A DNA stretch of 64,000 nt from Vagococcus sp. (GTDB lineage Bacteria > Bacillota > Bacilli > Lactobacillales > Vagococcaceae), in NCBI GenBank assembly GCA_052104115.1, contig JBQELZ010000007.1:28012-92011 (forward strand). The letters run 5' to 3'. Below the pieces are notes generated by a model, which ran no database searches, had not been told where the DNA came from, and was given only the letters and a program-made list of their open reading frames with translations. A program made the position numbers and the translations under genes. Shown in pieces: positions 1 to 64,000 of the stretch; position 1 is the stretch's first letter; each line of letters starts with the position of its first letter.

Positions 1-563
1 GGTTTAATATTCGTTACACGTGAACGAATTGATTTAATTCCTTTTGATTCTATTTTATCTTTTCTCACTTTTAACGCATTCACCACTTCATTGACATCAC
101 TATCAAACATCAATGTGCCATGAGCAAACATGCGACCATTTGTTGAATACATAGCATTACCAGAGAATTTTTTGCCATCAATAATCAAGTCGTTACGACC
201 TTTAAGCTCAGCTCCTTCAACTCCCATATCGTGAAGAGCATCAATAATAGGTTGAGTGACCTTACCAAAATTTCTAAATGAATTGCCATCATCTGGCATA
301 ATGAAACTAAAGTTTAAGTTTCCAAAATCATGGTATACTGCTCCTCCTCCACTCAATCTTCTAACCACATGAATCCCTGCTTGTTCAACGTAATCAGTGT
401 TAATTTCTTCTATCGTATTTTGATTACGCCCAATGATAATCGATGGTTCATTGATATAAAATAATAAAATTGGTTCCTCTACTGGCATCTCTTGAACTAG
501 ATAAGTTTCAATGGCTAAGTTAATACGTGGATCTGTTATTTCTTCATTTGATACAAAAATCAT
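1..563 (-). CDS. lplA: Lipoate-protein ligase A (3' end runs off the window)
   Basis: Manual translation from ATG at 563: MIFVSNEEITDPRINLAIETYL...IIIGRNQN...VVRRLSGGGAVYHDFGNLNFSF, the hallmark LplA motifs. Not in the ORF track because it is truncated. Confidence 0.93.
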   Translation of the reverse strand, partial: MIFVSNEEITDPRINLAIETYLVQEMPVEEPILLFYINEPSIIIGRNQNTIEEINTDYVEQAGIHVVRRLSGGGAVYHDFGNLNFSFIMPDDGNSFRNFGKVTQPIIDALHDMGVEGAELKGRNDLIIDGKKFSGNAMYSTNGRMFAHGTLMFDSDVNEVVNALKVRKDKIESKGIKSIRSRVTNIK

Positions 564-576
564 GTGATGAACACCC

Positions 577-1317
577 CTATATATTAATTTTTAAATGTGT
601 TTTAGCTAACTGACACTTTATTTTACCGTTTAAAGACGATTCTGTCTGCTTTTTTAATTCAACCAAATCAACTTGCTGATTCAAATGACTCAATACGACG
701 TGTTTCACGTTAGCCTTTCTTGCGAGTATCCCTGTTTCTTTAGATGTTAAGTGAGCTTTATGTTGCTCATGTCCTTCCAAAAAATAGGTGTCTGTTATGA
801 GCAAATCAGCCTGTTGACAGAACTCACTTAACGCTTCAAAATAACCCGTATCAGCAGTAAACACAAACACTTTTCCTGTATGTCTTTCTAAAATTCTCAT
901 CGCATAACAAGGTACAGGATGTACCGTTTTTATGAAAGTAATATCAAATGGGCCAACACGTAACAACTCATTTGGATCATATGCTTTTCCAACAGAGACA
1001 CCTGGCATCGTCAACGCATTAAAGTGCCAATCATCCTCTGTATGGCCATAAATAGGTAACGGATTTACGACGTGTTCTCGATGTTTTAATTGTCTTAAAT
1101 ACTGTAGAACGCCTAAATCTGCTATATGGTCATGATGATAATGTGTTAGTATCACAGCATCTAATAACAATGGGTCCAAGTAGGATTCTAATTGAATTAA
1201 CGTGCTACTTCCAACATCCAACAACAACGAATAGCCTGCTGATTGAACTAAGTATGACGTTGTTCCTTCCCCATTAAAAGGAAAGCCTCCCCAGTATCCT
1301 AATACGGTTACATCCAT
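577..1317 (-). CDS. MBL-fold metallo-hydrolase (YhfI/RNase Z-like)
   Basis: THYHHDHIAD (HxHxDH) motif, TVHPVPC, FTADTG and LSHL. Start placed at MDVTVLG (1317) behind an AAGGGG RBS. Confidence 0.85.
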   Translation of the reverse strand: MDVTVLGYWGGFPFNGEGTTSYLVQSAGYSLLLDVGSSTLIQLESYLDPLLLDAVILTHYHHDHIADLGVLQYLRQLKHREHVVNPLPIYGHTEDDWHFNALTMPGVSVGKAYDPNELLRVGPFDITFIKTVHPVPCYAMRILERHTGKVFVFTADTGYFEALSEFCQQADLLITDTYFLEGHEQHKAHLTSKETGILARKANVKHVVLSHLNQQVDLVELKKQTESSLNGKIKCQLAKTHLKINI

Positions 1318-1530
1318 TATCGTATCCCCTTTCATTCCAACTGTATGTACTCTTATACTCTACTTCTAGTTGACTAAATACACAATATTTTATGACTATT
1401 TTCTATGTTTTTTAGCACGTCTCTCTATTTATCGTGTTTTTATAAACAATTTTGTTTTTTGTAAACCATTATATCTTTGTCCCCTTTTATCAGATATAAT
1501 ACGTTTAGCTAATTTAAAGGAGGACCTATT

Positions 1531-2232
1531 ATGAAAAAAACACAACGTATTATAGGTGTCATGATAGCTGTTATTTTCTTACTTAGTGCATGTGGCTCTA
1601 AAAGACCAGAACCTACTGAAGCGGCGACAGTATTTATGAATGCTGAGTTCTATCAAAAAGATAGCGACTCGTATGAAAGCATCTTTGGAGAATCTTTAGA
1701 CACCAGTACAGACACACTAAAAAAAGAGTTTACTGCTATTATTAAACCATTCAGATTATCAAAAGAAGTCACAGACAACCTATTTGCAGATATATTAACA
1801 GCCTTAAAAGAAAACACATCTTTTAAAGTTGGCGAACCAAATGAACAAAAAGACACTACCACAATCCCTATTGAAGTATATGGCATTGACCAAAATGATT
1901 TTAGAAAAAAATTAACGAGCATTTCTGAAAAAGAAATGATTACAGAACTAAAACATGCTGGAGTTACTATCAATAGCATGAGCGATTTAACCACTCTATC
2001 CGATTTAGATGCTATTAATAAAGCCGATAAAGTTCTGTCAGAGCCTGATACTATGAAAAAGATCCTAGAGAGAGTTCTAGTCGATGCTTTTTCTCAAACC
2101 ATTCAATCAGATACTCCTAATAGCGTCACGTTAACACTTAAACCAAATGATACCAATAAAAAGCAATGGACTGTTGTAGACAGACAACAAACCATTGAGG
2201 CAATCAGTACTGCGCTTATCCCAACTAAATAA
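1531..2232 (+). CDS. Lipoprotein (DUF5105-like)
   Basis: GGAGG RBS; basic N-terminus, hydrophobic stretch and lipobox LSAC. DUF assignment from recalled similarity only. Confidence 0.7.
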   Translation: MKKTQRIIGVMIAVIFLLSACGSKRPEPTEAATVFMNAEFYQKDSDSYESIFGESLDTSTDTLKKEFTAIIKPFRLSKEVTDNLFADILTALKENTSFKVGEPNEQKDTTTIPIEVYGIDQNDFRKKLTSISEKEMITELKHAGVTINSMSDLTTLSDLDAINKADKVLSEPDTMKKILERVLVDAFSQTIQSDTPNSVTLTLKPNDTNKKQWTVVDRQQTIEAISTALIPTK

Positions 2233-2268
2233 AAAAAGAGTGTCATCAAAAATGATGACACTCTTTTT
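2230..2268. terminator. Bidirectional intrinsic terminator
   Basis: AAAAAAGAGTGTCATC-AAAAAT-GATGACACTCTTTTTT between convergent genes. Confidence 0.85.
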
Positions 2269-3362
2269 TAAAAGAATCTTAACTCATTTACTTTCTCTAC
2301 ATCCAATCGTTTCACGACTTCTGTTACTAATTTAACCGTATTTAAATAGTCATCTTCATGGATAATCGACGTATGAGAATGTAGGTAGCGTGTTGCCACT
2401 GTTATCGCAAGAGCTGGCACACCATCTCTCGTTAAATGTTGGACACCAGCATCTGTCCCACCACCTGTAATAACTGTATATTGGAACGGAATATCCATAT
2501 CCTCAGCGACTTCAATCACAAAATCACGTAATTTTTTATGTGGAATCATAGACGCATCAAAAATAATAATTTGTGGTCCTTTTCCTAAAACAGAATCTGC
2601 TTCTTTTGGTGTCATTCCTGGTGTATCACCTGCTGTACCTGTATCTAATGCAAAGGCTATATCAGGATTAACTAAGTGCGTACTTGTTCGAGCACCACGT
2701 AAACCTACTTCTTCTTGCACATTACTTCCCGCAAATAATACATTAGGATGTCCATCTTTTGCTAAATTTTCTAACACTTTTAGAGAGACTGCTGTTCCAA
2801 TTCTATTATCCCATGCTTTCGCTAACAAATATTTTGAGCCATTTAACCGTTGGTACTCAATAAATGGTGTTATCATGTCACCAGGTTTTATTCCCCACTC
2901 AGTGGCTTCTTCCAGGCTTGTGGCACCGATGTCAACAAACATATCTGCAATATCGTATGGTTTTTTACGCGCTTCTTGTGATAATACATGAGGTGGTTTT
3001 GACCCAATTACTCCATGTATTTCCTTTCCTTTACTTGTTGTAATAGTCACTTGTTGAGCAAGCATCACTTGTCCCCACCAACCACCTAGTGTTTGGAATT
3101 CAATAAACCCTTTTTCTGTTACTTTCGTTACCATGAAACCCACTTCATCCATATGACCTGATATTAAAACCTTAGGACCTTCTTTATCTCCTATATGACG
3201 AGCATTAATACCACCTAATCCATCATAAAGAATTTTATCCGCATGAGGTTCTGCATATTTTTTAAAAATAGCTCGTACTTGGTCCTCATTACCAGGAACT
3301 CCCTTAGCATCTGTTAATTCTTTTAAAAATAGTTCTTCTTGTTTATCTAACACTCTCTTCAC
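2268..3362 (-). CDS. M42 family metallo-aminopeptidase
   Basis: [31 protein letters not shown] and RYLHSH motifs. Confidence 0.93.
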
Positions 3363-3414
3363 CCCTAATAATAATCTACTAATAAGTATAGCATTAAATC
3401 ATTTGTTTACACAC

Positions 3415-6012
3415 CTATTGCGTTTCTTTTTTTCTAGACATAAAGACACACCCTATAGAAATAAGTAATGTTATGATACTCACACCTACACCAAACCAGA
3501 ATGATTTTGACACATAATTTAACTGGACAGTATGAGCGCCTTCAGTCATATTTATTCCCATAAAATCACCTAATAGAGGAATCGTCTTAACTTTTTTACC
3601 ATCTACTTTGGCAACCCAATTTGAATCATAGGGAATCGACACATATAAAACTGGATGCTCTTTATCAACTGTTACCTGACCTGTCAACGAACCAAAACGT
3701 GTCCATTTCAAGGAAATAGCTTGTGATTGATAGGTAGATAAAACCTCATTAAATCGGTCATCTGATAAACTCATCCATTCTAATCCACGGGTGTCAATAT
3801 CAGCACTCAATGGCATCTCTAAATGTACCTGTTCCCCAGATTGGAACTTCCCTAAATTAAATAATTGATTGGTAATAATAAATAAATCAGACGAAATTTT
3901 GTGGCCATTTACTGACAACCCTTTAACATGATCCCATACTGCTTGTGGCACATATAAATAGGTCATTCCGGTGTGAGTCACTGTTCCCTGTAACGTCAAT
4001 ACATGATCTCTTTGTGTGATATGAATATCAGCCAGCGAATGAAAATACGTGTCATCCTCTTCCAATGGTAGCAAATTTTGCAATACCTTCTCCTGATTCG
4101 CAATCACTTTTTTGGGTTGAAACACCACTTCTTTTAGTGAGTCTGGTGCCAAAAACCCGGCACCAAGTGCTTCTTTATTTTTATAAATGGTTGTATGATG
4201 TTTATCCTCTAACACATCTTTATCTGCTATTTTCTTAGGACTAATCGTATACTTAACATTTAGTAATAAGTTTGCCACCAAGGATTCGTCCACATAAGAA
4301 AAGCGTCGTTCATTTTTCCCATATAATCCAAGTTCTACCAACGTATCTTGCACAGTTGCATCTAATGTTGAGGTATAGCTAGAAACACCTGGATAGCCAA
4401 ATAACAGCGGGTTATTATACCCATTATTTATTTCGCTGTATCCAGCTTTATTCCAATCTATTTTTTGATTAATCCTAAATAACTCATCTTGACCACATGA
4501 TAAATCTTTTAATATAGCAGATTGGCTTTTGTACATGTCAGCGTACTGAATTTGATTGCCAAAGGGAATATCTTTCATTGAAATCCATAAATTCAATCCT
4601 AACTCTGTGGATACAAATAAAAGAAGTATCACTTTCAATGTTTGACTATCTCTTAAAATGCTAATTCTAAACAAGCCAATCATGAGCCAAATAATGGCCA
4701 CCGATAACACATAATAGGTATTTGATAATAGATAACTTTCTTTGGCATGGTTGATTAAAAAAAACTGACCGATACTTAATAGCACCGTATACACAACACC
4801 TGCTAACATCAATTTTTTTCCAATCAATTGATGATTTTCATGCTCTTTCGCGTATAAATATGTTTCATAAGCCAATTTGATTAACAGGAAACTAAAAATA
4901 AACGCATTTCTATAAGGAAATCCTGCTGGACTTTGGAACATGTGCCACACGGTATTAATCACTTCAAAAAAGAAACTAAAATAAATAAAAATTAATAATC
5001 CAGCCATGGCTTTTTTCTTTTTATGAGGAACATTGGGTAACGTAAAGTAAACAAATGCTAACAACCAAATAAAAATACCTGAGTAAATCATTGGTAGGTG
5101 GTCCAATCGTATGTCATAATTGACGGTTCCTAATCCCATCTGTGAGAATACTTCTAATCCAAACCTAGGTACGGGCATAAAATCTTGCATATGAAAACTA
5201 GATTTTCCTGTTTCAAGCATCCCTAATATAGCTGGTATTAACATAAAACTTGTGGATAAACCTGTTAACAAGGATGTCACTAAAAACAATTGCCATTTTT
5301 TTATAACGGTTAAAGCAGAGTGTTTCCCTGATTCTCTATCATGCAAATAATATAAGAACACGCTATATCCCACTGCAAATATGCACACCATATAACCTAA
5401 ATAATAATTTGTTAAGATAGATAAAAACAAAGTCACAGCATATAAGCCATATCTTTGCTGTTTCCATAATCTCTCTAACCCCAATACTAACAATGGAAAT
5501 AAGATCAGGACATCAAGCCACATAAAATTTAGTAAGTACACAACGACAAACCCACAAAAACTATACGCTACAGAAAAAGCATAAGTCATGCCATCTGATT
5601 TTTGATAATGTTTGTCTAAATAATAATACATAGTCGTACTCATGCTGGCTATTTTTACTGTAATCATTAACAACACCGCTAAAGGCAATTGTTCATACGG
5701 AAACATCAATGAGATAAAATTAAACGGACTCATTAAATAATAGGCAATTGTAGCCTCCATTGGCCCACCTATACCATTTGAAAAAGAATAAAGGCTTTCT
5801 CCACCTTCTATAAAAAAACGTTTAAACTCTGTTAAAAATGGTAGATACTGACTACCTAAATCACTGACCAATAAATTAAGATGACCAAATGGCGCTAACC
5901 CAAGACTCATCCACACCACTACCATTATCAAACAAGGTAGTAAAAAACTGATAAGATACCTCAATCCATTATTTTTAATGCTCTTTTTTGTTATCATGGT
6001 TCTACTTAACAC
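3415..6012 (-). CDS. YfhO-family membrane glycosyltransferase (GT-C, teichoic acid glycosylation-type)
   Basis: 865 aa with many TM helices; SDLGSQYLPF, YYLMSPFN, NFMWLD, GFPYRNAF and C-terminal SIPYDSNW..VDGK motifs typical of YfhO. Confidence 0.85.
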   Translation of the reverse strand: MLSRTMITKKSIKNNGLRYLISFLLPCLIMVVVWMSLGLAPFGHLNLLVSDLGSQYLPFLTEFKRFFIEGGESLYSFSNGIGGPMEATIAYYLMSPFNFISLMFPYEQLPLAVLLMITVKIASMSTTMYYYLDKHYQKSDGMTYAFSVAYSFCGFVVVYLLNFMWLDVLILFPLLVLGLERLWKQQRYGLYAVTLFLSILTNYYLGYMVCIFAVGYSVFLYYLHDRESGKHSALTVIKKWQLFLVTSLLTGLSTSFMLIPAILGMLETGKSSFHMQDFMPVPRFGLEVFSQMGLGTVNYDIRLDHLPMIYSGIFIWLLAFVYFTLPNVPHKKKKAMAGLLIFIYFSFFFEVINTVWHMFQSPAGFPYRNAFIFSFLLIKLAYETYLYAKEHENHQLIGKKLMLAGVVYTVLLSIGQFFLINHAKESYLLSNTYYVLSVAIIWLMIGLFRISILRDSQTLKVILLLFVSTELGLNLWISMKDIPFGNQIQYADMYKSQSAILKDLSCGQDELFRINQKIDWNKAGYSEINNGYNNPLLFGYPGVSSYTSTLDATVQDTLVELGLYGKNERRFSYVDESLVANLLLNVKYTISPKKIADKDVLEDKHHTTIYKNKEALGAGFLAPDSLKEVVFQPKKVIANQEKVLQNLLPLEEDDTYFHSLADIHITQRDHVLTLQGTVTHTGMTYLYVPQAVWDHVKGLSVNGHKISSDLFIITNQLFNLGKFQSGEQVHLEMPLSADIDTRGLEWMSLSDDRFNEVLSTYQSQAISLKWTRFGSLTGQVTVDKEHPVLYVSIPYDSNWVAKVDGKKVKTIPLLGDFMGINMTEGAHTVQLNYVSKSFWFGVGVSIITLLISIGCVFMSRKKETQ

Positions 6013-6136
6013 CTTAACTCTCTTTATTAATAAATAATATCATCACTAAGATTACCTACTTTTATTTAAAAAAGCAATTTTTTCTATAAAAAAAACATAT
6101 TATCCAATGTTATGGATAATATGTACACAAAACATG

Positions 6137-8227
6137 TCATTTAGACTGCGTAATGATTTTATTGTACGAGGAGGATGTAGCAAAATAAAACATCACATAA
6201 ATTAGAATCAATAATAAAACAGAAACATATGTAAAGAATAAATTTAATTTACTTGTTATTGCAAAAAATACTTCTAAAGCTAACACTGCATGCCAAACAC
6301 CGACTCCTAACGGAACAAAAAAGATGACAAAATTTTGTTTGTAAATACTTTTGGCAATCATTTGTTTGGGAACACCTATTTTTTTAAGCATACTATATCG
6401 ATACTTTTCATCTTCTGCTTCTGATAATTGTTTAAGTGTAATCATGCTTCCTGTAGCAATCATAAAAACTAATCCTAGAAACATTGCCACGTAAATCAAT
6501 AGTCCTATTAACGTTCGTATTTCTTTACTAAAACTATACCTGTCACTAAATCCTTGTGGCCCAGACATAAAATTCATGGATTGATATCCTTTACCAATTG
6601 CTGCAACATCATTTCCATCAATGTCTTCAACCTTATACGTCATTTTACCGTTTTCTTCTTCAGTTTTCGCAATATAATAATCATCCACTTTGGTATACGG
6701 AGACATTTTTTTTAACATAAGTTCAGCTAAGTCATCATTCGTATCAGACTCTTTCACATTTACTAAGTGATAACTACATTCTCTAACTCCTTCTAATTCT
6801 TGGTATAACGCATCAGATACAATCATCCCTTTTCTAGCAATCCTCATATCCGCTCCGTTTCCTAAAGAATCATCCATAATATCCATCACATGAACATTTC
6901 CCACATTACCTAATATAGCCTTTTTATCAAATGTTATGGCTCCATTTAAATAGGTCTGATTGCTGTCTCCAAAGAGTATAACATCATTTCTATGCTTCAA
7001 CTCAATAGGAGAGAGATTTTTAACCACTTTATTAGCACCTTCGTAATTACTTTTAGAGATGACACTATAAAATTGACCATCGTTAAAGTAAATGTTGTTA
7101 ACTGTATAGCCAAACTTAAGTCCAACTAATTTAAATTCTATCTTATAATCCGATTCCTTCTCTATGTGCTCTTCCTCCAGAGTCGCCATTAACTCATCAT
7201 AATACACACTTCTCACTGCATATGATGCAGGATAATTCCTATCAATAATTTCAGTTTTATAAGAATATAAAGACGCTGCTCCACCAATTGCAGACAACGC
7301 GCCCCCTAATAATATAGAGATAGTCGCAAATGTTTTCCCATTTTTTTTAAGATGGAAATTCAAATTTCCAATAGTAATCATATTAATTTGATGATAGTAA
7401 TAATTATTTCTTCCTTTAATAAACTGAAGCGCAATTACCAAAAATTGACTAAAAAATAAATACGTACCTACAACTCCAAGAACAAGAATAAAAACAGGTC
7501 CTACTACTAACCCAATTCCTACCGCATGAAACACATCGTCTAAAACAATAATGAATCTCATAAAATGCGTAGCCAAATACCATTCAGCTAATAAACACAC
7601 TATACCTATTAGACCAAAAAACCATGTCACAAAAGTTACTGACTGAGTCCCTTCCATGCGTTCATTTGCCTTAAATAAATCAATAAGTTGGTACTTATAG
7701 ACGACACTCGCTGTTCGAAATGATACCACCACTAATAATAGTATAAAAAATAAAATCGTTTGAAACACAATCTCCCAAGAAAAAATAAAGCTAGTTTCTA
7801 CATTTATTTTAATTATTTTTAACAGCACCATGGCGAATAGCTTAGAAAAGGCTGTCCCTAAAATAATACCTGTTAACAGTGCCAACGAACCTAATAACAT
7901 ATTTTCAGCAAAAAACATACGACCTATTTGTCTTTTTCTCATACCCAATAAGCTGTATAAACCTATTTCTCGCTTTCGCCTCTTAATAAAAAAATGATTC
8001 GCAGAAAACATAAAAACAATAATGAATAAGAAAATCAGCGTACTTCCCATTCCTAATCCAACATTGATACGCAAATCGTTTGAAGCTTGTTTCATTAGTT
8101 CTTTGTCGTGACTCATAGAAGCAAAACTATAATAAATCATCACAGAAAAAGCCATACTAACAAAATACATAAAATAATGGTGGAACTGTGTTTTTACATT
8201 TTTCACAGCTAATTTATATAATCTCAT
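6137..8227 (-). CDS. BceB-like ABC transporter permease (FtsX family) with a large extracellular loop
   Basis: MRLYKLAVKNVK..., KRRKREIGLYSLLGM, KQLSEAEDEKYRYSMLKKIGV. Start at ATG 8227 behind GGGGG. Confidence 0.9.
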   Translation of the reverse strand: MRLYKLAVKNVKTQFHHYFMYFVSMAFSVMIYYSFASMSHDKELMKQASNDLRINVGLGMGSTLIFLFIIVFMFSANHFFIKRRKREIGLYSLLGMRKRQIGRMFFAENMLLGSLALLTGIILGTAFSKLFAMVLLKIIKINVETSFIFSWEIVFQTILFFILLLVVVSFRTASVVYKYQLIDLFKANERMEGTQSVTFVTWFFGLIGIVCLLAEWYLATHFMRFIIVLDDVFHAVGIGLVVGPVFILVLGVVGTYLFFSQFLVIALQFIKGRNNYYYHQINMITIGNLNFHLKKNGKTFATISILLGGALSAIGGAASLYSYKTEIIDRNYPASYAVRSVYYDELMATLEEEHIEKESDYKIEFKLVGLKFGYTVNNIYFNDGQFYSVISKSNYEGANKVVKNLSPIELKHRNDVILFGDSNQTYLNGAITFDKKAILGNVGNVHVMDIMDDSLGNGADMRIARKGMIVSDALYQELEGVRECSYHLVNVKESDTNDDLAELMLKKMSPYTKVDDYYIAKTEEENGKMTYKVEDIDGNDVAAIGKGYQSMNFMSGPQGFSDRYSFSKEIRTLIGLLIYVAMFLGLVFMIATGSMITLKQLSEAEDEKYRYSMLKKIGVPKQMIAKSIYKQNFVIFFVPLGVGVWHAVLALEVFFAITSKLNLFFTYVSVLLLILIYVMFYFATSSSYNKIITQSK

Positions 8228-8981
8228 GGCTCTTGCCCCCACCAATAGCGGCTTGCATGTCTATCACTTTTTGGAAAAATTCTCGTCTATTCCCCTACCT
8301 AAGAATTTCTGAAAAAATAACACCATCTTTAATAAATAAAATACGATTACAATAACTTGCTGTAAAGGCATCATGAGTTACCATCATAATCGTAGCTTGT
8401 TCTTTTTCATTGAGTTGTGATAAATATTGTAATAACTCAGTTGCCGACTTAGAGTCCAAAGATCCTGTAGGCTCGTCTGCTAAAATTAATTTAGGATTTG
8501 TTATCACTGCTCTAGCTGCTGCAACACGTTGCTTTTGACCTATGGAAATTTCTGAGGGGTACGAGTCTAAAAATGACTGTATATTCAATATTGTCGTCAC
8601 ATGTAACAATTTTGTTTCCATTTCACTCACAGACATACCACCTAGTGCAAGCGGTAACAATATATTGTCTTTAATTGTTAAAGAATTCATCAAATTAAAA
8701 TCTTGAAAAATAAAAGACAAATCTCTTCTTCTAAACTCACTTAATTCTTTTTCTTTCATTCTCGTTATATCTTTTTTTCCTACTTTTATGGTGCCAAATG
8801 TTGGTTGGTCAATTGTTGCCAGCATATTCAATAAGGTAGTTTTGCCTGCCCCACTAGGACCCATTATCCCTATAAACTCACCTTTATTAACATTAAATGA
8901 GATATCCTCTAATACTTCAATTGAATTATTTTTTTTCCCATATATTTTAGACAAATGTTCTATTTCAACCATTTTCTCCAT
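8214..8981 (-). pseudogene. BceA-like ABC ATP-binding subunit with a premature in-frame TAG at 8295-8297
   Basis: Walker A GPSGAGKT, ISIGQKQR, ADEPTG, VTHD. After TAG the same frame continues GNRREFFQKVIDMQAAIGGGKSHEII* (TAA 8214-8216), the expected BceA-type C-terminal helix. Confidence 0.8.
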
Positions 8982-9019
8982 ATTTATTACGTCCTTCCAC
9001 GTCTAGTCGCTCACTATTC

Positions 9020-9084
9020 ATTCTATCAATAATGAAATAAAGTTGATAGCTTTTCTAATAATTTCATCCTTACATTATTGTCAC
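9020..9084 (-). promoter_or_regulatory. Promoter of the bceA-like gene with a Bce-type response regulator box
   Basis: Extended -10 TG-A-TAGAAT (hexamer 9025-9020). The minus strand of 9069-9084 reads GTGACA-ATAA-TGTAAG, matching the TNACA-N4-TGTAA consensus of BceR/BraR/GraR-type regulators. Confidence 0.65.
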
Positions 9085-9233
9085 ACTTGCATATCACGCG
9101 TTTTATTTTATACTATAGGTAGAGATATATTGACTTTGCCAATCAAATATATCACTTACATCTAAAGTTATATACAGTATAAAACAAATTTAACAATATT
9201 GGGAATGATACTTACTAAGGGGGATATATAACA

Positions 9234-9907
9234 GTGGTAAAAATTATGATTGTAGAAGATGATGTTACTGTACGTGACCTTATCACAGATTCATTAGAGA
9301 ATTGGGGATTTGAAACTGTGCCAGTCACTGATTTTAAACTAGTTTTAGAACAATTTAAAGAAGAAGAACCTCATCTCGTTCTACTAGATATTACACTACC
9401 TGTATTTGATGGCTATTATTGGTGCCAAAAAATCCGAGAAATTTCAAAAAATCCAATTATCTTTATTTCTAGCCGAAACACAAACATGGATTCTATCATG
9501 TCTATGAATTTAGGTGGCGATGATTTTGTCAACAAACCTTTTTCTATGGACGTACTCATCGCTAAAATCAATGCATTGTTGAGACGAACCTATGATTATT
9601 CGAAACCAGAAGGAGCCTCTTTAGAACACAATGGCCTCCTACTAAATATGGAAAATAGTTCCATGAAAATCAATAATGACATTGTTGATTTAAGTAAAAA
9701 TGAGTTTCAATTGCTTCTTATTCTGATGAAAAGTACCGGAAAAATTATTAGCCGTGAAAAATTACTTAGAAGTTTATGGGACGATGAACGCTTTGTAGAT
9801 GATAATACGCTGACTGTAAACATTAATCGCTTAAGAAAAAAATAGAAGGAGCAGGGATTTCCAACTTTATTGAAACAAAAGTTGGACAAGGTTATACAAT
9901 CCCGTAA
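9234..9907 (+). pseudogene. BceR/GraR-like OmpR-family response regulator, frameshifted near the C-terminus
   Basis: Receiver domain (LLDITLP, GGDDFVNKPF) and winged helix. The A7 run at 9836-9842 gives TAG after NRLRKK; one more A gives IEGAGISNFIETKVGQGYTIP* ending at 9907. Confidence 0.8.
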
Positions 9908-9911
9908 AAAA

Positions 9912-10958
9912 ATGACATTCTTATACTATTTAAAAGATCAGTTACGACTTATTTTATTATGGTTCGTGTTTATTTTTCTCACAGCGTTTATTTTATGGCT
10001 AACACCAAACGTTTCCTTAAACAGTCGGTCATTAATATACATTTGTTTTCTCGGCTTCCTTTTATTGATGATTCATCTTGTATTTGAATACGTTAGGAAG
10101 AAAAAATGGTGGGCATGCCTAGAAAAAAACCACACAGCGGCACATATCACACCTAAATTGGATTCAGCTGATACACAAGAAGAATTACTATACCAAAACT
10201 ACTTTAACGAGTTGCACCAAGAACATTTCATTCTAATGAATGAGATAAAAAAACATGCTCAAGAACAAAAAGACTATATTGATAGTTGGGTGCATGAAAT
10301 AAAAATACCACTTTCTTCACTCAACCTAATTAGTGAGGTGATTGAGGATGACATTAGTGAAAAACGATTCAATCAACTGACTGACAATTTACAACGAATT
10401 GATGACTATGTTGAACAAGTCATGTATTATTCCAGATTAGATGATTTTTCTAAAGACTATCTCATCCATTCCTATTCACTAAAAAAAGTCGTTCAAAAAA
10501 CAGTGAAACAGCACGCTAATCAGTTTATTAAAAAAGGCATTCGATTCAGTATGACGGGAGACGACTATTTCATCCTAACCGATGAAAAATGGCTTCAATT
10601 CATTCTCAATCAACTTATCAGCAATGCGGTTAAATACACACCAGATGGTGGCTCTATCTCAGTACATCTTAAAAAGAACTCTTTAGGCGTGTGGCTAAGT
10701 ATTACTGACACTGGTATTGGTATTCCTTTTGAAGATATCCAACGTGTCTTTGACAAAGGGTTTACTGGTAACAATGGTCGGAATGAGGAAGTCAATTCAA
10801 CTGGTTTAGGCTTATACCTTGCTAAAAACTTAACTGAAAAGCTAGGCCACCAGATGTACGTGGTCTCAGTCGTTGATGAAGGGACAACCTTTCAAATTCT
10901 CTTTCCCCACCTCAATTACTATTCAGATGGATCAGATGAAACGTTTATTATCGCTTAA
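9912..10958 (+). CDS. BceS/GraS-like intramembrane-sensing histidine kinase
   Basis: Two adjacent TM helices with no sensor loop; WVHEIKIP H-box, NAVKYT, DTGIGI, GFTG, GLGLYL. Start at MTFLYYLKDQ, just after the restored regulator stop. Confidence 0.9.
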   Translation: MTFLYYLKDQLRLILLWFVFIFLTAFILWLTPNVSLNSRSLIYICFLGFLLLMIHLVFEYVRKKKWWACLEKNHTAAHITPKLDSADTQEELLYQNYFNELHQEHFILMNEIKKHAQEQKDYIDSWVHEIKIPLSSLNLISEVIEDDISEKRFNQLTDNLQRIDDYVEQVMYYSRLDDFSKDYLIHSYSLKKVVQKTVKQHANQFIKKGIRFSMTGDDYFILTDEKWLQFILNQLISNAVKYTPDGGSISVHLKKNSLGVWLSITDTGIGIPFEDIQRVFDKGFTGNNGRNEEVNSTGLGLYLAKNLTEKLGHQMYVVSVVDEGTTFQILFPHLNYYSDGSDETFIIA

Positions 10959-11010
10959 AACAGATAGCTTTTTCTATCTGTTTTTTTGCTTGTCACTATT
11001 TTTGGCGAAT

Positions 11011-11027
11011 GTTACAATAGTATTACA
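11011..11027 (-). promoter_or_regulatory. WalR-like direct-repeat box overlapping the promoter of the surface protein gene
   Basis: Minus strand reads TGTAAT-ACTAT-TGTAAC, fitting TGTWAH-N5-TGTWAH. It overlaps the plus-strand extended -10 TG-T-TACAAT. Confidence 0.45.
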
Positions 11028-11050
11028 ACATGAAAACGGAGGCTCATCTT

Positions 11051-12196
11051 ATGAAAAAAAACATTATTTTCGGTCTATTATGTACAGTACTTACTGTCAC
11101 CTTTCCAGCATCTTTGTATGCAGAAGGCATACAAATAGACTCTAGCATAACTGAACAGACCACACAAAGTAGTGTTGACTCTAACATGATGACATCTTCT
11201 GACCAAACCGTTCCTAGTGACGTTCTCGAACCTGCTATCAACAGCTCTTCTAAAGAATCTGAACAAGACCCTTTAACGCCCAAAAAGTTAAACACGTGGA
11301 AAGATAATGGCTTCACTTATACCAAAATCTTTCAAGGTGGCACTCTTAAACCAGAAGATTTTGTTGCGAGTATCCAGGATGTCCATAAAATCTATGTCAA
11401 AGAAATTCAATTTGCTGACAATCAAGTCGCAAACACCTCTAAACCTGGCATCTATCATGTCACACTTACTATTATATCTGACGATGGTACTCTATACGAA
11501 GCGGATACACCCTATCTTGTCCAAAATAAAACACCTAGTATCAACATATATGACATCAACTATAACAATAAAAAAAATAGCATCTCTTTTACTGTTTCTG
11601 ATAACAATGCCATCGTCTATATGACTCCTGACTCAGAACTCGTAACCTATGAATGTAAACCAGATTCAAACGGACACTATGAAGCTACACTAAGGAAGGA
11701 TAAAAAGCCAGCAACCATCAGTTTTATTGCAATGGATTTAAAAGGAAATTATAGCAAAGAATCCATTTACCTCGTTGAAACAGACAATAGCGATAAGACG
11801 ATTCCATTATCAAATATATCTTATCAATTTGATACACATACTCTAATAGGTACAACAACACCAAATGCAACTATCGCCTTTTATATCGACAATGAAACAG
11901 GTAGCGATAAGACAATTACATCAGACAGTAATGGAGATTTTTCCTATACATTTGAAAAAACACCGACACTTATCACAATCAACATCTCACATAACGGAAA
12001 AACTCAAACGTACACCTTTTCTCCACATAAATTAGATAATGCTGACTTAAATCAGATAAAAAAGGACGCCAAATCGCTGCCTCATACAGGAGAGTCTCGA
12101 AACAAATGGGGATTCATCGTTATTGGTTTAGCTCTTATTGTCATTGTTCTCTTTAGTATATTAAAAAGAAGTAGTCGAGTTAAAAAACAAAATTAA
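11051..12196 (+). CDS. LPXTG-anchored surface protein with tandem Ig-like beta domains
   Basis: Signal peptide, S/T-rich spacer, beta-rich repeats (NTSKPGIYHVTLT; GTTTPNATI...SDSNGDFSYT), LPHTG followed by a hydrophobic stretch and basic tail. GGAGG RBS supports the 11051 start. Confidence 0.85.
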   Translation: MKKNIIFGLLCTVLTVTFPASLYAEGIQIDSSITEQTTQSSVDSNMMTSSDQTVPSDVLEPAINSSSKESEQDPLTPKKLNTWKDNGFTYTKIFQGGTLKPEDFVASIQDVHKIYVKEIQFADNQVANTSKPGIYHVTLTIISDDGTLYEADTPYLVQNKTPSINIYDINYNNKKNSISFTVSDNNAIVYMTPDSELVTYECKPDSNGHYEATLRKDKKPATISFIAMDLKGNYSKESIYLVETDNSDKTIPLSNISYQFDTHTLIGTTTPNATIAFYIDNETGSDKTITSDSNGDFSYTFEKTPTLITINISHNGKTQTYTFSPHKLDNADLNQIKKDAKSLPHTGESRNKWGFIVIGLALIVIVLFSILKRSSRVKKQN

Positions 12197-12230
12197 ATAA
12201 ACCCACTCATTAAATAGTGAGTGGGTTTAT

Positions 12231-12809
12231 TTAGTCGTAATATCTATCTGCATCAATGCATTTGTCCCATATGACAGCTTCTTTTTCTACTAACGATTTT
12301 TTCACATCTAGTAACCGTTGATTGCTACTACCTCTAAATTGTAAACTCACGTCTCGTTTACTTAATTCAAACCGACCATCTACTAGTACATCTATGAGAG
12401 AGAGTAGCGCTAGTTTGTCATCTGTTTCTTGTAACAACTCTTCAAATGTATAACCTGACCATGACCAAATATCTTTTGAGTGACCGTATACCTCTCGCAC
12501 CTTTGTGACAAGTTTTAAACAAACTTCTGTATTTAAAAAAGGTTCTCCTCCAAGTAACGTCAACCCTTGGACATAATCATGACTTAAATCATCAATAATC
12601 GCCTGTTCCAACTCTTTTGTGTAAGGCGTGCCGTATTTAAAATTTTGAATGGCCTTATTAAAGCACCCTTCACACGCAAACAAACACCCACTTACATAAA
12701 TACTACATCTCACACCTTCCCCATCAACAAACATGAATGGTTTATAATCAGCTATATAGTGCTGACTGTACTGACTTGATTCCCATTCTTTTGGTTTTGG
12801 GCGCCTCAT
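12231..12809 (-). CDS. nrdG: Anaerobic ribonucleotide reductase activase
   Basis: Radical-SAM CLFACEGC motif, LLGGEP, FRGSSNQR; directly downstream of nrdD. Confidence 0.96.
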   Translation of the reverse strand: MRRPKPKEWESSQYSQHYIADYKPFMFVDGEGVRCSIYVSGCLFACEGCFNKAIQNFKYGTPYTKELEQAIIDDLSHDYVQGLTLLGGEPFLNTEVCLKLVTKVREVYGHSKDIWSWSGYTFEELLQETDDKLALLSLIDVLVDGRFELSKRDVSLQFRGSSNQRLLDVKKSLVEKEAVIWDKCIDADRYYD

Positions 12810-12869
12810 AATATCATCTCCTAAAAAGACAAGGAAAGAACACTCAGATCCTTTCCTTGTTTGCTATTG

Positions 12870-15068
12870 CTACTTCATATGTTTCACACGTGATGAAATC
12901 TCTTTGTGTCGGCCATAAACCATTGGACGAGCTTGAGGATTACCCAAATACCCACACGTCCGTTTTACAACGTCACAGGTTTTAGGATCATGATTTCCAC
13001 ATTCTGGGCATTCAAATCCTCGTGCTGTTGGATTAAAATCACCTGAATACCCACATTCATAACAATGATCGATTGGCGTATTAGTTCCTAAATAGCCTAT
13101 CTTGTCATAAGAGTAGTCCCAAACGGCTTCCAAAGCTTTTCTATTTTGTTGAAGTACTGGATACTCACAGTAATGAATAAATCCACCTGAACAATATACA
13201 GGATAATCTTTCTCAAAATCTAATTTTTCAAAAGGTGTCGGATTTTTTCTAACATCATAATGAAAACTATTTGTATAGTAGTCTTTATCTGTAATATTTT
13301 CTACTTCCCCAAATTTTTCCCGGTCAATGCGACAAAATCGGTCTGTTAAGCTCTCACTTGGCGTTGAGTAGACACTAAAGTGATAACCATATTCATCTCC
13401 CCAGTCATCGGCATGAGATTTTAGGAATCGTAATATATCTAATGTAAACTCTTTAGCTTCTGGATTGTCCTCCCACTCCCCACCAAAGAAAGTTGAAGCT
13501 ACTTCATATAATCCAATATACCCCATTGATACAGTGGCACGTTTATTCTTAAACAATTCATCTACAGAATCAGTTTTGTTTAACTTATTACCAAATGCCC
13601 CGTGCATGTATAGTATAGGTGCATTTGCTGGTGTCGCTTCTTTACAACGATCAATTCGAAAAACGAGAGCATCTTTCATAATACCTAATCGTGTTTCGAG
13701 TAACGACCAAAATTTATCTTCATCGCCTTTGGCTTCTAGCGCAATACGAGGCAAGTTTAATGTCACTACTCCCAAGTTCATACGTCCAGCATTCACTTCT
13801 TCGCCTTGCTCATTCTTCCAACCTTGTAAAAATGATCGACAGCCCATTGGAACTTTGAAACTTCCAGTTAATTCTACAATCTTGTCATAATTTAAAATAT
13901 CAGGATACATTCTTTTAGTCGCGCATTCTAATGCAAGTTCTTTCACATCATAGTTAGGATCACTTGGTTTATGATTGACGCCATCTTTAATCGTAAAAAT
14001 CAACTTAGGAAAAATAGCTGTTCGGTGTTCTTCCCCTAATCCTTTGATTCTATTTTGGAAAATCGCACGTTGAATTTCTCGTTCAAACCAATTTGTCCCA
14101 AGTCCAAATCCTAATGACGTAAAAGGAGTTTGACCATTAGAGGTAAAGAGTGTATTAATTTCATACTCTAGGCTTTGCATAGCATCATAGATGTCTTTTT
14201 TTGTTTTTTCTTTCGCATAGGCATCATGTTTTGCCTCATCTTCAATCCATTCTTTGGCATCACTTAAATGTTTGTCATAATTTTTCTCAGCAAAAGGAGC
14301 CAAAAATTCATCAATACGGTCTGCTGAACAGCCACCATATTGACTAGACGCAACATTAGCTATGATTTGAGAGATTTGAGCAGTCGCTGTCTGAATGGAT
14401 TTTGGTGCTTCCACCTCTGCATTTCCTATTTTAAATCCATTGTTTAGCATGCCTTTAAAATCAATTAAACAGCAATTAGTCATTGGAGAGTATGGATGAT
14501 AATCTAAATCATGATAATGAATATCTCCCTTTTGATGAGCATTTGCCACATGGGGTGGTAATAGTTTTAGACCTATTGATTTCCCGACAATGCCCGCTGT
14601 CAGATCACGCTGTGTATTAAACACGTCACTATCTTTATTGGCATTTTCATTCACCAACTGACTATCTTTATTTAATAATTTTCCAATTGTAAAGTTAATA
14701 TCTGTCGAACGACTTCTTTCAAAATCACGTCGTGTTCGGTAATTAATATACTCTTCTGCCAAATCATACGCACCATTGTCTAACAATGTATGCTCTACTA
14801 TGTTTTGAATCTCATAAATCTTTATATTCGTTGTAAAACGTTCAATGATTTCTTCATCAACCAATTGAACGAGAGTTTCAATTCGTTTTAATGACACACT
14901 TGTCACTTGTCCATTAATTTTGGTTTCAGCTTTCACCAAAGCATCTAAAATTTTAGCGTCGTCAAAAGATACAACACGACCATCCCGTTTGATGACTTGC
15001 ACATTGCTCAATTGAGAACTAAGTGTACCAACACTCTCCTTAAATCGATTGATTTCAATCATTTTCAT
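12870..15068 (-). CDS. nrdD: Anaerobic (class III) ribonucleoside-triphosphate reductase
   Basis: ATP cone (VIKRDGR), TNCCL, PMGCRSF, TPSESL, Zn-site CYECG/CPECG and glycyl-radical loop RTCGYLG. Confidence 0.97.
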   Translation of the reverse strand: MKMIEINRFKESVGTLSSQLSNVQVIKRDGRVVSFDDAKILDALVKAETKINGQVTSVSLKRIETLVQLVDEEIIERFTTNIKIYEIQNIVEHTLLDNGAYDLAEEYINYRTRRDFERSRSTDINFTIGKLLNKDSQLVNENANKDSDVFNTQRDLTAGIVGKSIGLKLLPPHVANAHQKGDIHYHDLDYHPYSPMTNCCLIDFKGMLNNGFKIGNAEVEAPKSIQTATAQISQIIANVASSQYGGCSADRIDEFLAPFAEKNYDKHLSDAKEWIEDEAKHDAYAKEKTKKDIYDAMQSLEYEINTLFTSNGQTPFTSLGFGLGTNWFEREIQRAIFQNRIKGLGEEHRTAIFPKLIFTIKDGVNHKPSDPNYDVKELALECATKRMYPDILNYDKIVELTGSFKVPMGCRSFLQGWKNEQGEEVNAGRMNLGVVTLNLPRIALEAKGDEDKFWSLLETRLGIMKDALVFRIDRCKEATPANAPILYMHGAFGNKLNKTDSVDELFKNKRATVSMGYIGLYEVASTFFGGEWEDNPEAKEFTLDILRFLKSHADDWGDEYGYHFSVYSTPSESLTDRFCRIDREKFGEVENITDKDYYTNSFHYDVRKNPTPFEKLDFEKDYPVYCSGGFIHYCEYPVLQQNRKALEAVWDYSYDKIGYLGTNTPIDHCYECGYSGDFNPTARGFECPECGNHDPKTCDVVKRTCGYLGNPQARPMVYGRHKEISSRVKHMK

Positions 15069-15089
15069 CAGTCTCCTTTTTCTTTCATC

Positions 15090-15176
15090 CTATATATAAT
15101 ATCCCATACGCAAGTCTTTATCAACTATATATAGTATGTTTATTTTTTAAAAAGGTATTGACATCTATATATAGTG
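15090..15176. promoter_or_regulatory. Tandem NrdR boxes
   Basis: Palindromic CTATATATAG cores at 15125-15134 and 15165-15174, plus a partial CTATATATA at 15090-15098, upstream of nrdD. Confidence 0.75.
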
Positions 15177-15235
15177 ATTATCTAGAGGTTTATCCCATTG
15201 ATATTTTTTTAAAAAATCTTCTGTTCGATTTCGTT

Positions 15236-16003
15236 CTATCCCTCACAAAAAAAAGCCTCATCGGCTATTTTTTTTACTATATTATACACATTGGCTTCAC
15301 TAAAAGGCTCTGAGGCTGAAAATAATAACGTGGTCTCATCTACTTTCAACTGCTCTGATACTTCAAACACTAATTTCCCTTTCGTTGAAATATCTGGGTT
15401 TAAATGTTGATATGTAATATATTGTTCTGAAATATTAGATAGTCTTGTCGGTTCATATTCATTTTCACCACTTACCAATCTAAAATAACTTGAATTGATA
15501 CTTGTTGGTTTTGTTCCTTCATTCAATATTTCCACGTCAATGAGTAAGTACTTACCACTTTCTGATTTATAACTCAAATAACTTCCATCTTTTACTTCTT
15601 TTTCCTCTTTGCTTCCTGTTACTTTTAATTTTAACGTTTCTGATACAGCAAATGTATCCATAGTAATATTTTTTCCTTTTGTTAATGGTTTGTTTAAAGT
15701 CGCTTGTTCGTTCGCCTTAATTGTTTCTTCCAATTTTTCCACACGCTCTTGCGTTAGTATTAATTCCTGTTTGTAACTAAAGGACTCACTTTTATTCACA
15801 ACTAGTATCGTTAGTAAGAGAATCGTCACCCAAAAACTTGGCACCAGATAAAAAGGCGGCTGTTTGGTATAGACTTGGCCTTTACGATCTGTTACTTGTG
15901 TTCGCTTTAAATACTTACTTTTACTTTTCTTATATTTAGATGGCTTATTTGAACGACTCGAATGTTTTTTAAGTGTCTGTCTATTTTTCTTTTTTTTCCC
16001 CAT
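15236..16003 (-). CDS. Membrane-anchored DUF4352-like protein
   Basis: K/R/S-rich N-terminus, one TM helix, short coiled coil, then GKYLLIDVEILNEG...F.LV.G..EY...LNPDIS.KGKLVFEV typical of the DUF4352 Ig-like domain. Confidence 0.7.
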   Translation of the reverse strand: MGKKKKNRQTLKKHSSRSNKPSKYKKSKSKYLKRTQVTDRKGQVYTKQPPFYLVPSFWVTILLLTILVVNKSESFSYKQELILTQERVEKLEETIKANEQATLNKPLTKGKNITMDTFAVSETLKLKVTGSKEEKEVKDGSYLSYKSESGKYLLIDVEILNEGTKPTSINSSYFRLVSGENEYEPTRLSNISEQYITYQHLNPDISTKGKLVFEVSEQLKVDETTLLFSASEPFSEANVYNIVKKIADEAFFCEG

Positions 16004-16135
16004 ATTGTCACATCCATTTTTTTACTTTTAAACACCTCATCCTTATCCTATCATTTTAACTCTAAAATCTCCATATCTTATGAACAACATTCATTTTTTA
16101 AGCAAACAAAAAACGACTTTCAAAAAGTCGTTTAT

Positions 16136-16927
16136 CTATGAATAATTATAAAGAATAGATGCAATAATGTATAATATCCATATATGAGCTGGATAAAAAA
16201 CATAGAAGAATGATTTCATTGATTTCCCTTTTTCACCATTATAAAACCATATAGGTATAATTGAAAAAATCATCATCCATTGAGTGTTTGTAGTAAATGC
16301 TGCACCAGGATTACTTATAAAAAATAATATACTAACGACAGCAATGACCACACATTGCCATGCTCTCTTATCTTTTAATAGGTAAAGAACAGGAGCAATA
16401 TACAACATAATACTATTTTCAGCTAGTAGCGTTACTGGTACTAATCGCATTGGAATCAACATTAAAGGTGTATTGAATGTCATTAACCACATTATTCCTA
16501 CAGAAAAAAGTATTGGTAATAAAAAGCATGCTACAGCTTGTAATAACGTACTTACTTTTCTAGTTTTTTTGTATTCTTTAACCAAATCAACCCCATACAT
16601 CGCTAATACTGCAATAAATAAATCTGCAAATATATTGTTTTGAAGCCCCATATCTCCTAACTGAAAAAAATGTTGAACAATTTGTGTTCCAAATCCCATT
16701 ATCCAAAAACCAATAAGCAATCGACTTAGGTATTTCTTTTTGTCTCTAGTGTGAGAAAAACCCACAACACTTACAAAGAAAAATAGGGTTGCCACTGGAC
16801 GACCAAACCAATCCAGCCAATTTGGAGCTCCCATGATAGAAAACATTTGATGTATATGGTCTATAAACATCAATGTAATACCTATTATTTTCAAATCAAA
16901 CGTAGTAAATCCTTTTTTAGTCCTCAT
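16136..16927 (-). CDS. TraX-family membrane protein (putative acyltransferase)
   Basis: FDLKIIGITLMFIDH, GRPVATLFFF...GF.HTRD..KYL.RL and YNGEKG...FFYVFYP.H motifs. Confidence 0.85.
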   Translation of the reverse strand: MRTKKGFTTFDLKIIGITLMFIDHIHQMFSIMGAPNWLDWFGRPVATLFFFVSVVGFSHTRDKKKYLSRLLIGFWIMGFGTQIVQHFFQLGDMGLQNNIFADLFIAVLAMYGVDLVKEYKKTRKVSTLLQAVACFLLPILFSVGIMWLMTFNTPLMLIPMRLVPVTLLAENSIMLYIAPVLYLLKDKRAWQCVVIAVVSILFFISNPGAAFTTNTQWMMIFSIIPIWFYNGEKGKSMKSFFYVFYPAHIWILYIIASILYNYS

Positions 16928-16974
16928 AACTTTTATCCTCCACTTTTTTATAACTTAGGTATATTATACAAGTT

Positions 16975-17024
16975 AAGTAGTCAAAATACTCCTTACATTA
17001 ATGTAAGGAGTATTTTGACTACTT
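16975..17024. repeat. Perfect 50-bp palindrome
   Basis: AAGTAGTCAAAATACTCCTTACATT|AATGTAAGGAGTATTTTGACTACTT: two 25-bp arms with no loop. Confidence 0.95.
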
Positions 17025-17089
17025 GGTAGATAATACGGCCATAGTTATATTATTGTAGGGTTCATTAAAAAATTAAAACCTTAGCTCAA

Positions 17090-17128
17090 AAAAAGCCAGA
17101 AACAATTTAATTTGTCTCTGGCTTTTTA
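17090..17128. terminator. Intrinsic terminator of the infC-rpmI-rplT operon
   Basis: AAAAAAGCCAGA...TCTGGCTTTTT hairpin just after the rplT stop. Confidence 0.75.
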
Positions 17129-17136
17129 TTCGTTCA

Positions 17137-17496
17137 TTATTTTGCTAAAGCAGTTTTAGCTGTTTCAGCTAATGTTGTAAATGCTTCTGGATCATGAATT
17201 GCTAATTCAGATAACATTTTACGGTTGATGTCGATTTCAGCTAATTTTAAGCCATGCATCATTTTGCTGTAGCTTAAACCGTTCATACGAGCGCCAGCGT
17301 TAATACGAGCGATCCATAATTTACGGAAGTTACGTTTTGTTTGACGACGATCTCTAAATGCATATGTATGAGATTTCATCACTTGTTCTTTTGCTGTTTT
17401 ATATAATGTATGTTTTGAGCCATAGTAGCCTTTAGCTAACTTAAGCACTTTTTTACGACGTTGGCGAGTTACTGTTCCACCTTTTACACGTGCCAT
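17137..17496 (-). CDS. rplT: 50S ribosomal protein L20
   Basis: [26 protein letters not shown]...WIARINA. Confidence 0.99.
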
Positions 17497-17563
17497 GATA
17501 ATTCCTCCTTGAGTTCTCTTTTAAATTCTTTGAATTTTTTAGTCATTATCAGAAACTAAAAAA

Positions 17564-17764
17564 CTATTTCATACGAGTTAATTGTTGACGAATACGTTTG
17601 TAATCGCCTTTTGCAACCATACGTGGACGACGTAATTGACGACGTTGTTTTTTAGTTTTTCCGTGGAAACGGTGACTTGTAAACGCACGGTATCTTTTTA
17701 ATCCGCCACCACCAGTACGCTTAACACGTTTAGCTAGTCCGCGGTGAGTTTTCATTTTTGGCAT
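17564..17764 (-). CDS. rpmI: 50S ribosomal protein L35
   Basis: [20 protein letters not shown]. Start corrected to 17764 (GAGGAGG RBS). Confidence 0.98.
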
Positions 17765-17786
17765 TTGATTTTCCTCCTCAGATTGT

Positions 17787-18311
17787 TTACTGCTTATCTG
17801 CTTTTGGCGCAAGCATGATGAACATACTTCTGCCATCCATTTTCGCTTTTTGTTCTACTGTTGCAATATCTTCTGTTTCAGTAGCTAAGCGATTTAAGAC
17901 GTTCTGACCAATTTCTTTATGGGTAATAGCACGACCTTTGAATCGGATAGAAGCTTTCACTTTGTCTCCTTTTTCAAGAAACTTACGTGCATTACGCAAT
18001 TTTGTATTAAAATCATTGACATCGATCGTTGGACTTAAGCGAACTTCTTTTACATTGATCACTTTTTGTTTTTTTCGGGCTTCGCGTTCTTTCTTTTGCT
18101 GTTCAAAACGGAATTTGCCGTGGTCCATTACTTTCGCAACTGGTGGCTTCGCGTTTGGTGCCACTAAGACTAAGTCTAGATTGGCATCTTCAGCTATCTT
18201 TAACGCTTCAGCTTTTGTTTTAACACCCAACTGCTCTCCGTCTGCTGCAATTAAACGTAATTCTCTTGCACGAATGCCGTCATTCACCATAATATCTTTT
18301 GCTATGGTCAT
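17787..18311 (-). CDS. infC: Translation initiation factor IF-3
   Basis: [12 protein letters not shown]...[10 protein letters not shown]...FRGRAITH-type motifs. The real start may be ATA at 18305. Confidence 0.98.
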
Positions 18312-18339
18312 TCACCTCCAAAATTATTAGAGAAAAATA

Positions 18340-18480
18340 CAGAAAAAAATACGAGTCTTTTTTAAAGAGCCCGCACCACAAATATCCATAAACCATCAAA
18401 AGATGATAGGATTATCTTATCTAGCCCAGTCATAGCAATAACTAAGGCGAGAAGCGGGTGCTCCTGCTTTATTTCTCAAC
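18340..18480 (-). ncRNA. L20 ribosomal-protein leader RNA
   Basis: 5' UTR of infC containing AAGCAGGAGCACCCGCTTCTCGCC and a downstream GTGCGGGCTC/U-rich element, as in Firmicute L20 leaders. Promoter TTGACT (18514-18509) / TATAAT (18492-18487). Confidence 0.8.
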
Positions 18481-18592
18481 TCCCTTATTATATCAGCTGT
18501 CACTTAAAAGTCAATACTTTTCTTTATTTTATTTCATCATTGAAATGTGATAACCTTAACTATGTTGATTATATATATGAAAGGAATACATT

Positions 18593-20212
18593 ATGTTAGG
18601 GAATTTTATACGTTTGTTAAAAGAAGAATTTAAAGGTTACACAAAAAAAGATCTCTTGAAGGATTTAATGGCAGGAGTTACCGTAGCTGCTGTTGCGCTC
18701 CCTCTAGCTCTGGCTTTCGGTGTGTCTAGTGGAGCTAGCGCTGCCTCTGGCCTCATTACAGCTATCGTCGCAGGTGTTGTCATTAGTTCACTTTCAGGTG
18801 GCTTTTTCCAAATATCTGGACCTACTGGGGCCATGGCTGCTATTCTGGTATCCATTATTGCAAAATATGGGATGAATGGCGTCTTTTTAGCCACACTTGT
18901 CGCAGGTATTATTTTACTCATTGCAGGTATCTTCAAATTAGGTGTACTCGGAAATATCATTCCGTCTTCCGTGATTACCGGTTTCACATCAGGGATAGCA
19001 ATTATCATCGCACTCGGTCAAATTGATAACTTTTTCGGTGTCACTTCTACGGGATCTAATCCGTTTCAAAAAATACAGAGTTATTTTACGCAAGGATTCT
19101 CTCCACAATTCATTGCTACAGCTATAGGTTTAGGTGTCATCCTCTTGATGATTGTCTTTCCTAAAAAATGGAATGCTGTTGTTCCCTCTTCACTCGTTGC
19201 CATCATCTTAACTACTTTAGCTGTCTTAGTCTTTAAACTAGATGTTCCGAAAGTTGGAACCATTCCTACCTCTCTAATAGCTGACGAACGTTTAGATCTG
19301 TCTATGATTGATACCCATATGATAAAAAATTTGTTATCACCCGCTATTAGTATCGCCGTTTTAGGAATGATTGAAAGTTTATTATGTGGTGCTTCTGCTA
19401 GTAAGATGACTGGAAAACCTATTGATAACAACCAAGAACTTATCGCACAAGGGGTAGGCAATATCGTTCTGCCATTTTTTGGAGGTATCCCCGCAACTGC
19501 AGCAATTGCACGTAGTAGTGTTGCAGTAAAGTCTGGAGCAATCACGCGTTTAACTGGAATTTTCCATGCGGTTGTTCTACTACTTTCTATGTTTTTATTC
19601 GCTCCATTTATGTCTAATATTCCTCTAAGCGCTCTTGCTGGTGTCTTAATCGTGACAGCCTGGCGTATGAACGATTGGGATAGTATCAACTACTTATTTT
19701 CTCATCGATTGAAGAGTGGAATGATTAAATTTAGCGTTACTATGATTGCCACAGTCGTGCTTGATTTGAGTATGGCTATCCTAATCGGTACTACATTTGC
19801 ATTCATTCATTTTATTATGAAAAGTGCTCATATTGATGTCAACATAGAACAAGTTGATCCAGAAAGAATGGGCTTCCCCTCTACGACGTCACCAATAAAC
19901 TGGCAAGTTGTGTATGTGACTGGCCCTCTCTTTTTTATGAGTGCCGAAACCTTAAAATCTCGTTTAGATACTATAAAAAAAGAGGACCATGTCATTTTTT
20001 CACTTCGAGGCGTCCCAACAATTGATGTAACTGCGAGCCGGATGTTACTTGATTTTTATCAAGAAGAGTCCGATAATGGTCGAGAGATTATCTTTGCTTC
20101 TGTGAATCCTGCTGTTCTCGATCAATTTAAAAAAGCTGGATTTGGAGATGTCAATGAGCAAAGTCATCTTTATCCATCTGTGGATAGATTTTTAAGCACC
20201 ATATTACACTAA
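18593..20212 (+). CDS. SulP/SLC26-family anion transporter with STAS domain
   Basis: DLMAGVTVAAVALPLALAFG, QISGPTGA, NQELIAQG, GIPATAAIARS; C-terminal GPLFF...IDVTA STAS domain. Confidence 0.93.
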   Translation: MLGNFIRLLKEEFKGYTKKDLLKDLMAGVTVAAVALPLALAFGVSSGASAASGLITAIVAGVVISSLSGGFFQISGPTGAMAAILVSIIAKYGMNGVFLATLVAGIILLIAGIFKLGVLGNIIPSSVITGFTSGIAIIIALGQIDNFFGVTSTGSNPFQKIQSYFTQGFSPQFIATAIGLGVILLMIVFPKKWNAVVPSSLVAIILTTLAVLVFKLDVPKVGTIPTSLIADERLDLSMIDTHMIKNLLSPAISIAVLGMIESLLCGASASKMTGKPIDNNQELIAQGVGNIVLPFFGGIPATAAIARSSVAVKSGAITRLTGIFHAVVLLLSMFLFAPFMSNIPLSALAGVLIVTAWRMNDWDSINYLFSHRLKSGMIKFSVTMIATVVLDLSMAILIGTTFAFIHFIMKSAHIDVNIEQVDPERMGFPSTTSPINWQVVYVTGPLFFMSAETLKSRLDTIKKEDHVIFSLRGVPTIDVTASRMLLDFYQEESDNGREIIFASVNPAVLDQFKKAGFGDVNEQSHLYPSVDRFLSTILH

Positions 20213-20215
20213 GGA

Positions 20216-20866
20216 GTGATATTTATCGCCACATTTAAAGTTGATGCACCTCGAATCCCCACTGAATTAGATGAGATTCTACCAGAATATTTTGACGACG
20301 AGGATCTTATACAAGGTCACTTAATTCAAGATTTCGCTTATAGCAATCGCACTTTCAAACACCTTGTTTTTGAAAAAAATCACTTCATCAAACTAGATTT
20401 TTCTGCCAGTACTCTTACTTCCTTTGAATGTGCAGATTGTCTCTTTGACTCATGTGACTTTTCAAATGTCGAATTGATAGGTGCTTCGTTCCATCGAACT
20501 GTTTTTAAACAATGTAAATTTACGGGAACTAACTTTGCAGAAGCTCTCTTACATAATTGTGAGTTTATTGACTGTAGTATGACTTATACATCATTTAATT
20601 TCAGCGACTTAAAACGACTAACATTTACGGATTGTAAACTCGATTATTCTGAATTTTGTGAGCTATCTTGGCAACATTTAACTTTACATGACTGTTCACT
20701 TAATCAAACCAATTGGATGAGTACACCATTGTCAGGTCTCAAATTATCGACCTGTGACTTCGAACAGATATACTTATCAGGAGATTTGATTAAAGGAATC
20801 ATCATAAATACAGAACAAGCTGTTCTTATCGCACTCACTTTAGGTGTTATTCTTGATGAAACGTAA
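20216..20866 (+). CDS. Pentapeptide-repeat protein
   Basis: Regular 5-residue F/L periodicity (CDFSN VELIG ASFHR TVFKQ CKFTG TNFAE). Start uncertain because the GTG lies inside the AAGGAG RBS. Confidence 0.88.
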   Translation: MIFIATFKVDAPRIPTELDEILPEYFDDEDLIQGHLIQDFAYSNRTFKHLVFEKNHFIKLDFSASTLTSFECADCLFDSCDFSNVELIGASFHRTVFKQCKFTGTNFAEALLHNCEFIDCSMTYTSFNFSDLKRLTFTDCKLDYSEFCELSWQHLTLHDCSLNQTNWMSTPLSGLKLSTCDFEQIYLSGDLIKGIIINTEQAVLIALTLGVILDET

Positions 20867-20890
20867 AAAGTCCCTCAACAGGGACTTTTT

Positions 20891-21421
20891 TTATTCATCA
20901 ATTCTATTAATGTTTGTCACGCCTATCACATACATGACACCACCAAAAAATAAACCTGATGCCACATGTAGTAAGATGGATTTGAGCGTCAACGATTGTA
21001 ATAACTTTTCTTCATTAAACAACGTGCCAAATACTTCATTAAATAGAAACATCCACAAGCCAAATTCTATACCTACTTTGATTGCCTTTTTCTTCATTTT
21101 TTTCTTTTCTTTTTCATAATTTTTTTCTTCTACTTCATAATTAGTAATATCATTGCTGATTGTTGCGTACATGATATATCCACCGATTCCTATGACTCCA
21201 AACAGTCCATTAGCTAGCAATAAAATCCAAAGAGTCCATTCTGGATGCGCTACACCAAACAAGAAAGCAACGATACTAGATACCATCATATATACCCACA
21301 AAGCCATGAATGCTTTATTCCCAATTTGATTCACTTGTTGCTTTTTATATTCGTCGTATACGCCAGTAATGCTATAAAAGCGTTTAATTATTTTTACCCC
21401 TAATGATTCTTTTTCTGTCAT
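20891..21421 (-). CDS. Small membrane protein (DUF3278/DUF6773-like)
   Basis: Four TM helices; IIKRFYSITGVYDEYKKQ...IGNKAF motif; follows an XRE gene. Start at MTEKES behind GGAGG. Confidence 0.65.
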   Translation of the reverse strand: MTEKESLGVKIIKRFYSITGVYDEYKKQQVNQIGNKAFMALWVYMMVSSIVAFLFGVAHPEWTLWILLLANGLFGVIGIGGYIMYATISNDITNYEVEEKNYEKEKKKMKKKAIKVGIEFGLWMFLFNEVFGTLFNEEKLLQSLTLKSILLHVASGLFFGGVMYVIGVTNINRIDE

Positions 21422-21423
21422 CT

Positions 21424-21612
21424 TTATTCCTCCCAAAACAATTGATTCAAATCCGTATCCAATGCTTTTGCTAATTTAAGGCATAGATCGAGTGATGGAT
21501 TGTATTTATTATTTTCAATCAAATTAATCGTTTGTCTTGCTACCCCAACTTCCTTAGCGAGTGCTAGCTGAGACCATTTTTTATCTACTCGAAACATTTT
21601 TACTCGGTTCAT
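21424..21612 (-). CDS. XRE/Cro-like HTH transcriptional regulator
   Basis: SQLALAKEVGVARQTINLIENNKYNPSL, a classic HTH_3 signature. Confidence 0.92.
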   Translation of the reverse strand: MNRVKMFRVDKKWSQLALAKEVGVARQTINLIENNKYNPSLDLCLKLAKALDTDLNQLFWEE

Positions 21613-21628
21613 ATGTCACCTCTTGCAT

Positions 21629-21712
21629 GTCATATATATATGACTAACTAATCTACTATCACTATACATATTCCTTTAAAAGATGTCAACTATATGTGAC
21701 ATCTTTTAAAGG
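21629..21712. promoter_or_regulatory. Paired GTCA-N8-TGAC operators and sigmaA promoter of the XRE operon
   Basis: GTCATATATATATGAC (21629-21644) and a 16-bp inverted repeat CCTTTAAAAGATGTCA-N8-TGACATCTTTTAAAGG (21673-21712) overlapping minus-strand TTGACA-N17-TATAGT. Confidence 0.7.
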
Positions 21713-21783
21713 AAACAAAAAAATAGAGACTACGCTCTAAGCATTGTATAATAAATAAAAATAATGTAATAAAGGAGAGAGAC

Positions 21784-22575
21784 ATGACAATAAAATTAGA
21801 CATGACTTTAACGGATGACAAGACCATTTTAACTTTAGACAACAAGCAAGGTGAGATTATCATTACTGAGACATTACCTAAAAAAAAACCACAACATGCC
21901 TTATTTTTACTTTTTAATCGGCAAGTGTTAGTTGGTGTTGCGACAAACAAAACTGACATAATCAAGACTCCCTTTAACCATGTTGCGATACTATCATTGC
22001 CATGGGATATAGAACCAACTCACCTTGGACAACTTTTTTCCAATCATGCTCATGAGCAAAAAAAACCATTAAAGGTGACATTGACTGAGACTGACATCCC
22101 GCCAAATTCTCTACCTATTGTAACGGTCTATAAAGATAAAATAACCTGTATTCTAGAACGTATCGGCTATCACATGACAGCTAAACCAGAAGAACCCAAA
22201 AAAACAAAGCCTGGTAAAGCTAGACATCGATGGAGTAAAGAAGTGAGTCAAATTGAATTTTTTATTGATTCTAGAGAAAGTACGGCCACTGTTATGTGGC
22301 AAAAAAGAAATGAAATGTTGATTAAATCTGGTGCTACTATGAAAAAAGTTGCTCCTCTAAATAAAGACGGATCGGTTGGTTTTTCAGCAAAAATGGGAGA
22401 TAAAATCCGTTCTGACCATGCCTCTAGCTTTAAAGATTTTACAACAACTGAAGACATTATTCTTAAAAGTGTAAACGAAGTCGGCTTATTTTTATACTAC
22501 GCTGGAACGAATAGCTGGTTAGAAATGATCGACAAAGATGGAAAAACAATTAACGAATGGACTGTTGTAGAGTAG
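21784..22575 (+). CDS. Hypothetical protein; C-terminus resembles DUF4357/RAMA-like domain
   Basis: AGGAG RBS. C-terminal LIKSGA...TTEDIILKSVNEVG..LYYAGTNSW...DKDGKTINEW parallels the DUF4357 pattern (by eye). Confidence 0.55.
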   Translation: MTIKLDMTLTDDKTILTLDNKQGEIIITETLPKKKPQHALFLLFNRQVLVGVATNKTDIIKTPFNHVAILSLPWDIEPTHLGQLFSNHAHEQKKPLKVTLTETDIPPNSLPIVTVYKDKITCILERIGYHMTAKPEEPKKTKPGKARHRWSKEVSQIEFFIDSRESTATVMWQKRNEMLIKSGATMKKVAPLNKDGSVGFSAKMGDKIRSDHASSFKDFTTTEDIILKSVNEVGLFLYYAGTNSWLEMIDKDGKTINEWTVVE

Positions 22576-22610
22576 CAAAAAAAGATATCTCTTCATGTGA
22601 GATATCTTTT

Positions 22611-23603
22611 TTAATTCCAAGCATAAGCATTCGTTTCAGATGCTAAATAGTCTAGCCATTTTGAATCTCTAATCTCTAGAAATGTTAAGGAAATCCCTGC
22701 CATATTAGTGGATGTCATATAATTCCCTGCTTTTTGAAAGGCTACATCAATGCCTTCAAGTAACAACAATCGTTGAATATCATTCGCAAAAATATAGTGT
22801 TCCATGACTGTCGTTGTCCCCAACCCATTAATTAACACTGCAAATGGATACTTTTCTGGAGTATCGTATTGAGACAATAACTTATTTACTAATTCATTAG
22901 CCAAATATTCAGACGAGAAAAATGGCTCTTTTCTATAACCAGCTTCTCCGTGAATCCCAATGCCATAAGATATCTCACCTGGCTTCAAATCAAATGCGGG
23001 AGAATCTTTCCCTAAGGCACGTCCACTAGAAAGGGCAACTCCTAATGTGTTAGTCGCATAAATAACACGCTCTCCTAATTCCTTCAATGCCATCAATGAC
23101 AGCCCATCTCTTGCAGCTGCCCCTAGTATTTTATGCACTAAAACAGTCCCCGCTACACCTCGACGTCTCTTTTGATAACTTCCTTCTTCTATAGAGCAGT
23201 CATCATTAACAATCACGTGTTCCACGTTTAATCCTTCTTTTCTTGCTAACTGTTCCGCTTCTAAAAAATGTGCCACATCTGCTTCAAAATTTTTTATAAT
23301 CAGTAATACACCATGTTGTGTATGAACTTCCCTAATTGCTGTTAATATATCCGCTGCTTTAGGTGGCACAAATATAGGACCACTGACGCTAGCACTAAGC
23401 ATTCCATCTCCCACATAACCAAAATGAGCTGGTTCGTGTCCACTTCCCCCACCACTTATTAGGGCAACTTGGTCTGGATTTGATGAAAGTTGTTTGATTA
23501 TACCTGTATGCTTTACTCTCTCTAATTTATCCTTATGAATAAAAGCTACACCATTTAACACTTGAGATACTGTATCTTTTGGTTTATTAATAATTTGAGT
23601 CAT
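22611..23603 (-). CDS. dhaQ: DhaK paralogue, DhaKLM operon coactivator
   Basis: SGGGSGHEPAHFGYVG, GIHGEAG and KNFEAD (vs KNYSGD in DhaK); second DhaK-like gene of a DhaS-regulated cluster. Confidence 0.8.
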   Translation of the reverse strand: MTQIINKPKDTVSQVLNGVAFIHKDKLERVKHTGIIKQLSSNPDQVALISGGGSGHEPAHFGYVGDGMLSASVSGPIFVPPKAADILTAIREVHTQHGVLLIIKNFEADVAHFLEAEQLARKEGLNVEHVIVNDDCSIEEGSYQKRRRGVAGTVLVHKILGAAARDGLSLMALKELGERVIYATNTLGVALSSGRALGKDSPAFDLKPGEISYGIGIHGEAGYRKEPFFSSEYLANELVNKLLSQYDTPEKYPFAVLINGLGTTTVMEHYIFANDIQRLLLLEGIDVAFQKAGNYMTSTNMAGISLTFLEIRDSKWLDYLASETNAYAWN

Positions 23604-23716
23604 TCTTGTCTTCCTCCACGTTTAACTCATTTTAGTGTAACATAAACCCATTCTTTTCTACACCTATTTAAAAAGCTAGAACCTTATTGGCTCTAGCTTC
23701 ATTTAACTTTTTAATT

Positions 23717-24853
23717 CTAACGACTATATATCATTTTGTAATCGCGACCAATCTTATCTGCTGCGATAATCGCTTGTGCCACTTCATGCTCATCAATCGG
23801 GAATGGCATTGAATGAATTGATTCTTCTGGTATACATGCTTTTTTAGCCACTTCCATAGCTTCTTCTAACGTAATCGACTCTACACCAATATCAGCTAGA
23901 CAAACAGGTAATCCAATAGATAAACTAAAATCCAATACTTCGTGTAGTTCTTCTACTGTTGCATTTTCTAATACTAATTGACAAATGACACTAAATGCCA
24001 CCTTTTCACCATGGAAATAATGATGTGTCCCTTCTAAAGCAGTCAATCCATCATGAATGGCATGAACAGCAGCTAACCCACTGCTTTCAAATCCAATACC
24101 TGATAATAAAATATTAGTTTCCACAATATTCTCAAGTGCTGGGGTAACAATGTTATTGTCACACGCAATTTTAGCATTATAGCCATCTTCTAATAATGTT
24201 TCATAACATACTTTAGCTAAAGTATATGCAGCAATTGTATGCTTCGCTGGTGCGGTTTCTTTCGTCAAATATCCATTTGGCAATCCTGCGTTAACATTTG
24301 AATAAGAACGAGATGTTGCACGTGCTTCAAACATAGTTGATAAAGCATCACCCATGCCTGCCACTAAAAATCGAGTCGGAGCATTGGCAATAATTTTTGT
24401 ATCCACCAAGACTACGCTTGGACTTTGTTTAAAGTAGGCATAATCATCAAACTCACCATCTTCTGTATAAAGAACAGCAGAATGACTTGTAGGTGCATCC
24501 GTTGCAGCAATCGTCGGCACTATAATTAATGCCTCCCCTTCAGCCACACATTTGGATGTATCTATTGCTTTACCACCCCCCAGTCCTATCACACAGTCTG
24601 TCTGTTTTACTTTTGCCACTTCTTGTAAACGTGTCACTTCTTGGCGTGAACATTCGCCATTAAAATGACTTGTCACGATGTCTATGCCAAATTGTTTTGC
24701 CGTTCTATCCAACTGTTCCTGTACACGGTCAATATCATCCTGATGAGCAATCAATAATGCTGACTTCCCAAACGTTTTTACATAATAACCTAAATTGACT
24801 ATCTCATCTTCACCTTGTACATATTTTGTTGGGCATATAAATGCTTTTCTCAT
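23717..24853 (-). CDS. gldA: Glycerol dehydrogenase
   Basis: PTKYVQG, GLGGGKAIDTSK, PTIAATDAPTS, AGMGDALST, HAIHDGLT...HGEKVAF. Confidence 0.92.
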   Translation of the reverse strand: MRKAFICPTKYVQGEDEIVNLGYYVKTFGKSALLIAHQDDIDRVQEQLDRTAKQFGIDIVTSHFNGECSRQEVTRLQEVAKVKQTDCVIGLGGGKAIDTSKCVAEGEALIIVPTIAATDAPTSHSAVLYTEDGEFDDYAYFKQSPSVVLVDTKIIANAPTRFLVAGMGDALSTMFEARATSRSYSNVNAGLPNGYLTKETAPAKHTIAAYTLAKVCYETLLEDGYNAKIACDNNIVTPALENIVETNILLSGIGFESSGLAAVHAIHDGLTALEGTHHYFHGEKVAFSVICQLVLENATVEELHEVLDFSLSIGLPVCLADIGVESITLEEAMEVAKKACIPEESIHSMPFPIDEHEVAQAIIAADKIGRDYKMIYSR

Positions 24854-24872
24854 ACTTAATTCCCCCGATTTT

Positions 24873-25241
24873 TTATTTCACTGTTAATGGTTGTAACTGT
24901 TCATCAATTGCGTCAAAATCTGCTCCTGCTTGTATTAACGCTGCAGCTGTATAGCTACTTTCAATTAAAGCTGTATCGTACAATACAACGTCCTTGTCTG
25001 ACATATCAATTGCCATTTCTAAATTCATTTTGGCACTTCCTAAATCATAAAAAGCTAAAATTCTATCCGCTTCATTTGCTTCAAATGCTGCTGATATTTT
25101 GTCAAAACTTGTTCCAACTCCACCATCGTCTAATCCACCTGCTGTGGTAATCGAAACATCTTTTGCCACTTCTCTAATTAAAATCTCAATCCCCTGTACC
25201 ACGTCTGATACATGAGACACCATAACAATACCTAAACTCAT
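24873..25241 (-). CDS. dhaM: PTS-dependent dihydroxyacetone kinase phosphotransferase subunit
   Basis: GIVMVSH, AGGLDDGGVGTS, DLGSAKMN. Confidence 0.93.
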   Translation of the reverse strand: MSLGIVMVSHVSDVVQGIEILIREVAKDVSITTAGGLDDGGVGTSFDKISAAFEANEADRILAFYDLGSAKMNLEMAIDMSDKDVVLYDTALIESSYTAAALIQAGADFDAIDEQLQPLTVK

Positions 25242-25242
25242 C

Positions 25243-25821
25243 TTATTTCACCTCTGCTTCTAACATTGCTTCAAATAGATAGGCACTAGAAACAGAGCCT
25301 GGGTCAACATGTCCTAATGAACGATCACCTAAATATGACGCTCTGCCTTTTGTTGCCTTGATATCTTTCGTTGCTTCTGCAAATCCGTTAACTTTTTCAA
25401 TCGTTAATTCATCTTGTTTCAATGCAGCAATTGTCGGTGCCCAAGTATCTATCATCGTTTTTTCACCAACGGTTCCTTTACCACGTTTTTCAATTTCAGC
25501 TAATCCAGCCTCTAACACTGTCACTAAATCATCTGATGCCATTGATGCTTTTGTCATCCCCATAAAAGCAGATCCATACAACGGGCCTGATGCCCCACCA
25601 ACTTTACTGATTAAGGTCATTGCAGACACTTTGAAGATATCAGTCACTGTTTCTGGTTGTTTTTCTTGAAGAGCTTTCATCATCTCTGTCGTACCACGTG
25701 CCATGTTTGCACCGTGGTCTCCATCACCAATAGCACTATCTAAATCACTTAAATGCTGTTTGTTTTCAACTACTTTATCTGTAAATAACTGCAACCATTT
25801 TAATACGTTCTCTTTATTCAT
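25243..25821 (-). CDS. dhaL: Dihydroxyacetone kinase ADP-binding subunit
   Basis: LDSAIGDGDHG, VGGASGPLYG, GEKTMID, KGRASYLG. Confidence 0.95.
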   Translation of the reverse strand: MNKENVLKWLQLFTDKVVENKQHLSDLDSAIGDGDHGANMARGTTEMMKALQEKQPETVTDIFKVSAMTLISKVGGASGPLYGSAFMGMTKASMASDDLVTVLEAGLAEIEKRGKGTVGEKTMIDTWAPTIAALKQDELTIEKVNGFAEATKDIKATKGRASYLGDRSLGHVDPGSVSSAYLFEAMLEAEVK

Positions 25822-25832
25822 TTATTGTCTCC

Positions 25833-26819
25833 TTACCAAGCTATTGTGTTTACGCTATAGTTTAATTGTTCTGTCCAGTTGTCTTCTAATTTAATCATGG
25901 TTAATGATAATCCAACCATGTCAATAGAGGTCATCACGTCACCAACTTTTTTATACTTCACATCAATACCATCTTCAGCAAGTAACGCTTTCACATCATT
26001 GATAAAAACAAATTGTTCCATTAATGGTGTACTTCCAAGGCCATTAATCAGCACACCATACTGGTCTCCCTTACTCCAATTAAATTCTTGTTTCAGTTTT
26101 CCTACCATTTCTTTTGCTAACTCTTTAGAAGGTCTTAACGATTCTTTACGATAACCTGGTTCACCATGGATACCTACACCAAATTCAATTTCATTTTCTT
26201 CTAACTCAAAACCAGGTCGGCCTACAGCTGGAACTGTCGCTCCTGCTAACGCAACGCCAACTGTTTTGATATTTGTAACTAACTTGTCTGCCAACTCTTT
26301 AATATCTGATAAACTTTTACCTTGATCTGCAGCCGCTCCCAATATTTTATGAACCAAGATAGTCCCTGCAACACCACGCCTACCAGCAGTGAACGTACTG
26401 TCTTCAACAGCTACATCATCATCAACAATAACTGTTTCCACAGCGATTCCTTCCATTTCTGCCATATCTTTTGCCATTTCAAAGTTCATCACATCACCAG
26501 AGTAATTTTTAATGACTAAAAATACCCCCGCCCCTTGATCAGCTGCCTTAATGCCTTCTAATACTTGATCTGGTGTAGGAGACGTAAAAATTTCTCCACA
26601 AACAGCTGCTGTTAACATACCTTTTCCAACAAAACCAGCATGTGCAGGCTCATGACCACTTCCCCCACCACTCACTAATCCTACTTTTCCTGATTCTTTT
26701 TGTTTTTTGACAATGACATCGGTTTCAGAAACACGTTCAATTAAATCACCGTAAGCAAATGTCATTCCTTCTAGCATTTCGTTTAAAATGTCCTCTGGCT
26801 GATTAATTATTTTCTTCAT
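25833..26819 (-). CDS. dhaK: Dihydroxyacetone kinase DHA-binding subunit
   Basis: SGGGSGHEPAHAGFVG, FTSPTPDQ, KNYSGDVMNF, GIHGEPG. Confidence 0.95.
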   Translation of the reverse strand: MKKIINQPEDILNEMLEGMTFAYGDLIERVSETDVIVKKQKESGKVGLVSGGGSGHEPAHAGFVGKGMLTAAVCGEIFTSPTPDQVLEGIKAADQGAGVFLVIKNYSGDVMNFEMAKDMAEMEGIAVETVIVDDDVAVEDSTFTAGRRGVAGTILVHKILGAAADQGKSLSDIKELADKLVTNIKTVGVALAGATVPAVGRPGFELEENEIEFGVGIHGEPGYRKESLRPSKELAKEMVGKLKQEFNWSKGDQYGVLINGLGSTPLMEQFVFINDVKALLAEDGIDVKYKKVGDVMTSIDMVGLSLTMIKLEDNWTEQLNYSVNTIAW

Positions 26820-26871
26820 GTCTAATATCCCCTCTCATGTTTGTTCTATTTTCGACATCTTCATTATAAAA

Positions 26872-26885
26872 TGAAAAGGGTTTCT
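26872..26885. promoter_or_regulatory. cre-like (CcpA) site
   Basis: TGAAAAGGGTTTCT vs TGWAANCGNTNWCA (2 mismatches), upstream of dhaK. Confidence 0.45.
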
Positions 26886-26892
26886 TTGTAAC

Positions 26893-26914
26893 GGACAAAT
26901 ACAAGTATGTGTCC
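26893..26914 (-). promoter_or_regulatory. DhaS operator
   Basis: Minus strand GGACACAT-ACTTGT-ATTTGTCC matches the GGACACAT-N6-ATTTGTCC site I recall for Lactococcus lactis DhaS. Confidence 0.8.
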
Positions 26915-26986
26915 GCTTACTTTTTTTGTTTGTCATTTAAAGTGTTACTTGTTACTCTAGAGTAGACAGTACGAAGGGGTGAACAC

Positions 26987-27556
26987 ATGGTATCCAATGG
27001 GTCATTAATTACAAAAAAAGTCATTGCCTATTCATTTAAAGACTTAATGAAAACAAAAGACTTTCAAAAAATATCAATCAAAGATATTATGAGTCATGCT
27101 GATTATCGCAGACAAACATTTTACGATCACTTTAGTGACAAATATGACCTTCTTTCTTGGATTTATAACCAAGAAATTACGGAAAATATCGAGCACTTCA
27201 TTAACTATGAACACTGGACAAACATTATCCCCCGAATTTTAACCTATTTTCAAAAAAACAAAGATTTTTATCAACAAACATTAAGACTCACTGAGCAACA
27301 GTCATTTGACCAATATTTTGTTCGTCATACACAACATTTTATTATCACTATTTTGGAGTCTGAGCAATCCTGTTTACCTAAAACAAACAATCATCAAACT
27401 ATTGAAGATATCGCTAAATTCTATGCCTTTGGTCTATCTGGTCTTGTGACAGAATGGGTGTTTAATGACTGCGACACACCTATAGATGAATTAGAATTGT
27501 TTTTAGTCACAGTCATCGAATCTTCTATACTAAAAGACTATAAAAAAATCCATTAG
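26987..27556 (+). CDS. dhaS: TetR-family activator of the dha operon
   Basis: SLITKKVIAYSFK.LM...FQKISIKDIM...RRQTFYDHF.DKYDLL; divergent from dhaK. Confidence 0.9.
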   Translation: MVSNGSLITKKVIAYSFKDLMKTKDFQKISIKDIMSHADYRRQTFYDHFSDKYDLLSWIYNQEITENIEHFINYEHWTNIIPRILTYFQKNKDFYQQTLRLTEQQSFDQYFVRHTQHFIITILESEQSCLPKTNNHQTIEDIAKFYAFGLSGLVTEWVFNDCDTPIDELELFLVTVIESSILKDYKKIH

Positions 27557-27580
27557 ACAGTTTGCCTAATGGATTTTTTA

Positions 27581-30304
27581 TTAGTGTAAAATATGACCTT
27601 TTTTCAAGTTTTCATTGATTTTACTAAATAGTTTTTCTGCACGTGGATAAATAATATATCCCGCTATAAAGAATGCAATCGTGACTGATACTAAGATCGA
27701 AATAGCTTTAATCGCTGTCGGCCAGTAAACACCACCCACTGACTCTCTAAGTAAATTCACAGCATGGGTAAACGGAATATATGGATGAATAGCTCTAAAG
27801 AATGGACCTGACATTTCAATTGGGAAGTTTCCTCCACCAGCCGAGATAGATAGAACCAATATAATAATCGCAATCCCTTTGCCTAAATTATCAAATAAAG
27901 CCACCAATACATAAACCATCACCATAAAGGCAACATCAATGATTAATGCAAAAATAACATTCCATACTGGGTTCATGGTATACGTACCAAGTAAAAACTG
28001 ATTACCAAGTGTTACAATCAATGTTTGGAATACCCCTACAACAACATATGTCATCATACGAGCTAAAAATTGTTGACGTTTTGAATAGCGTTTTTCTTGT
28101 TCTTCATCCAAATGGAATTTAGTTGAGGCAATACTTGAGAATAATACTGCTCCAACCCATAAACACAAAGCTGTATAGAACGGTGTACTAGCAGAACCAT
28201 AATTAGGTACTGGGTACACATCGTTTGTTTTTAATTTGACCGGACTTGAAATGAAGTCACTTTCAGAGTTAGCATCTGTTTTTAAAAACTTAATGATTTC
28301 ATCCAGATCAAACTCTTCTTCACCTTTACGAATCTTATCGCTTGCAGTATGAATACTTTTCCTAACATTTGGCCAGTCTTCTTTAATCATAGAAGAAGCT
28401 GTTGCTAATGCTTTTTCAAGTTCTGGTGCTTTATCATTTACTTTCTTCATTGTCGATTGGATATCTTTTTCAACACCAGGTAAATCATTTTTAATAAAAC
28501 CTGATGCCATCCCTAACTTGTCTTTCAACACAGGAAAGTCATTTCTAAAGAATGATGCACCATCGTTTATTCCTCCAACGATTAAAGGCATATTTCCATT
28601 TAGCACTTCATTAGCTGAGTGGATTTCTTGTTTAACAGCAGGCAATTCTTTTTGGTATTTTTTAAGGAAGCTCACTGCGTCTTCTATTGTCCCAGATGTA
28701 TTATTTAACAACTGGTCAATTCGTTTGATTAGATTATCATTAACAATACTACCTGTAATAGCTCCAGCAGATGTTAATAAATCTTGTGCTTCTTTTACTA
28801 AAATGGTCACTTCTGCTTGAATTTCTTCTCCATTGATACCATCGACAATCCCTTTGATGGTTGTAGCATCTTTACTAATAGATAGAAGAGATTCTTTTAA
28901 TTGTCCTGGAGCCGCTACAAATGACTCCCAATTGCCTAAGATATTTTGTACCTTTTGATTCGTTGTATCTACCATCGTTTTCGCATTAGATAGACGTTCG
29001 ATTACACCTTCTAAACGATTTGAATTGTCCCCTTGAATCAATTGAAGGGTTTCAATCATTCTTCCTAATATCTCACTTTGTTTATCCAAACGTGACGATA
29101 ATTTCACTAGTTCTGAGTGGATTACTTCTGCCTGAGCTTCTGTAATGTCGTCATCTGGTATTAGTGTTGCTAAATTTGCTGATAAATTAGCAACATCACC
29201 TGAAATCACAGATAAAATATTCAAGCCTGCATCTATTCCCGGACCAACTGTTTCTAATGATTTACTGATTTCATCTAAAGTCTCTTTCAATTCTGGTATC
29301 ATCTTATTCGCATCTTTTGCTAATTGACTTACTTTTGGCAACACTTTTTGTGCGTCAGATATAATGCCTAATCCGTTTTCCGCTTCTGTCACTGCTTGAT
29401 CCATCATGGCTACGATCTTATCAAAATCTTGATCAATCATATTAACTTGACGTCCCGCATTTTGAATGTCAGGAATTTTGTCTTGTACCGTATAAACTAG
29501 TTTTCCAGTCTCTTCTATTTGTGGCATTTTATCATTTATCTTTAATACCTTTTGCGACATTTTATTTGCTTCGGGTATCAAATCTACAAACTCATTGGCC
29601 TTATTTAATTTTTCTTTAAACTCAGGCATTCTATTATTCAGATCTACTACTTCTTTCGTGTAACCATCAATGACATCCATGTTATCATCAATTTCTAAAA
29701 TTTTAGTCGTCATTTTACGGATAGATGGTAAATTGCTATCCAAATCAAATCCGACTTCATTAAATACCTCTAGCAAGGTCTTTGTCACCGTTGTAATGAA
29801 CTCTTTAGAGATGTTTTCTTGAATGGTACCTGCTCCTTTATCCGAAATTTTTGGTGCGATCGCATTAATTTTTTGATTCACACTATACACAATTTCAGGG
29901 TGTTTAATTTCGCCTTTTGTCACGAAACTAACTAAATTATCTGAAAAATTAGAGGGCAAGTAAACCCCTGCATAATATTTACCACTCTTCACACCTTTAT
30001 CTAGGTCCTCTTTGGAATCGACAAACTGCCATCCTAGCGAATCATTATCTTTTAGATTACCGATAATTTCATCACCAATGTTCACATCTTTATCCATGAC
30101 ATCTACTGTTTTATCATCTGAATAGACAGCTATTTTAATGTCACCTGTATTCGAATACGGATCCCATAAAGCACCTATATTGAACCATGCATATAGAGAT
30201 GGTATAGCCATTAAGGCGATGATTAACACAAAGGTTAATTTGTTTTTATAAATTCTTATCCAATCAAGCTTGAACAGTTCAAAAACATGTTTAAATCTTT
30301 CCAC
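27581..30304 (-). CDS. YhgE/Pip-domain membrane protein (phage infection protein family)
   Basis: N-terminal TM plus YAWFNI..LWDPY.NT, a long helical ectodomain, VPNYGS.STPFY and five C-terminal TMs with GGNFPIE. Confidence 0.9.
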   Translation of the reverse strand: MERFKHVFELFKLDWIRIYKNKLTFVLIIALMAIPSLYAWFNIGALWDPYSNTGDIKIAVYSDDKTVDVMDKDVNIGDEIIGNLKDNDSLGWQFVDSKEDLDKGVKSGKYYAGVYLPSNFSDNLVSFVTKGEIKHPEIVYSVNQKINAIAPKISDKGAGTIQENISKEFITTVTKTLLEVFNEVGFDLDSNLPSIRKMTTKILEIDDNMDVIDGYTKEVVDLNNRMPEFKEKLNKANEFVDLIPEANKMSQKVLKINDKMPQIEETGKLVYTVQDKIPDIQNAGRQVNMIDQDFDKIVAMMDQAVTEAENGLGIISDAQKVLPKVSQLAKDANKMIPELKETLDEISKSLETVGPGIDAGLNILSVISGDVANLSANLATLIPDDDITEAQAEVIHSELVKLSSRLDKQSEILGRMIETLQLIQGDNSNRLEGVIERLSNAKTMVDTTNQKVQNILGNWESFVAAPGQLKESLLSISKDATTIKGIVDGINGEEIQAEVTILVKEAQDLLTSAGAITGSIVNDNLIKRIDQLLNNTSGTIEDAVSFLKKYQKELPAVKQEIHSANEVLNGNMPLIVGGINDGASFFRNDFPVLKDKLGMASGFIKNDLPGVEKDIQSTMKKVNDKAPELEKALATASSMIKEDWPNVRKSIHTASDKIRKGEEEFDLDEIIKFLKTDANSESDFISSPVKLKTNDVYPVPNYGSASTPFYTALCLWVGAVLFSSIASTKFHLDEEQEKRYSKRQQFLARMMTYVVVGVFQTLIVTLGNQFLLGTYTMNPVWNVIFALIIDVAFMVMVYVLVALFDNLGKGIAIIILVLSISAGGGNFPIEMSGPFFRAIHPYIPFTHAVNLLRESVGGVYWPTAIKAISILVSVTIAFFIAGYIIYPRAEKLFSKINENLKKGHILH

Positions 30305-30307
30305 TTT

Positions 30308-30793
30308 CTACGCCTCCTGACTCATGTACTGATTCCAGTCTCTCCTAGGTATTTCACCATAGTCTTTAAACACTTCTGATAAAACATCCTGAACTGAAAT
30401 TTGTTTCAATTCATCGTCCCATTTTTGATCTGCTTGAGCAAAGCATTCTGAAATAACGTTATTTCCATTTTGGGCAATTTCATTAAAATCTGAAAATGCA
30501 CGTTCTAAAATGCCAACATGTGGAAACGACTGCATTGGTCCTTCAATTGCTTCGACTATTTCCAGTAAGCTGATATCATTTAGCGATTTTTCAATATAAA
30601 AACCGCCATTATTTCCAGACACACCCTCAATAATCTTTGAGACCACTAATTTTCTCAACAATTTTTTTACATATGATTGTGATACAGATAATTTTTGATG
30701 AATAGCCATTGAAGAAGCAGGAAGGTCATCATTTTGAGTCGCTAAAATGGCAACTATCGCTAATGCTTGTTCTGTCGCGTTGGTTAATTTCAT
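30308..30793 (-). CDS. Rrf2-family transcriptional regulator (no Fe-S Cys triad)
   Basis: MKLTNATEQAL...VSQSYVKKLLRKLV...G.SGNNGGF...ISLLEIVEAIEG; only one Cys. Confidence 0.9.
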   Translation of the reverse strand: MKLTNATEQALAIVAILATQNDDLPASSMAIHQKLSVSQSYVKKLLRKLVVSKIIEGVSGNNGGFYIEKSLNDISLLEIVEAIEGPMQSFPHVGILERAFSDFNEIAQNGNNVISECFAQADQKWDDELKQISVQDVLSEVFKDYGEIPRRDWNQYMSQEA

Positions 30794-30826
30794 GAAACCT
30801 CCATCCTTTCTCTACTTCAAATAGCT

Positions 30827-30855
30827 ATTATAGACTTTCTTTATCCACAATGCAA
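30827..30855 (-). promoter_or_regulatory. sigmaA promoter of rrf2-pip with a candidate operator in the spacer
   Basis: TTGCAT-N17-TATAAT. The spacer carries the imperfect palindrome TTGTGGA-N9-TCTATAA. Confidence 0.65.
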
Positions 30856-31419
30856 TATATTTAATTGGATTTTATATTTTTTAATAAAATGAAGAAAAAA
30901 GGGTTTTTATTAGTTTAACACATATGTTAATAAATATCTTTTTTTAATATATAACTCCACTCTTAGTATTATAATAGACACTTTTATTCCGTTTAATATA
31001 AAATAAAATCAATAAAAAAGAGAAACATCTAAAAAGACACCCCTTTTTCTATTGCTTCCATCTACATTTAATTGTCTTTTTCATGTCTTTTAATATTAGT
31101 GATGGCATGATCAATTGATTCCGTTACCTCGTAACTAGGACTCTTGCAACCTTGATGTCCCTCTTACTGACCTTATCACTAAAGCCTCACAAAAAAACTA
31201 TCGCTCTAATCGAACATTCTACTGGCTAATACCACAATTTCCTCACACCTCTAACTTTTATTTGTCTCTTATAGATGGTATCGGAATATGGATGTTTTTT
31301 ACGTGAATACTATTTATAGTGACTTTAATGGTATCTAGCTACCTCTCTATCATACCATTCCTTTATTTCCGTCTATACTACCATTACAATCCTTTACTTT
31401 TATAATACCTATCAAAAAA

Positions 31420-31455
31420 ATAGCTAACAGATTAGATCTGTTAGCTATTTTTTAT
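31420..31455. terminator. pnp terminator
   Basis: AAAAAAATAGCTAACAGAT-TAG-ATCTGTTAGCTATTTTTTT. Confidence 0.85.
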
Positions 31456-33588
31456 TTATTTTTGTTCTTCTTTTTTCTCTTCAGGTTTTTCAATCATAGC
31501 TTTTCGAGATGCGTTCACTCTACCTTGTTTGTCAATCTCTGTTACCTTCACTAGAATTTCGTCGTCTAATTTTACAACATCTTCTACTTTGTTGACACGT
31601 TCATGAGCAAATTGTGAGATATGAACTAAGGCATCTTTTCCTTTGAATAAGTTTACAAACGCACCAAATTTTTCAATACGAACCACTTTAGCAAGGTACA
31701 CTTGGCCAACTTCAACTTCACGAACTAATTCTTTAATAATTTCAATTGCACGATCAATCTTAGCCTGATCTGAATGAGCAATGCTAACATTTCCTTCTTG
31801 ATCAATATCAATTTTAACATCTGTTTCCTCGATAATTTTATTGATGGTTTCTCCACCTTTACCGATAACTGATTTAATTTTTTCAGGTTTAATTTGAATC
31901 ATTTCAATCTTAGGTGCATACTGACTTAACTCCGCACGTGGTTCACAAATAGTTGATGTTATCTCAGCCAAAATTTCCATACGTGCTTTTTTAGCTTGGG
32001 TTAACGCTTCTGTCAAGATTTTTTGTGTGATTCCTTCAATTTTTATATCCATTTGTAGAGCTGTGATACCATCTTTCGTACCAGCTACTTTAAAGTCCAT
32101 GTCTCCTAAGTGGTCTTCCATACCTTGGATATCTGTTAAGATAGTATAATCTTCTCCGTCCATCACAAGGCCCATTGCAATACCTGCAACTGGTGCTTTG
32201 ATTGGAACACCCGCATCCATTAATGCTAAAATACCACCACAGATACTTGCTTGAGATGATGATCCGTTTGATTCTAATACTTCAGATACCACACGAATCA
32301 TGTATGGAAATTCTTCTTCACTTGGTATAACTTGTGCCATTGCACGTTCACCAAGTGCACCATGACCAATTTCACGTCGACCAGGTCCACGAGTTGGACC
32401 TGTTGATCCTACAGAAAATTGTGGGAAATTATAATGGTGGATAAAACGTTTGCTATCTTCAATTCCTAATCCATCAATAATTTGATGCTCTCCTAAAGGA
32501 GCTAATGTACATACAGATAAAGCTTGTGTTTGTCCACGTGTAAAGAGTCCAGATCCATGAACGCGAGGTAAAATCCCCACTTCTGATGACAATGGACGTA
32601 TTTCATCTACCTTACGACCATCAGGACGAACCTTATCGACAGTAATTAAACGTCTTACTTCATTTTTTTCCATGTCTTCTAAAATTTGACGAACTTCTTT
32701 TAATAACTTAGCTAATTCTTCTTCAGCAGCAAATTTTTCTTCATATAATGTATAGATTTCGTCTTTTAAAGCATTAATATTATCTTCTCTTGCTAATTTT
32801 TCTTCTGTTTGAATCGCTTCAACCATTTTACCTTTATAGGCATCATTGATTTCAATTTCTAATTCTGGATCAACTTGCAATAAACTGATTTCCATTTTTT
32901 CTTTACCGATTTCATTTGCAATCATTGATTGAAATTCAACAAGACGTTGAACTTCTTCATGTCCAAATAATAAGGCACCTAACATCGCTTCTTCTGATAC
33001 TTCTTTTGCACCACTCTCAACCATATTGATAGCGTCTTTCGTACCAGCGACTGTTAATTCAATATCTGATAACTCCGCTTGTTCAATGGTTGGATTGATG
33101 ACATACTCACCATTTACGCGTCCAACTTCAACACCAGCAATTGGGCCATTAAACGGTATATCAGATATAGACAATGCAAGGGACGATCCTAGCATAGCAG
33201 CCATTTCTGGTTGACAGTCTTGCTCCACACTCATAACAACGTTTGTTATTTGAACTTCATTACGAAATCCTTCGGCAAACATTGGACGAATAGGGCGGTC
33301 AATCAAACGAGCTGTTAACGTTGCTGTTTCACTTGGACGGCCTTCACGTTTAATAAATCCACCAGGAACTTTACCTACTGCGTACATTTTTTCTTCATAG
33401 TTAACGGTTAATGGGAAAAAATCAACATCTTTTGCTTGTTTTGATGCAACTGCTGCTGATAAGACAACAGTATCACCATATCTTACCAATACTGCACCAT
33501 TTGCTTGTTTTGCCAACTGTCCAATCTCAACAGATAGAGGTCTTCCACCCCAAGTTGTTTCAAACACTTTTTTTTCAGTATTCATCAT
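31456..33588 (-). CDS. pnp: Polyribonucleotide nucleotidyltransferase
   Basis: [52 protein letters not shown], then KH and S1 domains. Start at MMNTEKK behind AAGGAG. Confidence 0.98.
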
Positions 33589-33606
33589 TATTATTTTCTC
33601 CTTTGA

Positions 33607-33697
33607 GCAAACCACGTGACTGATCTACTAAACAAATGTCAACAGCTTTAACAAAGCTTCTCACATTTGGATAGTAGTGTCACTTTCACGTTTTTGC
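33607..33697 (-). promoter_or_regulatory. Long irregular hairpin in the rpsO-pnp intergenic leader (candidate RNase III site)
   Basis: Nested complementary segments GCAAA/TTTGC, ACGTGA/TCACGT, CTACT/AGTAG, CAAATGT/ACATTTG and AGCTT/AAGCT. Confidence 0.55.
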
Positions 33698-33761
33698 GAT
33701 TTTTTTATTAAAAGAAAAGTGAGATCTAAAACAGACCTCACTTCTTTAAAATTATCAACTA

Positions 33762-34031
33762 TTAACGACGTAGACCTAAACGTTTGATTAGTTCACGGTA
33801 ACGTTGAACATCATTTTTACGTAAGTAAGCTAATAAATTACGACGGTGACCAACTTTTTTCATTAGTCCACGGTATGAATGATGATCTTTTTTATGTACA
33901 TGAGCATGCTCATTTAATGCATTGATTTCTGCAGTTAATACAGCAATTTGTACTTCTGGAGAACCAGTATCTCCTTCATGACGTGCGTATTCTTTGATGA
34001 TTTCATTTTTACGTTCTTTTGTAATTGCCAT
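33762..34031 (-). CDS. rpsO: 30S ribosomal protein S15
   Basis: [12 protein letters not shown]...[10 protein letters not shown]...[10 protein letters not shown]. Confidence 0.99.
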
Positions 34032-34039
34032 TTCTTTCA

Positions 34040-34125
34040 CCTCTAATTAGTATTTTCCCTATATCTGCGTAATTCGTTGGTGATTCGAAAAACATAGAAA
34101 TAGGCTGTGGATATAAAATATCACA
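34040..34125 (-). ncRNA. S15 leader (autoregulatory 5' UTR)
   Basis: Structured UTR directly upstream of rpsO (CTATTTCTATG...CATAG-type pairing). Assigned from position and known Firmicute S15 leaders. Confidence 0.5.
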
Positions 34126-34287
34126 CATTGGTACTTTAACTGATTTTAAGAATAAAAGCAAGGATTTATTACCTTTTTTATCCATTTATTTGATTCAACC
34201 TCTTCCAATTTATCAAAACAAATATTACAATAGAATCGTCGTACTATGATAATATAGAATTGTAAATAGAAAGGAAGTGTATCACAT

Positions 34288-34851
34288 ATGATTACAATGG
34301 ATGATATTATCCGTGAAGGAAATCCTACACTTCGCCAAGTTGCTGAAGACGTACCATTCCCTCTATCTAATGAAGATAAACTATTAGGCGATGACATGCA
34401 TGAGTTTTTAAAGAACAGTCAAGACCCAGAGTTAGCTGAAAAATATCAATTACGTGGCGGTGTCGGCTTAGCTGCTCCCCAATTAGATATCTCAAAAAGA
34501 ATCATTGCCGTAGAAATCCCTAGTATGGACGAGGACACGGACACACCTCTTTTAAGTGCTGTGATGTACAATCCTAAAGTCCTAAGTCATTCAGTCCAAG
34601 AAGCCTGTTTAGAAGAAGGTGAAGGATGCTTGTCTGTTGATCGTTCTGTCCCAGGTTACGTCATAAGAAATGCTCGTATTACTATTTCTTATCAAGACAA
34701 AGATGGCAACGCTCATAAAATACGATTAAAAAATTACGCTGCAATCGTCGTCCAACATGAGTTAGATCATCTGAATGGTGTCATGTTCTATGACCATATC
34801 AATGATAAAAATCCATTTTATGCATCGGATGATGTCCTACTTATTCAATAA
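34288..34851 (+). CDS. def: Peptide deformylase
   Basis: [14 protein letters not shown] and QHELDHLNG motifs. Confidence 0.97.
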
Positions 34852-34884
34852 AAAGGAGTTGTTTCAAAGAAACAACCCCTTTTT

Positions 34885-35562
34885 TTATTTCACTAATCCT
34901 AATTTCACCAGTGCTTTGTAGATACCATCTTTATTATTAGTATCAGTCACGAGGTTACTAATGACTTTTAACTCTTCTCGCGCATTTCCCATCGCAACTC
35001 CCATACCTGCATACTCAATCATTTCCATATCGTTTCGTCCGTCTCCAAATGCAACAATATCAGTTTGAGGTATGCCTAGACTATTAGAGACATGTTTTAA
35101 TGTTTCTGCTTTTGAAACATGTTCAGACAAAATATCCACACCATATTCATGCCAACGAGCAAACTTAAGTGCCGGAAAATTTTGGGCAAATAAAGGCATT
35201 TTTGTTTCAGTTTTAGGTTTTTCTTGTCTTAGTCGTGTATCCATTAAACTGTAGTACAAGACATCAACATCTGCTTTATCGCATGTTTCAATCACACGTG
35301 ACATATCGTCTCTATCTAAGGGATTGCTATAAACAAGCTCTTCATTTAAAAAAGCTACCGCTCCATTACTTAAGATGACATCTTTTAGACCTGCTTCTTT
35401 TAAGACATCTACCGCTAATGGATAACTTCTCCCTGTTGCACACATGACTTTGTGTCCCGATTTTTTTAATTGGGTGATTGCCTCAATAGTGCTAGGTAGT
35501 ATCTTATGCTGATCATTGTGTAATGTGCCATCAATATCAAACACAACTAATTTTTTCGTCAT
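34885..35562 (-). CDS. Cof-type HAD phosphatase (short; cap domain appears partly deleted)
   Basis: FDIDGTL, ATGR, SKA, AFGDGRNDMEM, VAMGNA; only 225 aa. Confidence 0.85.
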   Translation of the reverse strand: MTKKLVVFDIDGTLHNDQHKILPSTIEAITQLKKSGHKVMCATGRSYPLAVDVLKEAGLKDVILSNGAVAFLNEELVYSNPLDRDDMSRVIETCDKADVDVLYYSLMDTRLRQEKPKTETKMPLFAQNFPALKFARWHEYGVDILSEHVSKAETLKHVSNSLGIPQTDIVAFGDGRNDMEMIEYAGMGVAMGNAREELKVISNLVTDTNNKDGIYKALVKLGLVK

Positions 35563-35621
35563 CTTAATCCTCCAATAATGTTTTAAACCATTATTATAAC
35601 AAATATCGCCTACCTTTATAT

Positions 35622-36416
35622 CTAATCAAGATACTCCAATGACTCATCATTATTCAACCAAGCATACGTTAATCCGATAACTAAACCACCACCGACAAAA
35701 TTACCAATAAATGTCAAAATAATATTATGTAGCAATGTACTAAGTGTCAAGCCCGCGATAATACCACCAGAAGAAAAATAAGCTAATGGAAAATAAATAA
35801 AATTAGCAATCACATGTTCAAACCCTAAAAATGTAAAAATGAAAATCACAAATAAAATTGATACAAACCGTCCGATATCATCTTTTACCTTCATAGACAT
35901 CAATACAGCTAAATTAACAATAATATTAGCAAACATTGCTTCTACTAATGTTTGTACCGTCCCTTTTTGTAATTTACCTTCGACAATATGGAGTAAAAAA
36001 TTGTCCCCAGGTAGGTCATTAAATGCACCTGTTAAAGAGAGTAAAAAAGCTACTAACAATGCCCCTAATAAATTAAATAGTACACAAACTAACAATATTT
36101 TCAGTGATTTAGACGCTGACAATTTCTTTCTAAATGTCGCAACTGTCATGTACATCATATTAGATGTGCCTAGTTCAGCATTTAAAAAAATAATCAATGC
36201 CAACCCAATTCCAAACATAAACGCATACAATATTTTCCCAACACCACCATCAAATTTGAGACCTAAGCCTAATGCTATAGCTGAACCTAAGCTCAAATAT
36301 AATGTAGCTAAAACAGATCGTCCTGCATATCTTGAGAAACTTTTATCTATTAAGTCATTCTTTTTTCTAATCGAACCGTCAATCTTAGTCATTAACTCCG
36401 AATTGCTACTTGTCAT
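35622..36416 (-). CDS. Formate/nitrite transporter family channel
   Basis: AELGTSNMMY, LVEAMFANIIVNLA, GFEHVIAN, GNFVGGG. Confidence 0.9.
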   Translation of the reverse strand: MTSSNSELMTKIDGSIRKKNDLIDKSFSRYAGRSVLATLYLSLGSAIALGLGLKFDGGVGKILYAFMFGIGLALIIFLNAELGTSNMMYMTVATFRKKLSASKSLKILLVCVLFNLLGALLVAFLLSLTGAFNDLPGDNFLLHIVEGKLQKGTVQTLVEAMFANIIVNLAVLMSMKVKDDIGRFVSILFVIFIFTFLGFEHVIANFIYFPLAYFSSGGIIAGLTLSTLLHNIILTFIGNFVGGGLVIGLTYAWLNNDESLEYLD

Positions 36417-36594
36417 ACCACTTACTCCTCTTCATTTCATTTGTTTGATTTATCACATAATTCTACGATAACTTCTTAAACTATTCTACCTTTTAACGAA
36501 AAAAAATACGTCAAAAAGACAATATTCAATGTTTTAGAAACAAGTTAACTATTTTTATTGACTTGGCCTACAATTCCGTTGTATAATATAATTT

Positions 36595-36760
36595 GTGTAA
36601 AATAATGCAGCTAGAAAGTAAGCAGCTCGTCATTAGTTTATTTGCCTTAATTGGGTTCAATTGTGTAACCACGGCTGCAAAGGTGAAGATTGAAGAATGA
36701 ACTAACCGATTGTTAATATTTTCAAGGAATTATTTTACTCCAAATAAAAAACATATTGGA
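36595..36760 (+). ncRNA. S4 leader (rpsD 5' UTR)
   Basis: Long UTR after a TTGACT/TATAAT promoter with GCAGC...GCTGC pairing upstream of rpsD. S4 autoregulatory leaders are known in Firmicutes. Confidence 0.6.
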
Positions 36761-36771
36761 GGAATTACCAC

Positions 36772-37383
36772 ATGTCACGTTATACTGGACCAAGTTGGAA
36801 AATTTCAAGACGCTTAGGTATTTCATTATCAGGAACTGGTAAAGAATTAGCTCGCCGTCCTTACGCACCAGGTCAACACGGACCTAACCAAAGAAGAAAC
36901 AAATCTGAATACGGAATGCAATTAACTGAAAAACAAAAATTGCGTCATATGTACGGTTTAAACGAACGTCAATTCCGTAACTTATTCTTTAGAGCTGGAC
37001 AAATCAAAGAAGGAAAACACGGTGTTAACTTTATGGTGTTATTAGAACGTCGTTTAGATAACGTTGTTTACCGCCTTGGTTTAGCTACAACTCGTCGTCA
37101 AGCACGTCAATTTGTTAACCACGGTCATATCTTGGTTGATGGAAAACGCGTTGACATCCCTTCTTACGAAGTGGAAGTAGGACAAGTTATTTCTGTTCGT
37201 GAAAAATCTAAAGATTTAGCTTTCATTAAAGAAGCTGCTGAATCAACTATGGGTCGCCCAGCTTTCGTTAGCTTCGACGCTGAAAAACTTGAAGGTAGCT
37301 TAACTCGTTTACCTGAACGTGAAGAATTACCACAAGATATCGACGAATCATTCGTTGTTGAATTCTACAACAAATTACTATAA
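36772..37383 (+). CDS. rpsD: 30S ribosomal protein S4
   Basis: [16 protein letters not shown]...[13 protein letters not shown]...[10 protein letters not shown]. Confidence 0.99.
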
Positions 37384-37434
37384 GATTCTCTTATGGTTAC
37401 AAAAAAACACTTTCCTTTATTGGAAAGTGTTTTT

Positions 37435-38187
37435 TTAATAAATAATTTTAGTTTTCCCTAAATAATCTGTTTCTATATCTGAATTCAATTTTTTTTCAGT
37501 GATAATCCCAGTGACACCTTCGATTTCTGAAACTTTAATCAACCCAATTTTTTCAAATTTTTCTGTTTGGGCAACAATATATTTTTCTATTGAATTATTT
37601 AGTATTGTTTTTTTCGCTTCCGACTCTAAAAATGTTTTTGTCGAAATTCCATGATCACTATGTATGCCATTAGCACCAATAAACGAAACATGATATGAAA
37701 ATTGGGAAAAAGATTTTACTGCTACTGGCCCTTCAAAAGATCTATGTTTGTGAATGTAGTTTCCACCTGTGCAAATCAAATTGATTTGATTTTTATGAGC
37801 TATTATTTCACAAACATCCAAAGAGTTTGTCACTAGCGTCATAGGTTGATTTGGTAGTTCCTGTGCAATTAAAGTTGTTATAGTACTTGTATTTAGAGCC
37901 ACAAACATATTAGGTTGTACAAATTCTATCGCTTTTTTGGCAATATCCAATTTTATATCCAAATCTTCTATACTCTTTTTGGAGTAATCTGTCTGCTTTG
38001 TATAATCTTCATTGAGAATTGCACCTCCATGAATTCGAGTTAAAACGCCACCTTTTTCTAACTCAGATAAATCTTTCCTAACAGTTGTTTTAGCAACCCC
38101 TAAACTATCAGATAATTCATTTACAGTGACTGTTTTATTGCAGTTTAGTTGATTTACTATAGCTATTCGTCGTTCTATTTCTAGCAT
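37435..38187 (-). CDS. DeoR/GlpR-family sugar-responsive regulator
   Basis: HTH LGVAKTTVRKDL..LE..G.LTRIHGGA plus a DeoR sensor domain. Start at MLEIERR behind GGAGG. Confidence 0.92.
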   Translation of the reverse strand: MLEIERRIAIVNQLNCNKTVTVNELSDSLGVAKTTVRKDLSELEKGGVLTRIHGGAILNEDYTKQTDYSKKSIEDLDIKLDIAKKAIEFVQPNMFVALNTSTITTLIAQELPNQPMTLVTNSLDVCEIIAHKNQINLICTGGNYIHKHRSFEGPVAVKSFSQFSYHVSFIGANGIHSDHGISTKTFLESEAKKTILNNSIEKYIVAQTEKFEKIGLIKVSEIEGVTGIITEKKLNSDIETDYLGKTKIIY

Positions 38188-38256
38188 GTTCACCCTCCTT
38201 TCCACAAAACTTCCAACATATTATAACATGACTTCTTATAAAAATATAATATTCCA

Positions 38257-38307
38257 AAAAATCGTTTTCACTCGTTTGTTGACTTTTAAACTCGTTATTG
38301 CTATAGT
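38257..38307 (+). promoter_or_regulatory. Aldolase-PTS promoter with a cre-like site and direct repeats
   Basis: TTGACT-N17-TATAGT (38279-38307); cre-like TGAAAACGATTTTT on the minus strand (38257-38270); ACTCGTT repeated 20 bp apart (38270, 38290). Confidence 0.65.
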
Positions 38308-38332
38308 TTAGTTATCAAAAGGAGGAATCATC

Positions 38333-39160
38333 ATGTTAGTATCAAGTAAAGAATTATTTCAACACGCACAAAAAGGAAATTTTGCTATTCCCGCACCGAA
38401 TTTTTTCAATGAACTCTCTTTAAAATCTTATATAAAGTGTGCAGAAGATAGAAATTTACCTCTATTAGTATGTTTCGCTGAAGTACATGAAGAATTTTTA
38501 GATATAGAAGAAGCTGCTGAATTAGGTAAATTCTACGCAAAAAGAGCAAATGTTCCAGTTGTTTTACATCTAGACCACGGTATGACTTATTCAACAATAA
38601 TGAAAGCGATTAAATACGGGTTTACCTCAGTTATGATTGATGCATCAAGTGACCCATTTGAAGAAAATATTCGAAAAACACAAGAAATTGTTAAAGCTGC
38701 TCATGCGGTTGATGTCGTAGTAGAAGCAGAAATTGGGCATGTAGGCGCTGGTGTAAATTATGAAAATCACGAACAAACAGATTCGATTTATACGGATGTA
38801 AATGAAGCAAAAAAATTCGTGCAATTAACAGATGTTGATTCACTAGCTATTTCAATTGGTACTGCACATGGTTCTTATAAAGGAACTCCCGTTTTAAGTT
38901 TTGATACGTTACAAGACATACGACAATCTATTGACACACCTCTTGTTCTTCATGGTGGTTCTTCTAGTGGTGATGACAACCTACATAAATGTGCAACAAG
39001 TGGTATTTCTAAAATCAATATCTTTACAGATATGATTACGAATGGCATGAAAGAAGTAAACGATAATAGCTACAATGACATTTTCGAATTGAATGACTTA
39101 TTTTCTAAAGGTTTATACAATTGTCTAGATCACTATTATGATGTTTTCAACACCAAATAA
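38333..39160 (+). CDS. Class II ketose-phosphate aldolase (FBP/TBP aldolase family)
   Basis: HLDHG, VMIDAS, EAEIGHV, AISIGTAHG, LVLHGGSS, KINIFTD. Confidence 0.88.
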   Translation: MLVSSKELFQHAQKGNFAIPAPNFFNELSLKSYIKCAEDRNLPLLVCFAEVHEEFLDIEEAAELGKFYAKRANVPVVLHLDHGMTYSTIMKAIKYGFTSVMIDASSDPFEENIRKTQEIVKAAHAVDVVVEAEIGHVGAGVNYENHEQTDSIYTDVNEAKKFVQLTDVDSLAISIGTAHGSYKGTPVLSFDTLQDIRQSIDTPLVLHGGSSSGDDNLHKCATSGISKINIFTDMITNGMKEVNDNSYNDIFELNDLFSKGLYNCLDHYYDVFNTK

Positions 39161-39177
39161 AAAGGGGGAAATAGTCA

Positions 39178-41070
39178 ATGCAATTATTTACCGTATTAAA
39201 AAAAGATTGTTTATTTTTAGATAAACAAGTGAATGATAAACTAGATCTTTATACACAAATGGCTACTATTTTAAAAGAAAAAGGAGCCATCGCTAATACT
39301 GATTTGTTTTTAAAAGCATTAGAAGATCGTGACAATCAATCACCTACAGCTATTGGGGAAGGTGTAGCTATTCCACACGGTATTTCTGACACAGTAATCA
39401 AGCCTACAGTTGTCTATTTTAGATTAAAAAATCCAATATCATACGATAGCTTAGATGGGCAACCAATTAAGCACATTTTTATGATAGCGATTCCAAACGA
39501 ATTGAGATCAAATCAAGTTAAAATACTAAGTGATATTTCTGTGCTTCTACTAGACGATTCGTTTAAACATATATTAGACCATACAAACAGTACTACGGAT
39601 ATCATTGAGTATATGGAAAAAACAATTTGTTCTGATGACAAACAACACACTCATACTTCTACCGATGTTAATAGTAAAAAGATTGTTGCTATCACATCTT
39701 GTACAACTGGTATCGCTCATACTTTTATGGCAGAAAAAGCATTGTATAACGCTGCAGAGAAACTACACATCACAATGAATGTGGAAACACAAGGTGCTGG
39801 TGGTGTTGAAAACAAACTCACTGATGAACAAATAAAACAAGCAGATGTTGTCATTTTAGCTATAGAAAAGGGAATCGATGAATCTCGATTTGCTGGCAAA
39901 GACATCTTGAAAGTTTCTCCAGGAAAAGCAATCAAAGATGGAGCGTCCGTGATAACTGATGCATTAGACAAAAAAGGGACTTATCAGATTGATGAAAAAG
40001 ATGTCAATCACTCCACCTCTATTGATAATTCTCAAGGAAATAAAACCAAATCATTCTATCAACATATGTTAAGTGGTGTCTCTTACATGATTCCTATTGT
40101 TGTTGCTGGTGGTATTTTAATAGCTCTATCATTTTCTTTTGGTATCACTGCATTTGAGAATGAAGGGTCACTACCATGGGCACTATTCCAAATTGGTAGT
40201 GTATCAGCATTTTCATTGATGTTCCCAGTCTTAGCCGGATTTATCGCTTATGATATCGCTGATAAACCAGGTTTTGCACCAGGTATTATCGCTGGTTTCG
40301 TAGCCAGTAATACAGGTTCTGGATTTTTTGGTGCATTAGTTGCTGGTTATTTAGCTGGTTATCTAGCCTTGCTTATTAACAAAAAAATGCCTTTTCCAAA
40401 AAGTATACAAGGTTTAAAGACAATTGTATTTATTCCCGTTGTTACAACTCTTCTTGTTGGGCTATTTACTATATTTGTTGTTGGAAAACCAATAGCTGCT
40501 CTACAAGATGTTATCATGAATTTCTTATCCACCCTATCATCAAATAATGCTGGAATCGTTATTCTATCATTAGTTTTCAGCTTACTTTACTTTGATTTAG
40601 GTGGACCTATTTCAAAAATGGTCTATTCATTTGGACTTGCTGCTCTAGCAGAAAATATTTATGGCCCAATGGGAGCTATTATGGTCATCGGTATGGTCCC
40701 TCCAATCGGCATGGCTATTGCAACAATGCTACGACCTAACTTATTTGACTTAGAAGAAAGAGAAGCTGGTAAAACTGCTCTTGTTTTAGGTATGAGCTTC
40801 ATTACAGAAGGTGCTATCCCATTCTTAATAGCAAAACCTAAAAGCTCTATTCCTTCATTTATGATAGGTGGTTTTGTAGGATCATTAACAGCCTTTACAC
40901 TAGGTTTAGAAATTACTGCGCCGCATGGTGGTCTATTCTTAGCATTAATACCAAATGCAGTCAATAATGTATTTTATTTCTTAATTTCTCTATTAGCTGG
41001 TGGATTTGCCTGTGCTCTATCAATGATTATATTAACTACAAAATTCAATAAAACCTCTAAATTAAAATAG
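39178..41070 (+). CDS. Fructose/mannitol-family PTS EIIABC
   Basis: IIA GVAIPHG, IIB CTTGIAHTFMAE...ETQG, IIC GVSYMIP...DLGGP..K...EGAIPF. Confidence 0.93.
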   Translation: MQLFTVLKKDCLFLDKQVNDKLDLYTQMATILKEKGAIANTDLFLKALEDRDNQSPTAIGEGVAIPHGISDTVIKPTVVYFRLKNPISYDSLDGQPIKHIFMIAIPNELRSNQVKILSDISVLLLDDSFKHILDHTNSTTDIIEYMEKTICSDDKQHTHTSTDVNSKKIVAITSCTTGIAHTFMAEKALYNAAEKLHITMNVETQGAGGVENKLTDEQIKQADVVILAIEKGIDESRFAGKDILKVSPGKAIKDGASVITDALDKKGTYQIDEKDVNHSTSIDNSQGNKTKSFYQHMLSGVSYMIPIVVAGGILIALSFSFGITAFENEGSLPWALFQIGSVSAFSLMFPVLAGFIAYDIADKPGFAPGIIAGFVASNTGSGFFGALVAGYLAGYLALLINKKMPFPKSIQGLKTIVFIPVVTTLLVGLFTIFVVGKPIAALQDVIMNFLSTLSSNNAGIVILSLVFSLLYFDLGGPISKMVYSFGLAALAENIYGPMGAIMVIGMVPPIGMAIATMLRPNLFDLEEREAGKTALVLGMSFITEGAIPFLIAKPKSSIPSFMIGGFVGSLTAFTLGLEITAPHGGLFLALIPNAVNNVFYFLISLLAGGFACALSMIILTTKFNKTSKLK

Positions 41071-41083
41071 TCCACATTTTCAA

Positions 41084-41120
41084 GAGTATTCATTGTTAAA
41101 CTGTGAATACTCTTTTTTAG
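41084..41120 (+). terminator. Intrinsic terminator after the PTS gene
   Basis: AAGAGTATTCA-TTGTTAAACTG-TGAATACTCTT followed by T residues. Confidence 0.8.
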
Positions 41121-41184
41121 TCTAGATTTTTCCATTCTTTCTTTACCTTTTCTTAAGTTTCACAGTGTATACTTAAAGTAATCA

Positions 41185-41267
41185 GTGGATGAACATGGTT
41201 TTATGACTTATATAAGATGTGACAGTTTATCCTATATCAGGTGTAGGTTCGAATCCTACCTTCCACG
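41185..41267 (+). ncRNA. tRNA-like RNA / pseudo-tRNA
   Basis: Acceptor GTGGATG/CTTCCAC (6 of 7 pairs), discriminator G, perfect T-arm GTAGG-TTCGAAT-CCTAC, miniature D-arm CAT-GGTTTT-ATG, about 12-bp central stem in place of the 5-bp anticodon stem. Confidence 0.7.
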
Positions 41268-41269
41268 TA

Positions 41270-41308
41270 AAAAAACGCCCCTTCCTTTTAGGAAGAGGCA
41301 TTTTTTAT
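41270..41308. terminator. Bidirectional terminator after the tRNA-like RNA
   Basis: AAAAAAC-GCCCCTTCCT-TTT-AGGAAGAGGC-ATTTTTT. Confidence 0.8.
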
Positions 41309-42549
41309 TTAGAAAATCTAAGCGCATCTTTAAAGACTTGCATCATACTCTTATCACTATAAATAAGGACTGTTGATTTGTAAACTTTTGCAGATAATTT
41401 CAAAAGTAATACAATACTAATCACAAGAACCCCTAATGATAATAATACTTCCATACTGGTCGCTTCACTATTCGCAATTCTCATTGGCATAGAAAAAGAT
41501 GAAAAGAATGGTACAAACGAAAAGACCTTAATCAATATGCTTTGCGGATTAGATAATCCAATCATCATGCTTGGCAGAGAGGCTAGTACAATTAAATAAG
41601 TGACTGGTGCAACAGCTTTTGGCGCATCCTCTGCCTTACTCACAAGAGAGCCCATAAATGCAGATAAAATAGTATAAATCAAGACGCCAAATAATAAAAA
41701 TAATAAATTGTATCCAAGTAATCCATTCAGCAATTCCTTCAAGGAGACTTCTTGTAGAAACGATTGAACCATGTCCATATCTTTTGCAAAGGCATATCCA
41801 ACAATTCCAGATACCAGATAAATACTTACCTGCGTCAGAATCACTAAGAAAATCCCCATTATTTTACCATAAAAATGTTTGGCTGCTGTTGTACTAGATA
41901 ATATCACTTCCATAATACGCGGTCCTTTTTCTGATGCCACTTCTTGCGCTGTAATGGAGGAATACAGCATCACGATCATGTACATGGCTAAAACAATAAA
42001 GAAACCTACCATTGTTAGTGCCGCGCGATTGCTTTTATTATCAACCATATGTCCTTTATCAAACTCAACTTGTCTTTCTTTCAACGTTGCTGTCGCAAAT
42101 AGCGTGTTCATTTCTTCTTGACTTAAATCCATCGTCTGACTATTTAAAGACAATTGAATGCTATTTAAATAGGTCTGAATGGTTTGGTTATCGGTTGTCC
42201 CCAATGTTTTCTCTCCAACATAATTACCAGATAACTCTTTTCCTTCTTGCTTGATAACAAGATAACCATCAATATCTCCCGCTTCTAAAGCAGCAATTGC
42301 CTGTTTTTCAGATGTTATTTTTTTATTAATCTCAAAAGACGATTCTGCTTGTTTTAAGAAATCCGATCGAATAGATGTATTTTCACTAATGACAGAAATT
42401 TCATTTAGACTATCAAATTTACTACCAAAATAAACGCCACCTAACGATAAGCCAATCATTAAAAATGGTGCGAGTACCATCATCACAAAACTGACTGATT
42501 TAACATGTTTTTTATATGTTTCTAACGTGACTACCCAAAATTTATTCAT
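41305..42549 (-). CDS. ABC-2 type exporter permease (NatB/YhaP-like)
   Basis: MNKFWVVTLETYKKHVKS..F, EVASEKG.RIMEVILSS, GK..G, FVPFFSSF.MP.R. Confidence 0.88.
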   Translation of the reverse strand: MNKFWVVTLETYKKHVKSVSFVMMVLAPFLMIGLSLGGVYFGSKFDSLNEISVISENTSIRSDFLKQAESSFEINKKITSEKQAIAALEAGDIDGYLVIKQEGKELSGNYVGEKTLGTTDNQTIQTYLNSIQLSLNSQTMDLSQEEMNTLFATATLKERQVEFDKGHMVDNKSNRAALTMVGFFIVLAMYMIVMLYSSITAQEVASEKGPRIMEVILSSTTAAKHFYGKIMGIFLVILTQVSIYLVSGIVGYAFAKDMDMVQSFLQEVSLKELLNGLLGYNLLFLLFGVLIYTILSAFMGSLVSKAEDAPKAVAPVTYLIVLASLPSMMIGLSNPQSILIKVFSFVPFFSSFSMPMRIANSEATSMEVLLSLGVLVISIVLLLKLSAKVYKSTVLIYSDKSMMQVFKDALRFSK

Positions 42550-43444
42550 GTGTTTCACCTACTTTCATTTTAAATATTTCCTCAAGAGTAGGTGGTTGCT
42601 GATTAAAAATTGGCAGATAATTAGTCATCTGTAACGCTTTTTTAAAGACTATTTCCCCAGCTTTCTCTGAGTTTAACTGTACCTGATACACATGTGCTCT
42701 TTTTTCCTCAACCTGACTGACCCCTTCAATATCCAGTAACTCATCTTTCGTTAAAGCTGTTTCTATATCAAGATATGTTCGCCCAAATGACTCTCTGATT
42801 GACTGCACTGTACCATCTAATACCATTTTTCCATGACGTAACATCACCAAATGATCACATATTTTTTCGACATTTTCCATATTATGACTTGAAAAAATAA
42901 CGCAAGAGCCTTGTTCTTTCAACTCAATAATACCTTTCTTTAATAACTCCGCATTCACTGGATCCAACCCACTAAATGGTTCATCCAAAATGACTAATTT
43001 AGGTTGATGGATAAGTGTCGCAATTAATTGAACTTTTTGTTGATTTCCTTTAGATAATGATTTAACTTTATCTGTTTTCTTTCCTTTTACCTCAAATTTT
43101 TCCATCCAATGGTCAATTAAAGGGACAATTTCTTTTTTAGTCTTACCTCTGAGACGTCCAAAATAAATCAATTGATTTTCTATCGTCACTTTTGGATAGA
43201 GTCCTCTTTCTTCCGGTAAGTAACCAATCTTATTGTAATCTTTTTCAGTGATGGGGTTACCATTCCATAAAATACTTCCTTTATCTTGCTCTAAAAAATC
43301 TAGAATCAAACGAAAAGTAGTTGATTTACCTGCCCCATTTTGTCCAATTAATCCTAATATTTTTCCATCTGGAATGTCAAACGATACATTATCCACAGCA
43401 GTCATGCTGCCAAATGTTTTAGTTAAGTTTTTCACTTCTAGCAT
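42542..43444 (-). CDS. ABC exporter ATP-binding subunit (NatA/YhaQ-like)
   Basis: GQNGAGKSTT, LSKGNQQK, LDEPFSGLDP, SSH; C-terminal PTLEEIF. Confidence 0.93.
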   Translation of the reverse strand: MLEVKNLTKTFGSMTAVDNVSFDIPDGKILGLIGQNGAGKSTTFRLILDFLEQDKGSILWNGNPITEKDYNKIGYLPEERGLYPKVTIENQLIYFGRLRGKTKKEIVPLIDHWMEKFEVKGKKTDKVKSLSKGNQQKVQLIATLIHQPKLVILDEPFSGLDPVNAELLKKGIIELKEQGSCVIFSSHNMENVEKICDHLVMLRHGKMVLDGTVQSIRESFGRTYLDIETALTKDELLDIEGVSQVEEKRAHVYQVQLNSEKAGEIVFKKALQMTNYLPIFNQQPPTLEEIFKMKVGETHE

Positions 43445-43458
43445 CCGCTTTTTCCTCC

Positions 43459-44151
43459 TTAGTAACCACTTATTAAACCAAATACGACACCTGTTAAGGC
43501 GCCAATGATACCACCCATTATCATTGAAATCACTATGTCTCGACCAAATATTTGGCGTTTAGCATAGATATCAGGATGATTATAAAAGCTTTTTCTTTTT
43601 GGGTAAATCGCCTTATAATAAATAATCAAACTCACTCCCAACAAGGGCATCAATAAAGCTACCGTACCTATCACGTAACTGAATTCCAGAAAAACTGGTT
43701 TTCCTTCAAAGAAACTCCTTACTGCTTCTAGTTTAAGGAGCCATAAAAGACCTATCCCAAATAAAAAAGAGAATCCTGTATTCTTTAAAAACCAACTGTA
43801 TTCTTTTTTTATCCGTATGCCATATGTTTCTTCATCCGTATAAACACTTGGCGTGTGAAGAGGTGCTTTAAAAAAGATATACTTTTGTCTATAACACGTG
43901 ATTGGTTCCCAAGATGCCAGTTGAAATAATTCTAAATAATCTTCTTTTTCAGTATTTTTACCTGAGTAAAAATCAATTGTCACTTCACATTCTTCTGGCT
44001 CACTTTTTCTTAATCGGTAGAATCCAGCCCAACTAACTTTTTCTAGTGCCCAACCTTTTCTAGCTTCTTCTTTCAATCTAATCGCCTCTAATTCAGGATA
44101 AAAAGCTAAGCCTTTAGAGAGTATATATTTTTTATTCTTCCATTCCATCAT
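43459..44151 (-). CDS. DUF2812-domain membrane protein
   Basis: L.EEARKGW.L..V...YRL.KSEP......IDF...EDYL.LF..ASWE pattern, then TM helices; typical PadR partner. Confidence 0.75.
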   Translation of the reverse strand: MMEWKNKKYILSKGLAFYPELEAIRLKEEARKGWALEKVSWAGFYRLRKSEPEECEVTIDFYSGKNTEKEDYLELFQLASWEPITCYRQKYIFFKAPLHTPSVYTDEETYGIRIKKEYSWFLKNTGFSFLFGIGLLWLLKLEAVRSFFEGKPVFLEFSYVIGTVALLMPLLGVSLIIYYKAIYPKRKSFYNHPDIYAKRQIFGRDIVISMIMGGIIGALTGVVFGLISGY

Positions 44152-44460
44152 ATGTCACTCCTTTTTCAGCAAGTCTATTTTTTCCTGCTAGATAAAAAAG
44201 GTGTCTCCTTTTTACATCTTGTCGTAATATTTCAATACCCAATTCAGTAATTTCATATATTTTTTTCCTATCATCGTCTTGCTTTAATACAACCCACTCA
44301 TTTTTTTCTATTTTTTTCAAAATCGTATACATACTCGCCGGGCCAATGGTTACTTTCCCATTGGTCATGTCAGATATCTCTTTCATAATGGCATAGCCAT
44401 GTTTTGTTCTAACAATGCAAGTAAAATCAGATAGTTCGAATCCGTCAACGGCGTTTCCAT
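44132..44460 (-). pseudogene. PadR-family repressor with a -1 frameshift
   Basis: ATG 44460 gives METPLTDSNYLILLALLEQ; one missing base near 44402-44405 disconnects it from HGYAIMKEISDMT...GPASMYTILKK. Restored length 109 aa. Confidence 0.82.
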
Positions 44461-44481
44461 ACTCTTCACCCCTTAAAAAAC

Positions 44482-44516
44482 TATATCACCATGCGATATA
44501 TCATTAAGTGATATAT
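44482..44516. promoter_or_regulatory. Tandem PadR-type operators
   Basis: TATATCA-N5-CGATATA (44482-44500) overlapping the perfect ATATATCA-N5-TGATATAT (44496-44516), upstream of padR. Confidence 0.65.
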
Positions 44517-44580
44517 TATCAATCTTTCTTCTTCACGTCAATATTTTTAGACAAAAAAAAACAGTCATATGACTGTTTTT

Positions 44581-45786
44581 TTAGCGATAATAATCGTAAC
44601 GTCCTTTTTTCAACAACGTTCTTGTATTTCCAACTTCTAATAACGATTTATTAATAATATTTTTCTTCATAATAGATCCCATGTATCCTTTAACTTCTTT
44701 GCCCATAACGTTACCAATACCCACGTTATTACCAATTGAAGCTACTGTACCTAGTGGTTTAAAGTCAAATGCTTCTGTTGCTTCATTAGACAAAACAGAT
44801 GCCAAATGATTCCCCACATATTCACCTTGTTTTACAGCGATTTGAGCTGTTGTTGGGAATGGTCTGCCAGACTCTGTATCCATAACAGCACTCACGTCAC
44901 CAATCATATAAATTTCAGGATGCTCAGCAACTGTTAAATCTGGTTCAACCATTACACGACCACGACGTTCAGCGAAGCCTGATGTTCCAACAACTGTACT
45001 TCCTTTGACTCCTGTTGTCCAAATGACAGTGTTTGCTTTCACTTCTTTTAACTCACCGTCTTCTTCGTATACAACAGCTTGTTCTTTAATTTCTTTGATT
45101 GGTGTCCCTACTTTAAATTCCACACCACGTTTTTTTAATACGTCAATACCATATGCTCCTAATTTTTCAGAGAACATTGGTAATAATGTTGGCATTGCTT
45201 CAATACATGTAATCTTAACTTTATCTTCTGGGAAGTTCATTTTACTTGCTAACTTTGGAATACGATTCGTAATTTCACCTAAATATTCAATACTTGTGAA
45301 ACCCGCACCACAAACAACAATAGATAAATCTAACTCATCTTTTGAAGCTTGATAGTTCGCTAATGTATCATCTAAATGTTTTTTAGCTGCTTCAGCTGTT
45401 ACAATATTAACTAATGGCCAAGAGTAATCGTCCACACCAGGGATACCAAATGTCTCTGATTCAAAGCCTAAAGCAATTACTAAATAATCATATGTTAATT
45501 CACCAGTTTTTTCTAATGTCACTACTTTTTTGTCTTTATCAATTAGAGTCACAGTATCTTTAACAAACGTTACTTTCTTTTCATCTAACACATCAACAAT
45601 ATTAAATGTTATCTTTCCAGCAGGTTCTGTTCCTGCAGCAACTTCGTGTAATTGTGTTGATTCATAATGATAATCATTTTTATTCACCAAAATAATTTCA
45701 GCATCAACATTCTTCTTTTGTAATTGTTTAATTGTTTTTAAACCAGCATATCCGGCTCCTAAAACAACAATTTTAGGTTTATTCAT
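44581..45786 (-). CDS. ndh: Type II NADH:quinone oxidoreductase
   Basis: VVLGAGYAG (FAD site), VCGAGFTSIE (NADH site), WTTGVKG, IGD...PTTAQIA. Start at MNKPK behind GGAGG. Confidence 0.88.
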   Translation of the reverse strand: MNKPKIVVLGAGYAGLKTIKQLQKKNVDAEIILVNKNDYHYESTQLHEVAAGTEPAGKITFNIVDVLDEKKVTFVKDTVTLIDKDKKVVTLEKTGELTYDYLVIALGFESETFGIPGVDDYSWPLVNIVTAEAAKKHLDDTLANYQASKDELDLSIVVCGAGFTSIEYLGEITNRIPKLASKMNFPEDKVKITCIEAMPTLLPMFSEKLGAYGIDVLKKRGVEFKVGTPIKEIKEQAVVYEEDGELKEVKANTVIWTTGVKGSTVVGTSGFAERRGRVMVEPDLTVAEHPEIYMIGDVSAVMDTESGRPFPTTAQIAVKQGEYVGNHLASVLSNEATEAFDFKPLGTVASIGNNVGIGNVMGKEVKGYMGSIMKKNIINKSLLEVGNTRTLLKKGRYDYYR

Positions 45787-45820
45787 TTTACAAGTTCCCT
45801 CCAAAAATATTATCACTGTA

Positions 45821-45849
45821 ACTATAGATTTATTTCACAAAATTGTCAA
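45821..45849 (-). promoter_or_regulatory. ndh promoter with a Rex-like box
   Basis: TTGACA-N17-TATAGT; the spacer overlaps TTGTGAAATAAATCTATA (Rex consensus TTGTGAA-N4-TTCACAA, one strong half-site). Confidence 0.55.
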
Positions 45850-45891
45850 TTAATTAAGACTACAGCTTGATAATTTTCAGAAATAAATCAC

Positions 45892-46194
45892 TTAGCTACG
45901 TTTTTCTTTAAATATACGACCAAAATACCAAATACTAACACCATTGACTAAACTTACAAATGCACCATAAATCAACAAATGATTTACGAATTTACCACGT
46001 GACAAACCAAATGCGTTTAACTGAATAAGAATAATTGCTAAACCTAGCAGATAAGCGCTCATTGTTATTTGACTTGCATTCGCTAATACCTTTTGTCCAT
46101 AGTCTGAATTTTTATAACTCATCACTTTTTTGTAATAATAAAACATGCAACTCAAAATAATAACAATAGTAATAATATTAATGATTAATCTCAT
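45892..46194 (-). CDS. Small hypothetical membrane protein
   Basis: 100 aa, three hydrophobic segments, GGAG RBS. Confidence 0.65.
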   Translation of the reverse strand: MRLIINIITIVIILSCMFYYYKKVMSYKNSDYGQKVLANASQITMSAYLLGLAIILIQLNAFGLSRGKFVNHLLIYGAFVSLVNGVSIWYFGRIFKEKRS

Positions 46195-46265
46195 TAAACC
46201 TATCTCCCTTAAAATTAAAATTTAAAAAATGCTTGTTAAATTGTACCACTTTTTTATTCGTTTGC

Positions 46266-48047
46266 CTATTCAATAGGTTGGTTAAAGTGATCAAAAATAT
46301 TACGCGCTACGTGTTTTGGCATACCTATTTCTATTAATTCCTCTAGTGTTGCAGCTTGAATATTTTTAACGGATTTGAATGTTTTCAATAATTCTTTTTT
46401 TCTCTTTGGACCTAATCCTTCTATACCATCTAGCTTTGATGCAAAGCTACTTTTACTTCTAGTTGCTCGGTGAAATGTAATTGCAAATCGATGCACTTCA
46501 TCTTGAATGCGTTGCAACAAGAAGAATTCAGATGAATTACGCTTTAATGGTACAATCTCTAATTCTGGTCCAAACAGTAATTCACTTGTTTTATGCTTGT
46601 CATTTTTAGCCAGACCTGCAATCGGTATATCCAGTCCAAGCTGATTATCGAGTACATCTTGTGCAGCATGCACTTGTCCCTTACCGCCATCAATCAAAAT
46701 CAAATCTGGTAGTGGTAAATTCTCTTTTAACACTCGTGAATAACGTCTATAAATAACTTCTTTCATTGACGCGTAGTCGTCTGGACCATTCACTGTTTTA
46801 ATTTTAAATTTTCGATAGTTTTTTTTATTTGGTTTTCCGTCAATGTAGACAACCATTGCAGATACCGGATCTGTTCCCATGATGTTAGAGTTATCAAAGG
46901 CTTCTATTCGCATCGGCGTTGGTATTCCCATTGCGTGTCCTAATTTTTCTGTTGCTCCAACAGTCCGTTCTTGCTTACGCTCGATTAAATCAAACTGTTC
47001 CGCCAAATAGATTCTGGCGTTTTTATTGGCTAATTCAACTAGCTTTTTCTTTTCCCCTCTTTGTGGCTGAAGGACTTTTGTTTGCACAATAGCTTCTACA
47101 TCTGCTTTTTCAATGTCACTTGGTATAAGGACTTCCTTTGGGATGAAATGTTGGTTTTCTTGATAAAATTGACCGATAAATGTTAAAAAATCTTCTTCTG
47201 CTTCTTTGTAAAACGGAAAATCAAACACACTTCTTTCAATTAGCTTTCCTTGTCTGACAAAAAAGACTTGTACAACCATCCATCCTTTGTCTGCAGAGTA
47301 GCCAAAGACATCTCTGTCTATAAAATCAGCATTCGTCATTTTTTGTTTGGTCATGACGGATTGGATGGCTTGAATTTGATCACGGTATTCAGCTGCTTTT
47401 TCAAATTCCATGTTCTCAGCTGCTTTTTCCATCTTTTCTTCAATTTCTTTTTGTACCCCCATATAGCCACCATTTAAAAAGTGTTTGATTTCCTCAACCA
47501 TTTGTTTGTACTGCGCTTCCACTACAGGGTTCACACATGGACCTAAGCACTGTCCCATATGGTAGTATAAACACACTTCATTTGGTAAGTTTTTACATTT
47601 TCTAAGCGGATACATTCGGTCCAATAATCGTTTTGTTTCATTGGCTGCTTTTACATCTGGATAAGGGCCAAAATAAATGGCGTGATCTTTCAAGACTTTT
47701 CGAGTGATAAGTAAACGAGGCGCTTTTTCATTTGTGATTTTAATAAATGGATAGGACTTATCGTCTTTTAACATAATGTTATACTTTGGCATGTTTTTTT
47801 GAATTAAATTAATCTCTAAAAGCAATGCTTCCGTATTTGACTCAGTCACTATGTATTCAAAATCAACAATTTCACTGACCAATCGTTCTGTTTTTGTATC
47901 ATGACTACCTGTAAAATATGATCTCACTCTATTTTTTAATATCTTCGCTTTTCCAACATAGATAATCGTCTGGTCTTTATCTTTCATCAAATAACATCCT
48001 GGTTGATCCGGTAATAATGCTAGTTTGTGTTTCACTCGTTCGTTCAT
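46266..48047 (-). CDS. uvrC: Excinuclease ABC subunit C
   Basis: PGCYLM...[16 protein letters not shown] (GIY-YIG), UVR domain, [25 protein letters not shown], HhH. Confidence 0.98.
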
Positions 48048-48145
48048 TCAAATCCCCACTTTTGTCACGTTGTGTCTTTTATTATACCATCTCTAACAAA
48101 AAAATATCGTCCAAAGGGCTTAAATCCTTTGAACGATAGTCTTTT

Positions 48146-48457
48146 TTATAAATATTTATTAAAAACTTGCTCTAATTGAGGTTTTTGGTGAACACCAATC
48201 AATGTATCAACCACTTGTCCATCTTTTTTAAGCAATAATGTTGGAATACTCATGATGCCAAATTGTTGACTTGTTTGTGGGTTATCATCCACATTCATTT
48301 TAACAATTTTCACACGATCTTCGAAGTCTTTTTCTAATCCTTCTAAGATAGGTGTTTGCATACGGCAAGGTCCACACCAAGGTGCCCAAAAATCGATAAG
48401 AACTAATCCTTCACTTGTTTCTTCTGTAAAATTTTGATCTGTAATTGATTGTACCAT
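48146..48457 (-). CDS. trxA: Thioredoxin
   Basis: WAPWCGPCR active site. Confidence 0.96.
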   Translation of the reverse strand: MVQSITDQNFTEETSEGLVLIDFWAPWCGPCRMQTPILEGLEKDFEDRVKIVKMNVDDNPQTSQQFGIMSIPTLLLKKDGQVVDTLIGVHQKPQLEQVFNKYL

Positions 48458-48540
48458 TACGTGTCATCTCCCTTTATTTCTTAACTCATGACTAGATTAT
48501 ACCAAAGGGGGTAGTCGGTGGCTAACAATCTGCCTATGAT

Positions 48541-50913
48541 TTAAAACGACACAATGGTTGCCCCGTCTCCACCTTGATTGGCTGGAGCGTATTCATACTT
48601 TTTAACCCGTGAATGTTGTTTCAGGTAGTCTTGCACTCCTTTTTTCAGAGCACCAGTCCCTCTACCATGTACAATCGTCACTTGCGGATAGCCTGCTAAT
48701 AGTGCCGAGTCAATGTACTGGTCTACTTCTGCTAGTGCTTCCTCATATCGTTTTCCTCTTAAATCTAATTGTGTCGATACTGAACTTCGACTACCACCAC
48801 TGTCGCTTCTAATGCCAGTCATTCTCATAGTTGGTTCTTTTTCGGGTGCCAGTAGCGTCATATCATCTTCTGATACCGTCATTTTTAAAATACCTAACTG
48901 GACTTTCCACTCTCTATTACCAGACTGACTAATAAGCGTGCCTCGTTGACCAAATGTTTCCACTCGTACCTCATCACCAGGCTTAAAGGTTTTCTTCTCT
49001 TTTGCTTTTTTTAGTACCTTATTTTTCTTCAGATGGTCTTCATCATGTTTCAGATTCGATAATTGCGTTTTGACATCAATCAGTTCATGCTCTTTCACAT
49101 GACTTGATGTGTTACTTCTTAACTGCATTTGTCTAATGTCACTGATTAGCTTCTCTGCTTTTGTTTCAGCTTTTTCAATAATCGCATTCGCCCTTTGCTT
49201 CGCCTTACTCATTTCACGTTCACGCTCAACAAAGAAATAATCATATACTTCTTTTAAATCCGTGTATAGTGCTTCTGATTCATCCACATAATGACGAACT
49301 TCTAAGTATTCAGTTTCTGTCATTTTACGTTGATTTTCTAAATCAGAAATCATGTCATTTAAATCTTGACTCTCTCCATCAATAATTTGTTTAGAGTTGT
49401 CAATAATTTGCTGTGATAAACCTAAACGTTTTGAAATGTCAAAGGCATTACTACGCCCTGGTATACCAATCAATAATCGATAAGTCGGACTTAGTGTATC
49501 CACATCAAACTCCATACTGGCATTAATCGTGCCAGATCTATTATACCCATATACTTTTAATTCCGGATAATGAGTCGTTGCCATCACATACGCCCCTCTA
49601 GTTCCAACTTCATCTAGAATTGAAATGGCCAATGCTGCACCTTCTTGTGGATCCGTTCCTGCGCCTAATTCATCAAATAATACCAAACTATTCTCATCCA
49701 AATGAGCAAGAATATCCACAATATTGGTCATATGAGATGAAAACGTACTTAGGTTTTGCTCGATTGATTGTTCGTCTCCGATATCGGCATAAACCTGTGT
49801 AAACACGCCTATCGTACTATCTTCATGTGCTGGTATAGGCAATCCTGCTTGTCCCATTAATTGCAATAGTCCCAATGTTTTTAATGTGATCGTTTTACCT
49901 CCTGTATTAGGTCCTGTAATCACAATAGCTTGGTAGTCCTTACCAATCACTATATCATTAGCCACAACTTTATCTGCCTCTATTAATGGATGTCTAGCAT
50001 CTTTTAAGGACACGTGCTTATTAGAACTAACATGTGGTACTATAGCCTTCAACTCTTTACCAAAGAAAGCCTTAGCATTGATAAAATCAAGTTTTCCTAG
50101 TACAAAAGCATTTTGTAAAATATCCTGGCGATAAGGTGCTAATTCATTGGATAGTTCTGATAAAATACGTTCAATTTCTTTTCTTTCAGCAATCTGATGT
50201 TGTCGTAATTTATTGTTTAATTCCACTACCTGTCTAGGCTCAACAAACACGGTTTGACCAGAGGCACTTTGATCATGGACAACGCCACCAAATTGACTAC
50301 GGTATTCACTTTTTACTGGGATTACGTATCGATCATTTCTCATTGTGACAATCGTATCGCTCAAATATTTCGAGGCACTCCCTCTTAATATGCCATCCAA
50401 TTGTTCTCTAACACTTTGCTCAGAACGACGAATGCTTTGTCTAATACCTCGTAATTCCACTGATGCTTCATCTGTCACATGTCCATCTTCGTCAATCGCC
50501 AGTCTTATTTGTTTGGATACATCAGGCAAAGCGACCATTTTATCGCTCCACTCATACAAACGGTGTAGCTCAATCTCTGCCTCTTTTAAATCATCAAAAA
50601 ACCGCTGAATCTCTATCACTGTACGCAAGACTCTACCAACTTGTGCCAGCTCAAGTCCATTAAGCATAGCCCCTATTTCAATTCGCTTCATGTGGGGTCT
50701 TATATTTTCTAAAATAGCAATCGGAATCCCACCACGTAACCTTAATACATTGTAAGCATCTTCTGTTTCAAATAGGTGCTCTTCAATTTTTTCAACATCA
50801 CTCTCTGGAAATAACTGAGTGACATGTTCTTCACCTAACTTAGTCACAATATGTTGTGATAATAGACGTTTTACTTTATCAAACTCTAATGTTTGTAATA
50901 TTTTCTTATTCAT
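48541..50913 (-). CDS. mutS2: Endonuclease MutS2
   Basis: TGPNTGGKT, STFSSHM, DELGAGTDP; C-terminal Smr domain LDLRG...HGRGTG. Confidence 0.97.
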   Translation of the reverse strand: MNKKILQTLEFDKVKRLLSQHIVTKLGEEHVTQLFPESDVEKIEEHLFETEDAYNVLRLRGGIPIAILENIRPHMKRIEIGAMLNGLELAQVGRVLRTVIEIQRFFDDLKEAEIELHRLYEWSDKMVALPDVSKQIRLAIDEDGHVTDEASVELRGIRQSIRRSEQSVREQLDGILRGSASKYLSDTIVTMRNDRYVIPVKSEYRSQFGGVVHDQSASGQTVFVEPRQVVELNNKLRQHQIAERKEIERILSELSNELAPYRQDILQNAFVLGKLDFINAKAFFGKELKAIVPHVSSNKHVSLKDARHPLIEADKVVANDIVIGKDYQAIVITGPNTGGKTITLKTLGLLQLMGQAGLPIPAHEDSTIGVFTQVYADIGDEQSIEQNLSTFSSHMTNIVDILAHLDENSLVLFDELGAGTDPQEGAALAISILDEVGTRGAYVMATTHYPELKVYGYNRSGTINASMEFDVDTLSPTYRLLIGIPGRSNAFDISKRLGLSQQIIDNSKQIIDGESQDLNDMISDLENQRKMTETEYLEVRHYVDESEALYTDLKEVYDYFFVEREREMSKAKQRANAIIEKAETKAEKLISDIRQMQLRSNTSSHVKEHELIDVKTQLSNLKHDEDHLKKNKVLKKAKEKKTFKPGDEVRVETFGQRGTLISQSGNREWKVQLGILKMTVSEDDMTLLAPEKEPTMRMTGIRSDSGGSRSSVSTQLDLRGKRYEEALAEVDQYIDSALLAGYPQVTIVHGRGTGALKKGVQDYLKQHSRVKKYEYAPANQGGDGATIVSF

Positions 50914-50979
50914 GTGTGCACATCCTTTTTTATGTCTACATCATAAAGAAAGAGAACCACAGGGATGGCTCTCTCATCT

Positions 50980-51528
50980 CTATAAGATAATTCTAGTAAT
51001 CCACCAATTTTTTAAAAGACTTGATAACATCGGTGTTGATTCTACTAACGTTCTTGCTAAATAACTTTTTTTAAACATATTTTGAACGATATCAAGTGGT
51101 ATCATAGCAAACATTGTTAAAAAAATGACCAATCCAATGTAGGTGATAGCCACATTTAATAACCCTCCGGCTAATTCATTTCCCTGCTTGATTAGTGGAA
51201 TAAATGTCACCGCATAACTCAGCATACCTATAAAGCGCGTGACTAACCAGCCTATAAATAAAATCATCATAAAAGCTAACGCCGCATAAAACGATTTATC
51301 TAAATCAAATAATAAACTTTTATCATATAAAACGAGCTCCGTTGAAGCATGTGGAGCTGGGTATGGTATTAACAGCTCAATGGATTTCCCTAATCGTTTG
51401 TAATAATTCTGTGCCAAAAAAAAGGACACCGTATAACCAAACGTGTAAATCAGCTGAAGTAAAAAACCTCTACGATACCCTGCATAAAAACCTGTTCCTA
51501 AACCTATTACTATTAATAATGTTAGCAT
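50980..51528 (-). CDS. CvpA-family membrane protein
   Basis: GFY.GYRRG...Q pattern; conserved zapA-cvpA-mutS2 order. Confidence 0.85.
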   Translation of the reverse strand: MLTLLIVIGLGTGFYAGYRRGFLLQLIYTFGYTVSFFLAQNYYKRLGKSIELLIPYPAPHASTELVLYDKSLLFDLDKSFYAALAFMMILFIGWLVTRFIGMLSYAVTFIPLIKQGNELAGGLLNVAITYIGLVIFLTMFAMIPLDIVQNMFKKSYLARTLVESTPMLSSLLKNWWITRIIL

Positions 51529-51539
51529 ATTTTCAAACC

Positions 51540-52019
51540 TTACTTAGTCGTATTTGAGTGCGCTTGTTCTTTTTTTTGGTGATTGTTGCGTTGAATCTTT
51601 TCTTTTACTTGTTGATTTAATACTTTTTGAACCTCGATATGATTGTTCATTTCAGCTTCTGTCAGCTCACGATTTTCATCTAACGCTATTTTTCTTGCTG
51701 CACGTTCTCGCTCTTCAATTTTATTTAATCGTTCTTCTAAATCGTTGACCTTTTCTACTTCATGTTGTAGTGCGTGAACATCATTTTTTAAATCTAAAAT
51801 GGTTTCTTGTTGTTTCACTTGAACCGACAGAGTATTGATTGCTAATAGCACAGCTGCCTGTTCTCTTGTTAAGGAAGGAGCTTGTTTTATGATTAGCTCT
51901 AACTGTTCATTCGCCAAATCGTTGACAATATCCATATGATAATGACTTTCGTTACCGATAATCGTATATGTTTTTCCAGCTATCGTCGCTTTGTATCGCT
52001 TTTGTTCTTCCTGAAGCAT
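51540..52019 (-). CDS. zapA: Cell division protein ZapA with an extended coiled coil
   Basis: RYKATIAGKTYTIIG...AAVLLAIN. Confidence 0.88.
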   Translation of the reverse strand: MLQEEQKRYKATIAGKTYTIIGNESHYHMDIVNDLANEQLELIIKQAPSLTREQAAVLLAINTLSVQVKQQETILDLKNDVHALQHEVEKVNDLEERLNKIEERERAARKIALDENRELTEAEMNNHIEVQKVLNQQVKEKIQRNNHQKKEQAHSNTTK

Positions 52020-52206
52020 TTCAATTCCCCCTTATATTTTCTAATGACCGAGGTTAAATTTAGCTTAATTATATAAGACTTTCAGACAATTGACAATTTT
52101 ATCCGCCAAAATCAGCAAAATTAACCTTTTTCTAACATTCACTTACACGCAAATAATTGTTATACTTAATCTTAGCAAAATCACTGAACAAGAATGGATG
52201 ATAACA

Positions 52207-53127
52207 ATGAGTGACTCAATCACATTAAAATTGGACAAATCAGCAATCTCGCACATGCAATCTACTTATACGGATTATTTAGTTAAGACACCACCGTATG
52301 CTATTTTTTCAGCTAAACTTCCTGGTGTCACCATCACAGCATACCAGTCAGGTAAAGTATTATTTCAAGGTGTTCATGCTATAGCCGAATCTGAAAAATG
52401 GGGAACAGCTACTTCCTCTTCGAAAAAAAAGGCCTCAAAAAACAGCTCTACTTTACCGCCTGATTTTTCTAACTGGTCCGCAGTTGGAAGTGATGAAGTA
52501 GGAAATGGCAGTTACTTAGGTCCAGTTGTCGTCTGTGCTGCTTATGCGGATAAAACACAACTTCCGCTATTAAAAGAGCTTGGTGTAAAAGACTCTAAAA
52601 TGTTGACCGACGACATGATTCGTCGCATTGCCAAAGATATCAAACTCATTTTACCTTATAGACAGCTCATTGTTACACCCAAAAAATACAATGAGATACA
52701 ACCAAATTATAATGTCAATCGTATGAAAGTAGCTTTACATAACCAAGCCATTTATTTGTTACTACAAGATCTAACACCAACAAAACCAGATGGCATTTTA
52801 ATTGACCAATTTACGTCTGAGACCAATTACCGAAAATACTTAGCGAAGGAACCAAATCAAGTCACAGACTCTCTTTACTTCGCTACTAAAGGCGAACAAC
52901 ATCATTTGGCCGTTGCCGCAGCTTCCATTATTTGCCGAGCAACCTTTTTAGATGAACTTGAGAAACAAGGCAAAGAGTTAGGTTTCAACGTACCATCAGG
53001 TGCTGGAGCTAAATCCGATCAAGTTGCTGCTAAAATACTCAAGTATGGTGGAATGCCCTTATTAGAGCAACATGCTAAACTTCACTTTGCTAATACAGAA
53101 AAAGCTAAAAAAATTGCATTTAGATAA
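52207..53127 (+). CDS. rnhC: Ribonuclease HIII
   Basis: N-terminal AYQSGKVLFQG; GSDEVGNGSYLGP, DSK, IDQF, AVAAASII.R, K.HFANT. Confidence 0.95.
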   Translation: MSDSITLKLDKSAISHMQSTYTDYLVKTPPYAIFSAKLPGVTITAYQSGKVLFQGVHAIAESEKWGTATSSSKKKASKNSSTLPPDFSNWSAVGSDEVGNGSYLGPVVVCAAYADKTQLPLLKELGVKDSKMLTDDMIRRIAKDIKLILPYRQLIVTPKKYNEIQPNYNVNRMKVALHNQAIYLLLQDLTPTKPDGILIDQFTSETNYRKYLAKEPNQVTDSLYFATKGEQHHLAVAAASIICRATFLDELEKQGKELGFNVPSGAGAKSDQVAAKILKYGGMPLLEQHAKLHFANTEKAKKIAFR

Positions 53128-53615
53128 GAAAATTGACACGTCAACCCTTTTGGCATGTCTATTTTTTATAGCTTGATGACTATTTTCTTTTAAATTACAT
53201 ATTTATCACACTAACAAGAACCAATTTTTTATCTAGTATTGAAGAATCTAATTCATTACAACAGTCTATATAAAAGGACATATTATTAAGACTTTTAAAC
53301 ACTTATATCCCTACCTGTGTTTTTAAGGTAGTCGCTAAAGAGAAATGATTTATGGATTAAAACTATTTATCCTGCTTAAAATGATCCAGAGAGCAAAATT
53401 AGACAATCAAAATAACATGATAATATGTAATGACCATATGATTGTTTTAACTTACCTAATGTATTCAATCGGTCATTTGATAAAAATAAATAAAACACAT
53501 TGAGATAGAATTTAAAACATTGGTCGAACACCTCATTTTTAGTAGATGGCATTCAAAAAAACAAACAAAAAAAGCTAAACCCAATTATATCAAGGGTTTA
53601 GCTTATGTTTATCTC

Positions 53616-53936
53616 TTATAATTCTTCTTCTGCTTCAAAGGCATTGAAAACTTCTTCAATCATGTCCCATTCAGCTTCTGTTTCGATTTCCATTAAACGG
53701 CCTTCTGCTTCACCTTCTGCTTGATCATAAGCATACGCTAATAGCTCAACTTCATCGCCTTCTGGTGTGCTTGCATCATAAAGTAATACATAATCTTTAC
53801 CGTACTCTTCTTGTCCATCAATGGTTAAATGAATACGGAATAATACTTCATTGCCTTCGTCATCGATTAATGTAATCAAATCATCTGCATCATGTTCGTG
53901 GTCATGATCATGAGTGTGTTCGTGTTTTTCAGTCAT
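53616..53936 (-). CDS. DUF1292 family protein
   Basis: His-rich N-terminus; ITLIDDEGNE.LF, acidic, EWDMIEEVFN; downstream of ruvX. Confidence 0.85.
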   Translation of the reverse strand: MTEKHEHTHDHDHEHDADDLITLIDDEGNEVLFRIHLTIDGQEEYGKDYVLLYDASTPEGDEVELLAYAYDQAEGEAEGRLMEIETEAEWDMIEEVFNAFEAEEEL

Positions 53937-54005
53937 TTTATATTCCTCTTTTCTATGAGTTTTATTGCTCCACCATATTATACAGAAAAAAAGATAAAAA
54001 GGCTA

Positions 54006-54425
54006 TTAAACCTTTTTATCCAAATAATTTTGTAAAATCATCACTGCAGCTAATTTATCAATCACTTTTTTACGTTTTGCTCGTGACGTATTTGCCTGTT
54101 CTATCAGCATTCTTTCTGCTTGAACAGTCGTCAAACGTTCGTCTTGATAGTGTATTGGTAAATGAAATGTTTCAGTCAATAAATCCCCATAAACCATTGA
54201 TGCTTCAGCTCTTGGTCCGATTGTGTTATTCATATTTTTAGGTAGGCCCACAACAAACTCTGTCACATTGTATTCCTTGACTAATTCTGCTATTCTCTCT
54301 ATCCCAAAAATATTATTTACCTCATCAATTTTGATAATTTCTACTCCTTGAGCTGTCCATCCTAAAGGATCACTAACAGCTACTCCAACCGTTTTTGATC
54401 CAACGTCTAACCCCATAATTCTCAT
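54006..54425 (-). CDS. ruvX: Holliday junction resolvase-like / pre-16S rRNA nuclease
   Basis: [28 protein letters not shown]. Confidence 0.95.
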
Positions 54426-54691
54426 AACATATCGATTCCGTAATGAGTTAAATATTCTTTCACAAGTTCTTCCATAATTTCGTCACGTTCATGACGTCTT
54501 ATTAAGTTTCTTGCATCTTGATAACGTGGTATATACGCAGGGTCACCTGATAGTAAGTAACCAACTATTTGATTGATTGGGTTGTATCCTTTATCTTTCA
54601 AGGCTTGGTACACAATCGCTAATGTTTCACTTACTTCTTTTTTGTTATTATCGTCAAAATCAAATCTGACTGTTTCATCTGTAAAACTCAT
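54422..54691 (-). CDS. ireB: IreB-family regulatory phosphoprotein (DUF965/ReoM)
   Basis: DETVRFDF...[36 protein letters not shown]. Confidence 0.92.
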
Positions 54692-54792
54692 CTGTCATAC
54701 CTCCTATGTTTCATCGTTAGGCTTATTTTACAAGAAAGTGCAATAAACTACAATCATTATCACTTTAACTAATAAAATAAGACGCTCTATTT

Positions 54793-55410
54793 TTACATAT
54801 CAACACTAAAACTAGAACCAACTTTCGCATCAAACGGTAATTCCAAAATGCCTTTTTTAGTCGGTGCATTCGGTAATCCTAACTCTTTGGCTGAACAAAC
54901 CATGCCATGACTTGCCACACCACGAAGCTCTCCTGGCCAAATAATTAAGCCATCCGGCATCATTGCTCCTACCTTAGCGACAACCACTTTAAGTCCTGCT
55001 TTGATATTTGGTGCCCCGCAAACAATTTGCAATATGTCTCCATTATCCACTTCAATTTGAGTAATATGAAGATGATCGGAATCATCATGTTTTTGACACG
55101 ACTTAACAAATCCAACAACAAATTTAGGACTATTATCTGCTACTAATTCAGTTTCAAAACCTGATTCTGTCAACATATCGTTTAATTGATTTATTTGTCC
55201 ATCAGTCAGTATTAGTTGACCATTTCCAGATAAATCACTCACATGTGTTGACGCATTAAATAAATTCCATGCCACAACTTCTCCAGTTTCTACCACTGTT
55301 ACTTGTGCCACATCTCCGTGTCTTACTGCCTTTACATCTTGCCCGTTGCTATTGTTTATAACGACTAATAAAACATCGCCTACTCCACTTTCATTATAAC
55401 TTGTAATCAT
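54793..55410 (-). CDS. YtpR-family tRNA-binding protein
   Basis: YN..GVGDVL; VVGFV..C.KH.DSDHL...QIVCGAPN...SHGMVCS..ELGL. Confidence 0.9.
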   Translation of the reverse strand: MITSYNESGVGDVLLVVINNSNGQDVKAVRHGDVAQVTVVETGEVVAWNLFNASTHVSDLSGNGQLILTDGQINQLNDMLTESGFETELVADNSPKFVVGFVKSCQKHDDSDHLHITQIEVDNGDILQIVCGAPNIKAGLKVVVAKVGAMMPDGLIIWPGELRGVASHGMVCSAKELGLPNAPTKKGILELPFDAKVGSSFSVDM

Positions 55411-55473
55411 TCTTTCTATATTCCTCTCTACATAAAGAAAGTAAGCACCACGTGTGTACTTACTTGTCTTAAA

Positions 55474-55929
55474 TTAATCTGGTCTAACAATTAATACATC
55501 ACATGGAGCCGTACGAATGATATGATCACTCACACTCCCCATGACAAGCCGTTCTACAGCATTTAAACCTGATTGTCCCACCATGATTAAGTCTGTATGG
55601 TAACGCTCTGGTAATTCTTTTGACATCATTACTTTTGGAGAGCCAAACTCTAATACGGTTTCAATGTTATCATACCCTAATTCTTTAGCATATTCTTCGT
55701 AATCAGATAATAGTTGTCTGGCTTGATCCGATTCTCCCTGAACCAAATCTGGTGTAAACGTAGAAAATGACATCGTACCACCATACATTTTATTTTCAAT
55801 TATATGAGCAACAACCACTTTTGAATGATTTCGTCGTGCAACAGCAATTGCTTTTTCAAATGCCAATTTAGCTTGATTGCTTCCGTCTGTTCCAACTAAT
55901 ATAGATGTATATTCTTGTGATTCCAACAT
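55474..55929 (-). CDS. Universal stress protein
   Basis: ILVGTDGS.QA, DLIMVG.SGLNAVERL.MGSVS, CDVLIVR. Confidence 0.93.
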   Translation of the reverse strand: MLESQEYTSILVGTDGSNQAKLAFEKAIAVARRNHSKVVVAHIIENKMYGGTMSFSTFTPDLVQGESDQARQLLSDYEEYAKELGYDNIETVLEFGSPKVMMSKELPERYHTDLIMVGQSGLNAVERLVMGSVSDHIIRTAPCDVLIVRPD

Positions 55930-55944
55930 ATACTCATCCTCTTT

Positions 55945-56256
55945 CTATAAGGTCTTAATAAACGTTATGATCTCTTCTTTTGTCTTTCTATTCTTACTAA
56001 CAAATCTACCTAGTTCTTTCCCATCTTCAATCGCAACAAAACTTGGGATACCAAAAACATCCCATTTTTGACACACATCAATAAATTCATCTCTATCAAC
56101 TTGTACAAATTGGTACTCTGGGAAAGAGGCTTCAACCTCAGACATATGTGGTTTAATGTATACACAATCTCCACACCAATCTGCGGTGAAAAATAGCATG
56201 GTTTTACCGGTCTCAATTTGTTCAGCCAATTCTTCTAACGACTTAGGTACTAACAT
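55945..56256 (-). CDS. Thioredoxin-like protein (YtpP-type)
   Basis: FTADWCGDC motif; GIPSF. Confidence 0.9.
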   Translation of the reverse strand: MLVPKSLEELAEQIETGKTMLFFTADWCGDCVYIKPHMSEVEASFPEYQFVQVDRDEFIDVCQKWDVFGIPSFVAIEDGKELGRFVSKNRKTKEEIITFIKTL

Positions 56257-56267
56257 ATCACTTTGCC

Positions 56268-57344
56268 CTACTTTCCGTAAATAATTGTATCTACTGTATC
56301 TTTATCCAAACTAGTCAATAAAGCCATAACCATCGCTTTAGCCGCTTCATAATCTTTCACACTAAACATCGTTTGATGGGTATGGATATAGCGTCCAGGT
56401 ACTCCAATAACGGCACTTGGTACACCATCATTTGCCAAATGAGCAGCTCCAGCATCTGTCCCACCTTTAGAAACAAAATGTTGATATGGAATCTCATTGG
56501 CTTCTGCTGTTTCTACGATGTATTCACGCATACGACCTAACATAATCATCCCCGGATCAAAAATACGAAGTAAAAAGCCACCATCTAAACGACCATTTGC
56601 ATCTTTTTTACCATCGATATCATTAGCTGGTGAGCAATCAACCGCAAAGAATAAGTCTGGTTTGAATTTAGTCGTTGATACTTTAGCTCCACGCAAACCT
56701 ACTTCTTCTTGGACATTTGCTCCAGCGATTAACGTATTTGGCAAGTCCACTCCTTGCAATTCTTCTAACACGTCTAACACTAAGGTACAGCCGTAACGAT
56801 TATCCCATGCTTTACTGATAATTCGTTTGCCATTTGCAGTTTTAATGGTTTCAACATCTGGTACAATACTATCTCCAGGTCTAACACCAAATGCTTCTGC
56901 TTCTTCTTTTGATTCAAATCCTGCATCAAATAAAATATCAGCCACATCAATGTTTTTTTGACCATCTGTGCCACGTAATAAATGAGGAGGTACAGATGAT
57001 GAAATAACAGGGTAATCCCCTTTTTTAGTTTGTAACGTAAAACGTTGTGCTGAGACAACATATGGATTCCATCCACCTAAAGGAACCACTCTAAACAAAC
57101 CATTATCAAGAATTTGTCCCACTAAAAATCCTACCTCGTCCATATGAGATGCGAGCATAATACGGGGGGCACCTTCAACTTTACTTTTTTTAACACCAAA
57201 TACGCCACCTAGTCCATCGTATTCGATTTTATCAACTAATGGGGTCATCTCTTGTGTCATCACTTGACGCATGTTTTCTTCAAACCCACTAGTGCTTTGT
57301 ATTTCAGTCATTTGTTTGATGCGATTAAATAATTTATCTTCCAT
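56268..57344 (-). CDS. pepA: Glutamyl aminopeptidase (M42)
   Basis: [50 protein letters not shown]; conserved context with ytpP/ytpR. Confidence 0.92.
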   Translation of the reverse strand: MEDKLFNRIKQMTEIQSTSGFEENMRQVMTQEMTPLVDKIEYDGLGGVFGVKKSKVEGAPRIMLASHMDEVGFLVGQILDNGLFRVVPLGGWNPYVVSAQRFTLQTKKGDYPVISSSVPPHLLRGTDGQKNIDVADILFDAGFESKEEAEAFGVRPGDSIVPDVETIKTANGKRIISKAWDNRYGCTLVLDVLEELQGVDLPNTLIAGANVQEEVGLRGAKVSTTKFKPDLFFAVDCSPANDIDGKKDANGRLDGGFLLRIFDPGMIMLGRMREYIVETAEANEIPYQHFVSKGGTDAGAAHLANDGVPSAVIGVPGRYIHTHQTMFSVKDYEAAKAMVMALLTSLDKDTVDTIIYGK

Positions 57345-57536
57345 GTTGACTCTACTTATTGTAGATGCCACCTCTCTTTCTTTTTCTTAATTATACCATA
57401 TTTTTATTTACTCATAAAAAAGTTCATCTGTTTTCTTACCTTATGTGACTTTTTTAATCCTGCTATATTTTTCTTTTTATTTTACACATTTATGCTACAA
57501 TGTAGGCATAGATATCATCTGAGGAGGTAGAATAGT

Positions 57537-57890
57537 ATGCTTCATAAGAAAAATAATAAAGAGTTCTATCAACATGGTTTAACAACAGGCATGGGAATTG
57601 GCTTAGCTATTGGTTTAATAGGTGGTGCTACAGCATCTTATTGGTATAAAAAAAATCAAACGATGTCTGCTGATGACATTCTAGAAAAAGTGAAAGCTGA
57701 TTTCTTACAAGAAGGACCAATTGAAGGGTCTTGGATTCATTTCAAAAAAGAACCACAACAAAAATTTGCGATAAAATCAAAAGTCTATACTGGTGGCATA
57801 TCCCGCATAGAGGATGGAGAACTCGTTCAATACGAATTTGTAGCAGATGCTCACACTGGTACGGTCCTTGATATTTATCGTCTAGCATAA
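57537..57890 (+). CDS. PepSY-domain protein
   Basis: N-terminal TM; GPIEGSWI...VY.GGISR...YEFVADA.TG.VLDI. Confidence 0.8.
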   Translation: MLHKKNNKEFYQHGLTTGMGIGLAIGLIGGATASYWYKKNQTMSADDILEKVKADFLQEGPIEGSWIHFKKEPQQKFAIKSKVYTGGISRIEDGELVQYEFVADAHTGTVLDIYRLA

Positions 57891-57958
57891 ACATTTAGAA
57901 ACGATAGCCTCGTTTCTTTTTTTATGTCACATCATTAATTATGTTACAGGAGGTCTAT

Positions 57959-58498
57959 ATGAAAACATTAGCTGTATACTGTGGTTCCGCTACTGGGACT
58001 CCTAATCTGTATAGCTCAAGCACAAAAGCTTTTGCTCATTGGATGGTAGAGCATCAGTTTGATTTGGTTTACGGTGGTGGGGCTATTGGTTTAATGGGCA
58101 TCTTAGCTGACACTATACTAGGTGATGGTGGCCACGTCACTGGCGTGATGCCTACTTTTCTTACCCATAACGAACGGGCTCACAAATCACTCACTCACTT
58201 TTTCATCGTTGACGACATGCACGAAAGAAAAATAAAAATGAGTGAACTAGCAGATGGATACATTGCCCTACCCGGCGGTCCAGGAACCCTTGAAGAAATA
58301 TCAGAAATGGTGTCTTGGGGTAGAATCGGGCAACATCACAAACCTTGTATTTTTTATAACATCAATGGGTACTATGACTTGCTTGCTCTCTTCTTCGATC
58401 AAATGGTTGAACAAGGTTTTCTAACCCAAAAAGAAAGACAACAAATATTCTTCACCGATTCTTTGGAAGACATGTACACATTCCTCCATCACAACTAA
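57959..58498 (+). CDS. LOG-family (TIGR00730-type) nucleotide phosphoribohydrolase
   Basis: VYCGS, LVYGGG..GLMG, MHERK, PGGPGTLEE. Start at 57959 behind GGAGG. Confidence 0.9.
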   Translation: MKTLAVYCGSATGTPNLYSSSTKAFAHWMVEHQFDLVYGGGAIGLMGILADTILGDGGHVTGVMPTFLTHNERAHKSLTHFFIVDDMHERKIKMSELADGYIALPGGPGTLEEISEMVSWGRIGQHHKPCIFYNINGYYDLLALFFDQMVEQGFLTQKERQQIFFTDSLEDMYTFLHHN

Positions 58499-58537
58499 AT
58501 AAAAAGCATTCATTCACAAAATGCGAATGAATGCTTT

Positions 58538-59182
58538 TTATTTAGTTGTAAATGTCGCCTCTAATCTGTAGATAGGTTGTCCTTTAGATGAAAATTTTTC
58601 TTCATATTCAGTCATAATATTTCCATCGTAATCACTAGCATGTAAATTTAACCAAACTTGATTTAACACCATACCATATTGAGAAACACTGCTTAAAGAG
58701 TACTCAAACAATCCTCTATTGTCCGTTTTAAAATGCAATTGGGCTTTTGGCTTCGCGATTGTTTCATATGTTTTTAAAAATGTATGATAGGTTAACCGAC
58801 GTTTCTCGTGCTTTGCCTTTGGCCATGGATCTGAGAAATTCAAATAAACTAAATCGACTTCATTTTCTGCAAAAAATTCTGTTAAGTCTGCTCCGTTTAC
58901 CAATAATAACTGAAGATTCGGTAGTTTTTCTTCCATTTGTTTTTCTAGTATAGAAATAATCGCATTTGTTTGTAGCTCTATCCCAATGTAATTGATATCT
59001 GGGTGTGCTTTTGCCATTTCAACAATAAATTGTCCTTTTCCGCTCCCTACTTCAATATGAATAGGTTGAATTTGGTCGAATCGTTCTTGCCAACGCCCCT
59101 TCCACTCACTTGCTTCTTTTAAAATATAATGTGGGTGTTCTAGAATTGTTTCTTCTGCACCTGGTTTATTTCTTAATCTCAT
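58538..59182 (-). CDS. trmB: tRNA (guanine-N7)-methyltransferase
   Basis: EVGSGKG, LNFSDPWPK..HEKRRLT, FKTDN, TEYE.KF. Confidence 0.97.
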   Translation of the reverse strand: MRLRNKPGAEETILEHPHYILKEASEWKGRWQERFDQIQPIHIEVGSGKGQFIVEMAKAHPDINYIGIELQTNAIISILEKQMEEKLPNLQLLLVNGADLTEFFAENEVDLVYLNFSDPWPKAKHEKRRLTYHTFLKTYETIAKPKAQLHFKTDNRGLFEYSLSSVSQYGMVLNQVWLNLHASDYDGNIMTEYEEKFSSKGQPIYRLEATFTTK

Positions 59183-59233
59183 CTTGATTCCCCTTCTATA
59201 AAAAATCTCTTTGGTAATGAGCCAAAGAGACGC

Positions 59234-60013
59234 TTAATACGTAAAATTCTTTTTTAATAATGATATATAATAATTCATTTGTCCAAACTCATACTTTAAA
59301 TAACTTCGTTTGATTTGAAGCAATAAATTCATTCCCGCATACCAATAAATTCTATCCATCAAATTGTCTTCAGGTTCTTCCCCGTATGCTTGAATCCAGT
59401 ACGACCAGTAAGCTCTTGGGACATACTGCCCTAAAACATTACCCAGATCCAGTGCTGGATCTGCTAACACAGAATAATCCCAATCCACTAAGTATAAATC
59501 ATTAGTGAAAGATAGTAACCAATTATAATGAATAGCATCACCGTGACATGCTGTATAAGAAGTTGGTGAACAAGATGGCAGATGATCCTCTAAGTACCTA
59601 AAAACACGCTTTAAATACTGGTTGTGTTTCAAATCATCTGGTAACTCTACAGCATAATCACTTAAAAAATCAAATGCTGATTTTTCACGACCTTCCATCC
59701 TCTGTAACATTGATTTTAATGATTCAGATTGATGTAAGTGTCGTAATATTCTAGCAACCTCTGCGCTACTGCCCATTTCATCTGGTCTTAACTGACGTCC
59801 TTCAAGCCATTCCTGAGCCGTTAATACATCTCCATTGCCAGTTCGTTTAGTCCAAAGCAGTTTAGGCGTCAAGCCCTCTCTGGATAAAGCAGCCAAAAAA
59901 GGGGTTGAATTTCGCTTTAAAAAGACTCTCTCACTGTCCTTCATTCCTTTATATGCTTGACCTGTATCTCCTTTAATTGGTTGGAGATGCCAGTTCTTAT
60001 CAAAATTAAACAT
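59234..60013 (-). CDS. ccrZ: Choline-kinase-like cell-cycle regulator CcrZ (YtmP)
   Basis: FLKRNSTPFLAALS.EG..PKL.WTKR..NGD, CHGD, LVDWD; conserved position upstream of trmB. Confidence 0.85.
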   Translation of the reverse strand: MFNFDKNWHLQPIKGDTGQAYKGMKDSERVFLKRNSTPFLAALSREGLTPKLLWTKRTGNGDVLTAQEWLEGRQLRPDEMGSSAEVARILRHLHQSESLKSMLQRMEGREKSAFDFLSDYAVELPDDLKHNQYLKRVFRYLEDHLPSCSPTSYTACHGDAIHYNWLLSFTNDLYLVDWDYSVLADPALDLGNVLGQYVPRAYWSYWIQAYGEEPEDNLMDRIYWYAGMNLLLQIKRSYLKYEFGQMNYYISLLKKNFTY

Positions 60014-60114
60014 ATGTCTTTTCTCCCCATCCACATTCTTAAAAGTTCTACTTAAGTCATACTTATTTTTAGGAATCGAAAATTAGTATATCATATAATC
60101 CTTTGTCTTTCCGT

Positions 60115-61341
60115 CTAAAATACATTTTTTTCCATTTTTTTCAGCCTTTTTGGCACATACACCATCGTAAATCCTAACCATTCTACTAAAAGAACCCCTA
60201 TAAGCACACCTGCCTCACCTATACTAGGCAATCTATACAGTCCCGTAGCACCAAACAAGACCACTACTACGAATAAAACATCTCGAATAAGTCGTTTAAC
60301 AGCATCTTTTTTTTGTCCGATTGGAATAGGATAAAGTGCTGTCATAACCATATAATCAAACTCTCCATATATTGGAATAAGTTGAAAGCCCAATAAATAA
60401 ACAAATAGTCCACTGATGATGATACTTAACCAAACATGAGAACTAAAGAATAATACTAGTATCCCTATAAGGGTCAACCTGACCACTAGTCCACTATATT
60501 CTGCTCCTCTAATAAATACTCTAGTGTACAAATAAAAATAAGTCTGACTAGAATCTTTTTTGATCTTGTTTAACAACACATCCGCATATCGACGTCGTTT
60601 AATGTCACTTGATAAGCCTGGTACATCCGTGAATAGATTGATAAACGTATAAATCCGTTTCATCCGTTTTTTCTCACACTTTATTCCTTTTTCCCAGTCT
60701 AATTGATGTGTATCCACCCATTTTTTAGTCTGGTTAAACATCACAAATTGATATAATAGAGCTAGTATCATACCACTCCATTTTACAAAAAACAAATCAA
60801 GAATTACCGCACTTACACTAATGACTCCCCATATAATGCGCTGGTACATGACAAGTTTCTCTGTGTTTAAATAAAACGATACCGTCTGAATCAATAAATC
60901 GGATCCTTTTAATAACCACAATGTCAACATAAAAAAAATAAAATCATTGAATACAATCTCTGTTGTGGCCACTAAAATAGGCATTGTCACAGCTGTAATA
61001 AGAGCTAGACTAATAGCCGGCACTACAAATGAATAACGAATGCTGTATTTTAAATAACTAATCATATTTCTTTCTTTAGGAAGTAAAAACACTTTATCTG
61101 CTTCCTGTAACAAGGTAGCCACCTTACCAATTTTTAACGACACTAACCAAATAAAACAGACAATCAAGCTACCATAGAAAAATTCCATATCTAGTGTTTT
61201 GACAAAATTTGAATAGTAATACCCAAAAGCTCCGACACCAAACATACATACCAAGATAAAGTGATCATTGAACACATATTTTAAGTATTTCATCATCTTT
61301 TTTTGATGTTTACCAAGTCGAAGGCGATAAAAATCGATCAT
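60115..61341 (-). CDS. ecsB: ABC transporter permease EcsB
   Basis: YLKYVFNDHF, LL.EADKVFLLPKE, RIYTFINLFTDVP; follows ecsA. Confidence 0.92.
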   Translation of the reverse strand: MIDFYRLRLGKHQKKMMKYLKYVFNDHFILVCMFGVGAFGYYYSNFVKTLDMEFFYGSLIVCFIWLVSLKIGKVATLLQEADKVFLLPKERNMISYLKYSIRYSFVVPAISLALITAVTMPILVATTEIVFNDFIFFMLTLWLLKGSDLLIQTVSFYLNTEKLVMYQRIIWGVISVSAVILDLFFVKWSGMILALLYQFVMFNQTKKWVDTHQLDWEKGIKCEKKRMKRIYTFINLFTDVPGLSSDIKRRRYADVLLNKIKKDSSQTYFYLYTRVFIRGAEYSGLVVRLTLIGILVLFFSSHVWLSIIISGLFVYLLGFQLIPIYGEFDYMVMTALYPIPIGQKKDAVKRLIRDVLFVVVVLFGATGLYRLPSIGEAGVLIGVLLVEWLGFTMVYVPKRLKKMEKNVF

Positions 61342-61345
61342 CTAT

Positions 61346-62080
61346 TTACGCCTCCTCTTCTTTGGTTAACGAAACATAAATATCATCAAGAGACGAATCA
61401 GGTAAGTTAAACTCTTTTCGAAGTTCTTCCATCGATCCAATCGCTCTAATCTCTCCGTTATGTAAAACAATAAATCGGTCACAATATATTTCTGCTGTAG
61501 CCAAAATATGAGTCGACATAAGGATAGCCGCTCCTTTTTGCTTCATATCATTCATCAGTTCCAATAACGCATTAATGGCAAGTGGATCCAAACCTAAAAA
61601 TGGTTCATCAATGATATATAAGCTAGGGTCTGTTAAAAAAGCACACAGCACCATCACTTTTTGTTTCATTCCTTTTGAAAAATGGGCTGGAAACCAATCT
61701 AATTTATTGTCTAATCGAAACATTTTTAATAGCCATTCAGATCGTTCTTTTGCTACATCGCTAGGAATGTCATAAGCCATGGCGGTTATTTCAATGTGTT
61801 CTCTAAGTGTCAACTCATCATATAAAATAGGAGATTCAGGGATATATCCTATTTTTTTTCGGTATGTCTCGGGTGACTCTGTTAACGTATCATCATCAAC
61901 TGTAATCTGACCTTTTTGTGCGGTCAATAGTCCTATAATATGTTTAATCGTTGTACTTTTACCAGCACCATTTAATCCAATTAAACCAACCATTTCACCA
62001 GATTTCACTTCAAAATTAACGTCTTTTAATACGGGGATATGTCCATATCCTCCTGTTAAATGTTCTACTTTTAAACTCAT
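61346..62080 (-). CDS. ecsA: ABC transporter ATP-binding protein EcsA
   Basis: GLNGAGKSTT, FSKGMKQK, IDEPFLGLDP, STH; divergent from hit. Confidence 0.93.
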   Translation of the reverse strand: MSLKVEHLTGGYGHIPVLKDVNFEVKSGEMVGLIGLNGAGKSTTIKHIIGLLTAQKGQITVDDDTLTESPETYRKKIGYIPESPILYDELTLREHIEITAMAYDIPSDVAKERSEWLLKMFRLDNKLDWFPAHFSKGMKQKVMVLCAFLTDPSLYIIDEPFLGLDPLAINALLELMNDMKQKGAAILMSTHILATAEIYCDRFIVLHNGEIRAIGSMEELRKEFNLPDSSLDDIYVSLTKEEEA

Positions 62081-62216
62081 ATCTTGTCCTCCGCTTTAAT
62101 CTAGTTTGATTATATCACATCTTTTCTGTTCTATTCTTCACTTCTAACGAATATTCTTTTCATTTTTTTTACATTATATGGTAAAGTTATCTTATAGATA
62201 AAAGGAGGCCATCTAA

Positions 62217-62642
62217 ATGACAGATTGTATTTTTTGTAAAATTATTAATAAAGACATTCCTAGTTACACCGTTTATGAAGACGATGATGTCTATGCCTTT
62301 TTAGATATCACACAAACAACAAAAGGCCACACTCTAGTTGTACCTAAAAAACATGTCACTGACATTTTTGAATATGACGATACATTGGCAGAAGTTGTTT
62401 TTTCACGTATCCCTAAAATCGCTCGTGCAATGGAACGTGCTTTTCCAGATATGCTAGGGTTAAATATTGTAAACAATAACAAAGAACTGGCATACCAATC
62501 CGTGTTTCATTCACACATTCATCTGATTCCAAGATACACAAAAGAAGATGATTTCAGCTTGCAATTTGCTGACAATGGACGTCTCTATTCTTCAGAAGAC
62601 ATGACAAGCATTGCAAAATCTATTAAGGAGAATGTGAACTAA
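62217..62642 (+). CDS. HIT-family nucleotide hydrolase
   Basis: DCIFCKI, GHTLVVPK.H, VFHSHIHLIPR. Confidence 0.95.
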   Translation: MTDCIFCKIINKDIPSYTVYEDDDVYAFLDITQTTKGHTLVVPKKHVTDIFEYDDTLAEVVFSRIPKIARAMERAFPDMLGLNIVNNNKELAYQSVFHSHIHLIPRYTKEDDFSLQFADNGRLYSSEDMTSIAKSIKENVN

Positions 62643-62643
62643 T

Positions 62644-63009
62644 ATGGCTAAGAAAAAATTTTCTGGTAAAAAATTTATGAAAGGACTACTTGTTGGTGGC
62701 ATGATTGGTGGAACTGCCGCTCTGTTGCTAGCACCTCGTTCAGGAAAAGAGACCCGAAAAATAATGACTGATGAGATTGATGACACACTACAACTCTTTT
62801 ACGATGTGAAAGAGGACTCCGAACATGTTGTCGAAAACGCTACTCGTGTACAAGACATCGTTGACAATCTAGTCCCTCAAGTTCTAGAAGAAGCTGAAAA
62901 AAGCATTAAAGCGTTTCAATTTAAGTCAAAATATCGCATAGACGATATAAAAAACCAATTAACTAAAATTGAAAAAGAAGTAAACGAGTTTACTGAATCT
63001 ATGAAATAA
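62644..63009 (+). CDS. YtxH-domain protein
   Basis: GLLVGGMIGGTAALLLAPRSGKETR. Confidence 0.88.
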   Translation: MAKKKFSGKKFMKGLLVGGMIGGTAALLLAPRSGKETRKIMTDEIDDTLQLFYDVKEDSEHVVENATRVQDIVDNLVPQVLEEAEKSIKAFQFKSKYRIDDIKNQLTKIEKEVNEFTESMK

Positions 63010-63180
63010 AACACAATAAACCTTAATTGTGTTTTATTTTAAAAGATGTGTTTATTATATGAATTTTTTTCGAAATTCGTGTTTTTACATTCAGTTTACA
63101 AGGATTCTATGATATAGTAATATTCGTGAAACATTACCGTTTAATAAAATATAATGATAAGAATGGACGTGCAATTATTA

Positions 63181-64000
63181 ATGAAGAAAAGATCGTTTAA
63201 ATTAGCCGCTGTGGCTTTACTAAGTATACTGACTTTAGCAGGATGCTCTGGTAGCAAAGACATCGCTACTATGAAAGGTGCTAAAATTACTGAGGAAGAT
63301 TTATTCAAAGAATTAAAGAAAAATCCTCAAACAAGTGAAGCATTAACGCAAATGATTGTAACAAAAGTAACAGATGAAAAGTATGCGAAAGATGTGGATG
63401 AAAAAGAAATTGATAAGCAATACAAAGAAGTTGAAGAGCAATACGGTGGTAAAAAACCATTTGAAGAAATCCTAAAACAAAATAAAATGGATGCAAAAAC
63501 ATTTAAAGAAACAATTAAAAGCGGCTTAGCTTACCAAGCTATGTTAAAATCTCACATCGAAATTAAAGAGCCAGATTTAAAAGAAGCTTGGAAAGAATTC
63601 CATCCAGATGTAAAAACTCAAATCATGTCATTTGATACAAAAGATGAAGCTGATAAAGTACTAAAAGAAATTAATGACGGTGGCGACTTCACTAAGATTG
63701 CGAAAGAAAAATCAACAGATGAAGCAACTAAACACGATGGTGGAAATGTAACATTTAATTCAACTATGAAAACAACACCTGAAAACGTAATGGTTCCTCA
63801 AGAATTAAAAGATGCTGCTTATAAACTAGAAGATGGTAAAACCTCTGAAGTTATTACAGCTCAAAACATGCAAACTGGTGCAGACACATTTTACATTGTA
63901 AAAATGGTTAAAAATCAGAAAAAAGGAAATGACTACAAACCTTTCAAAGATGAGTTAACTGAGATTGTTGAAAACAATAAATTACAAGATCCTACATTTG
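63181..64000 (+). CDS. prsA: Foldase lipoprotein PrsA (parvulin type; runs off the window)
   Basis: Manual translation: MKKRSFKLAAVALLSILTLAGCSGSKDIATMKGAKITEEDLF...GGDFTKIAKEKSTD..TK.DGG; lipobox LAGC; conserved hit-ytxH-prsA context. Confidence 0.92.
   Translation, partial: MKKRSFKLAAVALLSILTLAGCSGSKDIATMKGAKITEEDLFKELKKNPQTSEALTQMIVTKVTDEKYAKDVDEKEIDKQYKEVEEQYGGKKPFEEILKQNKMDAKTFKETIKSGLAYQAMLKSHIEIKEPDLKEAWKEFHPDVKTQIMSFDTKDEADKVLKEINDGGDFTKIAKEKSTDEATKHDGGNVTFNSTMKTTPENVMVPQELKDAAYKLEDGKTSEVITAQNMQTGADTFYIVKMVKNQKKGNDYKPFKDELTEIVENNKLQDPTF

Follow-up and report, generated by a model that had tools for sequence, protein, structure and literature searches.

A kinase-less cassette in Vagococcus pairs a fructose-family phosphotransferase transporter with a class II aldolase that may cleave ketose 1-phosphates directly

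How is a sugar catabolised when it enters the cell through a fructose-family phosphotransferase system (PTS) whose operon carries an aldolase and no sugar kinase? The question is raised by a unit at nt 37435–41070 of a 64,000 nt stretch of a Vagococcus genome (the window). According to ORFs and family profiles, the unit has three genes only, encoding a DeoR regulator, a class II aldolase and a fructose-family EIIABC (Table 1). The earlier note on this DNA had described this gene content, terminators at both ends and the lack of a 1-phosphofructokinase (1-PFK), isomerase or epimerase, and all of this was confirmed by ORFs, profiles and folding. No PfkB, isomerase or epimerase was detected within the surrounding insertion by ORF and family profile searches, and an Rfam search of nt 36400–41500 gave no match.

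Table 1. Features of the unit and its borders (window coordinates).
Feature	Position	Strand	Basis or description
rpsD, flank of unit	36772-37383		ORF/family calls
Unit-bearing insertion, 3.77 kb	37395..41162	.	No counterpart in G021 and G012
Bidirectional intrinsic terminator, common to rpsD and DeoR gene	37401..37436	.	9-bp core stem ACACTTTCC/GGAAAGTGT, A-run and T-run
DeoR-family regulator, 250 aa	37435..38187	-	PF08220 (HTH_DeoR) and PF00455 (DeoRC)
Promoter and candidate operator repeats	38260..38307	+	TTGACT-17-TATAGT at 38279-38307
Class II DHAP-dependent aldolase, 275 aa	38333..39160	+	PF01116, 273 bits vs cut-off 25.5
Fructose-family PTS EIIABC, 630 aa	39178..41070	+	PF00359, PF02302, PF02378
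Intrinsic terminator, aldolase-EIIABC operon	41083..41118	+	Hairpin GAGTATTCA/TGAATACTC and T6

On the side away from rpsD, the unit is flanked by a tRNA-like RNA and then an ABC-2 transporter. Only ~90–120 bp separate rpsD from the tRNA-like RNA/ABC-2 genes in G012 and in G021, the nearest relative, whose rpsD is 92% identical. This clean insertion, together with the unrelated neighbourhoods of the cassette elsewhere and its presence on a Rep3/relaxase plasmid, demonstrates that the cassette is mobile. A sequencing-run search found DNA matches to the sequence in food and fermentation metagenomes and no RNA run that could be used. The unit is not a duplicate of the host's own fructose operon, since its EIIABC is only 35% identical to the canonical FruA of the same genome and its regulator 28% identical to FruR.

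The regulator gene appears in the ORF list with a GTG start at 38205 (37435–38205), but the ATG at 38187, behind AGGAGG, is the likelier start. Its product reached no NCBIfam equivalog cut-off and is 60–62% identical to the regulators of two related cassettes (G022 and L035). Three repeats (AATCGTT, ACTCGTT and ACTCGTT, at 38260, 38270 and 38290) stand in 10 bp phase around the −35 box and are candidate operators; they are largely kept in the G022 and L035 cassettes. The shared terminator next to rpsD folds with −18.5 kcal/mol on one strand and −18.7 kcal/mol on the other (z −7.2 and −6.9, respectively), the terminator beyond the EIIABC gene with −14.2 kcal/mol (z −5.3). A simple terminator scan picked up neither, being blind to their A+T-rich stems.

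The EIIABC gene, with a GGGGG ribosome-binding site, begins 17 nt past the aldolase stop. The protein exceeds the cut-offs of TIGR01427 (345.9/157.6 bits), TIGR00848 (111.9/103.5) and TIGR00829 (100.3/76.9), and its phosphorylation motifs are intact (AIPHG, with the His, at residue 64 and CTTGIAHT, with the Cys, at residue 175). Orthologues of 55–75% identity always adjoin the same aldolase type. Its score against NF007984 (473, cut-off 793) falls below FruA orthology, which would have implied formation of fructose 1-phosphate, so phosphorylation at C1 is proposed because the protein belongs to this family and is paired with a DHAP aldolase. The general statement that fructose-family PTS yield ketose 1-phosphates, on which the earlier note had relied, does not hold: Bacillus subtilis ManP and Escherichia coli MngA belong to the same family and phosphorylate C6 of mannose residues.

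The aldolase passes only a broad subfamily model, TIGR00167 (235.6 vs 215.6), and lies below the NCBIfam equivalog cut-offs of TIGR01859 (239.6/343), TIGR01858 (210.8/443.6) and all PRK equivalogs. Its AF2 model (pLDDT 90.7) is a TIM barrel and matches class IIb structures with TM 0.88–0.92. The best structural matches were SqiA, FBA, AgaY and YdjI, which the structure search did not tell apart; SqiA structures came top in both sequence and structure searches. Alignment bore out the earlier description of the active site, in which HLDH, GTAHG, HGGS and KIN are present, DPR is absent and no basic residue follows KINIFTD; the residue four places past its threonine is Ile, as against Arg/Lys. The residues for zinc, catalysis and 1-phosphate (DHAP) binding are all kept (His79, Asp81, His82, Glu131, Glu133, His179, Lys183, His207, Ser210, Lys227 and Asn229).

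In class II FBP aldolase the 6-phosphate is held by Ser49, Arg259 and the partner-chain Arg280 (H. pylori numbering; PMC10665668). When the aldolase was aligned with H. pylori FBA, all of these were found to be replaced (Ser49 by Ala49, Arg259 by Ile235 and Arg280 by Phe251), so that the arginines for the distal 6-phosphate are missing, as had been claimed. The equivalent of Arg280 was placed at 251 by MAFFT and the helix N-cap, at 250 in one MAFFT run and at 254 by a weak HMMER segment; 251 is preferred because in the AF2 model a helix begins at residue 250 with an Asp N-cap. Positions 250, 251 and 254 (the last being Asn) are all non-basic. GatY, KbaY and the FBA of the same genome keep Thr/Ser49 and the DPR Arg; at position 259 GatY and KbaY have Lys and the genome's own FBA has Gln. 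Judged from alignments, the pocket would have lost its known 6-phosphate contacts. Loss of an arginine lowers bisphosphate affinity and need not abolish cleavage, as in the R331 mutants of the E. coli enzyme; a literature search found no paper naming Arg331. A phosphate-repelling role for Glu50 was considered and rejected, as H. pylori FBA also has Glu50 beside Ser49 and 25% of the related aldolases have Gln.

These related aldolases form an uncharacterised, monophyletic clade (98/98), separate from GatY/KbaY, FBA and YdjI. Among the 183 clade sequences in which residues were counted, position 49 is Ala and position 235 aliphatic in every case, and at least 182 have a hydrophobic residue at 251. 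Loss of DPR is common to the whole clade and not peculiar to the window aldolase. Position 254 is Lys/Arg in 78% of the clade, for which reason the absence of a basic residue is not extended to the clade as a whole; in these other members Lys/Arg254, one helical turn later, might replace Arg280. The zinc ligands, the catalytic Asp/Glu, Ser210, Lys227 and Asn229 are at least 99% conserved across the clade (the tally covered these residues and not Lys183), and His52 is both invariant and clade-specific. Clade members sit in PTS operons; they were found in many Clostridia and, among 401 sampled Lactobacillales species genomes, in 48. Those linked to a fructose-family EII were not resolved as a single clade in the tree. 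A frequent second arrangement of clade aldolases is an aldolase-TIM-YjbQ trio, on which a literature search found no paper.

An aldolase scan of the genome contigs found only two loci. Nine distinct cassettes with the order DeoR | aldolase-EII were collected (window, G022, L035, L050, L053/L054, plasmid L051/L052, L123, L124 and the P0010 contig), and eight have no kinase gene, the P0010 variant carrying pfkB directly after the EII gene. The flank screen covered the PfkB family of kinases and found it near only 2 of ~65 loci and, in species-representative genomes, within ~7–8 kb of none of 54; the operons hold no unassigned gene. This is the neighbourhood survey that the earlier note had proposed, and it showed pfkB to be missing from most, though not all, of the cassettes and from every species-representative locus. 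On the Rep3/relaxase plasmid a glycerol-dehydrogenase fragment follows the EII gene, and ~1.2 kb past that gene comes a lactaldehyde-reductase-like Fe-ADH; both are types of enzyme that act on free aldehydes. E. avium has a genuine fruR-fruK pair between the closest EII orthologue (70%) and the closest outgroup aldolase (66%), all within 7 kb.

Compared with known systems, the unit resembles fruR-fruK-fruA in its DeoR-type regulator and in an EIIABC expected to deliver a ketose 1-phosphate, but it has an aldolase instead of a 1-phosphofructokinase, and its regulator gene is divergent rather than first in the operon. The tagatose routes via GatY/KbaY, known from E. coli gat/aga and from the D-tagatose PTS of Klebsiella oxytoca and Bacillus licheniformis, which have a tagatose-1-phosphate kinase, likewise combine PTS uptake with a class IIb aldolase paralogue distinct from the glycolytic FBA. 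These pathways, however, phosphorylate twice, their aldolases retain Thr49, Lys259 and the DPR Arg, and the unit has no GatZ/KbaZ partner. The frz operon, reportedly described by Rouquet et al. in 2009 from extraintestinal pathogenic E. coli, also encodes a fructose-like PTS with class II ketose aldolases; it differs, by description, in having a sugar kinase, a cupin and split EII components. E. coli YdjI (PDB 6OFU), an L-glycero-L-galacto-octuluronate-1-phosphate aldolase, shares PF01116, the absence of DPR, the deletion before the last helix, the GHVG...YE active-site loop and a monophosphate substrate. It is only 34% identical, occupies a separate long branch and receives its 1-phosphate from the PfkB kinase YdjH rather than a PTS; no ydj-like neighbours (YdjH kinase, dehydrogenases) are found at the unit. 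YdjI is said, following Huddleston et al. in 2019, to prefer long sugars with a carboxylate end. SqiA (PDB 8Q57-8Q5A) has the same fold, has likewise lost the partner-chain Arg280 (Ala in SqiA) and cleaves a ketose 1-phosphate without a second phosphate (PMC10665668). Identity is ~31% over the structural alignment, and SqiA differs in keeping the Arg259-equivalent, in lacking the 1-phosphate lysine and in belonging to a sulfoquinovose gene cluster that includes an isomerase and a kinase and no PTS. No sulfoquinovosidase, SQ isomerase, SF kinase or SLA reductase/dehydrogenase was found in the unit or its flanks.

The reading preferred here, to which we give about an even chance, is that the ketose 1-phosphate imported through EIIABC is cleaved directly by the aldolase, and that the whole unit was acquired horizontally as a self-contained cassette for the catabolism of a fructose-like ketose. 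DeoR would repress the divergent promoter until a sugar phosphate appears. EIIABC would import the ketose and phosphorylate C1 with phosphate derived from PEP, and the aldolase would split the product into DHAP and an unphosphorylated aldehyde, most simply glyceraldehyde, making the 1-phosphofructokinase step unneeded. The aldehyde may then pass to host enzymes, for which the PEP-dependent dihydroxyacetone kinase system and glycerol dehydrogenase encoded 11–15 kb upstream (dhaQ-gldA-dhaM-dhaL-dhaK and dhaS, nt 22611–27556) are candidates. This chemistry would be that of FucA/RhaD (PF00596) and vertebrate aldolase B, in which the free aldehyde is then reduced or phosphorylated, although these enzymes have unrelated folds or classes and obtain their 1-phosphates from ATP kinases, not a PTS. 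The likeliest sugars would be D-tagatose, L-sorbose, a 6-deoxy or otherwise C6-modified analogue, or fructose. D-psicose (3R,4R), also suggested earlier, is unlikely, since the characterised PF01116 enzymes known to us give 3S products; 3R products are given by FucA/RhaD. Direct cleavage is favoured by the lost 6-phosphate ligands, the kinase-less cassettes and the presence among the closest structures of SqiA and YdjI, two of the few monophosphate cleavers characterised in the family; the absence of an aldehyde-handling gene from the cassette counts against it. No published account of a PTS/class II aldolase unit lacking a kinase turned up in the literature searches. The earlier claim of kinase-less 1-phosphate cleavage stands in part, backed by ligand loss and kinase-poor cassettes and weakened by a distal 1-PFK in all five hosts tested and by the pfkB of one variant.

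Those kinases make it possible that one is shared, as a canonical 1-PFK occurs elsewhere in the window genome and in four other host genomes. The EII would then make a 1-phosphate (e.g., of D-tagatose), the host's FruK, or a LacC paralogue, would add the second phosphate, and the aldolase would cleave a 1,6-bisphosphate that FBA handles poorly; the cassette would lack a kinase because nearly every host already has one. A 1-PFK above the TIGR03828 cut-off was found in 5/5 tested genomes with a Fru-EII/aldolase unit, that of the window genome lying on another contig within fruR-fruK-fruA (C3:78415-82048), and the window genome encodes two LacC-type kinases besides. The pfkB of the P0010 cassette, the E. 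avium fruR-fruK pair and the score above the cut-off of TIGR00167, a ketose-bisphosphate aldolase subfamily, point the same way, and in E. coli, FruK can support a tagatose pathway whose uptake step is the fructose PTS (PMC10101011). We nevertheless consider this rather unlikely, as all three known 6-phosphate ligands have become non-polar with no conserved basic substitute in the window aldolase, no FBA or TBP-aldolase equivalog cut-off was reached, and PfkB is absent from 8/9 cassettes and 54/54 species-representative loci.

An improbable variant of monophosphate cleavage supposes that the PTS imports a ketose with a different anionic or otherwise modified end, such as a keto-uronate or sulfo-ketose, and that the released aldehyde is an acid. 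Such substrates are known for SqiA (sulfofructose 1-phosphate), YdjI (octuluronate 1-phosphate) and IolJ (2-deoxy-5-keto-gluconate phosphate). SqiA ranks first in both searches, YdjI has the same loop deletion, and the clade-specific His52 lies in the loop equivalent to that whose backbone binds the sulfonate in SqiA (PMC10665668). The window genome carries iolA, iolB, iolC, iolD and iolE and only two PF01116 genes, so that no dedicated IolJ was found; its iol genes, however, form a cluster with a regulator of their own on a different contig. SqiA and YdjI share only ~31–34% identity with the window aldolase and fall outside its clade, the cassette is not accompanied by a sulfoquinovosidase, isomerase, exporter or uronate gene, and the window aldolase has no basic residue at 235, 251 or 254. 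Less probable still is a C4 epimerase, acting by retro-aldol cleavage and re-addition without product release (e.g., tagatose 1-phosphate to fructose 1-phosphate, then host fruK/FBA). This would account for both the missing kinase and the universal host fruK, and 4-epimerisation of ketose phosphates by class II FbaA has been reported (PMC5434028). The reported epimerisation, however, proceeds slowly as a side reaction, the window aldolase has an ordinary aldolase's catalytic residues, and the aldehyde-reducing genes beside the plasmid copy point to a released aldehyde. We also know of no PF01116 member that is a dedicated epimerase.

If ketose 1-phosphates are indeed cleaved directly, the cassette would offer a kinase-free alternative to the standard scheme of 1-phosphate, kinase and bisphosphate aldolase for sugars of fructose-family PTS, and its three genes are few enough for direct transfer into a naive host. 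A broader and more tentative reading, which we hold to be somewhat short of even, is that the whole clade consists of ketose-monophosphate aldolases, converting PTS-imported ketoses, and polyols that are PTS-imported and then oxidised, into trioses without a sugar-phosphate kinase. It would then be a bacterial counterpart of hepatic fructolysis, with the window cassette as its minimal mobile form and the aldolase-TIM-YjbQ trio as a second form. Such a route, at present masked by the annotation 'class II fructose-bisphosphate aldolase', would be widespread among lactic acid bacteria and gut Clostridia. This would give a function to a large orphan clade, point to new substrates, which might be rare or modified ketoses of food or gut origin, and provide a zinc aldolase tuned to unphosphorylated aldehyde acceptors, of use in biocatalysis.

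The unit at window 37435–41070 comprises three genes, as identified by ORF listing and profile searches. The EIIABC gene begins 17 nt after the aldolase gene and is preceded by a GGGGG ribosome-binding site, and its phosphorylatable His (AIPHG) and Cys (CTTGIAHT) are both in place. Judged from the sequence, the true start of the regulator is most likely ATG 38187, with AGGAGG ahead of it, rather than GTG 38205. The promoter lies amid three AATCGTT/ACTCGTT repeats in 10 bp phase, which are kept in the two closest cassettes. A consensus terminator scan detected neither terminator, because the stems are A+T-rich; both hairpins are strong on folding, and the three-gene unit bounded by terminators described in the earlier note was borne out. 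An Rfam search of the cassette region gave no RNA family match.

Features of the cassette and of related parts of the window
Feature	Position	Strand	Details
dhaQ, gldA (glycerol dehydrogenase), dhaM, dhaL, dhaK, dhaS	22611–27556	minus (dhaS plus)	complete, Lactococcus-type, 11–15 kb upstream of cassette
Stretch sought in G021 and G012	37395–41162		three genes and terminators
Bidirectional hairpin terminator	37401–37436	both	common to rpsD and cassette; direct reading and folding, z about −7
DeoR-family regulator	37435–38187 (ORF list to GTG 38205)	minus	HTH_DeoR, DeoRC
Promoter TTGACT-17-TATAGT	38279–38307	plus	amid repeats
Class II aldolase, 275 aa	38333–39160	plus	divergent from regulator; PF01116, 273 bits
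Fructose-family EIIABC, 630 aa	39178–41070	plus	TIGR01427, TIGR00848, TIGR00829 over cut-off
Hairpin and T-run terminator	41083–41118	plus	direct reading and folding, z −5.3
tRNA-like RNA gene	41161–41308		adjoins right insertion border

The genome holding the cassette (2.18 Mb, 49 contigs) has close relatives, the nearest being G021 (rpsD 92% identical). Both there and in genome G012, a tRNA-like RNA gene and an ABC-2 transporter occur about 90–120 bp after rpsD, and the cassette stretch has no counterpart in either, so exactly three genes plus terminators were gained as one block. The tRNA-like RNA gene at the right border, and its place by rpsD, are conserved in these two cassette-less genomes. 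Metagenomes of food and of food fermentations, produced in several studies, contain the same stretch.

The aldolase reached none of the equivalog cut-offs for fructose-bisphosphate (FBA) or tagatose-bisphosphate aldolases, and the broad TIGR00167 subfamily model alone passes. Its best solved relatives are nearly equal (E about 1e-43 to 1e-47), namely SqiA (8Q57/8Q58), AgaY, H. pylori FBA and YdjI, and an AF2 model (pLDDT 90.7) gave TM scores of about 0.9 to SqiA, B. anthracis FBA, AgaY and YdjI. In class II FBP aldolases, two residues of one chain, Ser49 and Arg259, bind the 6-phosphate together with Arg280 from the partner chain (H. pylori numbering), and Lys184 holds the 1-phosphate; in the monophosphate-cleaving SqiA, the Arg280 position is occupied by Ala (PMC10665668). 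Residue-level alignment to H. pylori FBA, together with multiple alignments, showed that the cassette aldolase has Ala49 for Ser49, Ile235 for Arg259 and Phe251 for Arg280 (the DPR/DLR arginine), although one weak alignment puts the Arg280 equivalent at position 254, which is Asn. The loop before Phe251 is about 4–12 residues shorter than in GatY, KbaY and the genome's own FBA. Lys184 is retained as Lys183, as are all zinc ligands and catalytic residues. YdjI, the second member of the family characterised as a monophosphate aldolase, has the same loop deletion and likewise no DPR. A role for Glu50 as a phosphate repellent was rejected, because H. pylori FBA has Glu50 too.

Thousands of relatives (about 278 aa, roughly 60% identity) exist, mostly unnamed or annotated 'class II fructose-bisphosphate aldolase'. 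Among 183 of these, position 49 is Ala in all, 52 is His in 182, 235 is aliphatic in all and 251 is hydrophobic in at least 182, while position 254 is Lys or Arg in 78% and Asn in the window's own subclade. Tree reconstruction set the clade apart from GatY/KbaY, YdjI and FBA (98/98), and placed the window's aldolase in one group with the G022, L035 and E. avium proteins (100/100). Within the family, 11 of the 35 other genomes carry the clade; the figure is 48 of 401 for the genomes sampled across the order and 5 of 401 for a phylum-wide sample.

About 65 loci were read, and five recurring arrangements (A–E) were seen. Arrangement A, a DeoR regulator and aldolase–Fru-EII(A)BC, is that of the window, G022, L035, L050, L053/L054, L123, L124 (EIIA split off), the plasmid L051/L052 and one metagenomic contig. 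By far the commonest is B, with a PRD regulator, galactitol/ascorbate-type EIIA, EIIC and EIIB, aldolase, an archaeal-type TIM paralogue and YjbQ. Arrangement C has a PRD regulator and a different Fru-EIIABC, then the aldolase; D has a glucitol-type PTS, a DRL-like oxidoreductase, aldolase, TIM and YjbQ; and E (E. avium) has the aldolase, a glucitol-type PTS and a Zn-ADH beside divergent fruR–fruK. This fruK is over the 1-PFK cut-off and 53% identical to the source genome's FruK; on the far side of glmS, at a distance of 4 kb, is an EII orthologous to the window's (70%). The E. avium region (L036:1-12447) is a composite around glmS, comprising a PRD regulator with this Fru-EIIABC, glmS, fruR–fruK without fruA, followed by aldolase, EIIA-Gut, Zn-ADH, GutM and EIIC/EIIBC-Gut; running sorbose-1-phosphate reductase chemistry in reverse, the Zn-ADH could convert a hexitol phosphate to a ketose 1-phosphate.

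The aldolase–TIM–YjbQ trio is usual in the clade (L067–L100, L025–L034, L055–L057, L040–L045), mostly as part of an operon that also encodes a PRD regulator and galactitol/ascorbate-type EIIA/EIIC/EIIB. Of 37 order-level loci, 34 have the trio, accompanied by neither kinase nor dehydrogenase, and a literature search found no paper on it; YjbQ is UPF0047. YjbQ is absent from the source genome, and its only TIM is the housekeeping one, which makes the window's cassette the minimal form. In three loci (L024:2895-6243, L035:2942-6283, L053:375-2455) the cassette is directly downstream of a mannose/sorbose-type PTS accompanied by a sigma-54 activator or SIS protein; the hosts are otherwise unrelated, and the adjacency may be fortuitous or may reflect a functional link.

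The plasmid cassette (L051:6208-12311 and L052, same contig as G507:C1) is on a Rep3/relaxase plasmid. A 105-aa glycerol-dehydrogenase fragment follows its EIIABC gene, and an intact lactaldehyde-reductase-like Fe-ADH lies about 1.2 kb beyond that gene. Two copies of the cassette are present in the 36.5 kb contig, a duplication that probably arose when the assembly of a circular plasmid ran on beyond its end.

Nine PfkB proteins, representing six subtypes, served as BLAST queries for PfkB kinases. None was found within about 7–8 kb in the 54 loci from species-representative genomes, and eight of nine cassettes lack one, in keeping with the absence of pfkB for which the earlier note had proposed a survey; in the remaining cassette, on a metagenomic contig, EII is followed by a PfkB gene. 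The source genome has two LacC-type kinases and a canonical fruR–fruK–fruA operon on contig C3, and the cassette EII is only 35% identical to the resident FruA and its regulator only 28% to FruR. The cassette aldolase and the housekeeping FBA are the only PF01116 genes, which is why no dedicated IolJ was found. An inositol cluster (iolD, a DeoR regulator, iolA, iolB, iolC, iolE) at L125 (contig C5:111000-122111) extends into the contig end, with iolD apparently split into ORFs of 474 and 157 aa. With the dha genes and gldA, the cell is able to phosphorylate or reduce free trioses, and the dha locus could salvage them.

The simplest account, to which we give an even chance on this comparative evidence, is that EII would hand over a ketose 1-phosphate, which the aldolase would directly split into a free aldehyde and DHAP, the aldehyde being salvaged by host enzymes of the DhaKLM/GldA type. 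It is favoured by an aldolase that has lost every 6-phosphate ligand but kept its DHAP side, the precedents of SqiA and YdjI, the eight kinase-less cassettes, transfer as a three-gene block, and the aldehyde-reducing genes adjoining the plasmid copy. Counted against it are a distal 1-PFK in all five hosts examined, the one cassette with pfkB and the proximity of EII, fruK and aldolase in E. avium; moreover, an enzyme lacking the arginines would bind bisphosphates less well but could still cleave them. A bisphosphate route with a borrowed kinase is the main rival, though rather unlikely. Cleavage of a monophosphate bearing an anionic or otherwise modified end, as by SqiA, YdjI or IolJ, appears improbable, and a C4-epimerase role (cf. 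PMC5434028) more improbable still.

D-psicose is a less likely substrate than D-tagatose, L-sorbose, fructose or analogues modified at C6, because the characterised PF01116 enzymes are known to form 3S products; among the ketoses suggested earlier, tagatose and sorbose are favoured on this ground and psicose is not. A literature search found no description of a kinase-less PTS–aldolase unit or of this aldolase clade. The parts are of known kinds, and their wiring and the specificity of the clade would be new.
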